DNA of 64,000 nucleotides from Alphaproteobacteria bacterium (GCA_965249135.1 OZ252220.1:640001-704000), one strand, 5' to 3'; shown: positions 1 through 64,000, counted from the stretch's first letter. Notes: generated by a model from the letters alone, not told the origin. Numbers and translations are program-made.

Positions 1-1
1 T

Positions 2-2221
2 CTCGCCTCGCTCAACCTGCTGACCTTCCGCACGGAGACGGGCGGATTCGATATCGAGTCCTTCGCCCACGCCGTGCGTTTGTGGACGATCGCGCTCGAA
101 ATCTCCGTCCTGATGGCGCAATTCCCTTCGAAGGAAATCGCCCTACTTTCCTATCAATACCGCACGCTCGGCCTTGGCTATGCGAATCTCGGCGGCCTGT
201 TGATGGCAAATGGCACGGCTTACGACAGCGAGGAAGGGCGCGCCATTTGCGCGGCCATCAGTGCCATTCTCACCGGCACGTCCTACGCCGCCTCCGCCGA
301 GATGGCGGCCGAGCTCGGCACCTTCGCGCACTTCCCGGAAAACTCCGAAGAAATGCTTCGGATCATCCGCAACCATCGCCGCGCCGCCTATGGTGAGGAG
401 GCGGGCTATGAGGGCCTTGCCGTAAAGCCCATGCCCTTGAAGGCGGAAGCCTGCCCGGATGAAGCGCTTGTGAAGGCGGCCCAGGACGCCTGGGACCGCG
501 CGCTTGAACTCGGCATGCAGTACGGCTACCGGAACGCGCAAGCCACCGTCGTCGCACCGACCGGCACGATCGGTCTCGTCATGGATTGCGACACGACCGG
601 CATCGAGCCGGATTTCGCGATCGTCAAGTTCAAGAAGCTGGCCGGTGGCGGCTACTTCAAGATCATCAATCACATGGTGCCGGTGGCGTTGCGCACGCTT
701 GGCTATTCAAAAGACGCTATCGAAGGGATGGTGCGCTACGCGACCGGCCACGGCACCTTGGAAAACGCGCCCGGAATCAATTTCGAAAGCCTGCGCGTCA
801 AGGGTTTCACCGAGGGCGTGCTGGCGAGCCTCGAAAAGGCGTTGGCGAGCGCCTTCGACATCAAGTTTGCCTTCAACAAATGGACATTCGGCGAGGAGTT
901 CTGCCGCTCTGTCCTCGGCTTCGACGATGATCAATTGAACAACCCGGCCTTCGAACTGTTGCCGGCCCTAGGCTTCACCCGGGAAGAGATCGAAGCCGCG
1001 AACGCGTATTGCTGCGGGGCGATGGCCCTGGAAGGTGCGCCGGAACTGAAAGAGGAGCACCTCGCCGTCTTCGATTGCGCATCCCCTTGCGGGCGATCGA
1101 GCCAGCGCTGCCTTTCCGTCGAAAGCCACATTCGGATGATGGCGGCATCCCAACCTTTCATTTCGGGGGCGATCTCGAAGACGATCAACATGCCGAACCT
1201 GGCAACCGTCGAGGACTGCAAGGAGGCCTATTTCCTTTCCTGGCAATTGGGGCTGAAGGCGAACGCCCTTTACCGCGACGGCTCGAAGCTTTCCCAGCCC
1301 TTGAGTGCGGCCATCTTCGAAGACCTCGAGGACGAAGACGAGGCAGCCGAGAGCCGGATCGAGGCAATGACGGCCGCGCCTGCACCCGTAAAGGCGGCCG
1401 CCTTAGCCGAACAGGTCGTCGAGCTGGCCGTGAACCGTTCCAGGCGGTCGCGGCTTCCCCAACGGCGCAAGGGCTACACGCAAAAGGCCTTGGTTGGCGG
1501 CCACAAGGTGTATTTGCGAACCGGGGAATACGAGGACGGCACCCTTGGCGAAATCTTCCTCGACATGCACAAGGAAGGGGCCGCCTTCCGCAGCCTAATG
1601 AACAATTTCGCGATCGCCATCTCGATCGGCCTGCAATACGGCGTGCCGCTGGAAGAATTCGTCGAGGCCTTCACCTTCACGCGGTTCGAGCCGTCCGGTC
1701 CCGTCGAAGGGAACGAGGCGATCAAGATGGCGACCTCGATCCTGGATTACGTCTTCCGGGAACTCGCCGTTTCCTACCTCAGCCGCAACGATCTGGCCCA
1801 TGCGAGTCCGGAAGATCTCCTGCCAGACAGCCTCGGCATCGGGGACGCGGAAGGCGCGCTTCCGCGGGACGACGCAACCAACGAGGTCTCTGCTGTCGCG
1901 CGGATCGCAAGCCGCGGGTACCTGCGCAAGAACCTTTACGTGCTGAAGGGCGGGCGCAACGGCAACGGACATGGCGCGAAGCCGGCAAAACCGAAGGAAC
2001 CGGTCGGGGCAACAGCAGCCGTAACGGCCCGAGCCGGAACCACGGTGACGGAAATCACCACCACGCAAGTCGCGATGGACGTGGAAGTGGTGCCCATCGT
2101 CGATGCGCGGCTCAAGGGCTATGAGGGGGACGCTTGCAGGGAATGTGGGAATTTTACGCTGGTCCGCAACGGAACCTGCCTCAAATGCGACACCTGCGGG
2201 GAAACGAGCGGATGCAGTTGA
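2..2221 (+). CDS. nrdJ: Vitamin B12-dependent (class II) ribonucleotide reductase, 5'-truncated by the window edge
   Basis: Frame is open from position 2 (LASLNL, tail of the CNLASLNL motif); [21 protein letters not shown] and YRDGSK motifs; C-terminal [13 protein letters not shown] zinc ribbon. Confidence 0.95.
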
Positions 2222-2256
2222 CGTAATTACGAATTCGACTTCCTCCCTGAAGACTT

Positions 2257-2291
2257 GAGGGGTGCAATGTTACGCACCCCTCTTTTTTTTT
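2257..2291 (+). terminator. Rho-independent terminator after nrdJ
   Basis: GAGGGGTGC/GCACCCCTC stem followed by a T9 tract. Confidence 0.85.
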
Positions 2292-2357
2292 ACCGAAACC
2301 CCGGCTGGACCGGATTTTCGGAAACCCCTATCCTCCCTGTCCACCTGGGAAAGAGGC

Positions 2358-2837
2358 ATGACGAAGGCTCAAGAAACACCGGAAGAACGCCTGCGCGCGC
2401 TGGAGATCAAGCTGCCGGAGCCGGCCGCTCCCATCGCCCACTATTTGCCTTACAGCGTCGTCGGAAATCTCGTCTTCGTCTCCGGCCAGATCGCCATCTG
2501 GGAAGGCGTCATGCAGTTCGAGGGAAAGATCGGCGAGGACCTCGGCTTGGTCGAGGCCCGCCAGGCGGCGCGCGTGGCCGTCCTCAACGTGATCGCCCAG
2601 GTGAAGGCGGCCTGCGGCGGCGAGCTTTCCCACGTGAAGCGCTGCGTGCGTTTGGCTGGCTATCTGAACGTCGTGCCCACCTATACGGACCACTCGACGG
2701 TCATGGACCACGCCTCGGACATTCTCATTCAGGTCTTCGGGAGGGACGTCGGGCAACATGCCCGCTTCGTCATCGGGGCGAACTCGTTGCCGAAGAATTC
2801 ACCGATCGAGATCGAGGGCATCTTCGAAATCGCGTGA
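2358..2837 (+). CDS. RidA/YjgF family protein
   Basis: PIAHYLP, VFVSGQI, GQHAR and IEIEGIFEI motifs; ATG at 2358 follows AAGAGG. Confidence 0.85.
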   Translation: MTKAQETPEERLRALEIKLPEPAAPIAHYLPYSVVGNLVFVSGQIAIWEGVMQFEGKIGEDLGLVEARQAARVAVLNVIAQVKAACGGELSHVKRCVRLAGYLNVVPTYTDHSTVMDHASDILIQVFGRDVGQHARFVIGANSLPKNSPIEIEGIFEIA

Positions 2838-2844
2838 ATGGGAT

Positions 2845-5142
2845 CTAATCGACGAGTTCGGTATCGGCCGTGCGGCCCTTCGGGCCGGAGTCCTTGCCGT
2901 CGGGATAGGTGAAGACGAGATCCCCGTCGCTCACGTCGATCCGAACGTAGCCGCCCTTCTCGAGCCGGCCGAAGAGAAGTTCTTCCGAGAGCGCCCGTTT
3001 CACCTGCTCCTCGATGACGCGGGCAAGCGGCCGGGCACCATATCGATCGTCGTAGCCCTTCTTCGCTAGCCAGGCGCGGGCCGCCTCCGTGAGCTCGATC
3101 GAAACCCCGCGATCCAAAAGCTGCGTTTCCAGCTGAATGATGAACTTGTCGACGACCTTCGCCATGATCTCCGGGGTGAGGCTCGCAAACGCAATCGTCG
3201 CATCCAGCCGGTTGCGGAATTCCGGCGAGAACAGGCGCTCGATCGCCTCCTGATCGTCGCCTTCCCGTTTCACACGTTCGAAGCCGACGGCGTGCTTCGT
3301 CATTTCCATGGCGCCGGCGTTCGTCGTCATGACGAGAATGACGTTTCGAAAATCGATCGCCTTTCCGTTGTGATCCGTGAGCTTGCCGTGATCCATGATC
3401 TGCAGCAGCAGACTGAAAAGGTCCGGATGCGCCTTTTCGACCTCATCCAGCAGCAACACCGCATGGGGATGCTGGTCGATGGCGTCCGTCAACAGGCCGC
3501 CCTGATCGAATCCGACATAGCCGGGCGGCGCGCCGATCAGACGCGAGACCGTGTGCCGCTCCATGTATTCCGACATGTCGAAACGCACGAGTTCGATCCC
3601 CAGCGTCAGCGCCAACTGGCGTGCCACCTCCGTCTTGCCAACCCCCGTGGGACCCGAGAAGAGGTAGCAGCCGATCGGCTTCTCCACCTCACGCAAACCG
3701 GCCCGCGCCAGTTTGATCGAGCTCGCGAGCGCCCCGATCGCTTCGTCCTGGCCATAGACCATCGTCTTCAGGTCGCAATCGAGATTGCGAAGCGATTCCT
3801 TGTCGTCCTTCGTGACGGTCTTCGGCGGAATGCGCGCGATTCCGGCGACGATACGCTCGACATCCTTGACGGTGATCTTCTTGCGGCGCTTGTTTTCCGG
3901 CAGCAGCACTTGCGAAGCACCTGCTTCGTCGATGACGTCGAGCGCCTTATCGGGCAAGCGCCGGTCCGTGATGTAGCGCGCCGAAAGCTCGACGGCGGCG
4001 CGAATCGCCTCCGCCGTGTAACGCACGCCATGATGCTTTTCGTAGTGCGGTTTCAGTCCGCGCAGGATCTTGATCGAATCACTTTGCGACGGCTCGTTCA
4101 CGTCGATCTTCTGGAACCGGCGGACCAGCGCCCGGTCCTTCTCGAAATAGTTCCGGTATTCCTTATAGGGCGTCGAGCCGATGCAGCGGAGATTGCCGCT
4201 GGCAAGCGCCGGTTTCAAAAGGTTCGAGGCGTCTATCGACCCGCCGCTGGTGGCGCCCGCCCCAATCACGGTGTGGATTTCGTCGATGAAAAGGATGGAG
4301 CTCGGAATCGAATCGAGCTCGGTAAGCACCGCCTTGACCCTTTCTTCGAAATCGCCGCGATAGCGCGTGCCCGCCAAAAGCGAGCCCATGTCCAGGGAGT
4401 AGATCGTCGTGGTCCGAAGGACCTCCGGCACCTCCCCGTCTACGATCCGGCGCGCCAGGCCCTCGGCGATCGCCGTCTTGCCGACCCCCGGATCGCCGAC
4501 GTAAAGCGGATTGTTCTTCGTGCGCCGGCAAAGAATCTGGATCGTGCGTTCGACTTCCGCTTCGCGACCAATCAATGGGTCGACCTTCCCGGCCCGGGCC
4601 TTCGCGTTCAGATTGACGCAGTAGGACTCCAGCGCCTCGAAGCCGGCCTTGAGGATGTCTTCTTCCTCTTCCTCGGCGCCGCGAACGGTGCGTGTCTCGG
4701 CATTTTCGGTCACCTTCGCGATACCATGAGAGATGTAGTTCACGGCATCCAACCGCGACATGTTCTGTTCCTGCAGGAAATAGATCGCGTGGGATTCGCG
4801 CTCGGCGAACATCGAAACGAGCACGTTGGCGCCCGTCACCTCTTCGCGCCCTGCCGACTGGACATGAATGGCTGCCCGCTGAAGCACCCGCTGGAAACCC
4901 GCCGTCGGCTTCGGATCCCCGCTGTCCTCACGGGAAAGAAAGGCAAGATCGTTGTCCAAATAGTCGATGAGATCGCAGCGAAGCCGCTCAAGATCGATGC
5001 CGCAGGCGCGCAGCACCGCCACCGAGTCCCGATCCTCCGTCAGCGCCAACAGCAGATGCTCGAGCGTCGCAAACTCATGGCTGCGCTCGTTGGAGAGCGC
5101 AAGCGCACGGTGCAGACTCTGTTCCAGGTTACGAGAAAGCAA
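2845..5142 (-). CDS. clpA: ATP-dependent Clp protease ATP-binding subunit ClpA
   Basis: Two AAA+ modules ([16 protein letters not shown]), Clp N domain, directly downstream of clpS. Confidence 0.97.
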
Positions 5143-5145
5143 TGT

Positions 5146-5472
5146 CTACTCCTTCTCCAACGTGCATTGCAGCGGATGCTGATGCTGACGGGCAAAATCG
5201 ACAACCTGCTGCACCTTCGTCTCGGCGACCTCGTAGGTATAGACGCCACAGATTCCAACGCCGCGCTGGTGGACGTGCATCATGATGTGGGTGGCCTCGT
5301 CCCGATCCTTGCTGAAGAACCGCTCGAGGAGAAGGACGACGAATTCCATCGGCGTGTAATCGTCGTTCAGCATCAAGACCTTATACATGGACGGCCGCTT
5401 CGTCTTCGGCCGGCTCTTGACGATGACGCCGGGAGTCGTCCCCTCGCCGCCTTTTGGAGGTTGCGTCGTCAT
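5146..5472 (-). CDS. clpS: Clp protease adaptor ClpS
   Basis: [17 protein letters not shown] and HPLQCTLE motifs. Confidence 0.97.
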
Positions 5473-5598
5473 GGCTTTACCGATGGTGTCCCATTTCTAT
5501 TTGTCCACAGGCTAACACAATGGAATCTAATACGATTACGTTTGGATCGCCATACAAACCTGCATTTGCGACCGGAACACCAGTATGACGTAAGCAGT

Positions 5599-5613
5599 TT
5601 AAACGAAAATTAA
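5599..5613. promoter_or_regulatory. Putative CtrA-binding site (TTAA-N7-TTAA)
   Basis: TTAA-ACGAAAA-TTAA in the clpS/carboxypeptidase divergent intergenic region. Confidence 0.55.
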
Positions 5614-5704
5614 ACCTCACCCGCCACATTACCAGCCACATTGGTCGACCTGGCCACACGCGCCGAAAACCGGCAAAAACCGAGTGCCCGACCGGCAATG
5701 AGGG

Positions 5705-6839
5705 ATGCCCAGCTTCCACAAAAGCCTGCCCCGTTTTCGTGCCTTTGCGATCGTCACGGCGCTGGCCCTGGCGTGCCTCGCCACGCCCACCTCGGCCACC
5801 GAGACGGCCTCCATCGTCATCGACGCAAAAAGCGGCGCCATTCTTCATGGCGAGGCCATCGACCGGGCGGTGCACCCGGCGTCCTTGGCGAAGATGATGA
5901 CGCTTTACCTGACCTTCGAGGCGTTAAAGGGTCGGGCCTTTCGCGCCGGAACGCGGCTTAAAACCTCCGCCCACGCCGCCCGGCAACTGCCTGCCCGTTT
6001 GGGGCTTCGCCGTGGGGATGCCATCACCGTGCAGGATCGATCCTCGCCCTCGTCACGAAGTCGGCGAACGACGCCGCCGTCGTTCTGGCGGAAGCGATTT
6101 CCGGAAGCGAGGCCCGTTTCGCCGATCGGATGAACGCCAAGGCAAAACACTTAGGTCTGCGGAATACGTTCTTTCGGAACGCCTCCGGCCTTCACAGCGG
6201 CAGACAGCGAAGCACGGCGCGCGATCTTGCCCTTCTCGCCGGGGCACTTTTTAGGGATCTCCCGGAATACGCCCCCTATTTCGCGGTCCAGAAATTTCGC
6301 TTCAAGGGCAGGACCCATCAAAACCATAACGACTTCCTGAAGAGCTATCCGGGCGCGGATGGCATCAAGACCGGCTATATCCGTGCCTCCGGTTACAATT
6401 TAGCGGCCTCCGTGAGCCGCGGGGGAAAGCGGTTGATCGGCATCGTGCTCGGCGAAAAATCCCCCGATGCCCGCGGGCAGCGGATGCATACCCTTTTCGA
6501 CCATGCCTTTCGAACCGCCGCCATCCTGGACCGAAGCTGGGAGATCCGGGTCGGCGACGTCGCCCGCCTTGCCACCGCCCATCTCGTCGCCTCCAGTGCG
6601 GCACGCCGGGTGCCGGAGACCTGCTGCGGCGCGCCGACCTCACCATCTCGACCGTGCGCAACAAGCAGGGCACGCTTTATCGCGCCCGTTTCCTCGGCAT
6701 TCGGGAATCCTTGGCACGCAAGGCCTGCGAAAACTTGCAGGCAAACGGGATCGCCTGCGACATCGTCTCCCCTTTCCAGGCAAACCTGGTCGGGCGCGCC
6801 TGGACGAAGTCGGATGATGGGCCCTTGATCGAAGGCTAG
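5705..6839 (+). pseudogene. D-alanyl-D-alanine carboxypeptidase (peptidase S11) with C-terminal SPOR-like domain; two apparent frameshifts (~6038, ~6615)
   Basis: Signal peptide and PASLAKMMT (SxxK) in the first frame; KSANDAA and GIKTGY in a second frame; LYRARFLG..ARKACENL..IAC in a different frame again. Could be assembly error. Confidence 0.8.
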
Positions 6840-8230
6840 ATGGGTGGCGGCTCGACCCCGCTTGCACGAAGCTCCGCCACAAGCTCCCCCTTCAAACGCT
6901 CGAGCGTTTCTGTATCCTTCGCCTCGACTCGGGCGACCAGGACGGCCTGGGTGTTCGACGCACGCAGCAACCACCAGCCTTCCGGCGTTTCGACCCGAAC
7001 GCCATCCACGTCGTTAACGGTGAAACCCGCATCCAAGCCCCTTTCGTTAAGCCGCGCCTTCACCTCTTCCAGCACCGCGAATTTTCGCTCGTCCGGGCAG
7101 GACAGACGAAGTTCCGGCGTGTTCAGCGGACTTGGCAGGTCGTCCCGCATCTGGGCCAGGCTCTTCTTCGAACGTGCCACGATGTCGAGGATCCGAACCG
7201 CCGCATACAGCGCATCGTCGAAGCCGTAATAGTGATCGGCGAAGAAGATATGCCCGCTCATTTCCCCGGCCAGAGGGGCTTTCAATTCCGCCATCTTCGC
7301 CTTGATCAGCGAATGGCCCGTCCGCCACATGACCGGCTCGCCACCGGCCTTTGCGATTTCATCGAAGAGGGCTTGGCTTGCCTTGACGTCGGCGATGATC
7401 GGGGCCCCCGGATGAGCCTTCAGCACGTCCTTCGCGAAAATCCCCATTAACTGATCTCCCCACAGCACCCTTCCCTCGCCGTCGAGGACGCCGATGCGAT
7501 CCCCGTCCCCATCGAAGGCGACCCCGAGATCACAACCCTGCTCGAGAACGGTTGCGCGAAGCTGCTCCAGATTCGCCTCGACCGTCGGATCGGGATGATG
7601 AACGGGAAAGGTGCCATCGATTTCTGCGTTCAGCAGGTGATGGGTTCCGGGAAGCCGCTCGGCGAGTGCTACCATCGCCTCGCCGGCCACCCCGTTCCCG
7701 GCATCCCAGGCAACGTTCAACGCACGTTCGCCGTGATAATCCTCGACCAGCCGGGCGATATAGGCGGGAAAGAAGTTCTCTTCCGTTACGCTCCCCTTTC
7801 CTTCCGCGAAATCGCCCTTGGCCGCGAGTCGGGCGAGCTCCCGGATCGCCTCCCCATAGAAGGAGGCGCCGTCGCGCACCATCTTGAAACCGTTGTGATC
7901 CGGCGGGTTGTGCGAGCCGGTGACCATGATCCCCCCGTCCGCCTTCGTCGTCTTCGCCGCGAAGTAGAGCATCGGCGTCGGCCCGCGACCAACCCGATGC
8001 ACGTTGAGTCCGGCCGCCATCAGTCCTTCGACCAGCGCCCGTTCGAGGGCGGGTGAACTTAGCCTGCCGTCATAACCGACCATCACCTTCGTGCCGCCGG
8101 AACGAACGAGCAGGGTCCCGAGGGCGCGTCCGATCGCGTTCGCGTCGGCTTCCGTCACCGTTTCGTCGACGATGCCGCGGATGTCGTATTCGCGAAGGAT
8201 GGTCGGGTCGAAATGATGCGGGGCACCCAT
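6836..8230 (-). CDS. Phosphomannomutase/phosphoglucomutase (AlgC/ExoC type)
   Basis: REYDIRG, TGSHNP, FDGDGDR and GEMSGH motifs; likely start at 8230. Confidence 0.93.
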   Translation of the reverse strand: MGAPHHFDPTILREYDIRGIVDETVTEADANAIGRALGTLLVRSGGTKVMVGYDGRLSSPALERALVEGLMAAGLNVHRVGRGPTPMLYFAAKTTKADGGIMVTGSHNPPDHNGFKMVRDGASFYGEAIRELARLAAKGDFAEGKGSVTEENFFPAYIARLVEDYHGERALNVAWDAGNGVAGEAMVALAERLPGTHHLLNAEIDGTFPVHHPDPTVEANLEQLRATVLEQGCDLGVAFDGDGDRIGVLDGEGRVLWGDQLMGIFAKDVLKAHPGAPIIADVKASQALFDEIAKAGGEPVMWRTGHSLIKAKMAELKAPLAGEMSGHIFFADHYYGFDDALYAAVRILDIVARSKKSLAQMRDDLPSPLNTPELRLSCPDERKFAVLEEVKARLNERGLDAGFTVNDVDGVRVETPEGWWLLRASNTQAVLVARVEAKDTETLERLKGELVAELRASGVEPPPI

Positions 8231-8235
8231 GAAGC

Positions 8236-9552
8236 TCACGCCGTCGACGGCGGCCGTCCAATCGCCCGGTAATCGAATCCGGCGGCCCGCATTTCTGTCG
8301 GGTTGCAAACGTTCCGAAGATCGACGACGACGGGATGGCGCAGGCATTGCTTCATGCGCTCAACGTCGAGATTCCTGAACTCGTTCCATTCCGTCAGGAT
8401 GACGAGCGCATCCGCACCTTCCATGGCCTCATACGAATCCGCACAATAGGTCACATTCTTCAGATGCTTCTTGGCTTCGGCCATGCCCTCCGGATCGAAG
8501 ACGCGCACATGAACGCCCGCCCCTTCAAGGGCCGGCACGATGTCGAGACTTGGGCTCTCGCGGATATCGTCTGTGTTTGGTTTGAAAGTGAGGCCCAGGA
8601 TCGCGACCGTCTTACCGGAAGGCTTTGCGCCTAAGGCCCCAAGGATTCGTTCCGCCATCTGTTTCTTGCGTGCCTCGTTCACCTCGACGACCGTTTCGAT
8701 CAGGCGCAGCGGAGAGGACGCGCGTCTCGCCATCTCGACAAGCGCGCGCGTGTCCTTCGGGAAGCACGACCCGCCATAGCCCGGCCCCGGATGCAGAAAC
8801 TTGGAACCGATCCGGCCGTCAAGGCCGATGCCGCTTGCCACTTCGTGGACGTCGGCTCCCACCTTCTCGCAGAGATCGGCGATCTCGTTCATGAAGGTCA
8901 CCTTCATGGCGAGGAAACTATTCGAGGCGTATTTCGTGAGTTCCGCAGCCTCCAACGTCGTAAAGTGGATCGGCGTTTCGATCAAATAGAGGGGGCGATA
9001 GATCTTGCGCATGACCTCGCGCGCCTTCTCCGATTCGGCCCCGATGATAACGCGGTCCGGCCGCATGAAATCGCCGAGCGCCGATCCTTCCCGAAGGAAT
9101 TCCGGGTTCGATACGACGTCGATGTCGCATTCGGGCGCGAGCTTGCGAAACATGTCCTGGACTTCCCTTGCCGTACCCACCGGCACGGTCGATTTCATGA
9201 CGATGACGGTATAGCCGTCCAACGCCTTCGCGATTTCTTCCACGGCGCCGTAAACGTAGGTGAGGTCCGCATAGCCGTCGCCATGACGGCTTGGGGTACC
9301 AACGGAAATGAAGACGGCATCCGCGGCACGAACGGCAGCGGCGAGGTCCGTCGTAAAGGAAAGGCGGTTGGCGCCGAGGTTCGACGCAACCAAGGCATCG
9401 AGGCCGGGCTCATAAATCGGGATTTCCGCCTGGCGCAATTGCTCGATCTTTGCCGCGTCCTGATCGACGCAGGCGACGTCGATGCCGAACTCGGAGAAGC
9501 AGGCGCCGGACACAAGGCCCACATAGCCAACTCCAACCATCGCAATCCGCAT
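8236..9552 (-). CDS. ugd: UDP-glucose 6-dehydrogenase
   Basis: GVGYVG, SNPEFLREG, GYGGSCFPKD and FKPNTDDIRES motifs. Confidence 0.95.
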   Translation of the reverse strand: MRIAMVGVGYVGLVSGACFSEFGIDVACVDQDAAKIEQLRQAEIPIYEPGLDALVASNLGANRLSFTTDLAAAVRAADAVFISVGTPSRHGDGYADLTYVYGAVEEIAKALDGYTVIVMKSTVPVGTAREVQDMFRKLAPECDIDVVSNPEFLREGSALGDFMRPDRVIIGAESEKAREVMRKIYRPLYLIETPIHFTTLEAAELTKYASNSFLAMKVTFMNEIADLCEKVGADVHEVASGIGLDGRIGSKFLHPGPGYGGSCFPKDTRALVEMARRASSPLRLIETVVEVNEARKKQMAERILGALGAKPSGKTVAILGLTFKPNTDDIRESPSLDIVPALEGAGVHVRVFDPEGMAEAKKHLKNVTYCADSYEAMEGADALVILTEWNEFRNLDVERMKQCLRHPVVVDLRNVCNPTEMRAAGFDYRAIGRPPSTA

Positions 9553-9595
9553 GGGGTTCTACTCCGCAAAACCGGCTCTCACGCCGGTTTGAATC

Positions 9596-10483
9596 CTAAT
9601 TCCTCTTAGCATAGCCTTCGAGCATGGCGCATGCGCTTTCACGGAATTCTTCCCGCGCCAGTGCATAGGCGATGTTCGCTTCCAAAAGACCCAAGCGGTC
9701 GCCGCAATCGAACCGGCGTCCTTCGAAGCGAAGGCCGTGGAAGGGTGCCTCACCGATCATCCGCGTCATGGCGTCCGTCAACTGAATCTCGCTGCCCATG
9801 CCGCGTTGCCGCTCCGACAGAAAATCGAAGATCGCCGGTTGCAGGACGTAACGGCCGATGATGGAAAGCGTCGAGGGCGCTTGGGCCGGATCCGGCTTTT
9901 CGACCAGCCCCCGCACCTCCGCCAGACGGCCGTCGTCCTTGCCGACCTCAAGCACGCCATAGCGACGCGTCTGCTCGCGCGGCACCTCCATCACGGCGAC
10001 GACGTTCCCCCCCTTCTCCTCATAAACGTCGAGCAACTGCCGGAGGCAGGGCGTCTTGCCTTGGACGAGGTCATCGGGAAGAAGCACGGCGAAGGGCTCC
10101 TTGCCGACCAGCTCGCGGGCGCACCAGACCGCGTGCCCAAGCCCAAGCGGTTCCGTCTGCAGCGTAAATTTCAATCGGTCCGGAGCCGGCAGATAATCGG
10201 TCACGGCTTTCAGGGCTTCGGTCTTGCCTTGTACATCCAACGCGTGGGCAAGCTCCGGGTCGGGCCGGAAATGGGCCTCGATGGCCTCCTTGCCCGGCCC
10301 CGTCACGAAAATGAATTCCTCGATCCCGGAGGCCCGTGATTCCTCCAGCGCGTATTGGATCAACGGCCGGTCGACGACCGGCAGCATTTCCTTCGGAATG
10401 GCCTTCGTGGCCGGCAGGAACCGGGTGCCAAGCCCGGCAACCGGAAAAACCACCTTACGAATGGGTTGCGGCATCGCGTCCAC
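9596..10483 (-). CDS. galU: UTP--glucose-1-phosphate uridylyltransferase
   Basis: PVAGLGTRFLPATKAIPKEMLP, LGLGHAV and VEKP motifs. Confidence 0.96.
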   Translation of the reverse strand: MDAMPQPIRKVVFPVAGLGTRFLPATKAIPKEMLPVVDRPLIQYALEESRASGIEEFIFVTGPGKEAIEAHFRPDPELAHALDVQGKTEALKAVTDYLPAPDRLKFTLQTEPLGLGHAVWCARELVGKEPFAVLLPDDLVQGKTPCLRQLLDVYEEKGGNVVAVMEVPREQTRRYGVLEVGKDDGRLAEVRGLVEKPDPAQAPSTLSIIGRYVLQPAIFDFLSERQRGMGSEIQLTDAMTRMIGEAPFHGLRFEGRRFDCGDRLGLLEANIAYALAREEFRESACAMLEGYAKRN

Positions 10484-10489
10484 GACCCC

Positions 10490-11413
10490 CTAGACCGGGT
10501 CCCAATGGAAGACGTCGGCGGAGCGCTCCAGCGGATAGAGCTGGTCACCAAACGCCGGCAGCAATTCCTCGGCAATCGCCTCCGGCGTCCAGCCTTCGCC
10601 ACGATGGATCTTCGCAAGCGGTCTGGGCTGGCTCATCAGGAAAATCTCATTCCTGCGCACGGCGAAAATCTGGCCGGTCACGTCCTTGGCGGCGTCGCTG
10701 GCCAGAAAGACCGCCAGCGGCGCGATCTTGGCGGGTGTCATCTGCTTCAGCTTGTCGACCCGGGCCTGCTGCTCAGGCGTGTCCGTCGGGATCGAGCCGA
10801 TCATCCGGCTCCAGGCAAAAGGCGAGATGCAGTTCGAGCGCACGTTGTAGCGGGCCATGTCGAGCGCGATCGATTTCGAAAGCGCCGCGATCCCGAGCTT
10901 CGCCGCCGAATAGTTCGCCTGACCAACATTGCCGATGAGGCCCGAGGTCGAGGTCATGTGGATGAAGGTGCCGCTCTCCTGCTCGCGAAAATAGGGCGCG
11001 GCCGCGCGGGAAACCAGGAAGGAGCCGTTCAGATGCACATCAATCACCGCCCGCCAGTCTGTCTCCATCATCTTGTGAAAGATGCCGTCCCGGAGAATGC
11101 CGGCATTGTTGACGACGCAGTCGATCCGCCCAAACGAATCGATGGCGGTGTTGACGATGTTCGCGGCGCCAGACGCCGCCGTCACGCTATCGACATTGGT
11201 AACCGCTTCCCCCCCGGCCTCGCGAATCTCCACCGCGACCGTCGTGGCAAGGGAGGCGTCGGCGCCGGTGCCATCGAGTGAGCCCCCGACGTCGTTCACC
11301 ACGACGCGCCCGCCGGCCGCCGCCATGAGAAGGGCGATCTCACGGCCGATGCCGCGCCCGGCGCCGGTGACGAGGACGACCTTGCCGACGATCATGCCTT
11401 TTTTCTTTTCCAT
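10490..11413 (-). CDS. SDR family oxidoreductase (3-hydroxyacyl-CoA dehydrogenase-like)
   Basis: TGAGRGIG, NNAGILRD and YSAAK motifs. Confidence 0.9.
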   Translation of the reverse strand: MEKKKGMIVGKVVLVTGAGRGIGREIALLMAAAGGRVVVNDVGGSLDGTGADASLATTVAVEIREAGGEAVTNVDSVTAASGAANIVNTAIDSFGRIDCVVNNAGILRDGIFHKMMETDWRAVIDVHLNGSFLVSRAAAPYFREQESGTFIHMTSTSGLIGNVGQANYSAAKLGIAALSKSIALDMARYNVRSNCISPFAWSRMIGSIPTDTPEQQARVDKLKQMTPAKIAPLAVFLASDAAKDVTGQIFAVRRNEIFLMSQPRPLAKIHRGEGWTPEAIAEELLPAFGDQLYPLERSADVFHWDPV

Positions 11414-11603
11414 TTGCCCCCTGGTGGCCCCTTTTCCGCGCGCGTCGGACCCTTAATGTTCGTGCGGCACGATGCTGTCAAGCGCTACCTCCGAGACGGA
11501 AATCGCCGGTCCGACCCGGCTTTTCACTTCCGAGCCCGAGGCCGACCCGCGTCTCGCGATCTACAATTTATACGAGAGTATTTTCGATAAATTACACGCG
11601 TTA

Positions 11604-11618
11604 TTAAATCCATATTAA
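11604..11618. promoter_or_regulatory. Putative CtrA-binding site upstream of the chemoreceptor gene
   Basis: TTAA-ATCCATA-TTAA in an AT-rich leader about 100 bp before the start. Confidence 0.6.
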
Positions 11619-11715
11619 TAATTAACACGCATTACTTGCGCAAATACTCAACCGTCGCATGTCTTGTGTCCCCGAAAGGCGGCGGAGGAAAACCGCCAAA
11701 AGAGGGAACAATCAG

Positions 11716-13347
11716 ATGGCTAACGCGGCGCTTCAGGAAATCACAGACGATCAGCAAACCACGCTCTCCGCCGACGAACGGAACGTGCAGAACGCGGCGA
11801 CCCTGGAGGCGATCAGTGCCTCCCAGGCGATGATCGAGTTCGAGACGGACGGCACCATCCTCACGGCGAACGCGAACTTTCTTGCCGGGATGGGCTACAG
11901 CCTCGACGAGATCCAGGGCAAGCACCACAGCATGTTCGTCGATGCCGCCTACAAGGAGAGTGCGGAATACCGCGAGTTCTGGGAGACGCTGCGCAGCGGC
12001 AAGTTCCAGTCCGGCGAGTTCATGCGTGTGAACAAGGCCGGCGAGGAGGTCTGGCTGCAGGCCTCCTACAACCCGCTGCTGGACGCCGACGGCAAGGCGT
12101 TCAAGGTGGTCAAGATCGCCGTCGACATCACCGCGGAGAAGAAGCAGAAGTTGAAGGCGGACGCGGATACGAACCGTCTCACCCAGATGGTCGACAACAT
12201 GCCGGTCAACGTCATGATGGCCGATCCGGAAGAGTTCAAGATCAACTACATCAACCGGACCAGCGTCGAAACCCTGAAGACGCTCGAGCATCTGCTGCCC
12301 GTCAAGGCGGACGACATGCTCGGTCAGTGCATCGACATCTTCCACAAGAACCCGTCCCATCAGCGCGGCATCCTTGGGGATCCGAAGAACCTGCCACACC
12401 AGGCTCGGATCAAGGTCGGCAACAAAACCCTGGATCTCCTGGTTACCGCCATCATGGACAAGACTGGGAAGTACATCGGTCCGATGCTGAGCTGGAGCGT
12501 CATCACGAATATCGTCCAAATGACGGACAATTTCGAACGCCACGTGAAGGGGGTCGTCCAGACCTTCTCCTCGTCCTCGACCGAGCTGCAGGCTTCCGCC
12601 CAGGAAATGACGAAGACCGCGGAGCTGACCAGCCAGCAAAGCTCTTCCGTTGCTTCCGCCGCGGAACAAGCGACGACGAACGTGCAGACGGTGGCCTCGG
12701 CGGCGGAAGAGCTGTCGAGCTCGATTGCCGAGATCAGTAGCCAGGTCTCGAAGTCGAGCGAGATCGCCCAGAACGCCGTCAGCGAGGCGGACCGGACGAA
12801 TACCACCGTCGAGGGCCTGGCCGAGGCGGCTCAGAAGATCGGCGACGTCGTCAGTCTGATCAACGACATCGCCGGCCAGACGAACCTGCTCGCCTTGAAT
12901 GCGACGATCGAGGCGGCCCGGGCCGGCGGCGCCGGCAAGGGTTTCGCCGTCGTGGCGTCCGAGGTCAAGAACCTGGCCAACCAGACCGCCAAGGCGACGG
13001 AGGAGATCGGCAACCAGATCGGCGCCATTCAGGGAGCCGCCGGCGAGGCCGTCATCGCCATCAAGGGGATCGGCGGCACCATCCGCGAGATCAACGAGAT
13101 CGCCTCCTCGATCGCGTCCGCCGTCGAGGAACAGGGCGCCGCCACCTCGGAGATCAGCCGCAACGTCCAGGAGGCCGCCACCGGCACCCAGGAGGTGACC
13201 GGCACGATTGCCCAAGTGGCCACGGCCGCCAACGAAACCGGACAATCTGCAGGTCAGGTTCTGGAGGCATCCGGCGAACTCTCGAAGCAATCGGAGCTTC
13301 TTGGCAACGAAGTCGACAAGTTCCTCAAAGAGATGAAAAAGATCTAA
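11716..13347 (+). CDS. Soluble methyl-accepting chemotaxis protein with two PAS domains (second is Aer2-like)
   Basis: PAS ([17 protein letters not shown]), PAS ([12 protein letters not shown]), signalling hairpin [20 protein letters not shown]; no transmembrane helix. Confidence 0.93.
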
Positions 13348-13378
13348 CCCCCCTCGCCGGGTAACCGGCGAACTCTTG

Positions 13379-13411
13379 AGGCCCCGCATTTCCAAATGCG
13401 GGGCCTTTTTT
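13379..13411 (+). terminator. Rho-independent terminator after the chemoreceptor gene
   Basis: AGGCCCCGCATTT/AAATGCGGGGCCT stem plus T tract. Confidence 0.85.
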
Positions 13412-13493
13412 CTTGCCCGAAGCGCCTTAAAAGCCGCCTTGTTTCACCCCTGCTTCCCGCCTAGCATCGGGCCCGCGGAGGACGTGAAAGCCG

Positions 13494-13913
13494 ATGGCAG
13501 CCTATACCCCCTTCAAGGAACTCGAGGTCGGGCGCGTGTTTCCCGATCCGCCGGCGGATTTTCAGGTAACCGACGCGCAGGTGGAAGCCTACCTCGCCGC
13601 GACCGGCGATGCGACCGCCATCCCCCGGGAAGAAGCCGCCCGCCGCCCGGCCCCGCCGACGCTTGCCGCCGTCTATATGTTGGAGGCGCTTGCCCATCTT
13701 CGGAACCCGCCGGGAGGCATTCATACGAAGCAGCGCCTCACCTTTCATCGGCCGGCCTATGTCGGGGACCGGCTTACGACGGAAGTGCGCATCCTCGATA
13801 AATACGTCAAAAAAAGACGCAACCATGTGGTGATGGAAGTCGAGACCCGAAATCAGGACGGTGAGCTCATCACGACGGCCAGGATTTCACGGATCTGGGG
13901 GAAGGAAGCGTGA
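13494..13913 (+). CDS. MaoC-like (hot-dog fold) dehydratase subunit
   Basis: GGIHTKQRLTFHRPAYVGD motif; overlaps the next MaoC gene. Confidence 0.75.
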   Translation: MAAYTPFKELEVGRVFPDPPADFQVTDAQVEAYLAATGDATAIPREEAARRPAPPTLAAVYMLEALAHLRNPPGGIHTKQRLTFHRPAYVGDRLTTEVRILDKYVKKRRNHVVMEVETRNQDGELITTARISRIWGKEA

Positions 13914-14344
13914 GCGGAAGTGCAGAGCAAGGCCATGGCGGGGTTCGAATCGGGGACGCCATTCCGGAACGCCGCCACAAGGTTACCCAGGAACAAATCG
14001 ATCGTTACGCCGAAGCGTCCGGTGATCGAAATCCGCTCCATATCGACCCGGAATTCGCCAAACAGACGATTTTCCGGCGAACGATCGCCCATGGATTGCT
14101 GACGCTATCCTTTCTTTCCCAGGCGATGGCGGCCTGGGACTGGAAGGGCTGGGCGTTCGGCGGCGGGCTCGACGTCACGTTCTTGGGTCCCGTCTATCCC
14201 GATGACGAGGTCGTCGTTCAGGGCTCGGTCTCTGCCTTCGAGGTTGCCGAAGACGGCGTCTACGCCGTCTGCGAGGTGGCTTGCGTCGTCGACGATCGCA
14301 CGGTCATCGCCGGCACCGCGCGGCGGCGGCTTGAAGAGGCGTAA
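13910..14344 (+). CDS. MaoC family dehydratase (catalytic subunit)
   Basis: SGDRNPLHID..IAHG hydratase motif. Confidence 0.88.
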   Translation: MSGSAEQGHGGVRIGDAIPERRHKVTQEQIDRYAEASGDRNPLHIDPEFAKQTIFRRTIAHGLLTLSFLSQAMAAWDWKGWAFGGGLDVTFLGPVYPDDEVVVQGSVSAFEVAEDGVYAVCEVACVVDDRTVIAGTARRRLEEA

Positions 14345-14354
14345 GGAAATCGGG

Positions 14355-15524
14355 ATGGCAAAACGACAGGTCGTGATTGCCGGCATCGCGGATGCCCCGC
14401 TTGAGAACGGGGTCATTCCGGGCGGTGCGAACGACCTGGAAATCCAGGCGCGAACGGCGAAGGCCGCCCTCGACGAGGCGGGCCTCAAGCTTTCCGATGT
14501 GGACGGCCTGCTCACCGCCGGGCTTTGGGGGATCCCGGGCCCCGGCCAGTTCCCGACCCTCGCCCTTTCCGAATACCTCGGCATCCGGCCGGCCTTCGGC
14601 GATGGGACGAATATCGGAGGCGCCGCCTTCGAGGCCCATCTCGGCCACGCGGCGATGGCGATCGAGGCGGGGCTCATCGAGGTCGCGCTGATTACCTATG
14701 GGAGCACCCAAAAGAGCTTGAAAAGCAGGGACTTAAGAGGCAGACCGGCGGTGCTTTCGCTGCAGTTCGATACGCCCTATGGCCTTCCCTATCCGGTTGG
14801 CGCCTACGCCATGGTGGCCCAACGGCACATGCATGAATTCGGCACGACCAGCGAACAGCTGGCCGAGATCGCGGTCGCCACGCGCCAATGGGCGGCCAGG
14901 AATCCGGCGGCCATGATGCGCGAGCCATTGACCCTCGATAACGTGGCGTCCTCCCCGATGATCACGGATCCCCTCCACCTGCTCGACTGTTGCCTGGTGA
15001 CGGACGGCGGCGGATCGATCGTCCTTACCACGGAGGCCCGCGCACGCGATTTGAAGACGAAACCGATTTACGTCCGGGGTCATGGCGAATCCCAGACGCA
15101 CCTCACGATTGCCTCGATGCCGGACCTTGCCACCCACACGGCGGCGGTGGAAAGCGGGAAGCGGGCGTTTGCGATGGCCGGCATCGGTCCCGACGCGATC
15201 GACGTCGCCGAGATCTACGATTCGTTTACGATCACCGTCCTACTGACGCTCGAGGCGCTCGGCTTCTGCGGGCGGGGCGAAGGTGGTGACTTCGTAGCCG
15301 GCGGTCGCACGGCGCCCGGCGGCGCCTTTCCGATGAACACGAGCGGCGGCGGCCTCTCCTACGCCCACCCCGGCATGTTCGGGATCTTCCTGTTAATCGA
15401 GGCGGTCCGCCAGCTGCGCGGCGGGGCCGGCGAACGCCAGATCAAAGGCGCGCGAACGGCGCTTGCCCACGGCACCGGCGGCGTGATGTCGAGCGGCGCC
15501 ACCTGCATCCTGTCGAATCACTAA
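14355..15524 (+). CDS. Thiolase-like protein (SCP-x/Ltp2-like), lacking the N-terminal catalytic Cys
   Basis: DCCLVTDGGG, EIYDSFT and NTSGGGLSYAHPG motifs; IGGAAF at the usual Cys position. Confidence 0.88.
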   Translation: MAKRQVVIAGIADAPLENGVIPGGANDLEIQARTAKAALDEAGLKLSDVDGLLTAGLWGIPGPGQFPTLALSEYLGIRPAFGDGTNIGGAAFEAHLGHAAMAIEAGLIEVALITYGSTQKSLKSRDLRGRPAVLSLQFDTPYGLPYPVGAYAMVAQRHMHEFGTTSEQLAEIAVATRQWAARNPAAMMREPLTLDNVASSPMITDPLHLLDCCLVTDGGGSIVLTTEARARDLKTKPIYVRGHGESQTHLTIASMPDLATHTAAVESGKRAFAMAGIGPDAIDVAEIYDSFTITVLLTLEALGFCGRGEGGDFVAGGRTAPGGAFPMNTSGGGLSYAHPGMFGIFLLIEAVRQLRGGAGERQIKGARTALAHGTGGVMSSGATCILSNH

Positions 15525-15537
15525 GGCGAAGTAGACG

Positions 15538-15945
15538 ATGACCGAAAAACCGCTGCCCACGATCGACCCTTCGAGCCGCCCCTTCTGGGAAGCGGCGAAG
15601 GCGCACCGCCTCGTCATCCAACGCTGCGGGGACTGCGGAGCCTACGTTTTCTATCCGCGTGCGAACTGTACGGCGTGCGGTTCCGACCGGCTGGAATGGA
15701 CGGAAGCAAGCGGCGAAGGATCGGTCTACAGCTATACGATTGCGCGCCGGCCGGCCGGCGCCGGCTTCAAGGAAGACGTGCCCTATGTCGTCGCCGTCAT
15801 CGAACTGAAGGAGGGGCCCCGGCTCCTCAGTAACATCGTGACGGAGAACGTAGAAAGCGTCACTATTGGGGAGGCGGTTCGGGTCGTCTTCGACGACGTG
15901 ACGGACGAGATTACGTTGCCAAAATTCATGCTTACGAAGCGCTAG
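15538..15945 (+). CDS. DUF35 zinc-ribbon/OB-fold protein
   Basis: PFWEAA, CGDC..CTAC and PYVVAVIELKEG motifs; follows the thiolase-like gene. Confidence 0.9.
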   Translation: MTEKPLPTIDPSSRPFWEAAKAHRLVIQRCGDCGAYVFYPRANCTACGSDRLEWTEASGEGSVYSYTIARRPAGAGFKEDVPYVVAVIELKEGPRLLSNIVTENVESVTIGEAVRVVFDDVTDEITLPKFMLTKR

Positions 15946-15953
15946 GTTGCCCA

Positions 15954-17186
15954 ATGGTCGATTTCACCGTTCCGGACGAAATTCGCGACATCACGGAGGG
16001 TCTCTGCACCTTCATCGAGCGGGAAATCCTTCCCCTCGAGGAGGCAAATGCCGAGCTTTTCGCCAAGGATCGCAACCTCTACGACGAATCGGGCCATTAC
16101 GTCCCTCTCCATAGCAAGCTTCGCAAACAGGCGCGCATGAAGTCGGCTGAGGCCGGCTATTACACGATGTTCGGCTCAAAGGAAATTGGTGGAACGGAGT
16201 TAGGCCCCCTTGCGATCGTCCACATCCACGATCGAATGAACACCCGCTTCGGCATGCGGTTCCTTGTTCATAAGGTCGTCATCCCGTCCGAGTTTACGAA
16301 CGGGCTCACGCCGATCCTTACCTTCATGAAGCCGGAGCTTCGTGACACTTATCTTCCCGTCATCGCGAGCGGAGAAAAGACGCTTTGCGTCGCCATCAGC
16401 GAACCGGACGCGGGTTCGGATATTTACAACATGCGGACGAAGGCGGTCCGCGACGGCAATGGGTGGGTCATTAATGGAACGAAGCAATGGATCACGAACG
16501 GGCCCTACGCCGATTACTGCATCCTTTTCGCGGTAACGGATGCGGAACGCTGCCGCGAAAGAAAAGGCGGCATCACCGGCTTTTTCATCGACACCGAGTG
16601 GGAAGGCTACGATGCCTCGACGGTGATCCCCATCATGGGACATCCGGGTGGGGATACGGGCATGCTGACCTTCGATGACGTTCGCGTACCCGATTCCCAC
16701 GTGCTTGGCGAAGTGGACGACGGCATGAAGGTGGCGCTTACCGGCATCAACATCGGCCGGCTTGCCATGGCCTCGATCAGTGCCGGCCTTGCCCAGTGGG
16801 GGCTCGATCAGGCGATCGAATACGCGAAGGTCCGCAAGACCTTCGACAAACCGATCGCCGAGCATCAGATGATCCAGGGCATGCTGGCCGAAATGGCGAT
16901 GGACATCTATGCGGCGAAGAACATGCTTCGCCACTGCGCATGGAAAATCGAACAAGGGGAGAGAGCCGTCAAGGAGATATCGATGGTGAAGGCCTATGGG
17001 ACGGAAATGCTCTGCCGGGTCATGGACACGGCCATGCAGGTGCATGGCGGCATGGGGTTGACGAACGAGCTTGGCCTCGAGGCAGTCTACCGCTGGGGAC
17101 GGTCGATGCGGATTCCAGACGGGACCAGCGAAATCCAGCGGCGCAACGTGGCCAGGCGTCTTTTGGACGGAGACACCGAAATTTGA
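15954..17186 (+). CDS. Acyl-CoA dehydrogenase
   Basis: ISEPDAGSD, NGTKQWITN, QVHGGMG and IPDGTSEIQR motifs. Confidence 0.93.
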   Translation: MVDFTVPDEIRDITEGLCTFIEREILPLEEANAELFAKDRNLYDESGHYVPLHSKLRKQARMKSAEAGYYTMFGSKEIGGTELGPLAIVHIHDRMNTRFGMRFLVHKVVIPSEFTNGLTPILTFMKPELRDTYLPVIASGEKTLCVAISEPDAGSDIYNMRTKAVRDGNGWVINGTKQWITNGPYADYCILFAVTDAERCRERKGGITGFFIDTEWEGYDASTVIPIMGHPGGDTGMLTFDDVRVPDSHVLGEVDDGMKVALTGINIGRLAMASISAGLAQWGLDQAIEYAKVRKTFDKPIAEHQMIQGMLAEMAMDIYAAKNMLRHCAWKIEQGERAVKEISMVKAYGTEMLCRVMDTAMQVHGGMGLTNELGLEAVYRWGRSMRIPDGTSEIQRRNVARRLLDGDTEI

Positions 17187-17866
17187 AATCGCCCACTCAA
17201 GCGACTGGCAAGACCACGGCGGAAATCCTGCTGCGCCTGAACGCGATCGATTTCCGACCCAGCGAGCCGTTCCAACTGACCTCTGGCTGGGCAAGCCCGG
17301 TCTATGTCGATTGCCGGAAACTCATCTCTTTCCCCAAAGAGCGGCGCGAGATCTTGGATCTCGCGGTCGACACCCTGACCGACGCCTTAGGCAAAGATGC
17401 CTTCGATGCGATCGCCGGCGGCGAGACGGCGGGCATCCCCTACGCTGCATGGCTTGCCGAACGCATGGACCTGCCGATGCTCTACGTCCGGAAAAAGCCG
17501 AAAGGCTTCGGGCGCATGGCACAAATCGAAGGGCATTTCAAGACGGGCGATCGCGTCTTGCTGGTCGAAGACCTCGCCACGGACGGCAAGGGCAAGCTCA
17601 AATTCTGCGAAGCCCTTCGTGACGCCGGCGCCGAGGTTGCCCACGCCTTCGTCGTCTTTCATTACGGAATCTTCCATGACGGGATCGCCGCCCTGAAGAC
17701 GGCGGGGATCACGCTGCATGCGCTTGCTACCTGGTGGGACGTCCTGGAGGCGGCCACCCGGCAAGACGCCTTTCCGGAGGCAACGCTTCAGGAAGTCCAA
17801 GCCTTCCTCGAAGATCCGCACGCCTGGTCCGCCGCCCATGGGGGCGTGGCCTCGTTTGCTTCCTGA
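17183..17866 (+). CDS. pyrE: Orotate phosphoribosyltransferase
   Basis: LTSGWASPVYVDCR, YVRKKPKGFG and LLVEDLATDG motifs; TTG start overlaps the upstream stop. Confidence 0.92.
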   Translation: MKSPTQATGKTTAEILLRLNAIDFRPSEPFQLTSGWASPVYVDCRKLISFPKERREILDLAVDTLTDALGKDAFDAIAGGETAGIPYAAWLAERMDLPMLYVRKKPKGFGRMAQIEGHFKTGDRVLLVEDLATDGKGKLKFCEALRDAGAEVAHAFVVFHYGIFHDGIAALKTAGITLHALATWWDVLEAATRQDAFPEATLQEVQAFLEDPHAWSAAHGGVASFAS

Positions 17867-17880
17867 ATCACGCCTTTGCG

Positions 17881-18105
17881 ATGTCGGACCTGGAAACCAT
17901 CCGCCGCCTGCTGGACGAAGTCGAGGCGCTGCTGGACGAACTTGCGCCGCCCGAGCGCGAAATCTTCGAAGAACTCCGCCTTCGCTATTCGCAAACGACC
18001 ACGCTTGCCATCGGCGATGACCGCTCGCTCGAGGTGATCCTTCGGAACGTCGCGGTCCGCAAGCAATTGGGCCTCAAGATCACCTCAGACGGAAGCGAAT
18101 CGTAA
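17881..18105 (+). CDS. Small hypothetical protein
   Basis: 74-aa ORF 14 bp after pyrE with host-like codon usage. Confidence 0.55.
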   Translation: MSDLETIRRLLDEVEALLDELAPPEREIFEELRLRYSQTTTLAIGDDRSLEVILRNVAVRKQLGLKITSDGSES

Positions 18106-18163
18106 CGCGGGCGCGGTGTTCAAAAATTGTGAACGCTTTTGTATCCAGCCTTTCCACGGCCTA

Positions 18164-18206
18164 CTTTAAAATCATTTAAAAGAGCCGCCTTTAAAACCAT
18201 TTAAAA
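18164..18206. repeat. Tandem 18-bp AT-rich operator-like repeat
   Basis: CTTTAAAATCATTTAAAA (18164) and CTTTAAAACCATTTAAAA (18189). Confidence 0.6.
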
Positions 18207-18234
18207 AAAGCGGGGGACTTGGAAGGAGATTCTC

Positions 18235-18732
18235 ATGCGAAAGATCCTACTTAGTCTTGCCATCGTCGGCTTTCTGCTTCCCGGCGTAGCCCGCGCCGAT
18301 CTTCCCTCGGCGAAACACGCCTATGACAGCGGCGACCTCCAGACGGCGTTCCAGGAATTCAAGACCCTGGCCGAACAAGAAAACGGGTTTGCCAAGAACC
18401 GCCTTGGCGAGCTTTACCGGGACGGCAAGGGCACGGACCAAAACCACGAAGAAGCGGCGGCCTGGTTCCAGAAGGCGACCGATAACGGATACTTGCGTGC
18501 CTATTGGAATTTGGGGCGCATGTACGAAGACGGCCTCGGTCTCAACCAGGACTACGTACTCGCCTTCAAATGGTACTACCTTGGCCGAACGACCACCCAG
18601 AACGCGCTCGCCCTTCGGCGCGTGAAGAGCAAGATGTCCCCGCTTCAAAAGTCGGAGGCAAAGAACTTGGCCCGTGATCTTCAGCGTTTACGCCCCTCCT
18701 TTAGGGGCCTCCCCGCCGGATTTCATCTGTAA
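18235..18732 (+). CDS. Secreted Sel1-like repeat protein
   Basis: Signal peptide; LGELYRDGKG..AAAWFQKA and LGRMYEDGLG..AFKWY repeats. Confidence 0.88.
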   Translation: MRKILLSLAIVGFLLPGVARADLPSAKHAYDSGDLQTAFQEFKTLAEQENGFAKNRLGELYRDGKGTDQNHEEAAAWFQKATDNGYLRAYWNLGRMYEDGLGLNQDYVLAFKWYYLGRTTTQNALALRRVKSKMSPLQKSEAKNLARDLQRLRPSFRGLPAGFHL

Positions 18733-18763
18733 CTTCATCCGCGAAGAAGAAAGATAGGACCCG

Positions 18764-19141
18764 ATGTCCCTTCCATTCGAAATGGCCGGTCTTTGCCGGC
18801 GCTTGTTCGCCCTTCTTTTGCTCCTCCCCTGGCTCGCCCTGTCCTCGGCCCAGGCCGAGGTTGGAGATACGATCGGCGAAGGGCTGCTTTCCGGAGACGC
18901 CTATCGCTACTCCACGGAATTGGACCGCATGGTCTACGTGGCCGGCGCCTCGGACCTTCTGATCGCGTTTGCGCACCGAACCGGCGAAGATTCGGCTTGG
19001 TACCGCTGCATCGAGCCGATGGATGCGCCCCAGCTCGAGGTGCATTTCCTGAAATGGATCAAGGCGCACCCCGAGGAATGGCCGAACCCGGCAGGACCGC
19101 TTTTCATGCGGGCCATTCGCGAGTATTGCGCATCGCAATAG
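18764..19141 (+). CDS. Secreted protein resembling Rap1a/Tai4-type immunity proteins
   Basis: Signal peptide; YVAG..D..C....Q....FLKWIKAHPE..A..FMRAI..C pattern. Confidence 0.5.
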   Translation: MSLPFEMAGLCRRLFALLLLLPWLALSSAQAEVGDTIGEGLLSGDAYRYSTELDRMVYVAGASDLLIAFAHRTGEDSAWYRCIEPMDAPQLEVHFLKWIKAHPEEWPNPAGPLFMRAIREYCASQ

Positions 19142-19212
19142 ATCGCCGGCCGAAGGTTGCCTTTGCTTCCAAAAACGCGCTAGCTTCTGGCCCACGGCCA
19201 GAAAGGAGAAGC

Positions 19213-19686
19213 ATGCGCAATACGCTGCTGGCGGCGCTTACTTGCTTCCTCCTCTTCAGCCCCCCGGCGCTCGCTGGCTACGAAGAGGGAAGCGAAGCTT
19301 ACAAACAAGGGGATTATCAAGTCGCCTACCGTGAGTGGCAACCACTCGCGGAACAGGGTAGTGCGAAGGCCCAGAACAAGATGGGCGTGCTGTACGCGAC
19401 GGGCCGGGGAGTCCGGCGCGATCCGAAAGCGGCGCTTAGCTGGTTCATGAAGGCCGCCAAACAAGGCAATTTGGATGCACATATCAATATCGGCCGCATG
19501 CATGAGCAAGGCCACGGAGTTCCTCGCGACCTGCCAAAGGCCTATCTCTGGTACCACATGGCGTCCACGGTGGCGAAAGGCAAAAACATGCGCGAGCGTC
19601 TCTGGAACAAGATGAGCCCGAAGGAACGCAAGCAAGCAAAGCGCCTTCGGGGCAGGTCGGACCGTTTCCGGACGCGGGCTTATTGA
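19213..19686 (+). CDS. Secreted Sel1-like repeat protein
   Basis: Signal peptide; AEQGSAKAQNKMGVLYATGRGV..WFMKAAKQG repeats; GAAAGGAG ribosome-binding site. Confidence 0.9.
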   Translation: MRNTLLAALTCFLLFSPPALAGYEEGSEAYKQGDYQVAYREWQPLAEQGSAKAQNKMGVLYATGRGVRRDPKAALSWFMKAAKQGNLDAHINIGRMHEQGHGVPRDLPKAYLWYHMASTVAKGKNMRERLWNKMSPKERKQAKRLRGRSDRFRTRAY

Positions 19687-19781
19687 TCGGCTTCGTATCC
19701 TCGCATGCATTGACCCGCTACCGACTTCCGCCTCGACTGGCTTTCAAGGCTTAAATGGGCTAGCCTTCCATCCGGCCGGTC

Positions 19782-20153
19782 ATGAAACGCATTTTTGCCG
19801 TTTCGCTTGTTGTTTTCCTCGTCACGTCGCTGCCCGCCGCGGCGAAGTGGGGAGGCACGGCAAATTTCTACGACGAGCCGACCCCCTACATGGCCAAGAT
19901 GCAGGCCGGACAGTTCTTAAGTTTCGGCAACCCCATTACCTTTACCTATTGGAAGAAGGCCGCAGGCCCGGCGACCCAGTACCGGGGCATCGTGCAGGCG
20001 ATCTCGGTCGAAGGGGTGCGGCACATGCAGATCCATATCTTCTTCAGCCAGGGCGAAGCCAAGAAGGCGGAAGGAGAACTCAACCTCGAATGGCGTGAAC
20101 CCGGTGGAAAATCAAGACCTTGGTGGAAGTTCTGGGCGTTCTGGGCGTGGTGA
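19782..20153 (+). CDS. Secreted hypothetical protein
   Basis: Signal peptide ending PAAA; C-terminal KSRPWWKFW tail. Confidence 0.6.
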   Translation: MKRIFAVSLVVFLVTSLPAAAKWGGTANFYDEPTPYMAKMQAGQFLSFGNPITFTYWKKAAGPATQYRGIVQAISVEGVRHMQIHIFFSQGEAKKAEGELNLEWREPGGKSRPWWKFWAFWAW

Positions 20154-20162
20154 GCAGGCCCT

Positions 20163-21710
<1,548 letters not shown>

Positions 21711-21767
21711 CCGCTTGCCTCCCCACCACGCAGCCTTGCTCCCGGAACCGGCCGCCGGGACAAAGTG

Positions 21768-23231
21768 CTAGCCGTCTTGCCGATAGTTCGGCGCCTCGCG
21801 GGTGATGGTGACATCGTGTACGTGGCTTTCGCGGTGACCTCCCTCCGTAACCCGGAGGAATTCGCAGTTCCGGCGCATCTCGTCGATCGTCCGGTTGCCG
21901 GTGTAGCCCATGGCGGCCCTGAGACCCCCGATGAGCTGATGGACGACGCCTGCGACCGGGCCCTTGTAGGGCACGCGGCCCTCGACCCCCTCCGGCACCA
22001 ATTTAAGGAGGTCCGCCACCTCCTGCTGGAAGTAGCGATCCGCCGAGCCCTCGGCCATGGCGCTGACGGAGCCCATGCCGCGATAGGATTTGTAAGACCG
22101 CCCCTGATAGAGAAAGACCTCGCCCGGGCTCTCTTCCGTGCCTGCGAAAAGGGCCCCGATCATCGCGCTCGAGGCGCCGGCCGCCATCGCCTTCGCCAGG
22201 TCGCCGGAAAAGCGGATGCCGCCATCGGCGATGATCGGCACGTCCTGCTTCCGGCATTCGTCCATCGCGTCCTGGATGGCCGTGAACTGCGGCACGCCGA
22301 CGCCGGCGACGATCCGTGTCGTGCAGATCGAGCCCGGGCCGACGCCCACCTTTACGGCGTCCGCGCCGGCATCGATGAGCGCCTTCGCCCCTTCTGCGGT
22401 GGCAACGTTGCCGGCAATCAGCGCCGGCGCACCGGGAAGCTGGCGAATGCGCTGGACGGTTTCCAGAACGCCTTTCGAATGGCCATGGGCCGTATCGACG
22501 ATGACGACGTCGGCGCCGGCATTCGTCAAGCCTTCCGCCCGGGCAACCCCGGCATCGCCGACGCCGGTAGCACCTCCGACCCGAAGCCGGCCTTGCGAAT
22601 CCTTGTTCGCATTCGGAAAGGCCTGGCTCTTCTCGATGTCCTTGACGGTGATCAGACCAATACAGCGGTAGTCGTCATCGACGACGGGCAATTTCTCGAT
22701 CCGGTGCTGATGGAGTAGCCGTTTCGCTTCATCCACGCCGACATTTTCGCGCACCGTGATCAGCCCTTCCTTCGTCATCAGTTCCGCAACGGGCTGCCTT
22801 AGGTCGCTGGCAAAACGAACGTCCCGGTTCGTAACGATGCCGACGAGGCGCTTCGTCTCGCCCTCGACGACGGGAATGCCGGAAATCCTATGATCCGCCA
22901 TCTGCTTCAAGGCGTCGGCAAGCGGGCGTTCGGGCGTAATCGTGACGGGATCGAAGACGATCCCCGATTCGTACTTCTTGACCTTCCGGATCTCGTCGGC
23001 CTGGCGCTCGATTTCCATGTTCTTATGAACAATACCAAGGCCGCCCAATTGCGCCATGGCGATCGCCATGGCGCTTTCCGTCACCGTGTCCATGGCGGCG
23101 GAAAGAAGCGGAATATGCAATTGGATGGTGGCGGTTAGCCGAGTGCTCGTGTCAACGGTGGCCGGCAAGACTTCGGATTCGGCGGGTTTTAGTAAAACGT
23201 CATCGAAGGAGAGCGCTTCCCTAAGCCTCAT
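21768..23231 (-). CDS. guaB: IMP dehydrogenase
   Basis: [12 protein letters not shown] pair and [11 protein letters not shown] motif. Confidence 0.98.
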
Positions 23232-23368
23232 ATCTTCTCCCAGGCTGGTTGGCGGGTAATATAATCATCCCCGGCGTCTTGCCAAGGCCATTCGGAGCGC
23301 CCAGCTACAGTTGGGCTCAACGCTATGCGCAAAGCCACCCGATCCACCACCGCCGAAGGGAACGGCCC

Positions 23369-23833
23369 TTGCCACGAAAGCCGCAAAAAACCTGGGTTTT
23401 GATCGCCGACGGCGCCCGCGCCCGCATCCTCAATCACGCCGGACCGGGGGCGACGCTCGAGCCGGTCCTGGAAGCGGCGAACATCAAGAGCCGCCTGCCC
23501 ACCCGGGAGTTGGGCTCGGACAAGCCGGGCCGGACCCAGGAAAGCATCGGTGACGGAAGCCGCCATGCGATGGCGCCGCGCGCCGACTGGCATGCGTTCG
23601 AAAAACACCTCTTCGCGAAGGAGGTGGCGAAAATCCTGGATCGAGGCGCCCAGGACAACGCCTTCGACCGTCTGGTGCTGGTCGCCCCGCCGAAGACCCT
23701 CGGCGAGCTGCGAAGCCTCTTGGGAAAGACAACACAAGCGCGCGTTTCGGCCGAGATCAACAAGGACCTCACCGGGATTCCTCTTCACGATCTTCCGGCA
23801 CACCTCGATGAGGCGCTGAAGACCCACCCTTGA
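23369..23833 (+). CDS. Host-attachment family protein (baeRF-like)
   Basis: TWVLIADGARARI, DKPGR, LVLVAPPKTLG and KDLT motifs; probable TTG start. Confidence 0.85.
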   Translation: MPRKPQKTWVLIADGARARILNHAGPGATLEPVLEAANIKSRLPTRELGSDKPGRTQESIGDGSRHAMAPRADWHAFEKHLFAKEVAKILDRGAQDNAFDRLVLVAPPKTLGELRSLLGKTTQARVSAEINKDLTGIPLHDLPAHLDEALKTHP

Positions 23834-24506
23834 ATCCTAGTGCAATTACATAGCTTTCCGCCGATTCGGGCCGGCTTGCGGCGGGTTTCGCGTGGCGCAC
23901 GGTGCGAAAGCGTTGCTTCATCCGATTTAAGAGCTCCCCTTCCGTCCCCCCCTTCAGCACCTTCGCCAGGAACGTTCCATTGGGAACCAGCACCGCTTCC
24001 GCAAAGGCAAAGGCCGCCTCGCAAAGGGCCGCCACCCGAAGGTGATCGGTCGCCGCATGGCCGGTCGCCGGTGACGCCATGTCCGAGAGCACGACGTCGG
24101 CCGGCCCCTCCAAGGCTTCCTGGATCCGCGCCGGCGCCTCCGGGCTTAGAATATCGAACTCAAGGATCGTCGCTCCTGCGATGGCCTCCATCGGTTTCAT
24201 ATCGACCGCGACGACCCGCCCCTTGGGGCCGACGCGATCTCTGGCCACCTGGGTCCAGCCACCGGGGGCGGCGCCCAGATCGATGACCCGTGTGCCGGGC
24301 GCAAGGAAATGGTAACGCTCGTCAAGTTCGATCAGCTTGAAGGCGGCGCGCGAACGCAACCCCCGGCGCTCGGCCTCGGCCACATAGGGATCGTTCAGTT
24401 GGCGTTGCAACCAGCGGGTCGAACCCGCCTTTCGTCCGCGGGCCGTATGCACCTTCGTGGCAAGCCGGCGCCTGCCCGACCCTGGTCCTTTGCGTCGTCC
24501 CACCAT
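23769..24506 (-). CDS. rlmE: 23S rRNA methyltransferase RlmE/FtsJ
   Basis: WLQRQLNDPY, RSRAAFKL, DLGAAPGGW and VLSDMA motifs. Confidence 0.95.
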   Translation of the reverse strand: MVGRRKGPGSGRRRLATKVHTARGRKAGSTRWLQRQLNDPYVAEAERRGLRSRAAFKLIELDERYHFLAPGTRVIDLGAAPGGWTQVARDRVGPKGRVVAVDMKPMEAIAGATILEFDILSPEAPARIQEALEGPADVVLSDMASPATGHAATDHLRVAALCEAAFAFAEAVLVPNGTFLAKVLKGGTEGELLNRMKQRFRTVRHAKPAASRPESAESYVIALGFKGGSSAPHRGVPEDREEESR

Positions 24507-24512
24507 GGCCGG

Positions 24513-25511
24513 TCAGGGCAACGGCTTCGAGCCGGGGCCTGAGCGCATCAGGTCTTTCAGGATCCCCTCCCGGATGCCACGGTCGGCCACGCGAAGCCCG
24601 GGCAGCGGCCAGGCCTCCCAGATCGCTTCCAGGATCGCGCAGCCCTGGATGACGAGATCGGCGCGGCCTTTGCCGATGCATGGATTCGCCACCCGTTCTT
24701 GAAGCGTCGTGGCCAAGAGGCGGACGACAAGTTCATCAAACGTCGCGCGTGCGAGATGGGACCCGTCCACCCGCGCCCGATCGTAGCGCTTGAGGTCAAG
24801 GGTGATGCTCGTAAGGGTCGTCGTCGTTCCGGAGGTACCCAGCATCTGCACCTCCCCCTTCGCGATGTGTCGTGCGATGCCATGGGTCACCTCGAAGTCG
24901 TTGAGCAGGGCGCCCACCTCCCGGACCATGCCGGCGTAAGTCTCAAGCGAGATGGATGCGCCGCCCTTCGCCTCGGCCAAGGTGACGACGCCGATGGGAA
25001 GCGAGACGAAACCCTCGATCCAGGCATCCCCCGAAGCCTCCGTCCGCACCCAGATCACTTCCGTGCTGCCGCCACCGATGTCGAAGACCAGCGCATGGCC
25101 TTCCTTCGCTTCGAGAAGGTCGCCGCATCCGGCAAGGGTAAGCGAGGCTTCCTCCTCCGGCGAGATGATTTCCAGCCGAAGGCCGGTCGCCTTGTGGACC
25201 CGATCCACGAAGGTGGCCCCGTTGCGCGCGCGGCGGCAAACCTCGGTGGCGACGCACCGCGCTTGGCCGACGCCACGCGCGCGAAGCTTCCGCGCACAGA
25301 TGTTAAGCGCGCCAATCGTTCGCCGGGTCGCCTTCTTCGTAAGTTGCCGATTGTCCGCAAACCCTTCGCCGAGACGCACGATCTTCGAAAACGAATCGAC
25401 GACGCGAAAGCCCTCTTCCTTGGGCTCGACGATTAACAGGCGGCAGTTGTTCGTGCCAAGATCGAGTGCCCCGAAACGGGGAACCCTTAACGTTTCCCCG
25501 ACCGGTTGCAT
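24513..25511 (-). CDS. Ppx/GppA phosphatase family protein
   Basis: ALDLGTNNCRL, FDIGGGSTE and GIREG motifs. Confidence 0.93.
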   Translation of the reverse strand: MQPVGETLRVPRFGALDLGTNNCRLLIVEPKEEGFRVVDSFSKIVRLGEGFADNRQLTKKATRRTIGALNICARKLRARGVGQARCVATEVCRRARNGATFVDRVHKATGLRLEIISPEEEASLTLAGCGDLLEAKEGHALVFDIGGGSTEVIWVRTEASGDAWIEGFVSLPIGVVTLAEAKGGASISLETYAGMVREVGALLNDFEVTHGIARHIAKGEVQMLGTSGTTTTLTSITLDLKRYDRARVDGSHLARATFDELVVRLLATTLQERVANPCIGKGRADLVIQGCAILEAIWEAWPLPGLRVADRGIREGILKDLMRSGPGSKPLP

Positions 25512-25689
25512 CGGCGACCCTTCCGTAGGATCGAATGGGTATAGGGCTCCCAGGACTTAGGCCCCCTCCTTGGCTGAAGCACTCATCCTATCCTGCCAAA
25601 CCCAGAGCCAAGGAAAAAGTCTTACCAAGCCAGGCCGGAGAGGTGTTCAAAAGTCCCAGCCCGTGCTAGAGAATCGGGCCCTTGACGCT

Positions 25690-25763
25690 TGGGGGATAGT
25701 TTAGCGGTAGAACTCTCGGCTCTGACCCGAGCGACCCTGGTTCGAATCCAGGTCCCCCAGCCA
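25690..25763 (+). tRNA. tRNA-Gln(CTG)
   Basis: Acceptor TGGGGGA/TCCCCCA, anticodon stem CTCGG/CCGAG with loop CT-CTG-AC, T arm CCTGG-TTCGAAT-CCAGG, encoded CCA. Confidence 0.96.
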
Positions 25764-25802
25764 GCCCTTCTCAACGAATTGTCTTCCTTCAGTTGGCTGG
25801 GC

Positions 25803-26618
25803 CTAGCCCACATCCCGGTCCAGGAACTCGCTCTTTGCATCCTCTTTACCGGTCTGCAGACGCTCCGTCTCTCGTTTCAGGACCCGGTGCGAACGCACGC
25901 TAAGCGGAATGCTGGCAAGGTAAAGGATGGCAAGCACCGAAAGCGTCGCCCAATATTCGCTGGCGACGAACGCCGCCACCAGACCGAAGAAAAGAAAGGT
26001 CGGCAGCACGTATTTATACGGCACCCGGAAATTCTTGAAGGAATAGGTTGGCACGCGGCTGACCATCAGGATCGAAACGCCAAGCAAGAGCAGGGCGGCC
26101 ACGAATGGGCGATCCAACTCCCAGCCCTCGAAGACGAAGCTCAGCATCATCGGAAGCAGGACAAGGGCAGCGGCGGCGGGCGAGGGCACACCGATAAAGA
26201 AATTGTAAGCCCATGGGGGACGGACTTCGTCGCTTCCGTTCTGTGTATTGAATCGCGCGAGCCTGAGCGCGCAACAGACCCCGTACAGCAACACGAGCGC
26301 CCAGCCAACCACCCCCCACTGCTGCATCGTCCAGAAGTAAAGCAGGATGGCGGGTGCTACCCCAAAGCTCAGAAAATCGGAAAGCGAATCCAACATCGCG
26401 CCGAACTCGCTCGTCGCATTCATGAGCCGCGCGATCCTGCCGTCCAGCCCATCGAAGATCGCCGCAACCAGAAGCGCGAAGACGGCAGGTTCCCAACGCT
26501 CTTGAAAACCGAAACGGATGGAGGTGAGACCGGCGCAAAGGGCAAGCACCGTAAGAATGCTCGGCACCATCCGGTTGAAGGAATATCCTTTCAGGCGATC
26601 TCGCTTTGCGCGAAGCAT
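25803..26618 (-). CDS. pssA: CDP-diacylglycerol--serine O-phosphatidyltransferase
   Basis: DGLDGRIAR..FGAMLDSLSD motif, RLARFN; next to psd. Confidence 0.9.
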   Translation of the reverse strand: MLRAKRDRLKGYSFNRMVPSILTVLALCAGLTSIRFGFQERWEPAVFALLVAAIFDGLDGRIARLMNATSEFGAMLDSLSDFLSFGVAPAILLYFWTMQQWGVVGWALVLLYGVCCALRLARFNTQNGSDEVRPPWAYNFFIGVPSPAAAALVLLPMMLSFVFEGWELDRPFVAALLLLGVSILMVSRVPTYSFKNFRVPYKYVLPTFLFFGLVAAFVASEYWATLSVLAILYLASIPLSVRSHRVLKRETERLQTGKEDAKSEFLDRDVG

Positions 26619-27320
26619 CTAGCGAACCTCTCCCAACCGTGCCGACTCGCCCGAGCGAAGGTCGGCAAGGACCGTTTCACCGCCAACTACCTTTTGCCCG
26701 ACAAGAACCAGCGAATTCGTGCTTTGTGGAAGATAAAGATCGACCCGACTTCCGAAACGAATAATCCCGAACCGTTCGCCGGTTTTGACCTGCTGATTGC
26801 GCTGCAAGTCGCATCGAATTCTCCGGGCAACAAGGCCGGCGATCTGGGCCAATCCGATGGCGTCCCCTTCCGCCGTCGTGACGCGAATGACCTGGCGTTC
26901 GTTAAATTCGCTTGCCTTGTCGAGGCTGGCATTGAAGAATTTTCCCGGCCGGTACGCAAGCCCCGTGATCGTGCCTGCGACCGGAACCCGGTTAACGTGC
27001 ACACTGAAAATATCAAGGAAGATGCTGATCCGCGTATGCATCTCCGCCGGTAATTCAAATTCCGGAGGCGGCATGATGGATTGGATGGCATGAACGATGC
27101 CGTCCGCCGGGCTCACCACCAGCCCCTCGCGCGTGGGTACCACCCGGTCGGGATCGCGAAAGAACCAGCCACACCATAGCGTGCAAACGAGCCCGACCCA
27201 GCCGAGGGGGGCATGGATGCTTCCAAGCAAAAAAGTTCCGACCGCGAAGGCGCCCAGAAAGGGCCATCCGTCACGGTGGATGCGCAGGCGATACATCTTC
27301 CAAATCTCGTGGGTCCACAT
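26619..27320 (-). CDS. psd: Phosphatidylserine decarboxylase
   Basis: FFRDPDR, SPADG, VHVNR and FGSRVD (self-cleavage) motifs. Confidence 0.93.
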   Translation of the reverse strand: MWTHEIWKMYRLRIHRDGWPFLGAFAVGTFLLGSIHAPLGWVGLVCTLWCGWFFRDPDRVVPTREGLVVSPADGIVHAIQSIMPPPEFELPAEMHTRISIFLDIFSVHVNRVPVAGTITGLAYRPGKFFNASLDKASEFNERQVIRVTTAEGDAIGLAQIAGLVARRIRCDLQRNQQVKTGERFGIIRFGSRVDLYLPQSTNSLVLVGQKVVGGETVLADLRSGESARLGEVR

Positions 27321-27444
27321 GGTATGCGCCGGAATTTTACCGATCGTTTGGCATGGGGAAAGGGATTTCCTCTGTTTGCGCACTAGTCCATAAGCATGGA
27401 AAGGCGGCAAATCGGCGGACTTTACGCTTTTTTAAACGATTTCC

Positions 27445-27978
27445 ATGAGAGTAGGGCAGATCGAAGGCAAACGATATTTGGCAATGTCTCCTCCTCACAC
27501 CGAAGATATGGCTTTTTCCCTGGAAGTGCTGGACGCGCAGGTGATTCCCATTGAACTGGGCGCGTCGCTGTTATCGGACAAGCGCCCATCCGCGAACGGC
27601 GACACCGCGAAGTCCCTTGAATTTGGTTTCCTATACCGGGATATCCCTTTCGGGGTGACGGCCCTTGCGCAAGGCTCTTCGTTTCACATGGTGCTTTCCG
27701 CTTATCTGGGCCTCATCCCCTACTCGGTCCAAGACCAGCCGTTGCGGGATGACATTGTTATGATTCTCGGCAGCGTCCCGTCACACAACCGTTTTCATTT
27801 CGAGGTCACGAACACCCAGCAGCTATTCCTGCAGGCGGAGCCAAGTTTGGAAATTCCGCACACCCCTATCCGCATCCTTGCCACCATCACGGCCTGTGTT
27901 CTCGAGGCGGATCTCTATCTGGATTGTTTGCTGGCGAAGCTTCGCGAGAGCGCGGCTCAGCTTGCCGCCGAAGGCTAA
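27445..27978 (+). CDS. Hypothetical protein
   Basis: 177-aa ORF filling the psd/fcl gap; no recognised motif. Confidence 0.55.
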   Translation: MRVGQIEGKRYLAMSPPHTEDMAFSLEVLDAQVIPIELGASLLSDKRPSANGDTAKSLEFGFLYRDIPFGVTALAQGSSFHMVLSAYLGLIPYSVQDQPLRDDIVMILGSVPSHNRFHFEVTNTQQLFLQAEPSLEIPHTPIRILATITACVLEADLYLDCLLAKLRESAAQLAAEG

Positions 27979-28946
27979 CTTTCCGTTTCCTTCAAGTACC
28001 ATTGATAGGTTTTACGCAAGCCCTCCTCCAGAGGTATCTTCGCCTGCCACCCCAATGCCTTGAGGCGTCGAACGTCCAAAAGCTTCCTGGGCGTTCCGTC
28101 CGGTTTGCTTGTGTCGTAGACGACGTCTCCTGAAAAGCCGACGACGTCGGCGATCCGTTTCGCCAAATCCGCGATCGTGACATCCTCACCCGTGCCAACA
28201 TTGATGTGTATCTTGTCGGAATAGACTTTCATCAGATGCACCAGCGCATCCGCCAGATCGTCGACGCAGAGAAACTCGCGGCGCGGCTTGCCGGTTCCCC
28301 ATATTTCGACGTTTGCGGCACCTTCGACCTTCGCCTTGTGCATCTTTGCGATCAACGCCGGAATGACGTGGCTCGAAAGAAGGTCGAAAGTATCGCCCTG
28401 GCCATAGAGGTTCGTCGGCATCACCGAGATGAAATCCGCGCCATGCTGGCGACGGTAGGCCTGCGCCATCTTGAGGCCCGCAATTTTTGCGACGGCGTAC
28501 CATTGATTCGTCGGTTCCAGCTGCCCCTCGAGCAGCGCTTCTTCCGGCATCGGCTGCGGGGCAAACTTCGGATAGATGCAGGAAGATCCAAGAAAAAGCA
28601 CCTTCTTCACGCCCACCTTGTAGGCAGTGTGCAGGACGTTCATTTCGATCGCAAGGTTGTCGTAGATGAAATCCGTCGGCCGCGTGTCGTTCGCCAAGAT
28701 GCCGCCGACATGCGCCGCGGCCATGAAAATCGCGTCCGGCTTCGCCTGTCCGAGCCAATCCTCGACCGCCGCCTGACGGATGAGGTCGAGATCGGCATGG
28801 GAAACGGTCAGGATCTCGCATTCTTCACCGGCCAGCCGGCGAACGATCGCCGAACCAACCATGCCGTGGTGACCCGCCACCCAAACCCGCCGTCCTTTCA
28901 GTGGAAAAGCTCGTCCGGTGCGGTCAATGCTTGCCCCTGGCGACAT
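27975..28946 (-). CDS. fcl: GDP-L-fucose synthase
   Basis: [29 protein letters not shown] and PTNLYG motifs. Confidence 0.95.
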
Positions 28947-29975
28947 TTTCTAGATCGGATTCGACCATTTCACGCACCAGCTGCGGGAAACCGATCCGAT
29001 GCTTCCAGCCAAGCCTTTCACGCGCCTTGGTTGGATCGCCCAGCAGGCTCTCCACCTCCGCCGGCCGGAAATAGCGGGGATCGATTTCGACCAGAACGTC
29101 GCCGTTCTTGGCGTCCGTGCCTTTTTCATCCACGCCCTTGCCCTTCCATACGATCTCCCGGCCGATATGCTGGAAGGCGAGTTCGACGAATTCCCGCACG
29201 CTATGTTGCTCGCCGGTTGCGAGTACGTAATCGTCCGGTTCCGTCTGCTGCAGGATGCGCCACATGCCTTCCACGTAATCCTTGGCATGGCCCCAGTCGC
29301 GCTTCGCATCCAGATTGCCGAGAAACAGCCGATCCTGCAGCCCATGATGGATGGCGGCGACGGCGCGGGTGATTTTTCGGGTGACGAAGGTTTCCCCTCG
29401 CGTCGGCCCTTCATGGTTGAAGAGGATCCCGTTCGATGCGTGAAAACCGTAAGCCTCGCGGTAGTTCACCGTGACCCAGTACGCGTAAAGCTTCGCTGCC
29501 CCGTAGGGGCTTCGCGGATAAAAAGGCGTCGTTTCCGTCTGGGGGGTCTCGATGGCCTTTCCGTAAAGCTCGGACGTCGAGGCCTGATAGTAACGGGTCC
29601 GATTTTCTAACCTGAGTATCCGCATCGCCTCCAACAGGCGAAGGGCGCCCAAGGCATCCGTGTTTGCCGTGTATTCCGGGGTTTCGAAACTTACCTGGAC
29701 GTGACTCTGAGCAGCTAAGTTGTATATCTCCGTCGGCTGGGTTTCCTGAACGAGACGAATCAGGCTCGTCGCGTCCCCCATGTCGCCATAGTGCAAGGCG
29801 AAGCGCACGTCCCGCCCGTGCGGATCCTGGTAGAGGTGATCGACCCGCCCGGTATTGAAGGAGGAAGACCGCCGTTTCACGCCGTGGACGACGTACCCCT
29901 TCTCAAAAAGCAGTTCGGCCAGATAGGCGCCTCCTGTCCGGTCGCCCCGGTAATCAGTGCAATCTTGTCCGCCAT
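28924..29975 (-). pseudogene. gmd: GDP-mannose 4,6-dehydratase with a 1-bp frameshift near 29932
   Basis: ATG at 29975 gives [14 protein letters not shown]; restoring one base gives GQDGAYLA; [17 protein letters not shown] and GETFVTRKI follow. Confidence 0.9.
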
Positions 29976-30078
29976 GGCCCCCATTCCCATGGATTGGCAA
30001 GGTCTTCGCCCTGCCCTCCGTTAGCACGATTGCCCCGCATCGCGCCACGTTTTCCGTGTCGCCTTCCTTCATCCCGGC

Positions 30079-31448
30079 TTAGTCGTTTTTCCGTCCATAG
30101 TCGTCATCGAGACGAATGATGTCGTCCTCTCCAAGGTAGCTTCCCGATTGCACCTCGATCAGATGGAGCGGCTCCTCGCCGGCATTCTCCAGCCGGTGAA
30201 CGGTGCCCGGCGGGATGTAGGTCGATTCGTTTTTCCTAAGCAGAAAAGATTCCCCGCCTCGCGTCACGACCGCCGTGCCGCCCACGACAACCCAATGTTC
30301 GGCACGGTGACGGTGCTTCTGAAGGGAAAGTTTTTCGCCCGGCTTTACCGTGATTCGTTTTACCTGAAAGTGCTCACCCTGATCGATGGTTTCGAAACTG
30401 CCCCAAGGACGATACACCTTGGGATGCGATTCCGCCTCCCCGCGCCCTTCGGCCTTTAATTTCTCGACGATCGTCTTTACCTCTTGGGCACGATTGCGAT
30501 CGACGATAAGCACGGCATCGCTGGTGGCAATGACGACGATGTTCTCCACACCAAGGACTGCCACGAGCGGCCCTTCGCTTCGAAGGTAGGCGTTTTGAAC
30601 GTCCTTCGCGATCACGTCGCCGATTTTCACCGTGCCTTGCGCATCGGCCTTCTCAATCGCCTGCAAGGCCGTCCACGAGCCCACGTCGCTCCAACCCATG
30701 TCGGCGGGAACGACCACGGCGGCGGGCGTGTGCTCCATGACCGCATAATCGATGGAGATGGACGGCGATGCTTCGAATGCTTGCCTATCCAGCCTCAGAA
30801 ATCGAGGTCCGTGCTGGCGCCCTCGACGGCGGCCTGTGCCGCGGTGACGATCGCCGGCTGCAGGCGGTCGAGCTCCTCAAGGTAGCGATCGGCGCGGAAA
30901 AGAAACATGCCGCTGTTCCAGTACCTGTCCCCTGCCTCGATGAATTTTTCGGCGGTGGCAAGGTCCGGTTTTTCGACGAATCGGGAAACCTCAAAACAAC
31001 CCTTCGCCTCCTTCGATGGACTGCCACGCTGGATATAGCCATAGCCGGTCTCCGGCGCGGTCGGAACGATGCCGAAGGTGACGAGGCTGCCGGTCGCAGC
31101 CGCCGCCTTCCCGGTCGTGACCGCCGCAAGAAAGCGCTTCGGATCGCGAACCACGTGATCGGATGGAAGCACAAGAAGCAGCGTGCCCGGGTCCTGCTTC
31201 TTCGCGAGACAGGCCGCCACCGCCACGGCGGGTGCCGTGTTGCGCCCGTCTGGTTCCAGCACGAGCCGTGCCGGTTGGACGCCGACCAACTTTAGCTGCT
31301 CGGTGATCATGAAACGGTGGGCATCGTTGCTGATCACCAGCGGTGGCGCAAAAATCTTTTCATCGGCCACCCTTAGCGCCGTTTCCTGCAGCAGGCTGTG
31401 CTCACCCACCAGCGGATAAAGCTGTTTCGGATAAAGGGCCCTGGAAAG
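30079..31448 (-). pseudogene. manC: Mannose-1-phosphate guanylyltransferase/mannose-6-phosphate isomerase, 3' part; IS-interrupted and frameshifted near 30798
   Basis: YPKQ, GRNTAPA, PSDH, FVEKP, WNSGMF, SIDYAVME, GWSDVGSW and the cupin RPWG..HRAEHW motifs. Confidence 0.92.
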
Positions 31449-31537
31449 GGGAGATATCACCTTGACTGAACAACGTGTCTGGCGGCATGATACCGTCTTT
31501 GATGCCCTACGGGATACCGGCGAGGGCAACGAGGGGT

Positions 31538-33712
31538 ATGTCATGGATCACGTCACGATCCAGCCTGAAGAACTGCTATGGAATAAAGGACCTCCAAAAG
31601 GACTTCGATTTTTCGAAGACGCGCGCCTATGCCCTATACGCGCCCAACGGTGTGATGAAGTCGTCTTTGGCCCAGACATTCCAAGACGCCGCTGATGACA
31701 AGGATTCTGAAGATCGTATCTTCAAAACGCGCAAGACTGTACGGAAGATCACAGACGAAGCGCGCCAGGACGTGGGCGGGTATCGCATACTGGTGGTGGC
31801 CCCTTATGACGAGCATCTCGGCCTCACGGAACAAACGTCTACTCTGCTTCTAGAACCAAGACTGAAGAAGGAGTTTGACGAATTGCTCCGCGCCACTGAA
31901 GAGGCCAAGGTGGCTCTTCTCAAGGCAATTCAAGCTCAATCGGGTTCCAAGAAGGATCTGGAAGTCGAGATATCGTCTGCGATCATGCCCACTAGCGTCG
32001 AGTTCGATGCCGCACTAATTCGCATAAAGAGGGAAGTGGAAGAGCAAAAGGACAGTCTATTTGCTTCGGTTGAGTACGACACGATTTTTAATGAAAAGGT
32101 GCTGTCGGCGCTTAACACGAAAGACCTAAAGAATGTCATTGAGGACTATGTCAGGCGGTACAACGACCTTCTTGCCGGGTCGACATACTTCAAGAGGGGA
32201 ACGTTTGACTACTACAACGCCGGCCAGATAGCGAAGAGTCTTGCTGACAATGGGTTTTTCGATGCAAAACACACGGTCAGCTTGAACGCCGATTCCGGAA
32301 ACCAAGAAATCACAAATCAGAAAGACCTTGAGGCCGTAATCGAAAAAGAGAAGAAGGAAATCCTTACCGACGAAGCGCTTCGTAAGAACTTTGAAGACGT
32401 GGCAAAGCAACTACAGAGGAACGCGGAATTGAGGGCATTCTGCGAGTACGTCCAAGACGACGAGGCCATTCTTTCTCGGCTGAATAATCCAGAGAAATTA
32501 AAGCAAGACGTTCTAAAATCTTATCTTAAGGTTAACGAGAACTTGTACACCGACTGGATTGCGAAGTACGACGCGGCAGCGCAGCGCCGCAAGGAACTTG
32601 AGGTCGAGGCGCGCGAGAAGCGCACTCAGTGGGAAAGGGTCATAGATATATTTAACGATCGGTTCGTTGTTCCATTCAGATTGGAAGCAAGGAACAAGGC
32701 AGAAGTCAGTCTTGGCCAAACATCGATCATCGATCTTGGCTTCACTTATGTGGACGGCGCAGACACGATAGAAGTGGAAAGGACCTTGCTTTTAAAGTCG
32801 TTGAGCATGGGTGAGAGAAAGGCGCTGTATGTTCTGAACGTGATCTTTGAAATTGAGACTCGGATCAAAAGCCAGCAGGAAACACTTATTGTAGTCGACG
32901 ATATTGCGGACTCTTTTGATTATCAAAACAAGTACGCAATCATCCAATATCTTAAAGATATAAGTGACGATGGCCTATTCAAACTGCTGATTATGACGCA
33001 TAACTTCGATTTTTTCCGCACTTTGAATAGCGGATTTATCGGTTATTCAAATTGTCTGATGGCCTCCAAAAACGAAGGAGGAATAATGCTCGCCCAAGCA
33101 GTCGGGATTAAGAATGTTTTCGCGAACGATTGGAAAGGTAATTTTTTTACTGATGCTAAAAAGAAGATCGCCTCAATCCCGTTCCTACGAAATATTGTCG
33201 AAATGACAATCGGCGAGGCTGATCCGAATTACCAAGCCCTTACGGCTATGCTGCATTGGAAGGTGGGGTCGGACGCGATTACGGTAGGTCAGTTGGACGA
33301 CATAAATAACTCAATCTGCAAGACAGGTGGGGCTTCGGCAGATCCAGCAAAGTTGATTTGCCAGCTAGTGGCGGAAGAAGCCGAAGCGTGTTTGGGCGTG
33401 CAAGCGGGCATGAACCTTGAGAATAAGATTGTTCTCGCCATTGCCATACGAGTGGAAACGGAACGGTTCATGATCGATCGCATTTCCGATCCTGCATTTG
33501 TGGCGGAGATTACCGCCAACCAAATGCAGGTCTTAATCACGAAATTCAAGAAACTTTTCCCCGACGATCAAGAAACCTTCACAACGCTGGATCAGGTTGC
33601 GCTGATGACGCCGGAGAATATCCATGTGAATTCGTTTATGTACGAGCCCATTGTAGATATGTCGGACGATCACCTACGTAAGTTGTACGGAAAGGTAAAG
33701 GCATTGCAATGA
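31538..33712 (+). CDS. ABC/SMC-type ATPase with coiled-coil insert and possible HEPN-like C-terminus (RloC/PrrC-like); IS passenger
   Basis: Walker A variant YAPNGVMKSS, signature LSMGE, Walker B/D-loop IVVDDIADSFD, H-loop MTHNFDF; more AT-rich than its neighbours; start codon uncertain. Confidence 0.75.
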   Translation: MSWITSRSSLKNCYGIKDLQKDFDFSKTRAYALYAPNGVMKSSLAQTFQDAADDKDSEDRIFKTRKTVRKITDEARQDVGGYRILVVAPYDEHLGLTEQTSTLLLEPRLKKEFDELLRATEEAKVALLKAIQAQSGSKKDLEVEISSAIMPTSVEFDAALIRIKREVEEQKDSLFASVEYDTIFNEKVLSALNTKDLKNVIEDYVRRYNDLLAGSTYFKRGTFDYYNAGQIAKSLADNGFFDAKHTVSLNADSGNQEITNQKDLEAVIEKEKKEILTDEALRKNFEDVAKQLQRNAELRAFCEYVQDDEAILSRLNNPEKLKQDVLKSYLKVNENLYTDWIAKYDAAAQRRKELEVEAREKRTQWERVIDIFNDRFVVPFRLEARNKAEVSLGQTSIIDLGFTYVDGADTIEVERTLLLKSLSMGERKALYVLNVIFEIETRIKSQQETLIVVDDIADSFDYQNKYAIIQYLKDISDDGLFKLLIMTHNFDFFRTLNSGFIGYSNCLMASKNEGGIMLAQAVGIKNVFANDWKGNFFTDAKKKIASIPFLRNIVEMTIGEADPNYQALTAMLHWKVGSDAITVGQLDDINNSICKTGGASADPAKLICQLVAEEAEACLGVQAGMNLENKIVLAIAIRVETERFMIDRISDPAFVAEITANQMQVLITKFKKLFPDDQETFTTLDQVALMTPENIHVNSFMYEPIVDMSDDHLRKLYGKVKALQ

Positions 33713-33915
33713 ATCAAGGAAAACTTAAGAGCCAAGACGCGGACGAAGAGTTTGACGCTGAGGAAACTGCGCATCGCCGTGACGAGGTTATCCGCAGAAT
33801 GGCGAATACGCCGCCGCAACCTCGCAAGAAACCTACTCGCTCCCGTCAAGGAATGAGAACGTCAACTGCCGCGAATCGGGTAGCTCGTAAGAATACCAGC
33901 GATAAGGAATCTTAG
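33709..33915 (+). CDS. Small hypothetical protein inside the IS element
   Basis: ATGA overlap with the ATPase stop; RRDEVIRRMANTPPQP. Confidence 0.5.
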   Translation: MNQGKLKSQDADEEFDAEETAHRRDEVIRRMANTPPQPRKKPTRSRQGMRTSTAANRVARKNTSDKES

Positions 33916-34865
33916 GCTTGGGCGCGGGCCTGTCGGCCATAAGGTTTTTTGTAGGTGATACGCTTACCGATGACGCCCCTCACTGCCTTGATCGCCCTTT
34001 CCGCGTCGGTGACTTCCAAGGCCGTGCGCTCGTTGTATCGGAAATCAAACTCCGCCAAGTACCGCTTCAAATGTTGCTGCAAAACGTGATGGTACGTGCC
34101 AGCGATCCCGCGCTTAAGAAGGGCAAAATATGACTCTACGGTGTTTGTGTGAGCGTCACCGCGCACATACTCCTCAATGCCGTGGTTAACCGTCTCGTGT
34201 TGCGCGAAGTCGCAGTGCATATGTCGGTACTGACCAGCATCGTCCATCATCAGCGTGGACTTCTTGTCGATCTGCGCAACGAGGATCGGCCGCAGCGTCT
34301 TGATGTTGACGCGCGGAACTTGCTGCGAGCGGACGCGGCCATCCCGCTCCACAAGGGCGAAGGCAATCTCTTTGCCCATGCCGCCAACGGCGCTGGTGCG
34401 CTTGGAACGATGCTTGTTCTTTTCTTTGCCGCCAATGTACGTCTCGTCGGCTTCAACAAACTTGCCTTCGCCGCCAAGCGGGCTGCCGTTCAGCTCGCGC
34501 ATCCCCTCACGGATACGATGGGCCATGAACCACGCCGTCTTGTATGGCAGGCCAAGCATCCGATGAAGCTGATGTGCCGAAATACCCTTCTTGCTCGCAC
34601 ACATCAGATGCGTAGCCAGAAGCCATTTGGTCATCGGAATATGAGACCGCTCGTAGATCGTTCCGACCTTAGCTGTGAACTTCTTGCGGCAGTCCTTGCA
34701 GTGATACCAGCCCGGCCCCATCGACTTGCCGCCCAGCGGCTTTACGCCGTCGAACTGTCCGCAATAGGGGCAGTAAGCGCCATCCGGCCAGCGGATCGCT
34801 TCGAAGTGCTTCCGCGCCGCAGTGAGGTCAGTGAAGATCGGGTTAGTCAGGTCAACGGTGGTCAT
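33912..34865 (-). CDS. IS1595-family transposase
   Basis: Zinc ribbon CPYC..CKDC, helix-turn-helix KGISAHQL..YKTAWFM, catalytic VEADETY, NTVESYF and YLAEFDFRYN motifs. Confidence 0.96.
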   Translation of the reverse strand: MTTVDLTNPIFTDLTAARKHFEAIRWPDGAYCPYCGQFDGVKPLGGKSMGPGWYHCKDCRKKFTAKVGTIYERSHIPMTKWLLATHLMCASKKGISAHQLHRMLGLPYKTAWFMAHRIREGMRELNGSPLGGEGKFVEADETYIGGKEKNKHRSKRTSAVGGMGKEIAFALVERDGRVRSQQVPRVNIKTLRPILVAQIDKKSTLMMDDAGQYRHMHCDFAQHETVNHGIEEYVRGDAHTNTVESYFALLKRGIAGTYHHVLQQHLKRYLAEFDFRYNERTALEVTDAERAIKAVRGVIGKRITYKKPYGRQARAQA

Positions 34866-34927
34866 GGGCTAACTCCTTGACCACAAATATAGGGCGTCAG
34901 ATGTGTTCAGTCAAGGTGATAATTTCC

Positions 34928-35010
34928 CTGGAAAGGGGCCAAAGACGCGTACCGGAACCCCCGGACAAAAGGACGGGTGTTATCCGAGTCGTCTCACGTT
35001 TCTTCGCCAT
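34928..35010 (-). pseudogene. manC: manC 5' fragment separated by the IS
   Basis: Reads MAKKRETTRITPVLLSGGSGTRLWPLSR; joins ALYPKQ in frame once the IS and one target copy are removed. Confidence 0.93.
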
Positions 35011-35115
35011 TCACGCCGCTTTTCTGGTGTCGCCCGCCCCATCTGGCAGAACAGGCGAGAGTTTAGCAGGGGTCAGCGTGGTCGCAAATGGACGTGGGGT
35101 GAAAGGAAGGCGAAA

Positions 35116-37140
35116 TCAGGAAGAAGGGAGGCCTTTCCTGGCTGCCCAGCGTGTGCCGTGTTTGAAATAACGGTAGACGCCGATGCCCATCGCAAAAAAG
35201 CCGATCAGAATCGGCATGAAGCCGATGTTTGCGAATCTGAGCTTGGCGGCAAGCGAATCGATGTCCTCACGCAGTTTCCTCTGGATCTCGCGGATCTCCT
35301 TGCGGGTCTGAAACTTCTGCCGGTTGAGCTGTTCGATCATGAGTTGACGTTCAACCGTCTTCTCGGCCTTCTTCTCATAGAGATTCTGACTGCGGAGGTT
35401 GTCGACCTCCATATCTCCGGTCTTAATGTTGTCTTCGAGTTCCTTTAAACGGCTGCGGTAGAGTTCTTCGGCATCCTGGGCAATCTTGTGGAACCGTTCG
35501 AACGGACGGAAGGACGTGCCGCGCGAGCGAAGCGAGATCATGTCCTCCGTGCCGCTGAGGTTCTCAAGCGCATTGATGGTGAACTCGCCGTTCGAGGCCA
35601 TCGGCGTATAGGTCTGGTGGCCATAAAAGTCACCGATCATCGTCCAACGGCTGTTATGAAGCACGTCCGTATCCGCAACGACGATGATATTGATCGGCTT
35701 TACCGATTGCCCGATCGGCGGATAGGTCCACTTCTGGATTTCCTCTTCCGAAGGAAGTTTCGATTCTTTCTTCTTTCCTTCCGCCTTCGCGTCAGCCTCC
35801 GGTTTTCCTTCCTTTTTCTTCGGAAGTTCGACTGGCGGCGGGCCGTCCGGGAACGCCGACTTGACTGGCCCCGTGACACGAGCCGCCAGAATAAAATTCT
35901 CACCGCTTGGCTTGAAGTCGCGGAGGTATTTCTCCGGGTCGATGTTGCCAACCAGGGTCTTCGTTTCGAAAAACTGCGAATCCTGCGAGCTGGCGATGAG
36001 CGGCGTGAAGGTGGTTGTCGCGCCTGCCTTCGGACGCATCGCGCCTGCGGTCGCAAAGTCGACATGCTCGAGCCCGCTGGTCACCGGATCCAGCTCGCTC
36101 AGATTTTCCCGCCCCAGTTTGAACCAGGGAAGGTAGCGGATGACTTCTTCATTCCCCTTCTGATTGATCTGGTAACCGGTCGTGCCCGTTTCGGCATTTC
36201 GCCGGTCGCCGACGAATCGATCGGGATCGTATTCGATCCCCCATGTGTCAAACAGCTTGGCCATGGTCGAGCCACGATCCGTCATGGCCGGAAGCTCGCC
36301 GTACTTCGTCGGCGGCGTCCCGAATTCCGCAAAGGGATCGACGAAGATGAGGGCGCGGCCCCCACGAAGAACGTACTGGTCGATGAAGTAAAGGGCACGG
36401 TCGCTCAGCTCGCGCGGGTGGGCAATCAGAAGCAGATCCGCACCGCTGATTTCTCGCATGTCGTCGATGAACCGGACATCGAAGAACTTCTCCATTTCCT
36501 CAAGAATGGCGTAAGGCTTCGATTCGCCTCGCTTCACGGCCGCGATGGTGACCGTCCCGTGTTTGAGGGGGAGCGCCCCGATGACGGCGACGATGGGCTT
36601 CGTCTTTCTTCCCAGACCAAAGATCATCTGGGTGATGTCGTATTCGACGAATTGCTCTTTTTCGGGCTGGAAAAAGGCGATGACGTCGGCAACGCCCCCT
36701 TCTCCCTTCTCATCCTGGCCGGCCGCGCCGTAAAGGCCTAAGTAAAACTGAGCTCCGGTCTCATCCAGAGGAACGCCCTGAACGCCATCCTTCTGGGCCC
36801 GGTCTTCTTTCTCGGTGAACGGCTCGGGATCGATCACCTCGAGCGTAAGCATGTCATTCGAATGCCGCACATATTCCTCGAGAAGCTCCTCGACGCGCTT
36901 CGCATAGGTGCGAATCTCCGGAACTGCGTCCGACATCCGCTTTGAATAATAGAAATGCAGAGTGACCGGCCGCCCAAGCCGTTCGAGGACGAAATGGGTG
37001 CTGGGCGAAAGGGTAAAGAGCTTGTCTTCCGTGAAATCGTAACGCGCCGACTTCCACGCAACGCTCGTAATGGCGTTCACAGAGAAGAAAAGAACCGCCG
37101 CAAAAATGAGACCACTTACCGTTAAAAACCCGCGCTTCAT
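35116..37140 (-). CDS. GldG-like ABC transporter auxiliary component
   Basis: DFTEDKLFTLS, IDQYVLRGG, VVADTD and NALENL motifs; N- and C-terminal transmembrane helices. Confidence 0.85.
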   Translation of the reverse strand: MKRGFLTVSGLIFAAVLFFSVNAITSVAWKSARYDFTEDKLFTLSPSTHFVLERLGRPVTLHFYYSKRMSDAVPEIRTYAKRVEELLEEYVRHSNDMLTLEVIDPEPFTEKEDRAQKDGVQGVPLDETGAQFYLGLYGAAGQDEKGEGGVADVIAFFQPEKEQFVEYDITQMIFGLGRKTKPIVAVIGALPLKHGTVTIAAVKRGESKPYAILEEMEKFFDVRFIDDMREISGADLLLIAHPRELSDRALYFIDQYVLRGGRALIFVDPFAEFGTPPTKYGELPAMTDRGSTMAKLFDTWGIEYDPDRFVGDRRNAETGTTGYQINQKGNEEVIRYLPWFKLGRENLSELDPVTSGLEHVDFATAGAMRPKAGATTTFTPLIASSQDSQFFETKTLVGNIDPEKYLRDFKPSGENFILAARVTGPVKSAFPDGPPPVELPKKKEGKPEADAKAEGKKKESKLPSEEEIQKWTYPPIGQSVKPINIIVVADTDVLHNSRWTMIGDFYGHQTYTPMASNGEFTINALENLSGTEDMISLRSRGTSFRPFERFHKIAQDAEELYRSRLKELEDNIKTGDMEVDNLRSQNLYEKKAEKTVERQLMIEQLNRQKFQTRKEIREIQRKLREDIDSLAAKLRFANIGFMPILIGFFAMGIGVYRYFKHGTRWAARKGLPSS

Positions 37141-37149
37141 TTCCAGTCC

Positions 37150-37884
37150 CTAGATCGCTTTCTTAAATTCGATCACGATCGCATTCGCATACAGGAAAAA
37201 ACCGATCAAGGTCGAAAAATAGATGAGGTCGCGAATATCGATGACGCCTTCGATGATCGCCTCGAAATGGGTCAAGAAACTAAAGGATGCAATCAAATCC
37301 ACCGTCCATTGGGGCGCCCAGGCACTGAAGAAATCCGTCACCAGCGGTTGTCCGGAAATCGTGAAGATGAAACAGACGGCAACCCCGGTAATGAAGGCGA
37401 TGACTTGGTTTTTCGTAATGGCCGAAATGCAGGAACTGATTGCCAGATAGCCGGCGGCCATGATGAGCGAGCCGATATAGCCTGCAAAAATGACCCCGTT
37501 ATCTGGGTTACCCAGATAATTCACGGTAAGCCACATCGGGAAGGTCAGCGCCAATGCAATCGCAGTGAATGCCCAGGCGGCAAGAAACTTGCCCAAAACG
37601 GTGGCGCCGAAGGGGATGGGCAGCGACATTAGGAATTCGATCGTGCCCGCCTTCCGCTCTTCCGCCCAAAGCCGCATCGAGATGGCCGGCATCAGAAGAA
37701 GGTAGAGCCACGGATGGAAGTCGAAGAACGAGCGGAGGTCGGCGTGGTCGCGCTCGATAAAGAGGCCGAGATAGAAAGTGAAAACCCCTGCAAGAAACAG
37801 GAAGATGACGATGAAGACGTAAGCCAGCGGGGTCGCAAAATAGCTCACGAGTTCACGCTTCATGATGATGAACGTCTTGCTCAT
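37150..37884 (-). CDS. GldF-like ABC-2 permease
   Basis: RELVSYFATPLAY and SMRLWAEERKAGTIE motifs. Confidence 0.88.
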   Translation of the reverse strand: MSKTFIIMKRELVSYFATPLAYVFIVIFLFLAGVFTFYLGLFIERDHADLRSFFDFHPWLYLLLMPAISMRLWAEERKAGTIEFLMSLPIPFGATVLGKFLAAWAFTAIALALTFPMWLTVNYLGNPDNGVIFAGYIGSLIMAAGYLAISSCISAITKNQVIAFITGVAVCFIFTISGQPLVTDFFSAWAPQWTVDLIASFSFLTHFEAIIEGVIDIRDLIYFSTLIGFFLYANAIVIEFKKAI

Positions 37885-38870
37885 GTCCGTGTCCGCTTCC
37901 CTTTCTCCCGGCGCCCCATGGCGACGGCGTCACCGATGGTGAGGCTGCGGAAGACCTCATCGAGCCGGCCGCGTTCGGCGTAGAGTTCCTCGACCCGCCA
38001 GCCGCGTTCCCGCGCCAGATCGCCCACCTCCGTCACGATCGCGGCGCCGTCCTTTGGAAACAGCATGTAGTCCTGCAGGCCGTCCTGTTTGTGCCCGGTT
38101 TCGATCCGGGCGACCTGCGGCAGGGCCTGCAGCACCTTCGTCGCCTCCGACGCCGGAACGCCCGCCACCGAGATGGTCACGGCGTTATGGAATTTCGAAC
38201 GCGACTCAAGGACGTTCGGCGTACCGTCGGCGACGATCTTGCCGTGATCGATGATGATCGCCCGGTCGCAGACGGCGTTTACCTCTTCGAGAATATGGGT
38301 CGAGACGACGATCGCCTTCTCCGGCGCCATCTCTCGGATCAGGGTCCGCACCTGGTGTTTTTGATTGGGATCTAAACCATCCGTCGGCTCGTCGAGGATA
38401 AGGATAGGCGGGTCGTGCAGGATCGCCTGGGCGACGCCCACCCGGCGTCGAAAACCCTTCGAAAGCGTCTCGATGGGTTGGTTCAACACCGGCTCCAATC
38501 CCAGTTTCGCGATCGCCGCATCGATCGCCTTTCGTTTCTCAAACCCCCGCAAGCCTCGGATCGTAGCGGCGAAATTCAGAAAGGCCCGCGGCATCATGTC
38601 CGGATAGGATGGCGCGCCCTCGGGCATGTAGCCCATCATGGCCTTCGCCTTGAGCGGCTGTTTGCGGATGTCGTGACCGCCAACCAGGACGGTTCCCGAT
38701 GTCGGGCGAAGGAAGCCTACGATCATTCGCATGCTCGTCGATTTGCCGGCGCCGTTGGGGCCCAGAAAGCCGAGAACCTGGCCACGGGGGACCGAGAACG
38801 AAACGTTGTCGACTGCCGTGAAGAGGCCGAACCGCCTCGTCAGGTTCTGGATTTCGATCATCGTTGCCAT
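37881..38870 (-). CDS. ABC transporter ATP-binding protein (GldA-like)
   Basis: GPNGAGKS, LSKGFRRR, LILDEPT and STH motifs. Confidence 0.93.
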   Translation of the reverse strand: MATMIEIQNLTRRFGLFTAVDNVSFSVPRGQVLGFLGPNGAGKSTSMRMIVGFLRPTSGTVLVGGHDIRKQPLKAKAMMGYMPEGAPSYPDMMPRAFLNFAATIRGLRGFEKRKAIDAAIAKLGLEPVLNQPIETLSKGFRRRVGVAQAILHDPPILILDEPTDGLDPNQKHQVRTLIREMAPEKAIVVSTHILEEVNAVCDRAIIIDHGKIVADGTPNVLESRSKFHNAVTISVAGVPASEATKVLQALPQVARIETGHKQDGLQDYMLFPKDGAAIVTEVGDLARERGWRVEELYAERGRLDEVFRSLTIGDAVAMGRREKGKRTRT

Positions 38871-39060
38871 TTCAAACGTTCCCTCCGCCCTTCACCAGCG
38901 CCGCGAAGCCCACGGGACCGGCGGCGATTACCTCACAACCACTTGGTGAAGAACGAGAATTCGCTTGGATACCTAGGCTATACCGCGGCTTCGTTCAAGT
39001 CACAAATCGTTGATTCCCGATGATCCATCGTGAGCCCGGCGGGGTTTCCTCACCCTATCG

Positions 39061-40347
39061 TCAGAGTTGCCAACGCTTCATGCCGTCTGGCAAGGATGCG
39101 TTTCGCCACATGCCCTTGACGTCGGCGATAAGGCCGTCCGGCATCAGAAGGGAAAGAAAGGACTGGCTCGTAAACTCGCGATAGTCAGCATGGGGCACCG
39201 CCCCCACCACGCAATGATAAGGGTCGACGCGTTCCAAGGTAGGCGTGAGTTCGACCCCGTAAAGCCGCTTTGCCTCTTGCGGGTCCGCATGGGCATCGTG
39301 CACATCGACCCGGTGCCCCTTCGCCTTAAGGCCTTCGATCAGATCGATGACCTTCGTGTTGCGAAGGTCGGGAAGGTTCTCCTTGAAGGTCAGACCAAGC
39401 ACAAGCACGCGGGCCGATGCCGCATCCGGAAAAGCCGCCTGGATCTCCCCATGAATCCGTTCGGCCAGCCGTGCCCCCATGCGGTCGTTGATCCGCCGTC
39501 CGGCAAGGACGATCTCTGGGTTAAGGCCTTGTTCCTTCGAACAATGGGCCAGATAGAACGGATCGACCCCGATGCAGTGACCGCCGACGAGGCCCGGCCG
39601 GAAATCGAGAAAATTCCATTTCGTCGCCGCTGCGTCGAGCACGTCGTAAGCGGAAAGCCCGAGTTTTCCAAAGATCTCCGTCACTTCGTTGATGAAGGCG
39701 ATGTTGATGTCGCGCTGGGTATTCTCGATCACTTTGGCGGCCTCGGCCGTGCGGATATCACGGGCGACAAAGATGTTGCCGTCATTCAACCGGCCATAGA
39801 CCTCTTGCAAGAGCGCCGCGACTTTCGGCGTTTGACCGGCGACGACCTTCGTGATGTGCTTAAGCGTGTGCTCTTTATCCCCCGGATTCATACGTTCCGG
39901 CGAATAGCCAAGAAAGAAGTCGACGCCGGAGCGAAGCCCGGAGGCTGCCTCCAGAAGGGGCCCGCAAACCTCCTCCGTGACCCCCGGATAGACGGTGCTT
40001 TCAAAGACGACGACGGCACCCTTGGCGAGCACCGAGCCGACGGTCCGCGAGGCCTCCTCGAGTGCCGTGAGGTCGGGCCGATTCGCCGTATCCACCGGGG
40101 TCGGCACCGCCACGATGAAGAGGTCCGTCCCCTTCAGCTCCTTGACCGCGTCCGCAAGCTGGAGGCTGGAGCCTTCCAGGGCCTCTGCCGGCACCTCACG
40201 GGTCCGGTCCTGGCCGGCACGTATCTCAGAAATACGTGAAGAATCAATGTCATAGCCCGTAACCCGAAAATGCCGGGCGAGGGCCACCGCGAGCGGCAGA
40301 CCCACGTAACCAAGCCCGAGAACGGCGATTCGGGAAACAGATTTCAC
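39061..40347 (-). CDS. Nucleotide-sugar dehydrogenase (UDP-GlcNAc/GalNAc dehydrogenase, WbpO/TviB-like)
   Basis: GLGYVGLP, YSPER, ENTQRDINIA and GLVGGHCIGVDP motifs. Confidence 0.9.
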   Translation of the reverse strand: MKSVSRIAVLGLGYVGLPLAVALARHFRVTGYDIDSSRISEIRAGQDRTREVPAEALEGSSLQLADAVKELKGTDLFIVAVPTPVDTANRPDLTALEEASRTVGSVLAKGAVVVFESTVYPGVTEEVCGPLLEAASGLRSGVDFFLGYSPERMNPGDKEHTLKHITKVVAGQTPKVAALLQEVYGRLNDGNIFVARDIRTAEAAKVIENTQRDINIAFINEVTEIFGKLGLSAYDVLDAAATKWNFLDFRPGLVGGHCIGVDPFYLAHCSKEQGLNPEIVLAGRRINDRMGARLAERIHGEIQAAFPDAASARVLVLGLTFKENLPDLRNTKVIDLIEGLKAKGHRVDVHDAHADPQEAKRLYGVELTPTLERVDPYHCVVGAVPHADYREFTSQSFLSLLMPDGLIADVKGMWRNASLPDGMKRWQL

Positions 40348-40540
40348 AACTTTTCTCTGGGAAATTCCGGAATTTTCTTTCGCGTGCTTCTATCCCGTCC
40401 GCGTTTAAGGGTCAAATCCTCCATGAAAAGCCTGGTTATATGCTTGATTTTCCATATAAAAAGTATTGACATTCATCCCGTGTACGAATATTTGTTCACG
40501 AAATGAACGCAAGCAAAGGAGACTGCGGGTGGAAGGACTG

Positions 40541-41191
40541 ATGAAATCGGGGAAGGCCAGCCAGAACCCGGCAACGACCTCGACGACGCTTGAGCTGCTG
40601 GCCAGCGTGGAGGCGAACCGCCACGTCTCCCAGCGCACGCTCGCCACCCGTCTCGGCATCGCGGTGGGGCTTGCAAACGGCTACTTCCGGCGCTGCGTGC
40701 ACAAGGGCTGGATCAAGATGTCGAAGGCCCCGGCCCGTCGCTACGCCTACTACCTGACCCCGAAGGGTTTTGCCGAAAAATCCCGTCTTACCGCCGAATA
40801 CCTTACCCTTTCCTTCGATTTCTTTCGCACTGCCCGGACGGAATGCCTGCGCGCGCTTCGGGCCGCGGAAGCCCGCGGCTGGCGGCGGATCGCGCTGTTT
40901 GGCGCCGGCGAGCTTGCCGAGATCGCCACCCTTGCCGCCCGCGAGACCGACATCGAGCTGATTGCCATCCTGGCGCCGGGCCGCAACGAACAGAAACTCG
41001 CGGGGCTTCCGGTTATGGCCGACCTCGAAGACATCGATGCGTTCGATGCCGTTCTCATCACGGACATCCAAGCCCCACAACAGAGCTTCGATGCGCTCCG
41101 TGCCCGGTTCGAGCCGGCCCGCATCCTGACCCCGCCACTCCTTCATGTCTCGCGGGAAAAAGCGCCGGGGGAAACGGAGGCCGCGGAATGA
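40541..41191 (+). CDS. Winged-helix MarR-type regulator of polysaccharide loci with a C-terminal Rossmann-like domain
   Basis: SQRTLATRLGIAVGLAN, YYLTPKGFAEK and ALFGAGELAE motifs. Confidence 0.8.
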   Translation: MKSGKASQNPATTSTTLELLASVEANRHVSQRTLATRLGIAVGLANGYFRRCVHKGWIKMSKAPARRYAYYLTPKGFAEKSRLTAEYLTLSFDFFRTARTECLRALRAAEARGWRRIALFGAGELAEIATLAARETDIELIAILAPGRNEQKLAGLPVMADLEDIDAFDAVLITDIQAPQQSFDALRARFEPARILTPPLLHVSREKAPGETEAAE

Positions 41192-41688
41192 AACGCTGGT
41201 TCGTCGCCCGCACCCACGCTCAGGCCGAGGCAAAGGCGGTTGCTCATCTTCGCCGCCAGGGCTTCGAGGTCTACCTGCCGCGTTACGCAAAGACCCGCCG
41301 CCATGCCCGGCGTGAGGAACGGATCGTCGCACCGCTCTTCCCGCGTTACCTTTTCATATGCCTGGACCTGGATCACCATCGCTGGCGGTCGGTCAATGGC
41401 ACGCTCGGCATCGAACGTCTGATTTGCCATGGCGAACGTCCCGCGCCGGTGCCAGCAGGCGTAATCGAAGATCTGAAGTGCCAGGAACGCCCGGACGGCT
41501 TGCTTGCGCCGGCCAGCCTGGTGCTGCTTGAGCGGGGATCGCACGTGCGCCTGGTCGATGGCGCCTTCGCCGAACAGACCGGGATTTACGAACGGATGAC
41601 GGCCGATCAACGGATCGTGCTGTTGTTGAGCCTGCTGGGACGTGAGGTTCGCCTCACGGTCCCGCTCGAAGCCATCGACGCGGCTTAA
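41188..41688 (+). CDS. NusG-paralog transcription antiterminator (RfaH/UpxY-like)
   Basis: RWFVART, PLFPRYLF and SVNGTLG motifs, KOW-like VRLVDGAF; ATGA overlap with the regulator. Confidence 0.88.
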   Translation: MKRWFVARTHAQAEAKAVAHLRRQGFEVYLPRYAKTRRHARREERIVAPLFPRYLFICLDLDHHRWRSVNGTLGIERLICHGERPAPVPAGVIEDLKCQERPDGLLAPASLVLLERGSHVRLVDGAFAEQTGIYERMTADQRIVLLLSLLGREVRLTVPLEAIDAA

Positions 41689-41858
41689 ATTCGAAGCCTG
41701 CGTCAGGCGAACACGTCTTACGATTCCGCGCCGATCCCGGAGTGCGGTAATATGGAAAAAGCAAACTCTTTGACGAAATCGAACAACCTTCCTCGTCTGT
41801 CCGCGGGAAGGGCATCGCACCCTAGAAGACGGGTCGGATAAATTGGTATCTGTCGAGC

Positions 41859-43007
41859 ATGGTTGATTCAATTCCCTTTATCGATCTCATGGCGCAACGC
41901 GACCGGCTTAAAGATCGGATCGATCCCGCCATCGCACGGGTATTGAACCACGGAAAATTCATCCTCGGTCCGGAAGTGGACGAGCTTGAAACAAAACTAG
42001 CCGAATTCAGTGGCGCCAAGCATGCCGTTACGTGCGCAAACGGAACGGATGCCCTTTTGCTGGCCTTGATGACGCGTGGGATCGGACAGGGCGACGCCGT
42101 TTTCATGCCCACCTTCACCTTCGTGGCCACGGCGGAGGCGCCGGCGCTGGTGGGGGCGACGCCGGTTTTCGTCGATGTCGCGGAAGAAAGCCTCAACCTG
42201 GATCCGGCCGGCCTCGAGGCGGGCGCCGCGGCAGCCAAGAAGGCAGGGCTCAGGCCAGCCGCGATCCTCGCCGTCGACCTCTTCGGCCAGCCCGCGGATT
42301 ACGGAGCGATTTCAAAATTCGCCGACGCCTGCGGCTTGGCGTTGATCGCCGATGCCGCTCAATCCTTCGGCGCAAGCCTGAATGGCAAGCGCGTAGGCAC
42401 GCTCGCCGCCATCACGACGACGAGCTTTTTCCCTGCGAAGCCGTTGGGTTGCTATGGCGATGGCGGCGCGCTCTTCACGGATGACGAGGCGGTAGCTACC
42501 CACCTTCGTTCGATTCGCGTTCACGGACCCGGAGCGGCGAAGCACGAGAGCGCGCATATCGGCATGAACAGCCGTCTCGATACGCTTCAGGCGGCCGTGC
42601 TGCTTGAGAAGCTTAAGGTTTTTCCTGACGAAATCGAAGCACGCAACCGCATCGCCGCACGCTACGAAGAAGGGCTTTCCGAATGCGTCATCGTGCCGAA
42701 GATCCCGTCGGATCGAACCTCCGTCTGGGCCCAATATACGATCCGGCTCCCCAACCTCGACCGCGAAGCCATCGCGACACACTTGCAGACAAAAGGCATT
42801 CCGACGGCGATTTATTATCCGAAGCCGCTTCATCTTCAAACGCCCTATACGGCTTTCCCAAGAAGCGGCGCGCTTCCCATTTCCGAACGCCTCGCGGGCG
42901 AAGTATTGAGTCTTCCCATGCACGCCTATCTCGACGCCGAGACTCAAGACCGCATCCTCGCCTCGCTGAAAGAGGCGACCCGGACCCAGGTCAAGGCCGC
43001 CGGCTAA
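41859..43007 (+). CDS. DegT/DnrJ/EryC1/StrS sugar aminotransferase
   Basis: ANGTDAL, DAAQSFGA and SFFPAKPLGCYGDGG motifs. Confidence 0.93.
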   Translation: MVDSIPFIDLMAQRDRLKDRIDPAIARVLNHGKFILGPEVDELETKLAEFSGAKHAVTCANGTDALLLALMTRGIGQGDAVFMPTFTFVATAEAPALVGATPVFVDVAEESLNLDPAGLEAGAAAAKKAGLRPAAILAVDLFGQPADYGAISKFADACGLALIADAAQSFGASLNGKRVGTLAAITTTSFFPAKPLGCYGDGGALFTDDEAVATHLRSIRVHGPGAAKHESAHIGMNSRLDTLQAAVLLEKLKVFPDEIEARNRIAARYEEGLSECVIVPKIPSDRTSVWAQYTIRLPNLDREAIATHLQTKGIPTAIYYPKPLHLQTPYTAFPRSGALPISERLAGEVLSLPMHAYLDAETQDRILASLKEATRTQVKAAG

Positions 43008-43053
43008 GAGAAATCCATGGACATCCGAGGAGGAAAATTCGTCATCATCGCCA

Positions 43054-43875
43054 GTGGCATCGGTTGCAACGAATTTGTTTTTGAAAAGCGCGCTTAAGGG
43101 TATGGCCAGCAACGTGCCCAAAGTAACCCAGAAAAGCCAGTGCATCGTCGAATTACAGGAACACATTCTTGCAGAGAATGGTTTTGCCCTCACCAAGGAG
43201 AGCACCATCCTTGATTTCGGGTGTGGTTCGGGTCGGCATGTCTACGAACGCCTCGATTGCGGCTACGAAAACGTCTTTGGTTACGATATTCGAAACTACG
43301 TCACATTAAGAAAGCCGGAGGATATTGAACGCTTCCGTTTCGACGAAGAAGACAGGATTACCCACATCCCTTTCCCGGACGATACCTTCGATTTCGTCTT
43401 TTCGACCTCTGTCTTTGAGCGCGTGCTCGAACCCGAAATCGCTTTACGAGAGATCTACCGCGTGCTGAAGCGGGGCGGCGTAAGCTTTCATAATTTCCCC
43501 GCAAAATGGCGTCTCATCGAGCCCCATATTTACGTCCCCCTTGGCGCCGCCTTCCAAAGCTATGGCTACTATCTCTTCTGGGCGTTGCTTGGGATCCGGA
43601 ACAAATACCAGAAGGGCAAATCGGCAAATGAAGTTGCCAAGCTCAATCGCAATTACGCGCAAGTAGGCCTTAACTACCCGAATGGCAAGACGATCGATCG
43701 CATGCTAGGTGAATATTTCGACGGGTTTTCCTATCAGGAACTCGTCTACACGAAACACGGGCCCGGCCGGTCCGCCGCCCTCTACCCACTGCTGAAAGGA
43801 TTCCCCTTCCTCGCCTCGCTTTTTCGCCTGCTCCACACGCGGGTCGTTCTATTGAAGAAGTTGCCGACGCCCTAG
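43054..43875 (+). CDS. Class I SAM-dependent methyltransferase
   Basis: ILDFGCGSG, PFPDDTFD and EIYRVLK motifs; start uncertain. Confidence 0.82.
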   Translation: MASVATNLFLKSALKGMASNVPKVTQKSQCIVELQEHILAENGFALTKESTILDFGCGSGRHVYERLDCGYENVFGYDIRNYVTLRKPEDIERFRFDEEDRITHIPFPDDTFDFVFSTSVFERVLEPEIALREIYRVLKRGGVSFHNFPAKWRLIEPHIYVPLGAAFQSYGYYLFWALLGIRNKYQKGKSANEVAKLNRNYAQVGLNYPNGKTIDRMLGEYFDGFSYQELVYTKHGPGRSAALYPLLKGFPFLASLFRLLHTRVVLLKKLPTP

Positions 43876-43892
43876 CCTACACCCACGACGCA

Positions 43893-43926
43893 CTTGCGCC
43901 TCCGACGTCAATGTCGGAGGCGCAAG
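43893..43926. terminator. Hairpin between convergent genes, probable terminator
   Basis: Perfect 14-bp stem CTTGCGCCTCCGAC/GTCGGAGGCGCAAG; no clear U tract. Confidence 0.6.
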
Positions 43927-43950
43927 GGTGTTCAGAATTTTGATAGAGAC

Positions 43951-44520
43951 TTAAGCGCTCGCGGCGATTTGGTGGACGCGCACGTGGTCGGCCTTATTCT
44001 TCGTCAGAATGTCGACCGCCTTCTGCCCATCCGCCGGCTCCCGCAGGTGGACCCAGAGTAAAATACCGCCACGCTCGAGCTGTTGCTCATAATGCTCGGC
44101 ATGTTCCGCGCCGATCTCGCCGGCCACGAGGCCCCCGAAGGTCCCGGCCAAGCCGCCGGCCGCCACGGCCGCACCGATCGCCGGCAGTAGCGCGCCACCC
44201 GTCGCGACGACGACGGCGCCGCCCGCGACAAGGGCCGCGATAAAGAGCGGGGCCCCGACCAGCGCCGCTTCCCCCACTTCGACCGAGTCACCCGAGATCC
44301 ACGCGATGCGGGGGGCCTCCGGATCGTCGGCGGCTTCCTCAGCCTTCTTATAGACATGGCCTAGTTTTCCCTTCACCGTCTTGTCGTGCGCCAGCAGGCT
44401 CAACTCCGACCGGTTGAACCCGGCGTCCTGCAGGTCGTCGATGGCCGATTCCAGGCATTCAACGGAATGAAAGGCGCCAACCGCTTCGTTTACGGTCTCG
44501 GTCGAACTCACCATGGACAT
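43951..44520 (-). CDS. Hypothetical membrane protein (general-stress-protein-like)
   Basis: AIDDLQDAGF..LSLLA, Gly/Ala-rich helix, YEQQLERGGILLWV. Confidence 0.75.
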   Translation of the reverse strand: MSMVSSTETVNEAVGAFHSVECLESAIDDLQDAGFNRSELSLLAHDKTVKGKLGHVYKKAEEAADDPEAPRIAWISGDSVEVGEAALVGAPLFIAALVAGGAVVVATGGALLPAIGAAVAAGGLAGTFGGLVAGEIGAEHAEHYEQQLERGGILLWVHLREPADGQKAVDILTKNKADHVRVHQIAASA

Positions 44521-44616
44521 TACCCCCGTTTGCTGCCAACCCTCTGGAAGCGTTAAGGCTGGCTCTTTTTATTTGGGCCATTATATCGCGTCTTCAAGGG
44601 GGCCGAAAGAAGCGAA

Positions 44617-45189
44617 ATGGAAGCGGGCAAGCGGGTCGAACAAGTCCTTGATTTCTGGTTCGCCGAGAAGGCCGCCGCCGGCCAGGCGGCGGCCTGGAAA
44701 TTGTGGTACCAAGCGGACCCCGGCTTCGATCGGGAAATCCGCGAACGTTTCCTTAACGATGTTGAACTGGCCGCCGCCGGCAAGCGTGACGGGTTCTCGC
44801 AAACGGCCCAGGGCGCGCTTGCCCTCATCCTCCTCCTCGACCAATTTCCCCGCAACCTCTTCCGTAACACGGCCCGCGCCTTCACCACGGATGGGAAGGC
44901 GCGAGCAACGGCCGAGCAGGCCCTTGCAAAAGGCTTCGATCGAGCGCTGCCCCTCGTCGAACACAGCTTCTTCTACCTTCCTTACATGCATAGCGAAAGC
45001 CGGGCGGACCAGCAGAAATGCATCGCCCTTTTCGAGGCACACGGGAACGCCAAATCGCTGGACTATGCAAGAAGGCATGCCGAAATCATTGAGCGTTTCG
45101 GTCGCTTTCCCCACCGCAATGCAATCCTGAGACGGGAAAGCACGAAGGAAGAATTGGAGTTCCTGAACAGGCCAAATTCCGGCTTTTGA
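44617..45189 (+). CDS. DUF924 family protein
   Basis: VLDFWF, LLDQFPRNLFR, YLPYMHSE and RFGRFPHRNAIL motifs. Confidence 0.92.
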   Translation: MEAGKRVEQVLDFWFAEKAAAGQAAAWKLWYQADPGFDREIRERFLNDVELAAAGKRDGFSQTAQGALALILLLDQFPRNLFRNTARAFTTDGKARATAEQALAKGFDRALPLVEHSFFYLPYMHSESRADQQKCIALFEAHGNAKSLDYARRHAEIIERFGRFPHRNAILRRESTKEELEFLNRPNSGF

Positions 45190-45208
45190 CGGAAGTGCTA
45201 GGAGGAAT

Positions 45209-45241
45209 AAAAAAGGGCGCCGAATGTTTCGGCGCCCTTTT
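45209..45241. terminator. Bidirectional terminator
   Basis: AAAAGGGCGCCGAA-TGT-TTCGGCGCCCTTTT between convergent genes. Confidence 0.85.
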
Positions 45242-45271
45242 CATTCATACAGATGGCAAACACTTCGGCGC

Positions 45272-45550
45272 TTACTTTGCCCCGCAAGGGTTGCAGCCTT
45301 TCGCCGCGCAGGGGTTTTTCGCCGCGCACGGATTCTTCGCCGCACATGGGTTCTTGCCTGCGCAAGGGCTACAGCCCTTCGCCGCACATGGGTTCTTGCC
45401 TGCGCAAGGGCTACAGCCCTTCGCCGCACATGGATTGCACGGGTTGCAGCCCGCGGCGGCGGGATTCGCCGTTGCCACGGCACCCGCCAAAAGGACTGCC
45501 GCGCCTAAGGCAACGGCGCCCTTCAAGGGAATTCGCTTTTTCAAAGACAT
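45272..45550 (-). CDS. Secreted Cys-rich NPCAAK-repeat peptide
   Basis: GGAGAGG ribosome-binding site, 33-aa signal peptide, 59-aa mature part with 13 Cys, own terminator. Confidence 0.85.
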   Translation of the reverse strand: MSLKKRIPLKGAVALGAAVLLAGAVATANPAAAGCNPCNPCAAKGCSPCAGKNPCAAKGCSPCAGKNPCAAKNPCAAKNPCAAKGCNPCGAK

Positions 45551-45805
45551 CGGCTTCCTCTCCCGATAGTTGGTGCTCCGATCTAGGAGCGATACGCGCG
45601 TTCTTGGTTGGAGTGACGCGCCTTTAAGATGCTCCTGACGAGGCTTGGGTTACAAGATACAAAAATGACGGCCACTTCGGTAGCGTGAAATCCTACCTTC
45701 GGAAAACATGGTTACTACTGAAATCCCGGTATCCCGCCCTTTTCCCAGATTTGGGGCGCCGATCACGGACTTGTCATCTCGAACCCGCCCCGGCATAAGG
45801 ACTGC

Positions 45806-46810
45806 ATGAAGAGGGGAATGATCGTTGCGGCGCTGGCCGGCTTGGTGGCGATAATTCTTCTTGTCGTCTATCGCGGTGTCGCGGAAGTCCTCGGCCCCCT
45901 TGTCGATGCCGGTTGGGGGCTCCTTTTAATCACCCTCTTCCATGCCATCCCCCTAACCCTCTCGGCAAAGGGCCTGCAGGTCTTGATCATCGGCCATCGA
46001 GCCGGGCTTCTGACCATTACGAACATTCGCTGGATACGCGAGGGGATCAGCAACCTGCTGCCGGTCGCCCAGGTGGGCGGCGATTTTGTTGGCGCCAGGC
46101 TTCTTACCTTTCATGGCATCCCAGGCGGCATGGCGGGTGGAAGCGCCGTCGTCAGCCTGACGATGGAAGTCCTGACCCAGTTCCTGTTCACGGTCTTAGG
46201 CTTCGGACTTCTTTTCCTCGTTCTGGGGGGGCGTGAATCGGAGGGGCTTTACTGGATTCTGCTTGGGCTTTTGACGGCCTTGCCGGTGCTCTTAGGGTTC
46301 GTCATCGCGCAACGGAGCGGCTTTTTCCGGCTGATCGAGCGGCTCTTCAACCGGATGACGAAAGACCTCGAGCTCGGATGGCTTGGAATCGGCGAGCTTC
46401 GCGGGCTGCACGAGGCGATTCAGACGATCTACCGCTCGCCGCGTGCCCTTGCCGGTAGTGCCCTCTATCACTTTTTTTCCTGGGTGATCGGCGCCGGCGA
46501 GGTCTGGATCGCCCTTTATTTCATGGGCTACCCGGTCAGCATCTGGGACGCGCTGATCCTTGAAAGCTTGAGCAAGGCCGTACGCAGCGCCGCCTTCATC
46601 GTGCCGGGTGGGCTCGGCGTGCAGGAGGGCGGCTTCATGCTGCTTGCCCCGTTGCTTGGGCTCACGCCCGAGGTGGGGCTTGCCCTTTCCCTTGCCAAGC
46701 GCGTGCGCGAGGTGGGGTTGGGGGTCCCCTCCCTCTTCGCTTGGCACGCCGTCGAAGGAAGGCGCCTTTGGCAGCGCCGCAATCCATCGGAAAAAACGGG
46801 CGGCGAGTAA
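45806..46810 (+). CDS. Lysylphosphatidylglycerol-synthase-TM/HpnL-like membrane protein
   Basis: RWIREGISNLLPVAQVGG, PGGLGVQEGG and LSLAKRVRE motifs. Confidence 0.8.
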   Translation: MKRGMIVAALAGLVAIILLVVYRGVAEVLGPLVDAGWGLLLITLFHAIPLTLSAKGLQVLIIGHRAGLLTITNIRWIREGISNLLPVAQVGGDFVGARLLTFHGIPGGMAGGSAVVSLTMEVLTQFLFTVLGFGLLFLVLGGRESEGLYWILLGLLTALPVLLGFVIAQRSGFFRLIERLFNRMTKDLELGWLGIGELRGLHEAIQTIYRSPRALAGSALYHFFSWVIGAGEVWIALYFMGYPVSIWDALILESLSKAVRSAAFIVPGGLGVQEGGFMLLAPLLGLTPEVGLALSLAKRVREVGLGVPSLFAWHAVEGRRLWQRRNPSEKTGGE

Positions 46811-46814
46811 CCGC

Positions 46815-47300
46815 TTATCGGCGATAGGCCGACACCGGCCGCCGGCCATCCGCCGTCGGCTGGTAGACGACACTGATCTCCTCGAAGGCCTCCAGCCATG
46901 CATCGGGCGACGCATGATCCGGCAGCTCGAAGGCGTCGAAGCCGCAGCGGAGCATGAAGAAGAGCTGGTCCCGAAGGACGTTGCCGACGGCGCGCAATTC
47001 GCCCGTAAAGCCGTGGCGTTCGCGCAAAATCCGGGCGGTGGAATAGGCCCGTCCATCCTTGAACAATGGGAACTCGAGCGCCACGAGATCGAAATGGGAA
47101 AGCGCATCGGCAATCGTTTCCGCCGCCTGATCGCTCCTAAGGCGAATGCCGAGCCGGCCGTCATGGGCAAGCAGTAAATCGCGATCCGCCTGCCAGCGTT
47201 CCAGCGTGACGATGACCGGGACTCCCTTCGGAAGCGGTGCGTCCTCGGCAACGAACGCCCAGGGATCCGCCTGCACGCCCTCGCGCCTAATGAGCGTCAT
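46815..47300 (-). CDS. DUF934 family protein (sulfite reductase-associated)
   Basis: FPLFKDGRAYSTARILR..GELRAVG..RCGFDAF motif. Confidence 0.9.
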   Translation of the reverse strand: MTLIRREGVQADPWAFVAEDAPLPKGVPVIVTLERWQADRDLLLAHDGRLGIRLRSDQAAETIADALSHFDLVALEFPLFKDGRAYSTARILRERHGFTGELRAVGNVLRDQLFFMLRCGFDAFELPDHASPDAWLEAFEEISVVYQPTADGRRPVSAYRR

Positions 47301-48942
47301 AGAGCCTCTCCTTGAACGGCTCGAGACCGACCCGGCGGTAGGTGTCGAGGAAACGCTCCCCGTTCTGCCGCTCGGTCAGATAGGTCTCAATCAGCGTCTC
47401 CACCGCATCGGGCACCGCATCGTAAGGAACGGCTGGCCCAACGATCGCGCCCAGCGAGGCGTCCTCCTCCGCATTGCCCCCTAAGGTGATCTGGTAGAAC
47501 TCCGCCCCCTTCTTGTCGACGCCAAGGATGCCGATATGGCCGACATGGTGATGACCGCAGGCGTTGATGCAGCCGGAGATCTTGATCTTCAGCTCGCCGA
47601 TGTCGTGCTGGCGATCGATATCCCGGAAGCGTTCGGTCAGGGCTTGAGCGATGGGGATGGAGCGCGCATTCGCCAGGTTGCAGAAATCGAGGCCCGGGCA
47701 GGTGATCGTGTCCGTAATGAGGCCGACGTTCGGTGTGGCAAGGGCCGCAGCCTTCAGAGTCTGCCAGATTTCATAGACGTCGTTAAGCCGGACGTGGGGC
47801 ACTACGAGGTTCTGTTCGTGAGTGACGCGCGTTTCGTCGAAGCTATGGCGCTCGGCCAAATCCGCGACCAGATCCATCTGCTCGGCGCTCGCATCCCCTG
47901 GCGCCTCGCCGATCCCCTTCAAGGAGATGTTGACGATGCCATAGCCCGGCACCTTATGGGGCGCCAGGTTCGTGCGGCACCACTCGGCAAACGCGCGGTC
48001 CTCGAACCGCATCGCCTCGAAGGCGGTCTGGGTCGCCTCCAGGGTTTCGTAAGGCGGCGGCGCGAAGAAGGTACGGATGTGTTCCACCTCTTCCGCCGGC
48101 AACACGAGCGCGCCGTCGCGGATGTGTTCCCATTCCGCCTCGACCATCTCGGCGAAGCGCTCAACGCCTACGCTCTGCACGAGGATCTTGATGCGCGCCT
48201 TGAACAAATTGTCCCGTCGGCCAAGCTGGTTATAGACGCGCAGGATCGCCTCCAGATAGGAAAGCAGGTCGCGTTTCGGGAGGAACTTGCGGATCGTCTC
48301 GCCGATGACCGGCGTGCGGCCCTGGCCGCCCCCCACCAGGACTTCGAACCCCGCCTCGCCCTTTGCATTCTGCCGCATGTGCAGGCCGATGTCGTGGACG
48401 CGCACGGCGGCACGGTCATGGGCGGCACCCGTCACCGCGATCTTGAACTTGCGGGGCAGGAAGGAAAATTCCGGGTGCAGTGTCGACCATTGGCGGATGA
48501 TCTCCGCATAGATCCGGGGGTCTTCGATCTCGTCCGCCGCCACCCCTGCGTACTGGTCCGCTGTCACGTTACGGATGCAGTTGCCGCTCGTCTGGATGGC
48601 GTGCATTTCGACGGAGGCAAGGTCCGCCAGGATGTCGGGCACGTCCTCAAGCTTCAGCCAGTTGAACTGGATGTTCTGCCGGGTCGTGAAATGGCCATAG
48701 CCTTTGTCGTATTCCCGCGCGATGTGGGCGAGTATACGCACCTGCTTCGACGAAAGCGTGCCGTAAGGAATCGCGATCCTGAGCATGTAGGCATGGAGCT
48801 GCAGATAAAGGCCGTTCATCAGCCGGACCGGACGGAACTCGTCTTCCGTGAGCTCGCCCTTCAGCCGGCGGACGACCTGCCCGCGAAACTGTTCGACGCG
48901 TTCCTGAACCAGCGTATGGTCGTATTCGTCGTACTGGTACAT
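47287..48942 (-). CDS. Sulfite/nitrite reductase hemoprotein (CysI-type)
   Basis: HFTTRQNIQ, TSGNCIRN, LPRKFKIA, CPGLDFC and SGCINACG motifs. Confidence 0.93.
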   Translation of the reverse strand: MYQYDEYDHTLVQERVEQFRGQVVRRLKGELTEDEFRPVRLMNGLYLQLHAYMLRIAIPYGTLSSKQVRILAHIAREYDKGYGHFTTRQNIQFNWLKLEDVPDILADLASVEMHAIQTSGNCIRNVTADQYAGVAADEIEDPRIYAEIIRQWSTLHPEFSFLPRKFKIAVTGAAHDRAAVRVHDIGLHMRQNAKGEAGFEVLVGGGQGRTPVIGETIRKFLPKRDLLSYLEAILRVYNQLGRRDNLFKARIKILVQSVGVERFAEMVEAEWEHIRDGALVLPAEEVEHIRTFFAPPPYETLEATQTAFEAMRFEDRAFAEWCRTNLAPHKVPGYGIVNISLKGIGEAPGDASAEQMDLVADLAERHSFDETRVTHEQNLVVPHVRLNDVYEIWQTLKAAALATPNVGLITDTITCPGLDFCNLANARSIPIAQALTERFRDIDRQHDIGELKIKISGCINACGHHHVGHIGILGVDKKGAEFYQITLGGNAEEDASLGAIVGPAVPYDAVPDAVETLIETYLTERQNGERFLDTYRRVGLEPFKERLYDAH

Positions 48943-48960
48943 TCGCTTAACGATGCTCCT

Positions 48961-49263
48961 TTAAGAATCGCGATCGGCCTGTTTGCCGAGATCGCGTCGT
49001 GTGGTCGGCCCTTTTGCGCGAATGCGCTCGCGCGCGCTTAAGGGTTTAAGTTTTCCTTCCACCTGCTCCACCTTCATCAAATAAATGCTCACCACCTCGC
49101 GCGCCTTCTCCGCCGCTTCGGCAACCTTCAGGAGCTCTTCCGCTTCTCCTTCCGTCTTTACGGCACAAGCCTCGTCGAGCCACAACGTCCACCGGCGCTC
49201 CACCGCCAGATAGACGACGTCTCCGTCGCGTAAGCGATTCGCCGTGACGACCTGAAGCGTCAT
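48961..49263 (-). CDS. DUF2849 family protein
   Basis: TANRLRDGDVVYL and RERIRAKGPT motifs; upstream of the reductase. Confidence 0.88.
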   Translation of the reverse strand: MTLQVVTANRLRDGDVVYLAVERRWTLWLDEACAVKTEGEAEELLKVAEAAEKAREVVSIYLMKVEQVEGKLKPLSARERIRAKGPTTRRDLGKQADRDS

Positions 49264-49375
49264 CCGCGCCTTGCTGCCTCGAATGGGTTGCCCGCGAGGC
49301 GTAAGGATGACTCCCGTTGCCGCCTCGCCTTCGATTTAGCGAATCTGGGCCTCCCATTCAAGCGGGCAACACCAG

Positions 49376-49490
49376 TATATTAGAAAACTTTTTCGTGATA
49401 TGGTTTTTTATGCTAAAAAATTAGTATATATTACTACTATTATTTTTATTTATAGAAATATTTCCTATTTCAGCAAATAGGACTTTTTTG
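49376..49490. promoter_or_regulatory. Very AT-rich divergent control region between the sulfite reductase operon and the Lrp regulator
   Basis: Long A/T-rich stretch in GC-rich DNA between divergent genes. Confidence 0.55.
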
Positions 49491-49504
49491 AAACGGGGCC
49501 CGTC

Positions 49505-50002
49505 ATGGACGCGATTGACCGCAAGTTGCTCGACTGCCTGCAGGCGGACGCGACGATGCCGCTCGCCGAAATCGCCGAGCACGTCGGCCTGTCCGCCACC
49601 CCTTGTTGGCGGCGAATCCAGAAGATGGAGGAAAACGGCATCATCTTAGGCCGCGTAGCACTCCTGGATGCGACGAAACTGAACGTCGGCGTCACCGTCT
49701 TCTTATCCATCAAGACCAGCCAGCATAACCGCGAATGGCTCGAAGAATTCGCCAACGCCGTCGTCGAAATGCCGGAGGTCGCCGAGTTCTACCGCATGAG
49801 CGGCGAGGTCGACTACCAGCTCCGCGTCGTCGTGCCCGACATCGCGGCTTACGACGCCTTTTACAAGCGGCTCATCGAAAAAGTGCCGTTGTCGGAAGTA
49901 AGTTCGAGCTTCGCGATGGAGCAGATCAAATACACGACGGCTCTGCCTCTAAGCTATGCGCGTATTTCGGACGCGTCCACCCGGGAAGCAGGCGGCAAGT
50001 GA
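49505..50002 (+). CDS. Lrp/AsnC family regulator (DecR-like)
   Basis: IDRKLL..VGLSATPCWRRI, YRMSGEVDY and AMEQIKYTT motifs. Confidence 0.92.
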   Translation: MDAIDRKLLDCLQADATMPLAEIAEHVGLSATPCWRRIQKMEENGIILGRVALLDATKLNVGVTVFLSIKTSQHNREWLEEFANAVVEMPEVAEFYRMSGEVDYQLRVVVPDIAAYDAFYKRLIEKVPLSEVSSSFAMEQIKYTTALPLSYARISDASTREAGGK

Positions 50003-50008
50003 TCCGCA

Positions 50009-50332
50009 TCATTTTTCGTGTCTCGGGCCGATCTGCGAGAACACCCAGATGGCCGCCGTCTCCTTGTTGAAGGCGGTGCTCTGCTGGCGCTTCGATCGGG
50101 TTTCGTTCAGCTTGCCAAGGATGTCATCCGGATCGTCCGCCTCGACCTCATACAAGGCGAGATAGTTGTGGGCGCTTTTCGCCCATTGCTCATCCGTGAG
50201 CTTGAAGCGTTGGGCGCCTTCCCAATCCGTCGTGGCGAGGATCTCATCCAGGTGAAGGTCCTCGTACCAGCGGTTGAATTCCGCTTCCTCTCCTTTGGTC
50301 GGGTTGCTGAAGATGAGCACCAGATGTTTCAT
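50009..50332 (-). CDS. Hypothetical protein (EthD/DUF4286-like alpha-beta barrel)
   Basis: EAEFNRWY..HL..AQRF..YLALYE pattern. Confidence 0.7.
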   Translation of the reverse strand: MKHLVLIFSNPTKGEEAEFNRWYEDLHLDEILATTDWEGAQRFKLTDEQWAKSAHNYLALYEVEADDPDDILGKLNETRSKRQQSTAFNKETAAIWVFSQIGPRHEK

Positions 50333-50458
50333 CGGGGGTTCCTTCCTATGCCAATCGTTTCCGCGATGGATGGTTCAACACTTGTAGCGGGCCGATTCAG
50401 GCTACATTATTACGTCCAGTGAGACTATCCGAAGGACTGAAAAAAGGGGAAGCGGAAG

Positions 50459-51093
50459 ATGACACCCTGGGAAATCAAAGCGCGCGAATTCAGCAACTGC
50501 AACTGTGCCTATGGCTGCCCCTGCCAATTCAACGCACTGCCGACCTACGGCGATTGCCAGGCGGTGGCCGGAATGGAAATCGACGAAGGGCATTACGGCG
50601 ACGTCCGTCTCGACGGATTGCTATTCGCGGCCATTTTTTTCTGGCCGAAGGCGATTCACGAAGGAAAGGGCAAATGTCAGCCGATCGTGGACGTGCGCGC
50701 CGACGCGCAGCAACGCGAAGCCCTGCTTAAGATCGTATCGGGCGAAGACACGGACCCCTTCGCCACGGTGTTCGCGGTTTTTGCCTCCACGATGGAGATC
50801 GTTTACCCCCCCCCTTGTTTAAGCCGATCGACTTCGAAGTCGATATCGCAGTGCGAACAGGCAAGCTTTTTATCGATGGCCTGATCGATTCCCGCGGCGA
50901 GCCTATCCGCGACCAGAGCACCGGCAAAGAATTGCGTGCCCGCATCGAACTTCCGGATGGATTCGAATACACGATCGCCGAAATGGGCAGCGCCTCCAGC
51001 ACGACCCAGGGCGAAATCGCGCTCAATTTGAAGGACAGCTACGGCCAGTTCGCCCATCTGCATCTCAACAACCATGGCGTGATTCGGGCTTAA
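50459..51093 (+). pseudogene. DUF1326 family protein, frameshifted at a C9 tract (50806-50814)
   Basis: CNCAYGCPC..GDC N-terminus; second half continues in another frame; followed by its usual DUF2182 partner. Confidence 0.82.
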
Positions 51094-51107
51094 AGCCGGG
51101 TAATCCC

Positions 51108-51950
51108 ATGGCCGGCGACCTCGACATCGTCCTGGAAAAGGCCCTGAAGCGCGATCAATGGATCGCTGGCTTCGGTCTTGCCCTTCTTTTTCTCTTCGCC
51201 TGGGCCTATTTGCTTGGCGGCGCCGGCTTAGGCATGTCGCTGGCCCAGATGACACTGGCCTCCTTCTTCCCGCATCTGCAACCGACGCTGGCCATGGGCG
51301 CGAATGTCGTCATGGCGCCCGGTGAGTGGAGCGTCGCATACACGTTTCTGATGATCGCCATGTGGTGGGTCATGATGATCGCTATGATGACGCCGAGTGC
51401 GGGGCCCATCATCCTTTTGCAAGCACGCGTCGCCCGAAGGACCGAGGCCAAGGGCAAGGAAGGGCTTGCCCTTGGCAAGACAGGCGCCTTCGCCGGCGGC
51501 TACCTTCTGGCCTGGCTCGCCTTTTCCTTATCCGCGGTTTTTCTGCAATGGGCGTTCGAGGCGACCGGTGCCGTCTCCGCTACAAGTATGGGATCGCAAA
51601 GTGCCTGGCTCTCGGCCCCCATCCTGTTTGCGGCCGGTCTCTACCAGCTCTCGCCAATGAAGGACGTGTGTCTCCGCCATTGCCGGGCGCCGGCTGAGTT
51701 TCTGTCGCGCCACTGGCGCCCCGGCCAGCTGGGCGCCATCCGGTTGGGCCTGCTGCATGGCGCCTATTGCGTCGGGTGCTGCTGGGCCTTGATGATACTT
51801 CTTTTTGTGGGCGGCGTCATGAACCCGATCTGGATCGTGGCCCTTGCCGCCATCGTGCTGCTTGAAAAAATCGGCCCCCGCGGCCCTTCGTTCGGCAAAG
51901 CCGGCGGGGTGCTTCTGATTGCCTGGGGCGGGGCGACGCTGCTCGTCTGA
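51108..51950 (+). CDS. DUF2182 metal-binding integral membrane protein
   Basis: MWWVMMIAMMTPS, AGLYQLSP.K..CL.HC and YCVGCCWALM motifs. Confidence 0.9.
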   Translation: MAGDLDIVLEKALKRDQWIAGFGLALLFLFAWAYLLGGAGLGMSLAQMTLASFFPHLQPTLAMGANVVMAPGEWSVAYTFLMIAMWWVMMIAMMTPSAGPIILLQARVARRTEAKGKEGLALGKTGAFAGGYLLAWLAFSLSAVFLQWAFEATGAVSATSMGSQSAWLSAPILFAAGLYQLSPMKDVCLRHCRAPAEFLSRHWRPGQLGAIRLGLLHGAYCVGCCWALMILLFVGGVMNPIWIVALAAIVLLEKIGPRGPSFGKAGGVLLIAWGGATLLV

Positions 51951-52124
51951 TCCTGGTGGCGGTGGCTGCTTTGGACATTGGAGGACAGCATCCCAACCGG
52001 ATGGGACCTTCGATAGGCACAGGTTACAGCCAAATATTGGGGTGGTTTTTGGAAGCGGAATGCTTCTTGATGATAGGGTTCTGGCTGAAGATCAACGCGC
52101 CCGCTGGGTCGATGGCATCTATAG

Positions 52125-52376
52125 ATGAAACTTGAAAACCAGGTCATCCGGATTGAGGACATCTACGTGCCCGTTAAGCGGCACAAGACGCTCAATCCGG
52201 AGACCGTGAATGAAATTGCCAATAGTATGCTGGAGGTTGGCCAGCTGGCGCCGATCCTAATTCGTAGAGATAAGGAACGTTATATCCTTGTGGAAGGCCT
52301 TCATCGATTGGAGGCGTGCAAGGCGGTCGGCGAAGAGACGATCCTTGCCCTCTTGGTTCAGGCTCGCAAATATTAA
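52125..52376 (+). CDS. Small ParB/Srx N-terminal domain protein
   Basis: GQLAPILIR..LVEGLHRLEA motif. Confidence 0.8.
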   Translation: MKLENQVIRIEDIYVPVKRHKTLNPETVNEIANSMLEVGQLAPILIRRDKERYILVEGLHRLEACKAVGEETILALLVQARKY

Positions 52377-52389
52377 GCCAAAATTGAGG

Positions 52390-52422
52390 TGGCGGAGCAG
52401 GCAGTCAGATGCATACCCGTCC
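52390..52422 (+). repeat. Core-only copy of the TGGCGG-N5-GCAGTC..CCCGTC site
   Basis: TGGCGGAGCAGGCAGTCAGATGCATACCCGTC aligns without gaps to the cores at 53812 and 55523. Confidence 0.65.
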
Positions 52423-52442
52423 ACGTCGCGCGCCCTTCCCGC

Positions 52443-53762
52443 CTAGCCATACAAGCCCGCCCTCGTCGGCGGCAGACCGGAAGGGCCCTTGGATTTCTGC
52501 TTGGTGGCAAGCGTTTGATAAATCCTGAGCGCGCCGTCGTCGAACGCAAACGACGCGCCTGCAAGGTAGGCCATCCACATACGGTACTTCTCCAGTCCGA
52601 TTTGTGCGATTGCCTTGTCCTTGTTGGCGACCAGCCGCTGATGCCACAGCCGACAGGTCAGCGCGTAATGCTCGCGCCAGCACTCCACGTCGCGAACTTC
52701 GAAACCGCGCGCCTCCATGACCTCGAGCGAATGGCCGATATGGTCGAGCTCCGAGCCTGGGAAGATGTACTTCAGCAAAAGCCGCTTTTCCGGCACCATC
52801 CTTCGAAATTTGCGGCGGCTTCGCTTGACCCGCCGGGTGATGCCATGATTCAAGAGGAGACCCCGGTCACGCAGCAAGCTGTTCAGCTTGCCGAAATAGG
52901 TCGGGTAGTTGGCGATGCCGACATGCTCGTACATGCCGATCGAGGCGATTTTGTCGTATTCGCCGTCGAGGCTCTCGTAATTGCGTAACTCCACCCTCAC
53001 CTGGTCTTCCAGGCCGAGCCGGCGCACCTTCTCCACCGCGTAGTCGTGCTGGGTCTGCGAAAGCGTAACACCGTGGGCCTTGACGCCGTACCTCTTCGCC
53101 GCGTGGCACAACAGCCCGCCCCAGCCGCAGCCGATGTCGAGGAACCGCTCGCCCGGTTGCAGGCGCAGTTTCTTGCAGATCATTTCTAGCTTGTCGTGCT
53201 GAGCCTGCTCCAGCGGGTTGTCCCAGTCCGTGAAATAGGCGCAGGAATATTGCATCTCCGCATCCAGGAAGAGGGCGTAGAAGTCGTTGCCGATGTCATA
53301 GTGGAACTGAATGAATTTCTTATCGTCGCGACGGGTTTGTTGACGGCCGGTCGCGTCGTCGGTGTATGCGTGGGCCAGCTGGACTTTGTCCTCGAATGCA
53401 AATAACAGGGGCAGCGCGTGCTTCAGCAGGAAGCCCTTGCGCAGGTGCCGCGCCTTGATCTTGACCTTCTTCTGGCGCGCAAGCCCGATGAAGGTGAGCA
53501 GGTCGCCGCCTTCGAAATCGATGTGTCCGGCGGCGTAGTGACGCACCAAGGTCTCCAACGTCGGCCGGCGGAGGATCGAACCCAGCACGCCCGGTCCGCT
53601 GATCGTGATGCAGTGGGCCGGATCCGCATGTCGGCCCAAAGGCACGATGGAACCGTCCCACAAGCGTACGCAAAAGCGAGTATCGAGCCGTTCGGCCAGA
53701 TGCTCGAAAATATTCCGGGCCGCGTTCAATCGCTTGTGGTCGAAGATCGTTGCCCCACCCAT
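52443..53762 (-). CDS. cfa: Cyclopropane-fatty-acyl-phospholipid synthase family methyltransferase
   Basis: HYDIGNDFY, MQYSCAYF, LDIGCGWG, SIGMYEHVG and HYALT motifs. Confidence 0.9.
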   Translation of the reverse strand: MGGATIFDHKRLNAARNIFEHLAERLDTRFCVRLWDGSIVPLGRHADPAHCITISGPGVLGSILRRPTLETLVRHYAAGHIDFEGGDLLTFIGLARQKKVKIKARHLRKGFLLKHALPLLFAFEDKVQLAHAYTDDATGRQQTRRDDKKFIQFHYDIGNDFYALFLDAEMQYSCAYFTDWDNPLEQAQHDKLEMICKKLRLQPGERFLDIGCGWGGLLCHAAKRYGVKAHGVTLSQTQHDYAVEKVRRLGLEDQVRVELRNYESLDGEYDKIASIGMYEHVGIANYPTYFGKLNSLLRDRGLLLNHGITRRVKRSRRKFRRMVPEKRLLLKYIFPGSELDHIGHSLEVMEARGFEVRDVECWREHYALTCRLWHQRLVANKDKAIAQIGLEKYRMWMAYLAGASFAFDDGALRIYQTLATKQKSKGPSGLPPTRAGLYG

Positions 53763-53776
53763 GTTTGCGAGAGTCC

Positions 53777-54000
53777 CCTCGCCCGAAAATCGCGCATAGA
53801 AGAAGACTAGTTAGCGGACCACGCAGTCTTAAGCGAACCCGTCTCCGCCGATTTCCCTGTTTAACAGGGAAAATACAGGGAATTTTCGAAGAATCAGCCT
53901 GTAATCGACGGGATCTTTCCCTCTAATGGACCGATATCACTTGGCCATTTAGCCAAATTTCCTACGCGACGGAACGGGGAAATTTTTCGACCGAACAGGG
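53777..54000 (+). repeat. 224-bp non-coding direct repeat, copy 1
   Basis: Ungapped match to 55488-55711 with about 15 mismatches by manual count. Confidence 0.95.
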
Positions 54001-54025
54001 AATGCATGACGCCGGACACTGGGTG

Positions 54026-55138
54026 CTAAGCCTTCTTGATCAGGCCGTAAGATCCCAAGTAGATGACGTAGATCAACGTTACATAAATCATCAGGTCCAT
54101 CCAGGTCAGAGGATCTCCGCCGAAACCGGGGCTGATCTCGGCTTCATGGAGCACGTCGATGGCAAACCAACGTGTGTAGGCGATGAAGGTCGCGATTCCT
54201 AGACCGTAGGTGATGACGAGTCGGATCACTCTGTTGGCAAGGGGGCCGAGACCGGTCGGTGGGTTGCCCACCACGTTTGGCCAAGCGATCAGCCAAAAGG
54301 CTATGCAGACCCCGAGTTGCGCCGGCCAGAGGTTGATCGCGGCCGCCAGAGTAACTTGGGCCTCCTCCGGCATAAGCAACCCCTTGAGGAGGGCAAGGAA
54401 GACGAAGTAAATCCCTGTGCCGACGATGAAGTTTCCCACGAGGGCTGCGATGGCCGTCTTGGCGCGTGAGCCGAACGCGTTCCAGGGCCAGTTCTCGAAG
54501 ATGAGGAAGATCGTGAGCCAGGACAGGATCACCGAGTAAAACCAGCCGATCACCGTCGTCAGAGGCAGGACCGTATTCTCAGGAGCAGTCCAACTGGCGA
54601 CACTGGGGTAGATGAGGATGATGTACAAGAAAAACGTGAGGAAGAAACCGAAGAAGAACTCCGCAATACCCACCCAGGGCTGCTTCAGTCCCAAGTCGAC
54701 CCACGGCCAGTGTCCCGCACTGGTACCCAGGATGCCCCAAGTGTAGAACCCGATGAGCACAATCATGGTGGTGGCGGTGTAGCCCGCCTTGCTGATGTCG
54801 AAGGCGGGGTCGAGCGACCCGTAGCCGTGAAGCAGCACGACGGCCGTAATCACGGCGAGCACCGTGGTTAGCGCAATCCAAAGCAAGCCCCGCGCGGGCT
54901 GTGGCAGGTGGCCAAGTCCCCACAACTCGCCCATGAAGCCAAAGAAAACCACGAATAGGATCGACCAGAAGAGCATCACATTGAACGGTTGCGGATAGAG
55001 TTTCCACACCGCCTGGCTGGGATCCGCGAAGAGCTCCCAGATGAGGTAGCTGCCCGCCAAGATGACCAAGAGACTGATCAGTGAGAACGCTATCGGGCCA
55101 AGCTGCAACCCAAAGGGTTTTTTCTCTATTGTTTCCAT
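54026..55138 (-). CDS. Polytopic membrane protein, possible amine/amino-acid transporter
   Basis: About ten hydrophobic segments with repeated (H/N)WPW motifs; family assignment uncertain. Confidence 0.7.
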   Translation of the reverse strand: METIEKKPFGLQLGPIAFSLISLLVILAGSYLIWELFADPSQAVWKLYPQPFNVMLFWSILFVVFFGFMGELWGLGHLPQPARGLLWIALTTVLAVITAVVLLHGYGSLDPAFDISKAGYTATTMIVLIGFYTWGILGTSAGHWPWVDLGLKQPWVGIAEFFFGFFLTFFLYIILIYPSVASWTAPENTVLPLTTVIGWFYSVILSWLTIFLIFENWPWNAFGSRAKTAIAALVGNFIVGTGIYFVFLALLKGLLMPEEAQVTLAAAINLWPAQLGVCIAFWLIAWPNVVGNPPTGLGPLANRVIRLVITYGLGIATFIAYTRWFAIDVLHEAEISPGFGGDPLTWMDLMIYVTLIYVIYLGSYGLIKKA

Positions 55139-55159
55139 GACGGGTCTTCCCTCGTGTTC

Positions 55160-55417
55160 CTAAAGTTGAACTTTAGACGAACGCAGCTCCAGTATCCATA
55201 CCATGACAGCACTGTACCGTCTCGTGGCAAATGTCGATGCCGCGCGCTCATGGAGCAGATCCTCGACTTGTCGCAATGACAGCGGAAGGCGGACATACAT
55301 CATCACCGACAGGCGTATAACCTCGGGCGAGCTGTTGAAATAACGGAAGGGATTTTGCATCTCCTGACGCTACGCGACGTCTCCATCCGCCTCAAGCCCA
55401 TTTACTCTGACAATGCC
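55160..55417 (-). mobile_element. IS6-family remnant (left end plus truncated transposase)
   Basis: End GGCATTGTCAGAGTAAA at 55417; PFRYFNSSPEVIRL..LSLRQVEDLLHER, then frameshift and truncation. Confidence 0.85.
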
Positions 55418-55487
55418 CCCGGTCCGGCTTGTGACGTTGCCTTGCGCGAAGGCCCGCAGAACGCCGCGAACAAGGCCAATACTCGGG

Positions 55488-55711
55488 CCTCGCCCGAAAA
55501 TCGCGCATAGAAGAAGACTCGTTGGCGGCGCGCATAGTCTGATGCGAACCCGTCTCCGCCGATTTCCCTGTTTAACAGGGAAAATACAGGGAATTTTCGA
55601 AGAATCAGCCTGTAATCGACGGGATCTTTCCCTCTAATGGACCGATATCACTTGGCCATTTAGCCAAATTCCCCGCGCGACGGAACAAGGAAATTTTTCG
55701 GCCGAACAGGG
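55488..55711 (+). repeat. 224-bp non-coding direct repeat, copy 2
   Basis: Matches 53777-54000 at an offset of 1,711 bp. Confidence 0.95.
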
Positions 55712-55883
55712 TTAGAGAAGTGTCTCAACGTAATAAACATAATGGGTTCATCCGGGACGGGAAATGCCATGTTCAACCCATGGTTAGTTAATGTGACAAT
55801 GCTCCAAGCGGATATAATTTTCGGTAGGCACAATCGCGCGGCCACCCGTGACGAACCTGGAGGCGCGCCATCGATCATGAAGC

Positions 55884-56510
55884 ATGATATACCCGGATTT
55901 ATGGCAGACACTCCCGGAGCATCCGTTCGGGCCCGAGATGTCTACCCACGCGTGTCTCCTAACGAGAGGCGCGGGCGATGTCCTTTTTTATAGCTCCGGG
56001 CATTCGGACGAACACCAACACATTCTCCGGCTCGGAGGGATTGACCGCCAGTATTTGAGCCATCGGGACGAAGCCGGAGACGCCCTGGTTCGCATCAAAG
56101 AGACGTTTGGATCGAAGCTCTGTTGTCACAAGCTGGAGGAAGAAGCAATTCGTGCCGCGTGTCCCGTGGACCTGACGTTCGAGAACCGGGAGTTTCATCT
56201 TGGTGACATCGAGGTCATACCGACGCCTGGTCATACGGAAGGAAGCGCATGCTTCATGTACAAGTCACCACATGGGCACACGTACCTCTTTACGGGCGAC
56301 ACCATCTTTCTGAAGGACGACTCTTGGGGAACCTATGTGTCGGACGAGCACAAGCGCACATTAAAGGAAAGCCTCGAGTTGCTGGGCAGCCTGAAGCCAA
56401 GCGTGGTTATTTCCAGCGCGGCGATTGGCCATCTCTCGTTCAAAGAAGTATTACCCGGTGAATGGCCAGTAATCGTAGAGGGTGCCATTCGTTCGCTGGC
56501 GTTAAGGTGA
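55884..56510 (+). CDS. MBL-fold metallo-hydrolase
   Basis: LSHRDE, TPGHTEGS and LFTGD motifs. Confidence 0.82.
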   Translation: MIYPDLWQTLPEHPFGPEMSTHACLLTRGAGDVLFYSSGHSDEHQHILRLGGIDRQYLSHRDEAGDALVRIKETFGSKLCCHKLEEEAIRAACPVDLTFENREFHLGDIEVIPTPGHTEGSACFMYKSPHGHTYLFTGDTIFLKDDSWGTYVSDEHKRTLKESLELLGSLKPSVVISSAAIGHLSFKEVLPGEWPVIVEGAIRSLALR

Positions 56511-56682
56511 TAGCGAATTGCACCCGAATCAGACCCTCGTCAGCCCCTACGAAATCTGCCACCTTTAGTGCGTGGGCGGGTGAGCGTCTCTGCGTGACGT
56601 GTAAATCTCACGCCGTTTGGCGTAGGGGCTTCTCCCAAAGGCCGCAGCCTAAACACACGAAAACGGAAAGTGGAGGATTCGA

Positions 56683-56892
56683 ATGAGTGATAATGTGTAC
56701 AAGGTGATCCGTCTCGTCGGTTCCTCTTCGTCGAGCATCGAAGAGGCCATTCATAACGCAATCAGGAAGTCCTCGAAGACCCTGAAAAACTTGCGTTGGT
56801 TTGAGGTCGTCGAGACCCGCGGGCATATCGAGGGCGGCAAGGTTGACCATTTCCAGGTAACACTGGAGGTAGGATTCACGCTGGAGAATTAA
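56683..56892 (+). CDS. Dodecin family protein
   Basis: [39 protein letters not shown]. Confidence 0.93.
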
Positions 56893-57053
56893 GTCGCGCA
56901 AGCCGCACCTTTATTCGCTTGATTGACTTTCGTATCTGGGTGCGTACCGGATATGCGGCCGTGGCCTGCCTCCATTAAGCGATCCACTCTCTAAATTAGA
57001 GATTAGCGCGGTTTAAATTGCGGCCGAAAGTTCGGGTACCATTGCAGCACGCG

Positions 57054-57395
57054 TTAGGCCTTTTTCGTAGCAATCTCATTCACCTTGGCCGCCATGATAA
57101 AATCGTTTTCATGCAGCCCCTTGATTTTCTTTGTCTGCCAAGAGACGGCCGCAAAGCCCCAGCCGAATGAAATGTCCGGGTGGTGGCCTTCTGCCTCCGA
57201 AAGGGCCCCGACCGCGTCCACGAAATCGAGTGCTTCCTTGAAGTTTCTGAAGGTGAAGCGTTTTTCGATTCGCGCGTCTTCGTCGCATAGCGCCCAGCCT
57301 GGGGTCTGGGCGAGGTACTTTTCCGTCTCTTCCGGCTTCAGAGGCGGAATTCCTCCTTGGCAGGGGGTGCAGGTTTTCGCCGTCAAATCCGTCAT
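57054..57395 (-). CDS. Pterin-4-alpha-carbinolamine dehydratase
   Basis: CTPCQGG, EAEGHHPDI and GLHENDFIMAAK motifs. Confidence 0.9.
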   Translation of the reverse strand: MTDLTAKTCTPCQGGIPPLKPEETEKYLAQTPGWALCDEDARIEKRFTFRNFKEALDFVDAVGALSEAEGHHPDISFGWGFAAVSWQTKKIKGLHENDFIMAAKVNEIATKKA

Positions 57396-57454
57396 GCTTT
57401 CTCCATTGCTTCCATAGGTAACACGGCTCACTTCAAAGACGAGACTCGCGCAGC

Positions 57455-57688
57455 TTAGTAGGACTTGGCGGGGAACGGAATATCGAACTCCTCCAGCGTG
57501 GCTCCCGCCTTTAGGCTCACTTCGTACTGCCGAACTTTACCCTCTTTGATATGGCCGTGTATCCTGATGACATCGAACCAGTGCAAGTTTTTCATTGTCG
57601 ACTTGCCGATCGCGCTTTGAATCGCTTCCTCGATACTGGACGAAGATGAACCATCAGGCTCGGTAACTTTGTACAGTTTGTCAGTCAT
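57455..57688 (-). CDS. Second, divergent dodecin-like protein
   Basis: [36 protein letters not shown]. Confidence 0.75.
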   Translation of the reverse strand: MTDKLYKVTEPDGSSSSSIEEAIQSAIGKSTMKNLHWFDVIRIHGHIKEGKVRQYEVSLKAGATLEEFDIPFPAKSY

Positions 57689-57701
57689 TCGAATCCTCTC
57701 G

Positions 57702-58574
57702 TTAAAACGATGCCTGGTCCGGCAGGCGGTCGATTTCGGCAACGTCGTCGGGCTCGAGCCGTACGTGAAGAGCCTGTGCCGAATCGCGCACGCTCGACAC
57801 CCTGCTCGCCCCCGGGATCGGAAAGATGTGATCCCCTTTCTGCAGAAGCCACGCCAGGGCGACGCAATAGGGCGATGCACCATATTTCTTGAAGAGACGC
57901 CGGAAGAGCGGGTGCTTCGGCAATCGCATGTGGCCCCTATGACCCCCCACAGGACTGTAAGGAACGTAGGCGACGCCCCTCTCTCGGCACAGGCCAATGA
58001 GGCCGTTGTCGAGATCTCTTTTGAAGAACGGATTGCAGCGATTCTGAACGGACGCGACGGCCGTTCGGCCAAGCGCGAATTCAAGTTCTGCCCGATCGAC
58101 GTTAGACAACCCGATGTTGAGGATCTTTCCTTCCTCCTTGAGCCGGATCAATTCCCCAAGCGAATCATCAAAGAGCACGTCCGAGTCCACCGCATGGAGG
58201 TGATAGAGGGAAATCGCCTCGCGCTGCAGATCCTTGAGGCTCTTCTCGCACGAGGATCGCAGCCATTTCGGGTTCCCATCCGTTACCCATTCCCCTTTTG
58301 GCCGCCGCAAGCCCCCCTTGGTGGCGACCAGCACGGCCTCGCGCGCGCCGATCCGCGTGAGCGCTTTGTGGATAAGGCGCTCGTTGTGGCCGATGTCCGA
58401 ATCGTTCAGACAGTAGACATTGGCGGTGTCAATGAAATTGCCGCCATCTTCGACGAACGTATCGATGACCTCGAAGGCCTGGGATTCATCGGGCCGCCCC
58501 GCGATGGAAAGCGGCATGGCGCCCAAGCCGATCGGCTTTACCTGCCATCCCGTCCCGTTCAGGTCCCGGTTCAT
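57702..58574 (-). CDS. Aldo/keto reductase
   Basis: IGLGAM, IDTANVY, VATKGG, IGLSN, PYSP and PIPG motifs. Confidence 0.92.
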   Translation of the reverse strand: MNRDLNGTGWQVKPIGLGAMPLSIAGRPDESQAFEVIDTFVEDGGNFIDTANVYCLNDSDIGHNERLIHKALTRIGAREAVLVATKGGLRRPKGEWVTDGNPKWLRSSCEKSLKDLQREAISLYHLHAVDSDVLFDDSLGELIRLKEEGKILNIGLSNVDRAELEFALGRTAVASVQNRCNPFFKRDLDNGLIGLCRERGVAYVPYSPVGGHRGHMRLPKHPLFRRLFKKYGASPYCVALAWLLQKGDHIFPIPGASRVSSVRDSAQALHVRLEPDDVAEIDRLPDQASF

Positions 58575-59080
58575 TTGTCTTCTTCCCCAAGCCACCTTCC
58601 GGCGACCTTCGGATCGCCGCGCCCGAGTTTGTCGGGAAGGACCTTACCCTTCGGCACAAAGGCTGTGGCAACCGAGTTCAGGCAGTAGCGTGCCCCGGTC
58701 GGTGGCGGGCCGTCAGGGAAGACGTGGCCCAAATGGCCGTCGCATCGAGCGCAGCGGATCTCGATCCGTTCCATCCCCATTGACGGGTCGCGGCATTCGG
58801 TAACATGGCGATGATCGTAGGCCTCGAAGAAGCTCGGCCAGCCGGTGGCAGAATCGAATTTCGCATTCGCCTTAAACAGCGGCAGGCCACAGAGCCGGCA
58901 GACATAGGTGCCGTCCTGCTTGTTGTCGAGCAGGCTGCCGCAGAAGGCCCGTTCCGTCCCGCGGTCAAGCAGGACGCGCCTTTCCTCCTCATCGAGGTCG
59001 GCGATGAGCTTTTGCATCTCCTCGGCATCTGGCGGGCGGAGGTCGAACGCCTTCTCGGAACAAGCTGTGTTCACGGTCAT
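58571..59080 (-). CDS. msrB: Peptide-methionine (R)-S-oxide reductase
   Basis: GTERAF, CRLC, GWPSF, CARCDGHLGHVFPDGP and RYCLNS motifs. Confidence 0.95.
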   Translation of the reverse strand: MTVNTACSEKAFDLRPPDAEEMQKLIADLDEEERRVLLDRGTERAFCGSLLDNKQDGTYVCRLCGLPLFKANAKFDSATGWPSFFEAYDHRHVTECRDPSMGMERIEIRCARCDGHLGHVFPDGPPPTGARYCLNSVATAFVPKGKVLPDKLGRGDPKVAGRWLGEEDK

Positions 59081-59205
59081 AATTTACCCGGCTTCAACTC
59101 TGCCCAATCCTAAGCTCAATCGGAGCAGAAGGCGTCATCTCATCCTCGACCAGGTGACCCCTGATAAGCTTTCGCGCGACGTTCTCGGGAATCAAGCCTT
59201 CCTCC

Positions 59206-59454
59206 TCATTTTCTTAGGTCGTCAATGAAGAGACTGTCCGGCGGATCGGTTTCAAGCGGACCAAGCCGGGGATCGTAGCGGAACAAGGTCGCGCAATAGG
59301 GACAGAGGATCGTGTCCGCCGCGCCCATATCAAGATAGATATGGGGGTGGTCCAGGGGCGCTGAAGTGCCGGTGCACTTGAACTCTTTGACGCCGATTTG
59401 GATCTCCGGGACGCCCCGGTCGTTCTTGAACTTGGCATAATCGTCATGCGCCAT
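59206..59454 (-). CDS. Zinc-finger (zf-CHCC-type) small protein
   Basis: FKCTG..DHPHIYLDMG..CPYC pattern. Confidence 0.85.
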   Translation of the reverse strand: MAHDDYAKFKNDRGVPEIQIGVKEFKCTGTSAPLDHPHIYLDMGAADTILCPYCATLFRYDPRLGPLETDPPDSLFIDDLRK

Positions 59455-59575
59455 CGCATCTGGCCAACTCGTTCTCGATGATCCCGATGTCGATCAAATA
59501 GCAATCTCACCAGATTGATACTATGGGAGAAATTTTGGCCGACATCGAATTTCGCAGTAGGTCTATTGGATTAGC

Positions 59576-59890
59576 CTAGGCCTTCCTGATCTGGATGTCG
59601 CCGCCCTCCAGGCGGACCTCGTAGGTGAAGACGGGATCGTTGGTGACACAGCCCTCCTCGGCCTCGCCGGTCCTGACGTTGAACCGCGTAAAGTGCCAGG
59701 GGCAGGTGACGATATCGCCTTCGAGCTCACCATCCGCCAACGGGCCGTCGGCGTGCGGACAGGTGTTGTTGAAGGCAAAGTATTCGCCGTCGACGTTGGC
59801 GATGACTATTTCTTCACCGTCTAGATCGACCAGTTTCATGTCTCCGGGTGCTAGGTCAGTCGTATTCGTGACGGTTCGGAACTCAGGCAC
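59576..59890 (-). CDS. Rieske-type ferredoxin
   Basis: CPH..CPWH motifs; GTG start after AGGAGGGG. Confidence 0.9.
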   Translation of the reverse strand: MPEFRTVTNTTDLAPGDMKLVDLDGEEIVIANVDGEYFAFNNTCPHADGPLADGELEGDIVTCPWHFTRFNVRTGEAEEGCVTNDPVFTYEVRLEGGDIQIRKA

Positions 59891-60088
59891 TGCATCCCCT
59901 CCTGTCGACGGTTGGATGAGGCGTTTGCACATTATCAAGTGGGAACCTGGCATTGGGGATTCAATGCTAACCTGGCGCGAGCGGCGCGCGAGGCGGTCGG
60001 CAGTTATCGTCGGTCCAGGGTCGTTAATATGACAATGCCGGAGCGTGTATAAACCCGCACCCTATCCGGTCTATCACGCTCCAAAGTG

Positions 60089-60949
60089 CTAGTTTCCGCG
60101 ACGATTGAGCTGAATGCGCTTATAGGCGCCTTCGATGTTAAGCGGTGACCATGTCTCAAACCGATCCCAGGACTTGTACTTGGAAAGGTCTACTGCGGCC
60201 TTGGTTTCTTCGAGACTCTTTCCCATACGGGCCTGCTCAAGCACCTGATTGTAGAGATCGCTCATATACTCCCGGAAGGCCGTAACGTCGGCTTTCGTGC
60301 CCAGTCGCCCATGGCCCGGTGCAAGGATATCGAAATCCATGATCTCTACACGCGTCAGGGACCGAATCCACTCCGACAGATAAGCATCCGAGAAATCCTT
60401 ATACGCAACGGTTTTCACCGGAATGAAATCGACGGCGAAGAGTGTCCGCTCGGCGGGGAATCGTATGACGATCATGTTGTCGGAATGGTTCTTGCCGAGA
60501 TAGCGCAGCTCGACTGCTTTGCCGCCAAGCTCGATCGTCATCTTCTTTTTGAATGTGATCCGCGGCACAGCAGTCGGTCGCTTTTCGCCGATTATTGCGC
60601 GCTTTGCTTTTTCATGGGCGATAACGATAGCGCCGGCTTTTGCGAAAACTTCACCGCCCGAAATGTGATCTGCATGATCGTGGCTGTAGACCACATATCG
60701 AATCGGTTTTCCGAAACGGCTGGCGATCTCGGATTTAAGCCATTGGGCGGCATCGGCGTTAATCGGATCGGTGACGATGACGCCGTCGGGCGTCACCAGA
60801 AACACTGAATAGTGGAAGTTGTTTTGGAACCGGTAAAGGTCGCCGGCAATCTGGGTGATTGTCCGTTTGGGTGGGCTTTGAGCATACACCGCGACAGCGC
60901 CTGCGAACAATACCACCACCGCCAGAAATGCCTTCATGACACTGAACAT
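60089..60949 (-). CDS. Secreted MBL-fold metallo-hydrolase
   Basis: Signal peptide; SHDHADH, NHS and PGHG motifs. Confidence 0.88.
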   Translation of the reverse strand: MFSVMKAFLAVVVLFAGAVAVYAQSPPKRTITQIAGDLYRFQNNFHYSVFLVTPDGVIVTDPINADAAQWLKSEIASRFGKPIRYVVYSHDHADHISGGEVFAKAGAIVIAHEKAKRAIIGEKRPTAVPRITFKKKMTIELGGKAVELRYLGKNHSDNMIVIRFPAERTLFAVDFIPVKTVAYKDFSDAYLSEWIRSLTRVEIMDFDILAPGHGRLGTKADVTAFREYMSDLYNQVLEQARMGKSLEETKAAVDLSKYKSWDRFETWSPLNIEGAYKRIQLNRRGN

Positions 60950-60989
60950 GACTTGCCCTCCAATTGCCGGCCAACCAGGCATTGTCACA

Positions 60990-61163
60990 TCAACGAGCCA
61001 TCGGAATGCCGACCGCTTCTTCGGCCGAGTAGCCAAACAGTTGCTCGGCACGCTTGTTGAACATCGTGATGCACTGATCTTCACCGATCGAGATGATGGC
61101 CTCTCCGACCTGGTCCAGGACGGCGGCAAGCAGCGCGCGCGACGGCCCCGGGATGGATTTCAT
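60990..61163 (-). pseudogene. Truncated PAS-domain fragment
   Basis: EAIISI..ITMFNKRAEQLFGYSAEEAVG and then a stop. Confidence 0.6.
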
Positions 61164-61407
61164 CCTGTCGGTCTCTCGAACCATTTCAGCCGGGATTTCG
61201 CATATGGTGCCTCCCGATCGCCGGAAATGGTGCCACGAACAGTGGTCGAAGGCGAATCCGGCCCGATCCCAAGCGTTGTATGGCGTTCTCCGTTCTCGGT
61301 CGAACGATGTTGACCTCGGCACCCTGGTCCTTTCCCCTAGAGGGCTTGGAATGGCCCGGCCCTCTGCCAGCCGCAAGCCCCTGTTTAAAGTACAGGAACG
61401 ATCCGCG

Positions 61408-62286
61408 ATGGAAGCCGATAGTTCCCTCGAAGACGCCCTCCGCAAGCACGTCGAGACGCTCACCGTTAAGATCGGCCCGCGTACGGCATGCCACGGCGAC
61501 AGCCTCGAACGGGCGGCGCGGTATATCCACGAAGCTTTCGCAAGCGCCGGGCTCGAGGTCACCGAACAGACCTACGACTACCGCGGCCGGCGCGTTGCCA
61601 ACCTGGTCGCGACGCCGCCCGGCGCCGCCGGGGCCTCCACCTACTACGTCATCGGCGCCCATTATGACACCGTGCCGCCGACGCCGGGTGCCGACGACAA
61701 CGCGAGCGGTGTCGCCGTGATGCTGGCGCTTGCCCGCCGGCTGGCCGCAACGCCGCCACGGGTCCCGGTCCGTCTCGTCGCCTTCACGCTGGAGGAGCCC
61801 CCGGCCTTTCGCACCCGTCACCAGGGCAGCCGCGTCTTCGTTCGCGAGTGCAGGCGCGTCGGCGAGCGCATTCTGGCCGCCCTGATTCTCGAAATGGTCG
61901 GTTACACGTGCCCGCATCAACACTACCCCCTCGCGCTCCACTGGGCGGGCTACCCCAGCCAAGGTAATTTTATCGGGATCGTGGGCAACCGGCGCTCGCG
62001 GCGGTTTGGACACGCGGTCCTGAAAGGATTCCGCAACAATGGGCGCCTGCCGGTCGAGTCGCTGTTCGTGCCGCTCAACGGTTGGGTCCTGCCAGCGACG
62101 CGCCTAAGCGATCACGCCTCGTTCTGGGATGCCGGCTGGCCGGCACTGATGGTCACCGACACGGCATTCTTCCGCAATCCCCATTACCACCTCCCCAGCG
62201 ATACGCTCGACACGCTCGATTTCAGGTTCATGGCCGAGCTGGTCAAAAGCCTGGAACTCGCGCTGGCCGAGTTCCCGCCCGCGTAG
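61408..62286 (+). CDS. M28 family peptidase
   Basis: IGAHYDT, GADDNASG, LEEPP, LEMVG, SDH and YH motifs; start uncertain. Confidence 0.9.
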   Translation: MEADSSLEDALRKHVETLTVKIGPRTACHGDSLERAARYIHEAFASAGLEVTEQTYDYRGRRVANLVATPPGAAGASTYYVIGAHYDTVPPTPGADDNASGVAVMLALARRLAATPPRVPVRLVAFTLEEPPAFRTRHQGSRVFVRECRRVGERILAALILEMVGYTCPHQHYPLALHWAGYPSQGNFIGIVGNRRSRRFGHAVLKGFRNNGRLPVESLFVPLNGWVLPATRLSDHASFWDAGWPALMVTDTAFFRNPHYHLPSDTLDTLDFRFMAELVKSLELALAEFPPA

Positions 62287-62418
62287 GTCTCGTGCGAGAG
62301 GCCACAAACCGAAGAAAGGAACGCTCCATGCCAAGACAAAAGAAAACAGCGCTGGACGCCAACGATAATTAAACTCAAGTCTTAAGAGACGCGCGGAACA
62401 TGAAAAAAGGACAGAGAA

Positions 62419-63051
62419 ATGAATGTGCTTGTTGTTGGTGCGACCGGAGGGACTGGCCGTAAACTTGTTGAACAGCTCAAGAAGAAAAATCACGAACCAA
62501 TTGCGATGGTTCGCGACGGCGCGGATACATCCGGGTTACCGGCGGATGTAGAACGTCGCTGCGGCGACGTGGAGGCTCTCGAGCGTAGTGTCCTAAAAGG
62601 CGTCGACGCGATCATCTTCGCCGCCGGCTCGGGATCGAAGACCGGCCCGGAAAAGACCATCGATGTAGATCAGGAAGGTGCCAAGGCGCTTATTGACCTC
62701 GCGAAGGCGGAAGGCATCTCGCATTTCGTCATGCTGAGCGCGAAAGGCGTGGATTCACCTGAGGCAGCCAGCGAGGGCATGCGCCATTACATGCGAGCGA
62801 AACGGGATGCGGACGATTATCTTATTGCCTCGGGTCTCGACTACACCATCGTCCGGCCTGTCCTGCTGACCCACAACGCCGGGACCGGGCGGGTCACCTT
62901 GGCTGAGACCGTCGATCCGCACACCGAAGTCTCTCGAGAAGACGTCGCGGCAATATTGGCCCAGAGCCTCGACGTGCAAACCGCTAGAAACCGGATCTTT
63001 GAGCTGACCTCGGGCGGGACGCCGGTCGAGGATGCTTTGGAAGCTGCCTGA
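62419..63051 (+). CDS. Atypical SDR/NAD(P)H-binding oxidoreductase
   Basis: VGATGGTG, FAAGSG, YTIVRP and SREDVA motifs. Confidence 0.9.
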   Translation: MNVLVVGATGGTGRKLVEQLKKKNHEPIAMVRDGADTSGLPADVERRCGDVEALERSVLKGVDAIIFAAGSGSKTGPEKTIDVDQEGAKALIDLAKAEGISHFVMLSAKGVDSPEAASEGMRHYMRAKRDADDYLIASGLDYTIVRPVLLTHNAGTGRVTLAETVDPHTEVSREDVAAILAQSLDVQTARNRIFELTSGGTPVEDALEAA

Positions 63052-63216
63052 ACTCCGAGCCCTAAGGCGGCATCAAGCGGTTTCATTGCCGCATCGTACA
63101 GGCGGACGGCAAGTCGATCCCGCTGATCGACCTGCACCCGCTGCCGGAACCGAACCAACAGGCGGCCGAATAGCCTGGATCTCCGAATCACCAGATCTTC
63201 TGTAGAAGGAAAAACC

Positions 63217-64000
63217 ATGTCAGCTAAATCACAAAAAATCAAAGCCTCGGACCTGATGGTCCGGGCGCTGGAGAACGAAGGCGTCGAATACATCTTCGGC
63301 GTGCCGGGCGAGGAGAATCTGGATTTTCTGGAATCGTTGCGGGAATCGTCAATCCGCCTGATCCTGACGCGTCACGAGCAAGGCGCTGGTTTCATGGCGG
63401 CCACCTATGGCCGGCTTACCGGGAAAGCCGGCGTTTGCCTGGCGACGTTGGGGCCGGGTGCTACGAATTTCATCACCGCCGCTGCCTACGCCCAACTTGG
63501 CGCCATGCCGATGATGATGATTACCGGCCAAAAGCCGATCAAGCAGAGCAAGCAGGGACGGTTTCAGATCATCGATGTGGTGGCGATGATGAAACCGATC
63601 ACCAAATTCGCCAAACAGATCGTCAACGGCAGCACCATCCCCAGCCTGGTCCGCGAGGCGTTTCGGCTGGCCGAAGAAGAACGCCCCGGCGCGGTTCACC
63701 TGGAGCTGCCCGAAGACATCGCCGCCGAGAAGGTTGATAACGCCACGCTGTTTACTCCCGCCGTGCCGCATTGCCCGATAGCCAGCGACCAGGCGATCGA
63801 CGCGGCGGTCGCGATGATCCGGGCGGCGAAGCATCCTTTGTTGCTGGTCGGCGCAGGTGCCAACCGCAAGCGGGTCATCGAATCACTCGAGGCCTTTATC
63901 GAGGCCACCGACATTCCCTACTTCAACACCCAAATGGGCAAGGGCGTCATCGGCGGCTACCATTCCCATTACATCGGCACGGCGGCACTCTCCGACGGCG
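63217..64000 (+). CDS. Acetolactate synthase large subunit-like ThDP enzyme, 3'-truncated by the window edge
   Basis: FGVPGEENLD, RHEQGAGFMA, LGPGATN and TQMGKG motifs; missing from the ORF track because there is no stop in the window. Confidence 0.93.
   Translation, partial: MSAKSQKIKASDLMVRALENEGVEYIFGVPGEENLDFLESLRESSIRLILTRHEQGAGFMAATYGRLTGKAGVCLATLGPGATNFITAAAYAQLGAMPMMMITGQKPIKQSKQGRFQIIDVVAMMKPITKFAKQIVNGSTIPSLVREAFRLAEEERPGAVHLELPEDIAAEKVDNATLFTPAVPHCPIASDQAIDAAVAMIRAAKHPLLLVGAGANRKRVIESLEAFIEATDIPYFNTQMGKGVIGGYHSHYIGTAALSDG

Follow-up and report, generated by a model that had tools for sequence, protein, structure and literature searches.

Unrelated genes in an alphaproteobacterial genome are found at very short distances from copies of a noncoding repeat, which raises the question of what this repeat is and how it came to stand at the gene boundaries. 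The locus lies in a stretch of 64,000 nucleotides (GCA_965249135.1 OZ252220.1:640001-704000) that was analysed as a whole and is called the window in the following. An earlier note on this DNA had proposed an integron-like cassette system, in which a site-specific recombinase acting in trans repeatedly adds genes. From sequence comparison we suggest instead, with a probability of roughly 0.7, that each of the 224-bp units is a copy of the attachment site used by integrative elements that large serine recombinases (LSR) mobilise and that the copies in the window are leftovers of a decayed island. Decayed tandem insertions fit better than integron-like cassettes.

Organization of the repeat array

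The two direct repeats which the note had reported at 53777-54000 and 55488-55711, together with a third, core-only copy at 52390, are real: the two repeats align without gaps over 224 nt with 209/224 identical positions (E = 1.7e-93 against the whole genome). The 15 mismatches between the copies are located at 53809, 53813, 53818, 53819, 53821, 53823, 53824, 53830, 53832, 53960, 53963, 53964, 53976, 53977, and 53990. As described before, nine of them fall over the core, within 24 bp (53809-53832), and the identical stretch that follows, estimated at ~125 bp, measures 127 bp (53833-53959). Outside the 224 nt the flanks are unrelated (8/30 identical positions on the left, 6/30 on the right). 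Searched with up to three mismatches, the core pattern matches the window only at the three sites already known, 52390, 53812, and 55523, all on the + strand and with two mismatches each, and it matched in 0/100 shuffled windows; a genome-wide scan with up to four mismatches returned these three sites and one at 897955 (4 mismatches). The limits of the repeat hold for the comparison of the two copies but are not the ends of the unit, as homology of copy 2 to other family members runs 70 bp further left, to 55420. In addition, both copies are shortened on the right relative to complete members of the family. The array and its neighbours are composed as follows:

52125..52376, + strand: ORF of 83 aa with a ParB_N domain (Pfam ParB_N, E = 2.9e-7), left neighbour of the array
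52390..52422, + strand: core 3, attL-type junction (core pattern with 2 mismatches; 0 chance matches expected)
52443..53762, - strand: cfa, cyclopropane-fatty-acyl-phospholipid synthase family (Pfam CMAS, E = 3.6e-91), regarded as cargo
53777..53811, + strand: remnant of the left arm (P-arm) of module 1, 35 nt with a terminal AGACT (alignment with family P-arms; inverted pair AGACT-N16-AGTCT)
53812..53846, + strand: core of module 1, TAGCGG..GCAGTCT..GCGAACCCGTCTCC, putative crossover region (family alignment, core pattern)
53847..54002, + strand: right arm (P′) of module 1, shorter than the arms of relatives, which have 3-4 repeats
54026..55138, - strand: predicted membrane protein ORF of 370 aa, cargo (no Pfam family)
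55160..55419, - strand: remnant of the left end of an IS6-family element (with its terminal inverted repeat 55402-55419 and first transposase codons), abutting the P-arm of module 2
55420..55522, + strand: full P-arm of module 2, that is, a left extension and the first 35 nt of the 224-nt repeat (homologous to P-arms of the same genus)
55523..55557, + strand: core of module 2, TGGCGGCG..ATAGTCT..GCGAACCCGTCTCC (family alignment, core pattern)
55558..55711, + strand: P′ arm of module 2 with palindrome (55563-55583), second motif (55586-55593), spacer, and repeats, ending inside the last repeat at 55711
55712..55805, - strand: truncated IS6-derived miniature element (inverted repeat 55788-55805; comparison with L087)

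The distances between genes and cores were also given correctly before, with the ParB_N ORF ending at 52376 and cfa extending from its start at 53762 to its stop at 52443. Thus cfa is separated by 20 nt from core 3 and by 14 nt from module 1, and the stop of the membrane ORF follows 26 bp after module 1. Core 3 consists of an unrelated left flank, TGGCGGAG, and the first ~25 nt of the P′ arm, the remaining arm being absent, and corresponds to positions 107-146 of the module profile (nhmmer, E = 0.068 genome-wide). A homologue of the ParB_N ORF sits in another module-carrying insertion (G005:C6), and the homology stops right after the stop codon, 12 bp before core 3. Core 3 thus behaves as a junction, with a chromosomal flank joined to a right arm.

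The gene cfa is the sole copy in the genome. Its homology to the cfa loci of two other genomes (G005 and G004) is limited to 52431-53724, and the neighbours of those loci are absent from this genome; judged by these comparisons, cfa is a cargo gene in a non-native context. For the membrane ORF no DNA match was found in the five other genomes of the genus. In the P′ arm of module 1 the 21-bp palindrome (53852-53872) is followed by a second ACAGGGAA (53875-53882), a spacer, an inverted half-motif, and repeats at 21-bp spacing (53974-53981, degenerate, and 53995-54002). The 66-aa ORF of the IS6 remnant has no Pfam match itself, and 55216-55418 has many copies in G005, G001, and G004; the G001 homologue is collinear with a DDE_Tnp_IS240 fragment above the Pfam cut-off (31.2 bits, cut-off 27), in agreement with the earlier assignment to IS6. 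In comparison with G005:C13, the left ~45 bp of the miniature element and the rest of module 2 are missing.

A conserved noncoding module

The repeat is part of a conserved noncoding module of about 300 bp that comprises a left arm (P-arm), the core TGGCGG(A/T)G-N4-GCAGTCT-N3-GCGAACCCGTCTC, and a right arm (P′) with a 21-bp palindrome and AACAGGGAA repeats at 21-bp spacing. The idea that only the copies in the window exist is contradicted by the spread of this family: the marker 19-mer ACAGGGAAAATACAGGGAA (up to one mismatch) is present in 30/401 sampled genomes of the class and 24/307 genera, one of the 30 genomes (G131) being a coding false positive, and the reversed 19-mer used as control is present in 1/401. 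There are 1-8 modules per genome.

The anatomy is constant in 24 aligned copies, with the arrays at a fixed distance and orientation to the core. Conservation starts exactly at TGGCGG, the left flanks being unrelated in most genomes, and modules with such unrelated flanks are common outside this genome. GACT and AGTC are spaced by 16 or 19 nt in 9/38 loci, all nine with a left flank of the P-arm type and including both window copies. The motif copies are located 40-260 bp from the inferred crossover and are also found inverted on the other arm in G011 and G383.

Association with large serine recombinases and tRNA genes

In relatives the module is found just 3′ of operons coding for a DUF3489 protein, a DUF2924 protein, and an LSR, which bears out the tie of such sequences to alphaproteobacterial large serine recombinases suggested in the earlier note. 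The LSR has Resolvase, Recombinase, and zinc-ribbon domains, and DUF2924 in part matches the RAMA domain. In G011 a same-strand LSR is directly upstream of five of the eight modules, two of these LSR genes being truncated; the same adjacency occurs in G195, G384, G265:C63, and G268, and in G030 a remnant of the LSR C-terminus precedes the module. The LSR clade is present in 93/401 sampled genomes, namely in 18/30 genomes with modules versus 75/371 others (odds ratio 5.9, Fisher p = 7e-6, the genomes being not independent). The remaining 12/30 module genomes, several of them incomplete, have no LSR match at E up to 1e-40, a point against an attachment site. Also against it, a scan of 100 ORFs at 10 other loci, over 10 kb, gave no domain of a serine or tyrosine recombinase; tblastn on the same loci revealed an LSR in G303, 6.8 kb from the module, and the C-terminal remnant in G030.

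An opposite-strand tRNA gene lies within about 3 kb downstream at 11/24 LSR loci (6 Ser, 2 Val, 2 Met, 1 Gln), and G303 adds one tRNA-Ser; at 13/24 there is no tRNA within the stretch examined, a further point against an attachment site. The first 8 nt of the core, read on the opposite strand, are the CTCCGCCA end of tRNA-Ser genes, the core start TGGCGG(A/T)G corresponding to the 3′ end ...C(T/A)CCGCCA. Thus the likeness to a tRNA 3′ end which the earlier note had pointed out is confirmed for these 8 nt and for the junctions into tRNA-Ser described below, but not for a longer tRNA fragment, as only TGGCGGAG and CGAACCC match tRNA-Ser 3′ ends. A tRNA gene or fragment was rejected: the module contains no cloverleaf and no T-arm and acceptor in register, and ARAGORN found no tRNA in 50000-58000.

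The left part of the module profile aligns up to and into the 3′ end of tRNA-Ser at three loci (L103, L097, L098). The P-arm is followed by an intact tRNA-Ser in integrated elements and by the P′ arm in modules, the switch occurring after TGGCGGAG. In G005 the arm at the junction shares 98 identical positions with the P-arm of each of two modules of the same genome, up to ...GACTTGCTGGCGGAG, beyond which the junction continues into a tRNA T-arm and the modules continue with GCAGTCT... The P-arm of module 2 in the window is homologous to the arm between LSR and tRNA-Ser in G005:C6, where the order is LSR (+), a gene for 267 aa (-), P-arm, and tRNA. As the P-arm is shared between modules and tRNA-Ser junctions and as modules adjoin LSR genes, the module is probably the attachment site of the LSR. 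The earlier suggestion of att-type sites whose recombinase is encoded outside the window is thereby supported, and all recombinase matches of this genome do fall outside the window, as the note had stated.

Proposed origin of the array

We suggest that the elements are mobilised by the LSR encoded in the operon with the two small DNA-binding proteins, DUF3489 and DUF2924. The P-arm would be the LSR end of the element and the P′ arm its opposite end, and strands would be exchanged within TGGCGGAG, midway between the two halves of the inverted pair AGACT-N16-AGTCT; judged from the junctions, the crossover thus probably lies within the CCA end of the tRNA. Full modules with P-arm, core, and P′ arm would be junctions between elements inserted successively at the same tRNA, each incoming element displacing the older ones from it, and core 3 with its unrelated left flank would be the distal junction. 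The two small units may be deletion remnants of older elements that lost their mobility genes, the cargo gene once located between LSR and P-arm being retained. The repeat arrays are putative accessory binding sites for the DUF2924 or DUF3489 proteins, which is the weakest step of the proposal.

The layout of the island is consistent with this scheme. Core 3, cfa, module 1, the membrane ORF with the IS6 remnant, and module 2 are followed by about 25 kb of accessory genes and then, beyond them, by the DUF2924-LSR locus, a tyrosine-integrase element, and tRNA-Ser(GCT). Neither the LSR, which is on the same strand 25 kb to the right of the modules, nor the tRNA gene, at 33 kb in the same direction, lies within the window; the tyrosine-integrase element between them would be a later arrival. 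Modules followed by a same-strand LSR and an opposite-strand tRNA are likewise found in G005:C6, G005:C13, G303, G265:C115, and G195:C2, the G005:C13 island being orthologous to that of the present genome (G000). A minus-strand gene stands just left of a module in several cases (cfa, the membrane ORF, VOC, HAD, and Sulf_transp).

For the window itself the result is modest. The LSR is the only one of the module-linked clade found in the genome and is frameshifted; the sites are therefore most likely inactive relics. Several observations do not favour the attachment-site reading: the window modules have no adjoining LSR (the nearest is 25 kb away); gene boundaries at 14-35 bp require deletions ending near coding sequences in three units; and no recombination product was seen, as contigs of four runs, which are blind to rare forms, contain no deletion, excision, or circle joint. 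Nor does the second module locus of the genome (897 kb), which has neither tRNA nor LSR nearby, favour it; there VOC is 17 and 35 bp from its modules.

Alternative explanations

The cassette proposal of the earlier note, in which small circles of one gene and an att module, inserted and excised in trans by a serine recombinase, would accumulate at the distal end of the island, has to be considered first. The three single-gene units have one orientation and very short spacers, cfa was separated from its native context very nearly at the limits of its coding sequence, and cargo is enclosed by pairs of directly oriented modules in G000 (twice), G005:C13, and G108:C7. In addition, the core of module 1 has module-2 letters in related strains, so that modules exchange sequence. 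Nevertheless, we regard this proposal as unlikely. Where they adjoin the genes, the right arms are cut off at three places (behind the core, ahead of the arrays, or behind the second repeat), and no junction motif is common to these. Furthermore, no unit was seen whose two boundaries coincide with the putative crossover, the single LSR of the clade detected in the genome is frameshifted, and contigs of strains about 2% divergent, which come from three other studies, have an identical layout. The adjacency of minus-strand gene and P-arm is accounted for by a cargo slot between LSR and attachment site. An integron proper was rejected, as the window contains no IntI-type tyrosine recombinase and the five PF00589 matches of the genome all lie outside it, the nearest abutting tRNA-Ser(GCT) at 728 kb. 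So were attC-type hairpins, since there is no conserved structure with covariation and the boundaries fall at varying points of the module.

It is also unlikely that a live capture system exists, in which mini-cassettes devoid of a recombinase, with one gene and a 70-300-bp att module, would be inserted in trans by DUF2924-LSR enzymes at tRNA-linked islands, the arms being read by RAMA-type proteins for direction. If true, such a system would be the functional analogue of the integron on a different enzyme.

To our knowledge the LSR attachment sites studied so far are short and without arms; therefore the arrays may have another function in replication or partition. The arrays and the palindrome could serve the excised element as a replication origin of the iteron type or as a partition site, having no part in recombination and lying beside the att core by position only. 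The 3-4 direct repeats at 21-bp phasing with an inverted pair, the DUF7146 (primase-associated) ORF in the island, and the replication modules that such elements can have according to the part of the tycheposon study used here (bioRxiv 10.1101/2020.12.28.424599) are in line with this idea. We consider it quite improbable, as no conserved rep or par gene lies beside the arrays in the 10 loci scanned, as distance and orientation to the core do not vary among the aligned copies, and as the inverted motif copies on the other arm in G011 and G383 are the layout expected of att arms.

A structured noncoding RNA, a tRNA-like gene, or a promoter or operator cassette for the gene on the left is very improbable. 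Single sequences fold somewhat more stably than shuffles (z = -3.2 and -2.5), and in 6/8 cases of the genus a module has the start of a minus-strand gene immediately to its left. Against this, Rfam gave 0 matches at E up to 1, ARAGORN none, and RNAalifold no conserved structure with covariation (covariation term +0.31, a compensatory change in 1/17 pairs); a sigma-70-like site was not found within the modules, and the neighbouring genes are mutually unrelated.

A miniature transposable element, an IS end (for example, of the neighbouring IS6 family), or an assembly duplication can practically be dismissed even though IS6-type inverted repeats abut or lie near modules, a module is at contig ends in several assemblies (G265), and metagenome read depth is very high over 53812-53962 and 55171-55623: IS6 remnant and module are separate, occurring independently and in differing orders, no terminal inverted repeats or target duplications surround the modules in the sequences read, copies number 1-8 per genome, the PF13610 transposase was not found in the genome, there is no match among plasmid records, and cfa, module 1, and the membrane ORF lie together on contigs from independent runs, which excludes an assembly artefact.

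Comparison with known systems

Large serine recombinases are prized as tools because their sites are short and no host factors are needed. The modules described here share with the att sites of large serine integrases of the phiC31, Bxb1, and TP901-1 type the location beside the LSR gene, a putative imperfect inverted repeat around a central point, and hybrid junctions with the chromosomal target. In contrast to these, the target appears to be the 3′ CCA end of a tRNA which is left intact, the module is long (~300 bp) and has a perfect palindrome and arm-like arrays in which a 9-10-bp motif recurs, and the genes for two small DNA-binding proteins precede that of the LSR. Thus, an LSR clade present in 93/401 genomes appears to insert at the tRNA CCA end without breaking the tRNA, using a long, two-armed site with repeat arrays and two small DNA-binding partners. 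It offers a system for asking in what way a serine integrase recognises a tRNA end, whether the direction of the reaction depends on accessory proteins, and how flexible islands of small genomes arise and then erode to bare cargo genes.

The res sites of small serine resolvases (Tn3, Sin) also combine a crossover site with direct and inverted motif copies and a spacer between them; unlike there, the motif copies of the module extend 40-260 bp from the inferred crossover and the enzyme is a large serine recombinase. Integrons have in common with the window single genes in one orientation, recombination-site repeats between them, and very short spacers; the window differs by having no IntI, no attC-type hairpins, no fixed boundary site, and another recombinase family.

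tRNA genes are regarded as targets of tyrosine integrases, and the arms of lambda type are the model for arm-like repeats in attP, a feature common to the modules and to islands of the Islander type. Like the island described here, these islands are bordered by the tRNA gene on one side and by a displaced copy of the tRNA 3′ end on the other, and they can form tandem arrays (Islander, PMC4383910). A tRNA-proximal recombinase gene and tandem accretion at a single tRNA are also in common (PMC4383910); the recombinase here is, however, a serine recombinase, and the core coincides with the tRNA over only ~8 nt, its remainder being a conserved look-alike (CGAACCC).

According to the parts of the tycheposon study considered here (bioRxiv 10.1101/2020.12.28.424599), elements arriving one after another at the same tRNA displace older ones into the island, the islands of streamlined marine bacteria contain scattered degenerate remnants and partial tRNAs with niche genes as cargo, and 27 of 937 elements carry an LSR. 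The island described here has the same layout, with a tRNA-proximal recombinase, tandem remnants between att repeats, and cargo genes, and it shares with tycheposons, as described in those parts, displaced remnants at one tRNA and a small host genome (2.1 Mb). The complex att module with DUF2924 and DUF3489 partners is not in that part of the account (bioRxiv 10.1101/2020.12.28.424599).

Two observations concern tRNA genes other than tRNA-Ser. In three genomes of one genus, arrays follow a same-strand tRNA-Arg and have no LSR-type core; these arrays are not explained by the attachment-site reading. One module copy (L063) starts with TGGTGGGC, the reverse complement of a tRNA-Val 3′ end, and tRNA-Val is among the targets observed at LSR loci.

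The repeats of the window and their relatives

The repeats belong to a non-coding unit of ~300 bp, the module, which consists of a left arm (P), a core with the inferred crossover, and a right arm (P'). The direct repeat of the earlier note is real, as window positions 53777-54000 and 55488-55711 align over 224 nt without gaps and with 209 identical positions. Of the 15 mismatches, nine cluster at 53809-53832, ahead of a run of 127 identical bases, and the sequences flanking either copy are unrelated on both sides. The noted core pattern could likewise be recovered at three window positions (52390, 53812, and 55523), always on the plus strand and with 0 matches in 100 shuffles. The 224-nt pair thus stands, but as a description of the repeat it is incomplete: the family homology of module 2 runs 70 bp further left, and the right side of each copy is cut short.

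Features of the window (window numbering) and of the region to its right (genome numbering)
52125-52376, plus strand: ParB_N-like ORF
52390-52422, plus strand: core 3, a core-only copy
52443-53762, minus strand: cfa
53777-54002, plus strand: module 1
54026-55138, minus strand: 370-aa membrane ORF
55160-55419, minus strand: IS6 remnant
55420-55711, plus strand: module 2
720.1-722.3 kb, same strand as the modules: DUF2924 gene and large serine recombinase (LSR) gene, 25 kb away and outside the window
right of the LSR gene: autotransporter gene
727089-728513: tyrosine integrase gene, outside the window
728524-728616, directly after the integrase gene and on the opposite strand: tRNA-Ser(GCT), followed by the core genes gatB and gatA

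The gene cfa, located between core 3 and module 1, is the sole copy in the genome holding the window (G000). Only 52431-53724 is homologous to the cfa loci of the relatives G005 and G004, whose flanking genes are missing from G000. The homology between the ParB_N-like ORF and its homologue on contig C6 of G005 ends 12 bp before core 3, and thus core 3 is a junction too. A search of the other five genomes of the genus gave no relative of the membrane ORF. The membrane ORF is followed by an IS6-family left-end remnant which abuts the P-arm of module 2, and module 2 itself breaks off at 55711, where it meets a truncated miniature element derived from IS6 (55712-55805).

Elsewhere in the 2.12-Mb genome the family is represented only at 897.1 and 897.9 kb, by a partial copy each, and at 939.9 kb, by a fragment. 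The two partial copies flank a VOC/glyoxalase gene (897.1-898.2 kb, loci L003 and L040) with an adjoining IS6-type repeat and housekeeping-like genes around; neither a tRNA nor an LSR is nearby. The fragment (939887-939951) is an isolated piece of the P-arm (its left extension), far from all other parts of the family.

Anatomy and distribution of the module

BLAST located the extended copy in three of the other five genomes of the genus, as well as in two further families of the class. A distant BLAST of the plasmid collection with the module gave no match. The most conserved 19-mer, allowing up to one mismatch, is present in 30 of the 401 sampled genomes of the class, a count that takes in G045, flagged as unpublished, and in 24 of 307 genera; the reversed pattern occurs in 1 of 401. 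In one of the 30 genomes (G131) the match is coding, and no other part of the module accompanies it. Alignments of 19 and 24 copies revealed a fixed anatomy.

Elements of the module, from left to right
Core: TGGCGG(A/T)G-N4-GCAGTC(T/C)-N3-GCGAAC(C/T)(C/T)GTCTC
Palindrome: TTCCCTGTT(T/A)AACAGGGAA, ~10 bp past the core, then a second ACAGGGAA
Spacer: ~85 bp after the second ACAGGGAA, unalignable between lineages
Array: after the spacer, AATTCCCTA and then two to four (A/G)AACAGGGAAT repeats at 21-bp spacing

Conservation starts exactly at TGGCGG, and left of it the sequence is unrelated in most genomes. In two genomes (G011 and G383) copies of the motifs are also found in inverted orientation on the other arm.

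A large serine recombinase next to the module

The earlier note mentioned similar sequences near alphaproteobacterial large serine recombinases, and this link is borne out by the relatives. In the 5-Mb genome G011 five of the eight modules are located ~100-400 bp downstream of an LSR gene on the same strand. This gene codes for Resolvase and Recombinase domains, and genes for a DUF2924 and a DUF3489 protein lie in front of it. The same order, with the module directly 3' of a same-strand LSR gene, recurs in G195, G384, G265:C63, and G268, and G030 has a C-terminal LSR remnant upstream of the module. DUF2924 has a partial match to the RAMA DNA-binding domain, according to one paper (PMC11342252).

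The LSR clade (E <= 1e-40) is present in 93 of the 401 genomes and in 18 of the 30 module genomes, both counts again including G045, compared with 75 of the 371 others (odds ratio 5.9, Fisher p = 7e-6; the genomes are related). As genomes rich in mobile elements may hold both features and the genomes are not independent, we take this co-occurrence as supportive only.

In addition, we observe a cargo slot between the recombinase gene and its site. On G005:C6 an LSR gene (plus) is followed by a 267-aa gene (minus), the P-arm, and then the tRNA, and in six of eight cases in the genus a minus-strand gene starts just left of the module.

The tRNA target and the probable crossover

Downstream of 24 LSR loci of the clade, 11 have an opposite-strand tRNA within ~3 kb, the 3' end facing the LSR (six Ser, two Val, two Met, and one Gln); G303 adds one more tRNA-Ser, and at the other 13 loci no tRNA lies within the stretch fetched. 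Only the left part of the module profile matches the tRNA junctions, and in G005:C6, G108:C3, and G108:C1 the match reaches into the 3' end of tRNA-Ser. The arm beside tRNA-Ser(GGA) in G005 shares 98 identical positions with each of the left arms of two G005 modules, up to ...AAGACTTGCTGGCGGAG; past this point the junction continues as the tRNA T-arm (GGAGTGGGATTCGAACCC) and the modules continue as TGCGCAGTCTTGTGCGAACCCGTCTCC. As the same P-arm thus continues as tRNA-Ser at the junction and as P' in the modules, the sequence comparison indicates that the module is composed of a P arm, 8 nt common to the CCA end of tRNA-Ser, and a P' arm, with the switch point within TGGCGGAG.

Copies with a P-arm carry the inverted pair AGACT-N16-AGTCT centred on GGCG|GAG (9 of 38 loci, both window copies included; the spacing in G011 is 19). 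Copies with other left flanks agree with the form expected of the distal junction of an integrated element. Locus L063 begins with TGGTGGGC, the reverse complement of the end of tRNA-Val, which is an observed target of the LSR clade. Between two sublineages of G011 the LSR side and the core are 84% identical (167/200), compared with 49% (67/138) for the right arms, as would be expected if arms of different elements were joined at the site. An empty-site comparison at tRNA-Ser(GGA) between G000 and G005:C6 is not clean, as the distal flank is rearranged.

The island to the right of the window

The block just right of module 2 codes for a metallo-beta-lactamase fold protein, pterin dehydratase, aldo-keto reductase, MsrB, and others, and is 87-89% identical to a block on G005:C13 that lies there between two modules of the same orientation. 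A layout of module, tens of kb of cargo, same-strand LSR gene, and opposite-strand tRNA is also found in G005:C6, G303, G265:C115, and G195:C2; in G379 and G052 the module and the LSR gene have the same orientation, with no tRNA within the stretch fetched.

The LSR gene of G000, the only one of the clade found in this genome, is split relative to an intact homologue, with residues 1-349 in frame 1, residues 383-557 in frame 3, and the frameshift between about L031:2607 and 2712 (locus L031, gene at 1561-3310), 80.6-80.7 kb from the first base of the window. A Sigma70_r4-like HTH ORF and the DUF2924 ORF precede it. The homology between G000 and G005:C13 stops exactly at the 3' end of tRNA-Ser(GCT), and in G005:C13 the LSR gene, which is intact and codes for 563 aa, adjoins the tRNA. 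Therefore the two islands are orthologous and the tyrosine-integrase element of G000 arrived later; the integrase and autotransporter genes between tRNA and LSR resemble a more recent island at this tRNA.

How the array may have arisen

With a probability of about 0.7, we suggest that the repeats are what is left of attachment sites used by a family of tRNA-targeting LSR elements, in a decayed island, and we regard the finding as real and largely explained. Several elements would have inserted one after another at tRNA-Ser(GCT), so that each junction between neighbouring elements would have the attP form. Deletions from the right arm into the element would then have removed the mobility genes and retained the cargo. 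Serial insertion followed by deletion is the simplest account of the window. The right arms are not cut at a common position: one stops after the core, one before the arrays, and one past the second repeat. As the three cargo genes also show no common boundary motif at their 3' ends, deletion fits better than site-specific cassette capture. The array is not an integron, as there is no IntI, attC hairpins are absent, and the boundaries are variable, and the integron-like cassette system considered in the earlier note is improbable.

The mode of working is that of tRNA-targeting genomic islands with tandem accretion. It also resembles that of the islands built by tycheposons in streamlined marine bacteria, where an LSR is present in a minority (bioRxiv 10.1101/2020.12.28.424599). 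In contrast to those islands, the enzyme belongs to another family, the tRNA overlap is small (8 nt), and the site is long and two-armed. Among titles and abstracts on DUF2924, DUF3489, and serine recombinases or integrases with tRNA or islands, none dealt with the module or with a tRNA-Ser-aimed LSR, which is no proof of absence.

The palindrome and the arrays could also be taken for an origin or a partition site, which we consider improbable. That the arrays are fixed beside the core, that inverted motif copies occur on the other arm in G011 and G383, and that the operon codes for two small DNA-binding proteins suggests putative accessory sites resembling att arms. Such accessory sites would be unusual for a serine integrase.

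A transposon end of the Tn7, Tn5053, or Mu type with multiple transposase sites, prompted by the 21-bp phasing, was rejected, as no such transposase is among 100 ORFs around 10 loci. An RNA was likewise not supported: an Rfam scan of window positions 50000-58000 gave 0 matches at E <= 1, and the palindromes account for most of the single-sequence z values (-3.2 and -2.5), which come without covariation. RNAalifold on the modules gave a covariation term of +0.31 with a compensatory change in 1 of 17 pairs. Nor is the core a tRNA: ARAGORN was negative, the T-stem is unpaired, and the register exceeds that of a tRNA by 3 nt. With Rfam, ARAGORN, and covariation all negative, the constraint acts on the DNA sequence, as for protein-binding sites. 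A sigma-70 promoter and terminator scan found none inside the modules, with counts at shuffle level, and TGGCGG-N5-GC as a sigma-54 promoter was dismissed by eye, since the -12 element varies among copies.

Variation between strains

Contigs of four public runs cover the region, one identical to the window and three differing by ~2%. The repeated addition of genes between the cores that the earlier note envisaged is not reflected in these strains, as the order cfa, module 1, membrane ORF, and IS6 remnant is kept in the three divergent ones. Neither a joint skipping 1,711 bp nor a back-joint was found in the contigs of the runs X3, X5, X6, and X8, which drop rare forms. In the three divergent strains (X5, X6, and X8; window 53809-53950) module 1 has the letters of module 2 at eight of the nine core mismatch positions, and its centre shows ~17 differences where the two window copies are identical. 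Thus, sequence is exchanged between the copies, probably through gene conversion.

Further observations

A 99-nt inverted repeat (window 56673-56771 and 57600-57698) is 75% complementary, with arms 828 nt apart. No IS6 transposase domain was found anywhere in G000, and G001 has an IS6 copy with an internal deletion. On G005:C13 (L087:4045-4170) a ~150-bp miniature element has IS6-type inverted repeats, and the version in the window is truncated where module 2 stops. On L088 (G005:C6, 64.2-84.2 kb) seven IS6-type terminal repeats (TGACAATGCC) occur in a single orientation within 8 kb, accompanied by numerous copies (125-200 bp) of the left end of IS6, to which window positions 55216-55418 are related. 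These terminal repeats and left ends resemble arrays of segments bounded by IS6 that have since decayed.

Three members of one genus (G030, L071; G209, L045; G338, L047 and L073) have the palindrome and arrays downstream of, and on the same strand as, tRNA-Arg(CCG); an LSR-type core is absent there, and the orientation is opposite to that at the LSR/tRNA-Ser junctions. These core-less arrays are left without explanation by the model of an LSR site. Finally, IS110-family transposase genes directly adjoin the AACAGGGAA arrays on the right in several G011 copies (L014, L020, L022, and L027:8840-8900), and IS110 may preferentially target this edge of the module.
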